Virus record (IMG/VR): IMGVR_UViG_2579778894_000012
Source: a virus
Taxonomy: Duplodnaviria; Heunggongvirae; Uroviricota; Caudoviricetes
Strand: one strand, 5' to 3'
Length of the DNA stretch: 12,835 nt
Part shown: piece by piece, positions 1 through 12,835 of the stretch
Layout: each line of letters begins with the position of its first letter
How positions within the stretch are numbered: the stretch's first letter is position 1
Notes under the pieces: model-generated
Database searches by the model: none
What the model was told of the DNA's origin: nothing
Seen by the model: only the letters and a program-made list of their open reading frames with translations
Translations under genes and position numbers: made by a program

Positions 1-6225: not shown

Positions 6226-6346
6226 AAAACAGAGAAGAGCATCACCGGACGACGGGCTCATAACCCAATCCACCCGGGCGGCTGCCACCGCAGGTGTTCT
6301 TCTCTGTTTTGTGGAGAAACTAATATCTTGTGCAGAGGAAAATAGA

Positions 6347-7264
6347 ATGAAATTACCAAAATTTCGTAACGCAATTGTGTACCGAGCAACATTACCTAGT
6401 ATACAGGCTATTGAAGGTCATCTTCTCGAACTCCCTTATTCTGAAATCGGGGAAACAGAATTTTCACGGTCCTCTTTTGTAGAGAATCCTGTCACTGGTG
6501 AACTGGTAACTCCGATATCTGGTGGGTACGCAATGGTAATCCGTCATGATCAGAAAATAATTCCCCGACATGTCGTCATGAAAGAAGCTAATTCTCGAAT
6601 CCAAACAATCGAAAATATGTCCGGGAATAAATTAAAGCGTGCCGAACGACTGGCCATTATTGATAACGTACGAGTAGATCTATGCAAACAGGCATTTGTT
6701 AAGTCTACGCTGATTCTTGCATTGTACAGCACTGATGAGAAATTATTGGTAATCAACACAACCAATAAAATAATAGCTGGTATGGTATGCGCAATGCTGA
6801 TTAAGGTTGTCGGTTCAGTGAAAACAGAAACAATCAACATCAGTGATATCAAGAATGGACTGACTACACGCCTGAATAACTACATCAATGGTGCAGCCAA
6901 TGCATTTGAAGGATTCACTGTCGGAAATTATATTCAGCTATCACGCTACGCAGATCAAAAGGAAATTATTCGCTACTCAGCTGAGCATGAGTCAATTCAA
7001 AGCGAACTGGCCGATAGTCTTAGTAGTAGTTTCACTGCTGATAAAATGGAGTTATCCGGTTGCGGTGTGACCTTCATTCTTACCGAAAATTTCCATTTTT
7101 CGCGCATCAATACTCAATCTCAGACATTTAATGATGAAGATGATAAAGCATTCCAGTGGCGTCATCAGACTGGCGCTGACCTTTTCCAATTCAGCAAGGT
7201 AGTTAATTTGATGTGTGACCTTCTTTCTTACAAAGAAGATAAAAGCCAAAATCCAACAACTTAA
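6347..7264 (+). CDS. RdgC-like recombination-associated protein
   Basis: 305 aa from ATG 6347 (AGAGGA SD); N-terminal KFRNAIVYR and overall length resemble E. coli RdgC (about 303 aa, recalled). The upstream extension to 6146 has a GTG start and no SD. Confidence 0.6.
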   Translation: MKLPKFRNAIVYRATLPSIQAIEGHLLELPYSEIGETEFSRSSFVENPVTGELVTPISGGYAMVIRHDQKIIPRHVVMKEANSRIQTIENMSGNKLKRAERLAIIDNVRVDLCKQAFVKSTLILALYSTDEKLLVINTTNKIIAGMVCAMLIKVVGSVKTETINISDIKNGLTTRLNNYINGAANAFEGFTVGNYIQLSRYADQKEIIRYSAEHESIQSELADSLSSSFTADKMELSGCGVTFILTENFHFSRINTQSQTFNDEDDKAFQWRHQTGADLFQFSKVVNLMCDLLSYKEDKSQNPTT

Positions 7265-7268
7265 AAAA

Positions 7269-7312
7269 ATTGCAGCAATCATCCCATGTCAAATGGGCTG
7301 GATTGCTGCAAT
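7269..7312. promoter_or_regulatory. Perfect 12-bp inverted repeat hairpin between the rdgC-like and HD-domain genes
   Basis: ATTGCAGCAATC (7269..7280) and GATTGCTGCAAT (7301..7312) with a nested CCCAT-gtcaa-ATGGG; A7 tract immediately upstream on the plus strand. Confidence 0.35.
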
Positions 7313-7354
7313 CAAAATTCAGAGCGGTGCAGCGCATATAACGTGGAGAACAAA

Positions 7355-7891
7355 ATGTCATTTATTAAAACTTTTTCCGGGAAGCATTTTTATTATGACA
7401 AGATAAATAAAGACGACATCGTGATTAACGATATCGCGGTTTCCCTTTCAAATATCTGCCGCTTTGCCGGTCATCTTTCTCACTTCTACAGTGTCGCCCA
7501 ACATGCGGTGCTTTGCAGCCAGCTGGTGCCGCAGGAATTTGCTTTTGAAGCGTTAATGCATGATGCAACAGAAGCGTATTGCCAGGATATTCCCGCTCCA
7601 CTGAAACGCCTTCTTCCTGACTATAAACGGATGGAAGAAAAAATAGACGCCGTAATCCGTGAGAAATACGGGTTACCCCCGGTTATGAGCACGCCTGTGA
7701 AATATGCCGATCTCATCATGCTGGCAACCGAACGCCGCGATCTCGGGCTTGATGATGGCTCTTTCTGGCCAGTACTGGAAGGTATCCCGGCAACAGAAAT
7801 GTTCAAAGTTATTCCACTGGCTCCGAGCCATGCCTACGGGATGTTTATGGAGCGCTTTAACGAGTTATCGGAGTTACGCACATGCGCATGA
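7355..7891 (+). CDS. yfdR: HD-domain phosphohydrolase (YfdR-like 5'-deoxynucleotidase)
   Basis: 178 aa from ATG 7355 (GGAGAA SD); HD motif in EALMHDATEAY; size and sequence match the recalled CPS-53 prophage YfdR. Confidence 0.7.
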   Translation: MSFIKTFSGKHFYYDKINKDDIVINDIAVSLSNICRFAGHLSHFYSVAQHAVLCSQLVPQEFAFEALMHDATEAYCQDIPAPLKRLLPDYKRMEEKIDAVIREKYGLPPVMSTPVKYADLIMLATERRDLGLDDGSFWPVLEGIPATEMFKVIPLAPSHAYGMFMERFNELSELRTCA

Positions 7892-8493
7892 ATGTTTTCG
7901 AAATGGAAGGGTTTCTTCGCGGGAAATGTGTACCACGAGATCTGAAAGTGAATGAAACAAATGCTGAATATCTGGTGCGTAAATTTGCTGAAGCGGAGGC
8001 CAAGATTTTGGCTCTGTCCGAAGACCAACAGAAAGCGATTGAGTCAATTAAGCAGGCTGATGCAGCTGTTAAGTTGGCACACGAGAAGTTTTCGGCGCTG
8101 GCGGCGGAGAATGCGGGGCTGAAACACGCAATGGCCGTAACTCTTGAGCATGTGTCGGTCACGGATGCAGGGCAGGCTGGTGTTGCTGCAATGATTATCA
8201 ACGATGCCCTACACCACAGCGAAACTCCAGCCACCGATGCTTTCCTGGCTGAAATTCGTGCGGAAGCACGCAACGAGGGGATTAACTATACCGCAAGCCG
8301 TCTTGCTGCTGCTTTCAATCACGGATTTATCAATAAGTCTTTACGTGAAGTTTTCGACGTTACACGCATGATTCTGTCAGCGAAAGAAGAGTTGGCTAAT
8401 GAACCACACCCGATTGATGGCCTGTCCGGTGAATATGCGGAGAAATCCCTAGAAGAATGGGCGGAACAGATTCGCAAAGGAGGCAACCAGTGA
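7882..8493 (+). CDS. Hypothetical phage protein, predicted coiled-coil
   Basis: 203-aa ORF; ATG 7882 overlaps the upstream stop, GGAG 8 nt upstream; Ala/Glu/Lys-rich helical composition. Confidence 0.55.
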   Translation: MRMNVFEMEGFLRGKCVPRDLKVNETNAEYLVRKFAEAEAKILALSEDQQKAIESIKQADAAVKLAHEKFSALAAENAGLKHAMAVTLEHVSVTDAGQAGVAAMIINDALHHSETPATDAFLAEIRAEARNEGINYTASRLAAAFNHGFINKSLREVFDVTRMILSAKEELANEPHPIDGLSGEYAEKSLEEWAEQIRKGGNQ

Positions 8494-8714
8494 GCGGAAA
8501 AAGAATGACTAACAGAGAGCTTGTTGATGCCGCGATTAAGCTTGCTGGTGATTTTTATTCAATGATGGGGTACGCGCATCGCCCTGGATTCAAATATTGG
8601 GAATCACCGCATCCGCAAGAGCAACTGGTATTTCAAATGGCCTGCCGTGCTTTTGAGGTTATTCGCGGTTCTGATGTGATGGACGCCGTTGCCGACTTGG
8701 AGGATGAAGAGTGA
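8490..8714 (+). CDS. Hypothetical small phage protein
   Basis: GTG start at 8490 (GTGA overlap with upstream stop) preceded by AAGGAGG at 6 nt; 74 aa. Confidence 0.45.
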   Translation: MSGKRMTNRELVDAAIKLAGDFYSMMGYAHRPGFKYWESPHPQEQLVFQMACRAFEVIRGSDVMDAVADLEDEE

Positions 8715-9259
8715 CCCAAATTAACTATCAGGCACTGCGTGAAAAGGCAGAGAAAGCAACTAAAGGAAGCTACATCGTAGGGCATACATCTGTTAACCAG
8801 CACGGCAATTTAACAGGAGTTTTTGTTTGCCAAAAATGGAAAGGAGAACCCGGTGGCGTGATTGCGGAATGTCATGTTAACTGCCTGATTGAATCAGATG
8901 CTCAGGCTTATGCAAACGCTGAATTCATAGCAGAGGCTAACCCGGCTACCGTGCTGGCACTGCTGGATGAACAGGAAAGAAACCTGCAATACATCAAAAG
9001 CCGCGATCAGGAGAACGAGGATATTGCGCTAACGGTAGGGAAGCTGCGCGTTGAGCTTGAAGCAGAAAAACAGCGGGCAAAAGTTCTATTTATGGAAAAT
9101 GCTCGGCTTAAGTCAGGCATAGCCGGTCTGATACACCTCGGTATTCGATATGCAGATGTTGAGGTCATGAAAATTGCTGGAGATGCCCAGCTTTCTACCC
9201 CATGCACTGACAGCATCATAAACAGCATTGCAACAGGCATTCGCATCAAAGGAGAGTGA
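8711..9259 (+). CDS. Ead/Ea22-like family protein
   Basis: GTG start overlapping upstream stop, GGAGGA SD; NAEFIAEANPATVLALLDE resembles Ead/Ea22-like prophage proteins (recalled). Confidence 0.45.
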   Translation: MTQINYQALREKAEKATKGSYIVGHTSVNQHGNLTGVFVCQKWKGEPGGVIAECHVNCLIESDAQAYANAEFIAEANPATVLALLDEQERNLQYIKSRDQENEDIALTVGKLRVELEAEKQRAKVLFMENARLKSGIAGLIHLGIRYADVEVMKIAGDAQLSTPCTDSIINSIATGIRIKGE

Positions 9260-9260
9260 T

Positions 9261-9776
9261 ATGGCGTTAACACACCACGAACTCTGTCAGATTGCGTACA
9301 AGTTCCTTAAGCGCAACGGGTTCAAGGTTTGCTTTCATGACCGCTTTGTTGCTGTAACCAGTACCGGAGAACAGCCAGATGCTATGGGATTCAGAAATTC
9401 AGCATCATGCCTGATAGAGGCGAAGTGTTCTCGTGCTGACTTGTTGGCAGATAGAAAAAAGCGTTTCCGTAAAAATCCCTCACTTGGCATGGGCGACTGG
9501 CGATTCTTTATTAGTGAGCCGGAAATTATTTCAGTTGAGGATTTACCTCCCGGCTGGGGATTACTTCACGTTGTTAACGGAAGAGTACGGAAAGTACATG
9601 GATGGCCCAGGGGTAATTGCTGTTGGGGTAATCCTGACGATAAGCCATTTACTGGGAATAAGCAGGTTGAATGCGATTACATGTTATCTGCATTAAGGCG
9701 CATGGAGTTGAGAGGGCACCTTAATGAAATATATGACGGTGTGATTGTTAATAAGAAAGAAGGAAACGCGGCATGA
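9261..9776 (+). CDS. PD-(D/E)xK nuclease-fold protein (MmcB-like)
   Basis: 171 aa from ATG 9261 (AAGGAG SD); PDAMGF...LIEAKCS gives a PD...ExK pattern typical of restriction-endonuclease-like folds. Confidence 0.5.
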   Translation: MALTHHELCQIAYKFLKRNGFKVCFHDRFVAVTSTGEQPDAMGFRNSASCLIEAKCSRADLLADRKKRFRKNPSLGMGDWRFFISEPEIISVEDLPPGWGLLHVVNGRVRKVHGWPRGNCCWGNPDDKPFTGNKQVECDYMLSALRRMELRGHLNEIYDGVIVNKKEGNAA

Positions 9777-10339
9777 TCACTATTACCAAAGGGCGACTGC
9801 TGACAATCCAGCAGTGGCGCGAAACATACGGACCTGGCAGCAACGTTGTACTGCCAGCAGAAGAAGCGGAAGAACTGGCACGAATTGCACTGGTATCGCT
9901 GGAAGCAGAGCCTGTAAGCCAAACTTACAACTTGCCAGAATTAATCGAAGGCATGGAAGTTTCCATTGATGTAAGCACTTGTGATGTTGATTTAGGTAAT
10001 CGCTATTTCGGTACCGTCACCGAGGCGTTAGAACTTGATACAGCCAAAAATGGTTACATCCTCCTAGTTCAGGACGCAGAGCCAAACTTCGATGTAAATG
10101 GCAACTCTCCGGGAACTCCGGATAGTTGGATAAGCTGTAGTGATCGAATGCCTGAAAAGGGCCAGAACGTGCTTATTTCGGTGAATTTCGATAGCTCTCA
10201 GGTTGAACCGCTAATATGCTCCGCACGCTATACCGGAAGCACCTTTCGGCGCGGAGATGCAACGATTAAGCCGGGTAATGGTATTGAGCAAGCAACTCAC
10301 TGGATGCCGCTACCGGAACCGCCGCTGGAGGTGAAGTGA
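9773..10339 (+). CDS. DUF551-domain phage protein
   Basis: ATGA overlap with upstream stop; C-terminal WISCSDRMPEKGQNVL...ARY...THWMPLPEPP is the DUF551 signature common in enterobacterial prophages. Confidence 0.65.
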   Translation: MITITKGRLLTIQQWRETYGPGSNVVLPAEEAEELARIALVSLEAEPVSQTYNLPELIEGMEVSIDVSTCDVDLGNRYFGTVTEALELDTAKNGYILLVQDAEPNFDVNGNSPGTPDSWISCSDRMPEKGQNVLISVNFDSSQVEPLICSARYTGSTFRRGDATIKPGNGIEQATHWMPLPEPPLEVK

Positions 10340-10911
10340 TGAACAACTTAATGATCGACCTTGAGACGATGGGGAAAAATAAGGATGCACCGATCGTTTC
10401 CATTGGCGCGGTGTTCTTCACTCCAGAAATCGGAGACATCGGACAAGAATTCTATACGGTTGTTAGCCTGGAAAGTGCTATGGAGCAAGGAGCTACACCT
10501 GACGGCGATACCATCCTGTGGTGGTTGAAACAAAGCCCTGAAGCACGAGCTGCAATCTGTATTGATGATACTTTGTCGATCAGCGATGCTCTCTCAGAAC
10601 TAAACCATTTCATTAACCGGCACGCAGACAATACGAAATATTTAAAAGTCTGGGGTAACGGGGCCACCTTCGACAACGTAATTTTACGTGGAGCTTACGA
10701 GCGAGCAGGACAAATCTGCCCGTGGGCGTACTGGAATGACCACGATGTACGCACGATCGTTACGCTTGGGCGTTCCATCGGATTCGACCCCAAAATGGAC
10801 ATGCCTTTCGATGGCGACCGGCACAACGCCCTGGCTGATGCCCGTCATCAGGCAAAATATGTTTCCGCTATCTGGCAGAAATTAATTCCTGCTACCAGCA
10901 CAGAATTATGA
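10339..10911 (+). CDS. DEDDh-type 3'-5' exonuclease (DnaQ-like)
   Basis: Exo I MIDLETMG, Exo II WGNGATFDNVIL, Exo III HNALADARHQAKY; GGAGG 7 nt before ATG 10339 (GTG 10336 is an alternative). Confidence 0.75.
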   Translation: MNNLMIDLETMGKNKDAPIVSIGAVFFTPEIGDIGQEFYTVVSLESAMEQGATPDGDTILWWLKQSPEARAAICIDDTLSISDALSELNHFINRHADNTKYLKVWGNGATFDNVILRGAYERAGQICPWAYWNDHDVRTIVTLGRSIGFDPKMDMPFDGDRHNALADARHQAKYVSAIWQKLIPATSTEL

Positions 10912-10947
10912 TTTTCCCGGGTGCAGCCGGTTTTGATGGAGAAAATT

Positions 10948-11220
10948 ATGAACACCTTGTTTTTACTGATGGCTGAATTCAATACCCCAAACATTGAGCT
11001 GTCAGCTGTATGCCAAAAGTATTTCGGTATGAGCCCTAACACAGCAGAAGCGAAAGCAAATGCATGCCAGTTGCCGATCCCGACTTATCGTGTTGGTACA
11101 TCACAGAAAGCAAAGCGCTGCATCAACATTCAGGATCTTGCTGAATATATAGATAAACGGCGTGAAGAAGGCAGAATTGAATGGGAGAGGGTAAGAACAA
11201 ATAGGAAAATAAATAACTAA
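10948..11220 (+). CDS. PrtN-family (pyocin-activator-like) small DNA-binding protein, possible excisionase-type regulator
   Basis: 90 aa from ATG 10948 (GGAGAA SD); MNTLFLLMAEF...CQLPIPTYRVGTSQKAKRCINIQDLAEYIDKRREEG resembles PrtN-family prophage proteins (recalled). Confidence 0.55.
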   Translation: MNTLFLLMAEFNTPNIELSAVCQKYFGMSPNTAEAKANACQLPIPTYRVGTSQKAKRCINIQDLAEYIDKRREEGRIEWERVRTNRKINN

Positions 11221-11226
11221 TCTCAC

Positions 11227-11254
11227 AAAAAACCCGCTTCGGCGGGTTAGTTTT
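11227..11254. terminator. Bidirectional intrinsic terminator between converging operons
   Basis: AACCCGC-TTCG-GCGGGTT hairpin flanked by AAAAAA upstream and AGTTTTCATCTTT downstream; overlaps the stop of the minus-strand YafO-like gene. Confidence 0.65.
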
Positions 11255-11681
11255 CATCTTTATAATTCTGGGCAATTCGCGCCAGATAGCTCATCACATC
11301 ATGTTTTCTTGCTTTTTCATGTGCATCGGGATACATAATAGCAATGAGTGAATATTTATTCTCATAAAGCTCACCTTGGACATACACAAGACAAGCATCA
11401 TTATCAGGATCACCTTTCTTGCAGACCCTATCCGGTTGTGGAAGTTTCTCGGGAAACTTGTTTGGCGGTAGACAAAGATGGATATGCATCAACCCAGCCC
11501 GAAAAGCACCATAAGGCTGAGTATACGCAACGTCCCTACCGAAATAATGCGGAAGCTCACCGGTTGCTTTGTATCTCTTGAAATCATCAATGATAGAAGA
11601 CTCTAGCTCCGGGAATTTGAGAAAAACTTCATCAAAAAATTCAGCTCTAGTTTCTGGATTAATAGAGACTTCTAGATGCAT
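11247..11681 (-). CDS. YafO-family toxin homolog (ribosome-dependent mRNA interferase fold)
   Basis: 144 aa; DDFKRYKATGELPHYFGRDVAY, HIHLCLPPNKFP and ACLVYVQGELYENKYSLIAIMYPDAHEKARKHD align with recalled E. coli YafO blocks (DFISYKRDGVLPDIFGRDALY, HIHLANENNPFP, AHLVYCQGAFDEQAWLLIAILKPEPHKLARD). Confidence 0.65.
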   Translation of the reverse strand: MHLEVSINPETRAEFFDEVFLKFPELESSIIDDFKRYKATGELPHYFGRDVAYTQPYGAFRAGLMHIHLCLPPNKFPEKLPQPDRVCKKGDPDNDACLVYVQGELYENKYSLIAIMYPDAHEKARKHDVMSYLARIAQNYKDEN

Positions 11682-11697
11682 GGTCGTCCGCTATCGG

Positions 11698-12237
11698 TTA
11701 GTGAAATTGCATCGATTTTAGCTTATTTGATGTGTGACTAGCTAGTGCTGCAATTCCAGCAAGATCCGCGCGCCCGCTAAAAGTAACAGTTTCTTTAAAT
11801 ATGCTCTTTATGTAATTGTTAAGGCGAGTGACAGATGAGCGAGCTTTAGCAATATGACGCCAGTAAACCTTCAGTTCTGACCTGATAAATTCAGGCAGAG
11901 GCGATTCAATTGTACGCTTCACTTCTTCTTCAAAAGCACGCAGGAACATTTCGCATGCCTCTGTCGTATCTGTCCCGTTTTTGGAAACAAACTCGCGAGC
12001 ATCTTGGCTATTAAGATCAATCAAACAGATATAGTAGTCATCTGCTGCAATTGTTAACTTTTGCAAGATCTCCTTACCCTCTTCCATTTTGCGTGAGAAT
12101 TCCTCAACAGAAGGAGAGTACTCAAAAGGTTTAGCAATCACAGGGGCTGGCTGGATGATGAACTCCTGCGCCATAGCAGCAGGACAAGCCAGAGGCCCGC
12201 ACAATGCAGCAAAAGTAATGGCGTTAAACGGATTCAT
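11698..12237 (-). CDS. Hypothetical protein with signal-peptide-like N-terminus, upstream partner of the YafO-like gene
   Basis: 179 aa; GAGG 5 nt before ATG 12237; N-terminal MNPFNAITFAALCGPLACPAAMA-QE is hydrophobic with an AxA-type site; acidic helical remainder; stop 16 nt before the YafO-like start. Confidence 0.55.
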   Translation of the reverse strand: MNPFNAITFAALCGPLACPAAMAQEFIIQPAPVIAKPFEYSPSVEEFSRKMEEGKEILQKLTIAADDYYICLIDLNSQDAREFVSKNGTDTTEACEMFLRAFEEEVKRTIESPLPEFIRSELKVYWRHIAKARSSVTRLNNYIKSIFKETVTFSGRADLAGIAALASHTSNKLKSMQFH

Positions 12238-12741
12238 GGCAACCTCAACTGTTTTACTTACTAAGCAATAGCCTTAGCTATTTGGAGCAAAGTCTATAAC
12301 CGCGGTTGTTTTTGGTCAATCAGATAAGGCAGCAAATGGTGCTTTATGAATAGATATGAATAGAAAGAGCAAAACTTCAGGTTCCCAATAGGCTCCCACA
12401 AAGTGTATAACTAGTTGTTTTTCAAAAACGGTACATCCTATCGAGCATTGGTGCAACGCTAAACCGACCACTCCAGTGAACGTCAGTTTTTTCAGGCATT
12501 GCGCTGGTTTGGTTGATTTTTTGCATTTCAGAATTACCGTGCATTTTCAAATGTAGAGATTATTTTATCGATATATCATGGGGTTATGTTATTCAGCATC
12601 ACTATTCAGGAGGCTCAATAGCGGGGTACTATACCATAACAACAGGAAGCGCCTGTCTCATTGCAAAAGAAAATTGAGATCCTCTCAAGGCATGAAGCTC
12701 TCACGAAGTGATGGAAATAATCTTATTAGCCGTTAACTTTG

Positions 12742-12835
12742 GGAAGGTGCGAACAAGTCCCTGATATGAGATCATGTTTGTCATCTGGAGCCATGGAACA
12801 GGGTTCATCATGAGTCATCAACTTACCTTCGCCGA
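12742..12835 (+). mobile_element. IS5 terminal inverted repeat and left end (partial; element continues beyond the window)
   Basis: GGAAGGTGCGAACAAGTCCCTGATATGAGATCATGTTTGTCATCTGGAG matches the recalled IS5 terminus, followed by the transposase start. Confidence 0.8.
12810..12835 (+). CDS. insH: IS5 transposase InsH, first 8 codons (partial)
   Basis: ATG at 12810; translation MSHQLTFA matches the IS5 transposase N-terminus MSHQLTFADSEF. Confidence 0.8.

Follow-up and report, generated by a model that had tools for sequence, protein, structure and literature searches.

A mosaic accessory gene block in the probable early-left operon of a lambda-like E. coli prophage, headed by a structured leader RNA with an initiator-tRNA look-alike

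In phage lambda, the exo-xis (ea) region is an early, pL-transcribed and non-essential set of genes that lies beside xis, downstream of N, Red, Gam and Kil, and that includes an Ead/Ea22 family protein able to influence the choice between lysis and lysogeny. The lambda N-leader is made up of nutL and an RNase III hairpin, and the thrS operator mimics a tRNA anticodon arm. A second point of reference is the K-12 prophage CPS-53 (KpLE1) with its operon yfdP-yfdQ-yfdR-yfdS-yfdT-torI; K-12 YfdR binds DnaA, and extra yfdQRS/T copies block replication initiation, an effect that required multicopy supply, deletion of the genes in K-12 being without effect (PMC4776307). The Ea22 proteins of lambda and Stx phages have been found to favour lysogeny (PMC10834534).

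The stretch of DNA analysed here (‘the window’, 12,835 nucleotides) carries eight ORFs on the + strand between positions 6347 and 10911, and shares with CPS-53 its operon type, gene order and terminal excisionase. The annotated order is common to mEp460, ST64B, phiNP, K-12 CPS-53 and CAU16175, and the same layout of repressor gene, long leader and accessory genes, the last of them DUF551, exonuclease and PrtN-type Xis, is seen in SfV, mEp460, ST64B, phiNP and Lys8385Vzw (76% of the block covered at 98.6% identity in Lys8385Vzw). These five begin with YfdP/Sb37 and YfdQ, however, whereas the block begins with RdgC. CPS-53 likewise has YfdP and YfdQ (DUF2303) at the RdgC position; it is without Ead, the PD-(D/E)xK gene and the exonuclease, has lost the immunity region and leader RNA, and fuses the YfdS N-terminus to DUF551, which are separate ORFs in the window. 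Taking the explanation as a whole (pL operon identity, exchangeable cassettes and a role in retuning host DNA transactions), we consider the block likely to be the CI-repressed pL operon of a lambdoid prophage of the SfV/mEp460/CPS-53 type, inserted at dusA. The operon is bounded by the following features:

5706..5723, + strand: intrinsic terminator of the cI (S24 repressor) transcript, 7-bp G+C-rich stem, then TTTTTTATA
5733-5760, + strand: pL-like promoter, TTGACA-16-CATAAT, 11/12 match to the sigma-70 consensus
5739-5757 and 5759-5777, + strand (feature 5733..5777): two CI operator-like repeats overlapping the pL-like promoter
10921..11220, + strand: PrtN-type excisionase, final operon gene (PF11112 4e-24; phrog_1300 ‘excisionase’ 3e-40)
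11231..11248, both strands: bidirectional terminator at the operon end, 7-bp stem with 5 G-C pairs

The pL-like promoter lies directly 3' of the S24 repressor gene (cI stop codon at 5694) and its terminator, which begins 12 nt after that stop. An operator of the form TGTACC..GGTACA is found both at pL and at the cI/cro divergent region, and the pL half-sites TGTACC..GATACA repeat the 4986-5002 site of the latter. The early-left assignment made in a prior sequence-only reading is therefore borne out, because the promoter is overlapped by cI/cro-type operators and follows the S24 repressor gene. That reading had also set the block apart from the lambda-type recombination and kil genes, and here too it holds: searches of Pfam, PHROG and NCBIfam placed none of the ORFs in the Red-beta/RecT/Erf, Exo, Gam or Kil families, nor do the same libraries return N, Red Exo/Beta, Gam, Kil or CIII among the ORFs from pL to xis, all of which marks a difference from the region upstream of ea in lambda. 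No integrase lies between xis and the dusA junction, and the prophage may thus be defective. Another operon of the window encodes RusA.

The eight ORFs of the block, all on the + strand, are:

6347..7264, +: phage RdgC-like DNA-binding protein, 305 aa (PF04381 5e-31; phrog_724 4e-77)
7355..7891, +: YfdR, HD-domain 5'-deoxynucleotidase/DnaA-binding protein, 178 aa (phrog_318 2e-111)
7882..8493, +: ORF3, YfdS N-terminal module with coiled coil and unrelated C-terminus, 203 aa (phrog_614, phrog_14548)
8505..8714, +: ORF4, small protein, 69 aa (phrog_4132 9e-43)
8711..9259, +: Ead/Ea22-like protein (ORF5), 182 aa (PF13935 2e-34)
9261..9776, +: PD-(D/E)xK-fold (Hjc-like) putative nuclease, 171 aa
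9773..10339, +: DUF551 protein, 188 aa (PF04448 2e-21; phrog_60)
10336..10911, +: DEDDh 3'-5' exonuclease, Rv2179c/T4 DexA family, 191 aa (PF16473 2e-74)

Profile searches uphold most of the protein families first proposed, with three start codons needing to be shifted. The tight coupling of stops and starts described for the whole block is true of four junctions, which overlap by 10 (yfdR stop/ORF3 start), 4, 4 and 4 nt, the Ead/Ea22-like ORF sharing a GTGA with ORF4 and the DUF551 ORF an ATGA with its predecessor; it does not extend to the gaps of 1 and 11 nt, or to the widest, of 90 nt, between rdgC and yfdR.

The first gene is preceded by a GAGGA Shine-Dalgarno sequence 8 nt upstream, and its product matches PF04381 at 108.4 bits (cut-off 25), residues 6-280 aligning with profile positions 3-278 of 298, and PDB 2owl at 2e-9. 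Full-length membership of this Pfam family is shared with chromosomal RdgC; P1 HrdC is a distant homologue, and lambda RexA, encoded beside cI, a structural relative, whereas the window gene would be expressed from pL and not together with cI, and is without a RexB-like partner. The protein falls below the NCBIfam equivalog and subfamily cut-offs (best 91 bits against 227), and by this measure belongs to a divergent phage branch and is not a host orthologue; being so far below the equivalog thresholds, it cannot simply be credited with the activity of chromosomal RdgC. None of the deposited phages has it at >67% identity.

YfdR is identical to its K-12 counterpart at 174/178 residues (98%), and its start is placed at 7355, not 7286, because K-12 YfdR has 178 aa. 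It aligns with the HD protein PDB 2gz4 (6e-14), H50, H69-D70 and D119 falling on conserved residues, so that the H...HD...D metal-binding set is present. Its match to PF12917 (24.0 bits against a gathering cut-off of 25.9) led us to reject a YfbR orthologue, and as judged from these comparisons it is a member of the HD superfamily at large.

The two proteins initially left as hypothetical can now be described: ORF3 is a mosaic whose residues 1-35 are identical to K-12 YfdS, followed by a coiled coil, with a weak resemblance to Ead, and ORF4 is the phrog_4132 protein, probably starting at 8505 (the RefSeq homologue is 210 nt long; a start at 8457 would give 85 aa). The Ead/Ea22-like protein covers the full PF13935 profile at 119.4 bits (cut-off 27), and in the DUF551 protein PF04448 (77.3 bits, cut-off 22) takes up the C-terminal domain only, residues 118-184. 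For the PD-(D/E)xK ORF the start is set at 9261 because the N-termini of its homologues begin there. The protein has the alpha-beta-beta-beta-alpha-beta core of restriction-endonuclease-like folds, and the expected D ... (D/E)-x-K motif is found as D40 and E53-A-K55, residues that do not vary among 39 homologues (58-96% identity); the Hjc profile PF01870 does not match the window protein and matches 17 of these 39 relatives weakly (best E 0.0012). The exonuclease (190 aa if begun at ATG 10339) spans PF16473 from position 1 to 177 of 177 at 249.7 bits, matches the T4 DexA structures 8kel/8ken at 1e-10 and has the full D-E-D-D-h complement looked for, its translation giving D8 and E10 (IDLE, a DxE motif that aligns with DexA), D113 (FD113) and H162-x4-D167. 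DEDDh fold and catalytic residues are common to the window protein and to T4 DexA/EcD (‘HREX’), although similarity to DexA is ~30% over 138 residues and the extra loops of DexA are missing; the HMMER alignment, which is without the D169 region, sets D84 opposite DexA D90 and retains the W152-equivalent tryptophan.

Of 5426 complete E. coli genomes, 4987 have matches to parts of the block, while at least 80% of it in one piece is found in only one of these. Its rdgC occurs in 24 and its exonuclease in 615 of the same genomes, and the first gene 3' of the leader is YfdP at 69 loci, YfdR at 13, an Sb37-type gene at ~13 and an RdgC-like gene at ~11. CAU16175, at 98.9% identity the closest relative, carries ORF3 and the PD-(D/E)xK gene as pseudogenes, and CPS-53 retains a subset only, for which reasons the genes look dispensable, in keeping with the earlier statement that none is required for core lysogeny. 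Rather than parts of a single machine, the ORFs are exchangeable cassettes, and the gene set is an ordinary one: a widespread mosaic accessory module of E. coli lambda-like prophages, studied in part before.

Ahead of these cassettes, and outside 6347-10911, runs an untranslated, highly structured leader of ~590 nt:

6039..6085, + strand: boxA-like motif GTGCTCTCAGCGTTGTGGT and small variable hairpin, putatively nutL-like
6177..6223, + strand: T1, terminator-like hairpin with 13-bp stem, then CUCUUUUU (-21.2 kcal/mol, z -4.3)
6218..6321, + strand: three-way-junction leader RNA (folding energy -49.2 kcal/mol, z -6.8)

The boxA-like motif, present as a single copy in the window, is conserved among leaders of many genera, and the hairpin downstream of it varies by immunity type. 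T1 differs in stem sequence between loci yet keeps its pairing and U-run, and could terminate most pL transcripts; no antiterminator gene was identified within the window. In the three-way-junction RNA, P1 is a duplex of 20-25 bp, P3 a variable hairpin and P2 is capped by GAC-GGGCUCAUAACCC-AAUCC, a copy of the initiator tRNA anticodon arm, with GGAGAAAC lying 3' of the element. The apical 13 nt equal the anticodon stem-loop of initiator tRNA-fMet (identity checked against metY), with its three G-C pairs and CUCAU(A/U)(A/C) loop. Compensatory changes are seen at 7 of 35 consensus pairs, 99% of alignment cells are paired as against 41-55% with partners slid, and the covariance model gives 113 bits for the + strand as against 40 for the - strand. 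Rfam gave no match at E<=1 in 5765-6346, nor on a late-operon copy, and ARAGORN found no tRNA in the leader.

The element occupies the position of lambda nutL/N-leader and HK022 putL, and resembles the N-leader in having a long duplex without mismatches, of RNase III size, and the thrS operator in copying an anticodon arm, that of the initiator tRNA here as against tRNA-Thr for thrS. It differs from the former in that no N gene follows, and goes beyond a nutL/putL-like position in also preceding the lysis genes of other phages. Identity with HK022 put was rejected, HK022 having neither the leader motif nor a match to the covariance model. We regard the element as an undescribed class of leader RNA that heads the pL operon here and lysis operons in other temperate phages.

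From the observed gene identities, layout, sequence signals and mosaic distribution we propose a model for how the operon might work. Upon removal of the repressor, transcription would start from pL (5733-5760) and cross the leader, from boxA-like motif over T1 to three-way-junction RNA, then the eight ORFs, for the most part translationally coupled, and the gene for the excisionase, to stop at 11231-11248. We speculate, tentatively, that the tRNA-fMet mimicry is functional and binds a reader of the initiator anticodon arm, candidates being MetRS, the 30S P site together with IF3, or a toxin or defence nuclease that cleaves tRNA-fMet, such as VapC; such engagement may bring ribosomes to transcripts that have read through or may serve as a decoy, and P1 may be an RNase III processing site. 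At induction or infection, we infer, the cassette products would retune host DNA transactions to the benefit of the phage. YfdR may damp oriC initiation by binding DnaA and may dephosphorylate dNMPs, and the Ead/Ea22, YfdS-like and DUF551 proteins may modulate the lysis-lysogeny decision; in this, YfdR-DnaA binding, DexA/EcD activity and the Ea22 phenotype are carried over from published work on proteins that are near-identical or related. For RdgC, the PD-(D/E)xK protein, DUF551, ORF3 and ORF4 the roles are our own suggestions: a ring of the RdgC-like protein might coat DNA and restrain RecA/RecFOR activity, and the Hjc-like protein and DexA-like exonuclease might process branched DNA and 3' ends by cutting or trimming them.

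Early operons built of variable cassettes are typical of counter-defence loci, and this one is so built, with enzymes that act on nucleotides and nucleic acids; the suggestion that its HD enzyme, exonuclease or PD-(D/E)xK protein counters CBASS, retrons or RecBCD-linked systems, by destroying signalling nucleotides, altering nucleotide pools or protecting DNA ends, is nonetheless unlikely. The searches run matched none of the block's proteins to an anti-defence protein already described, Pfam and PHROG return no Gam- or Abc2-like RecBCD inhibitor, and the characterised homologues have other roles (replication block for YfdR, defence for EcD). PADLOC anti-phage defence profiles gave a generic DEDDh match only, and a weak one (2e-5). 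Published work on close relatives points to host replication control (YfdR) and defence (DexA homologue) over anti-defence.

We rate as quite improbable the converse, in which the block serves defence or superinfection exclusion and the DexA-like exonuclease, perhaps with the PD-(D/E)xK protein, degrades modified T-even DNA (‘HREX’). The alignment to T4 DexA, with catalytic residues and tryptophan kept, speaks for it, as does EcD, the E. coli DexA homologue that protects against T4 (PMC12153337); the EcD type has lost the D90 tetramer contact (Ala in EcD) but keeps the 5hmC-reading Trp and Asp. In the HMMER alignment, by contrast, the window protein has Asp (D84) opposite D90, and the genes lie behind a repressor-controlled promoter and terminator-like hairpin and should therefore be silent in the lysogen. 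That RdgC, PD-(D/E)xK protein and exonuclease form a recombination or repair module in place of Exo/Beta/Gam is, in our judgement, very improbable: all three families are tied to cellular recombination and P1 likewise carries an rdgC homologue, hrdC, yet Pfam and PHROG show no single-strand annealing protein, the genes are inherited independently (see the rdgC and exonuclease counts above) and RusA is already supplied by the other operon.

Finally, and returning to the pL operon with exchangeable cassettes, the eight-gene finding is in itself the correct annotation of a common prophage block and adds little, its best-known gene, yfdR, having been studied already. What the block does show is a fixed ‘operon head’ with interchangeable cassettes downstream of it, the rare phage RdgC at the usual YfdP/YfdQ place being a natural swap for the first-cassette function. 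The fixed head consists of a structured, conserved RNA that includes an initiator-tRNA look-alike and is found in early-left and late (lysis) leaders across Enterobacterales; should this RNA prove to control read-through, processing or translation, that would account for the expression of terminator-guarded operons in this group of phages without N.

The 12.8-kb window corresponds to the immunity region and early genes of a lambdoid prophage. Its minus strand carries a Cro-like gene, a CII/CP76-like gene, a Rha/Ash regulator and an O-like replication gene, along with genes for a PerC/YfdN-type protein, a Dam methylase, a LexA-DNA-binding-domain protein and RusA; the features that frame the eight-ORF block (6347-10911, plus strand) are listed here.

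Features flanking the eight-ORF block (coordinates, strand where assigned, identity)
2989-3882, minus: Ash/Rha-family regulator gene
5020-5694, plus: S24 (CI-type) repressor
5706-5723: terminator after cI
5733-5760: near-consensus promoter (pL), overlapped by two operator-like repeats
6039-6085, plus: boxA-like motif GTGCTCTCAGCGTTGTGGT, then a short hairpin that varies with immunity type
10921-11220, plus: PrtN-type excisionase, 3' of the block
11231-11248: bidirectional terminator
11247-11681, minus: YafO-family toxin gene (PF13957, 2e-21)
11698-12237, minus: gene for a 179-aa protein whose N-terminus resembles a signal peptide and which matches no family, preceding the YafO-family gene
12422-12550, minus: 5' end of dusA, the prophage-chromosome junction

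As the cargo genes are followed by the 5' end of dusA, the prophage is inserted at dusA, like that of E. coli CAU16175, the closest relative. No integrase gene was found anywhere in the window, including the xis-to-dusA interval (11220-12420), so the integrase must be located elsewhere or have been lost. Between xis and the attachment junction, the YafO-family and 179-aa genes make up moron-like cargo; in CAU16175 a Panacea-domain gene takes this slot. Within the early-right operon, two genes stand beside those for the phage Dam methylase and RusA: one (486-812, minus) encodes a 108-aa protein consisting solely of a LexA DNA-binding domain, the other (1462-1956, minus) the PerC/YfdN-family regulator. 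Just upstream of the Ash/Rha-family regulator gene sit a C4 antisense RNA (RF01695, 68 bits; 3589-3676, minus) and an isrK RNA (RF01394, 60 bits; 3701-3777, minus), which together suggest an antirepressor control module of the P1 c4/ant or Gifsy IsrK type; the 337-aa ORF listed at this locus overlaps both RNAs, and its true start is therefore probably further downstream.

Operator candidates of the form TGTACC-N5-GGTACA are found in the cI/cro divergent region (4986-5002) and over pL (5739-5757 and 5759-5777); since the repeat from the cI/cro region overlaps the promoter twice, the block can be assigned to a repressor-controlled pL operon. Profile searches against Pfam, PHROG and NCBIfam found no N, Red, Gam, Kil or CIII homologue between pL and xis, and the sequence-only reading was thus correct in placing these genes where lambda-type Red and Kil genes would otherwise be. 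The boxA-like motif and its hairpin are reminiscent of a nutL site; an N-like gene, however, was not found, and the pR side carries neither a second copy of the leader RNA nor a boxA-like copy to complete a nutL/nutR-type pair. A 14-nt string, TGTGGAGAAACTAA, lies directly 3' of the structured leader RNA (6310-6323, plus), and an exact copy on the other strand lies within the pR transcript, at the cII-like gene's 3' end (4141-4154, minus); some 0.05 such matches would be expected by chance within that 3.7-kb stretch.

All eight ORFs previously proposed for the block were found, and their family names hold. ORF1 is RdgC (PF04381, 108 bits; phrog_724, 4e-77; PDB 2owl, 2e-9); an NCBIfam scan gave matches only below threshold, to RdgC and YfbR. 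ORF2 is an HD protein with 98% identity to K-12 YfdR, in which H50, H69-D70 and D119 are present. ORF3 is a mosaic: residues 1-35 match K-12 YfdS exactly, and after them come a coiled coil and a C-terminus that differs; ORF4 is a phrog_4132 protein, ORF5 belongs to Ead/Ea22 (119 bits), and in ORF7 a DUF551 domain (77 bits) occupies the C-terminal part. ORF8, a DEDDh exonuclease of the Rv2179c-like type (250 bits), has the T4 DexA structures 8kel and 8ken as relatives, and its translation shows D8, E10, D113, H162 and D167. ORF6 has neither a profile match nor a PDB sequence match, and PDB sequence searches with the PD-(D/E)xK, DUF551 and ORF3 proteins returned chance-level matches only; the PD-(D/E)xK assignment of ORF6 therefore rests on a structure predicted (pLDDT 84) after alignment of 39 homologues. 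Its homologues, every one of them annotated ‘hypothetical’, are distributed across Enterobacterales. The tight coupling claimed for the whole set applies at six of the seven junctions, but not between rdgC and yfdR, which are separated by a 90-nt gap; start codons were revised to 7355 (ORF2), 9261 (ORF6) and, probably, 8505 (ORF4).

Among 5426 complete E. coli genomes, 4987 have matches to parts of the block, as do 490 phage records; a single genome, CAU16175, carries 80% or more of it as one stretch. Cassette frequency differs widely, the rdgC of the window occurring in 24 of the 5426 genomes and the exonuclease in 615, and rdgC homologues are present in 185 phage records, P1 hrdC among them. 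mEp460, ST64B, phiNP and K-12 CPS-53 (yfdPQRST-torI) are annotated with the same layout; in K-12 the YfdS N-terminus and DUF551 are fused in one protein, whereas here they belong to two separate ORFs, a case of domain shuffling. The block is, then, made of known cassettes in a new combination, headed by a rare phage RdgC. Its genes are probably dispensable, which fits with ORF3 and the PD-(D/E)xK gene being pseudogenes in CAU16175.

What such a combination might do can be approached through its relatives. RecA is restrained by chromosomal RdgC, to which lambda RexA is structurally related. K-12 YfdR binds DnaA at Phe46, in competition with DiaA and DnaB, and oriC initiation is inhibited when yfdQRS/T are supplied in extra copies, with no phenotype on deletion of these genes (PMC4776307). 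T4 DexA is a scavenger of host DNA, and EcD, an E. coli homologue, gives protection against T4 and digests 5hmC DNA (PMC12153337); Ea22 of lambda and Stx phage, namesakes of the ORF5 family, favour lysogeny (PMC10834534). These data lead us to read the block as a putative set of accessory DNA-transaction and host-takeover cassettes. An anti-defence role is possible but unsupported, and would be speculative: a PADLOC scan of the eight proteins and the two cargo proteins returned nothing useful, and literature searches on phage RdgC as an anti-defence protein, and on Rv2179c in phages, found nothing relevant. To see the exonuclease as a defence gene conflicts with its repressed position, and a Red-like recombination module is unlikely, there being no annealing protein.

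Upstream of the block, and outside the coordinates given for it, the untranslated leader between pL and rdgC spans ~590 nt with no credible ORF. Positions 6176-6325 are ~98% identical in 49 phage records, independent of the downstream gene, and hold a terminator-like hairpin, T1 (6177-6223; 13 bp and a U-run, -21.2 kcal/mol, z -4.3), with a three-way junction 3' of it (6218-6321; -49.2 kcal/mol, z -6.8). Copies were collected from IMG/VR and from 26 genomes representing many enterobacterial genera, mostly via sequence patterns, such that invariance of the pattern itself is no evidence. The RNAalifold consensus of 23 sequences has 35 pairs, seven with compensatory changes, and 99% of alignment cells are paired as against 41-55% in slid controls; in T1 both pairing and U-run persist across copies whose sequences differ. 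When a covariance model is built from the pL-type copies, these score 95-117 bits on the plus strand and 30-44 on the reverse, with rough E-values. T1 and the covariation-supported junction (6177-6321, plus) form a conserved, fixed ‘head’ of early-left operons across Enterobacterales.

Other identities for this RNA were considered and rejected. A coding explanation is countered by stem co-variation and by G-U pairs favouring the plus strand, and the small ORFs annotated over the leader in some records are not conserved. HK022 put is unrelated, the covariance model finding nothing in HK022 or in K-12 CPS-53; the resemblance of T1 (GGCGGTA...) to RfaH ops fails because the stem sequence differs between loci; and base-pairing between the loop and the first gene's start codon is not conserved across cassettes. 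No Rfam family matches the leader RNA or a late-operon copy, no second copy of the leader RNA occurs in the window, and its string was not found in any paper.

The apex of stem P2 of the junction reads GAC-GGGCUCAUAACCC-AAUCC, of which the central 13 nt (GGGCUCAUAACCC) match the initiator tRNA-fMet anticodon stem-loop at every position, as compared with metY. Retrieval without fixing this motif still recovers it, with CUCAU invariant, the last two loop positions AA, UA or UC, and the P2 stems fully compensated (GACGGG/CCCGUC and AUGCG/CGCAU). tRNA prediction on the leader called no tRNA, and a literature search for initiator-tRNA mimics in prophages found none. The capped junction is also present in at least 14 viral contigs, where it follows terminator-like hairpins and lies ~100 nt ahead of holin and endolysin genes; Raoultella and Pantoea prophages have it too, as does an Acidobacteria prophage-like contig. 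The pL-type model detects the late-operon copies at 31-42 bits. These copies form a second class of module, in which stems P1 and P3 differ and the capped P2 is the same.

Contigs with the second-class RNA module
L158, 3470-3600
Further contigs: L153, L160, L162-L167, L169, L171, L173, L175, L019, L029

In L029 the module lies just downstream of a Q-like antiterminator gene, and a related copy is seen in the Acidobacteria contigs L018, L156 and L170.

We speculate that the 20-25-bp P1 of the leader RNA may serve as an RNase III processing site, that the RNA might control read-through past T1, or that it could bind a factor that reads the initiator anticodon arm. It is this leader RNA that we regard as the part of the locus most worth following up.
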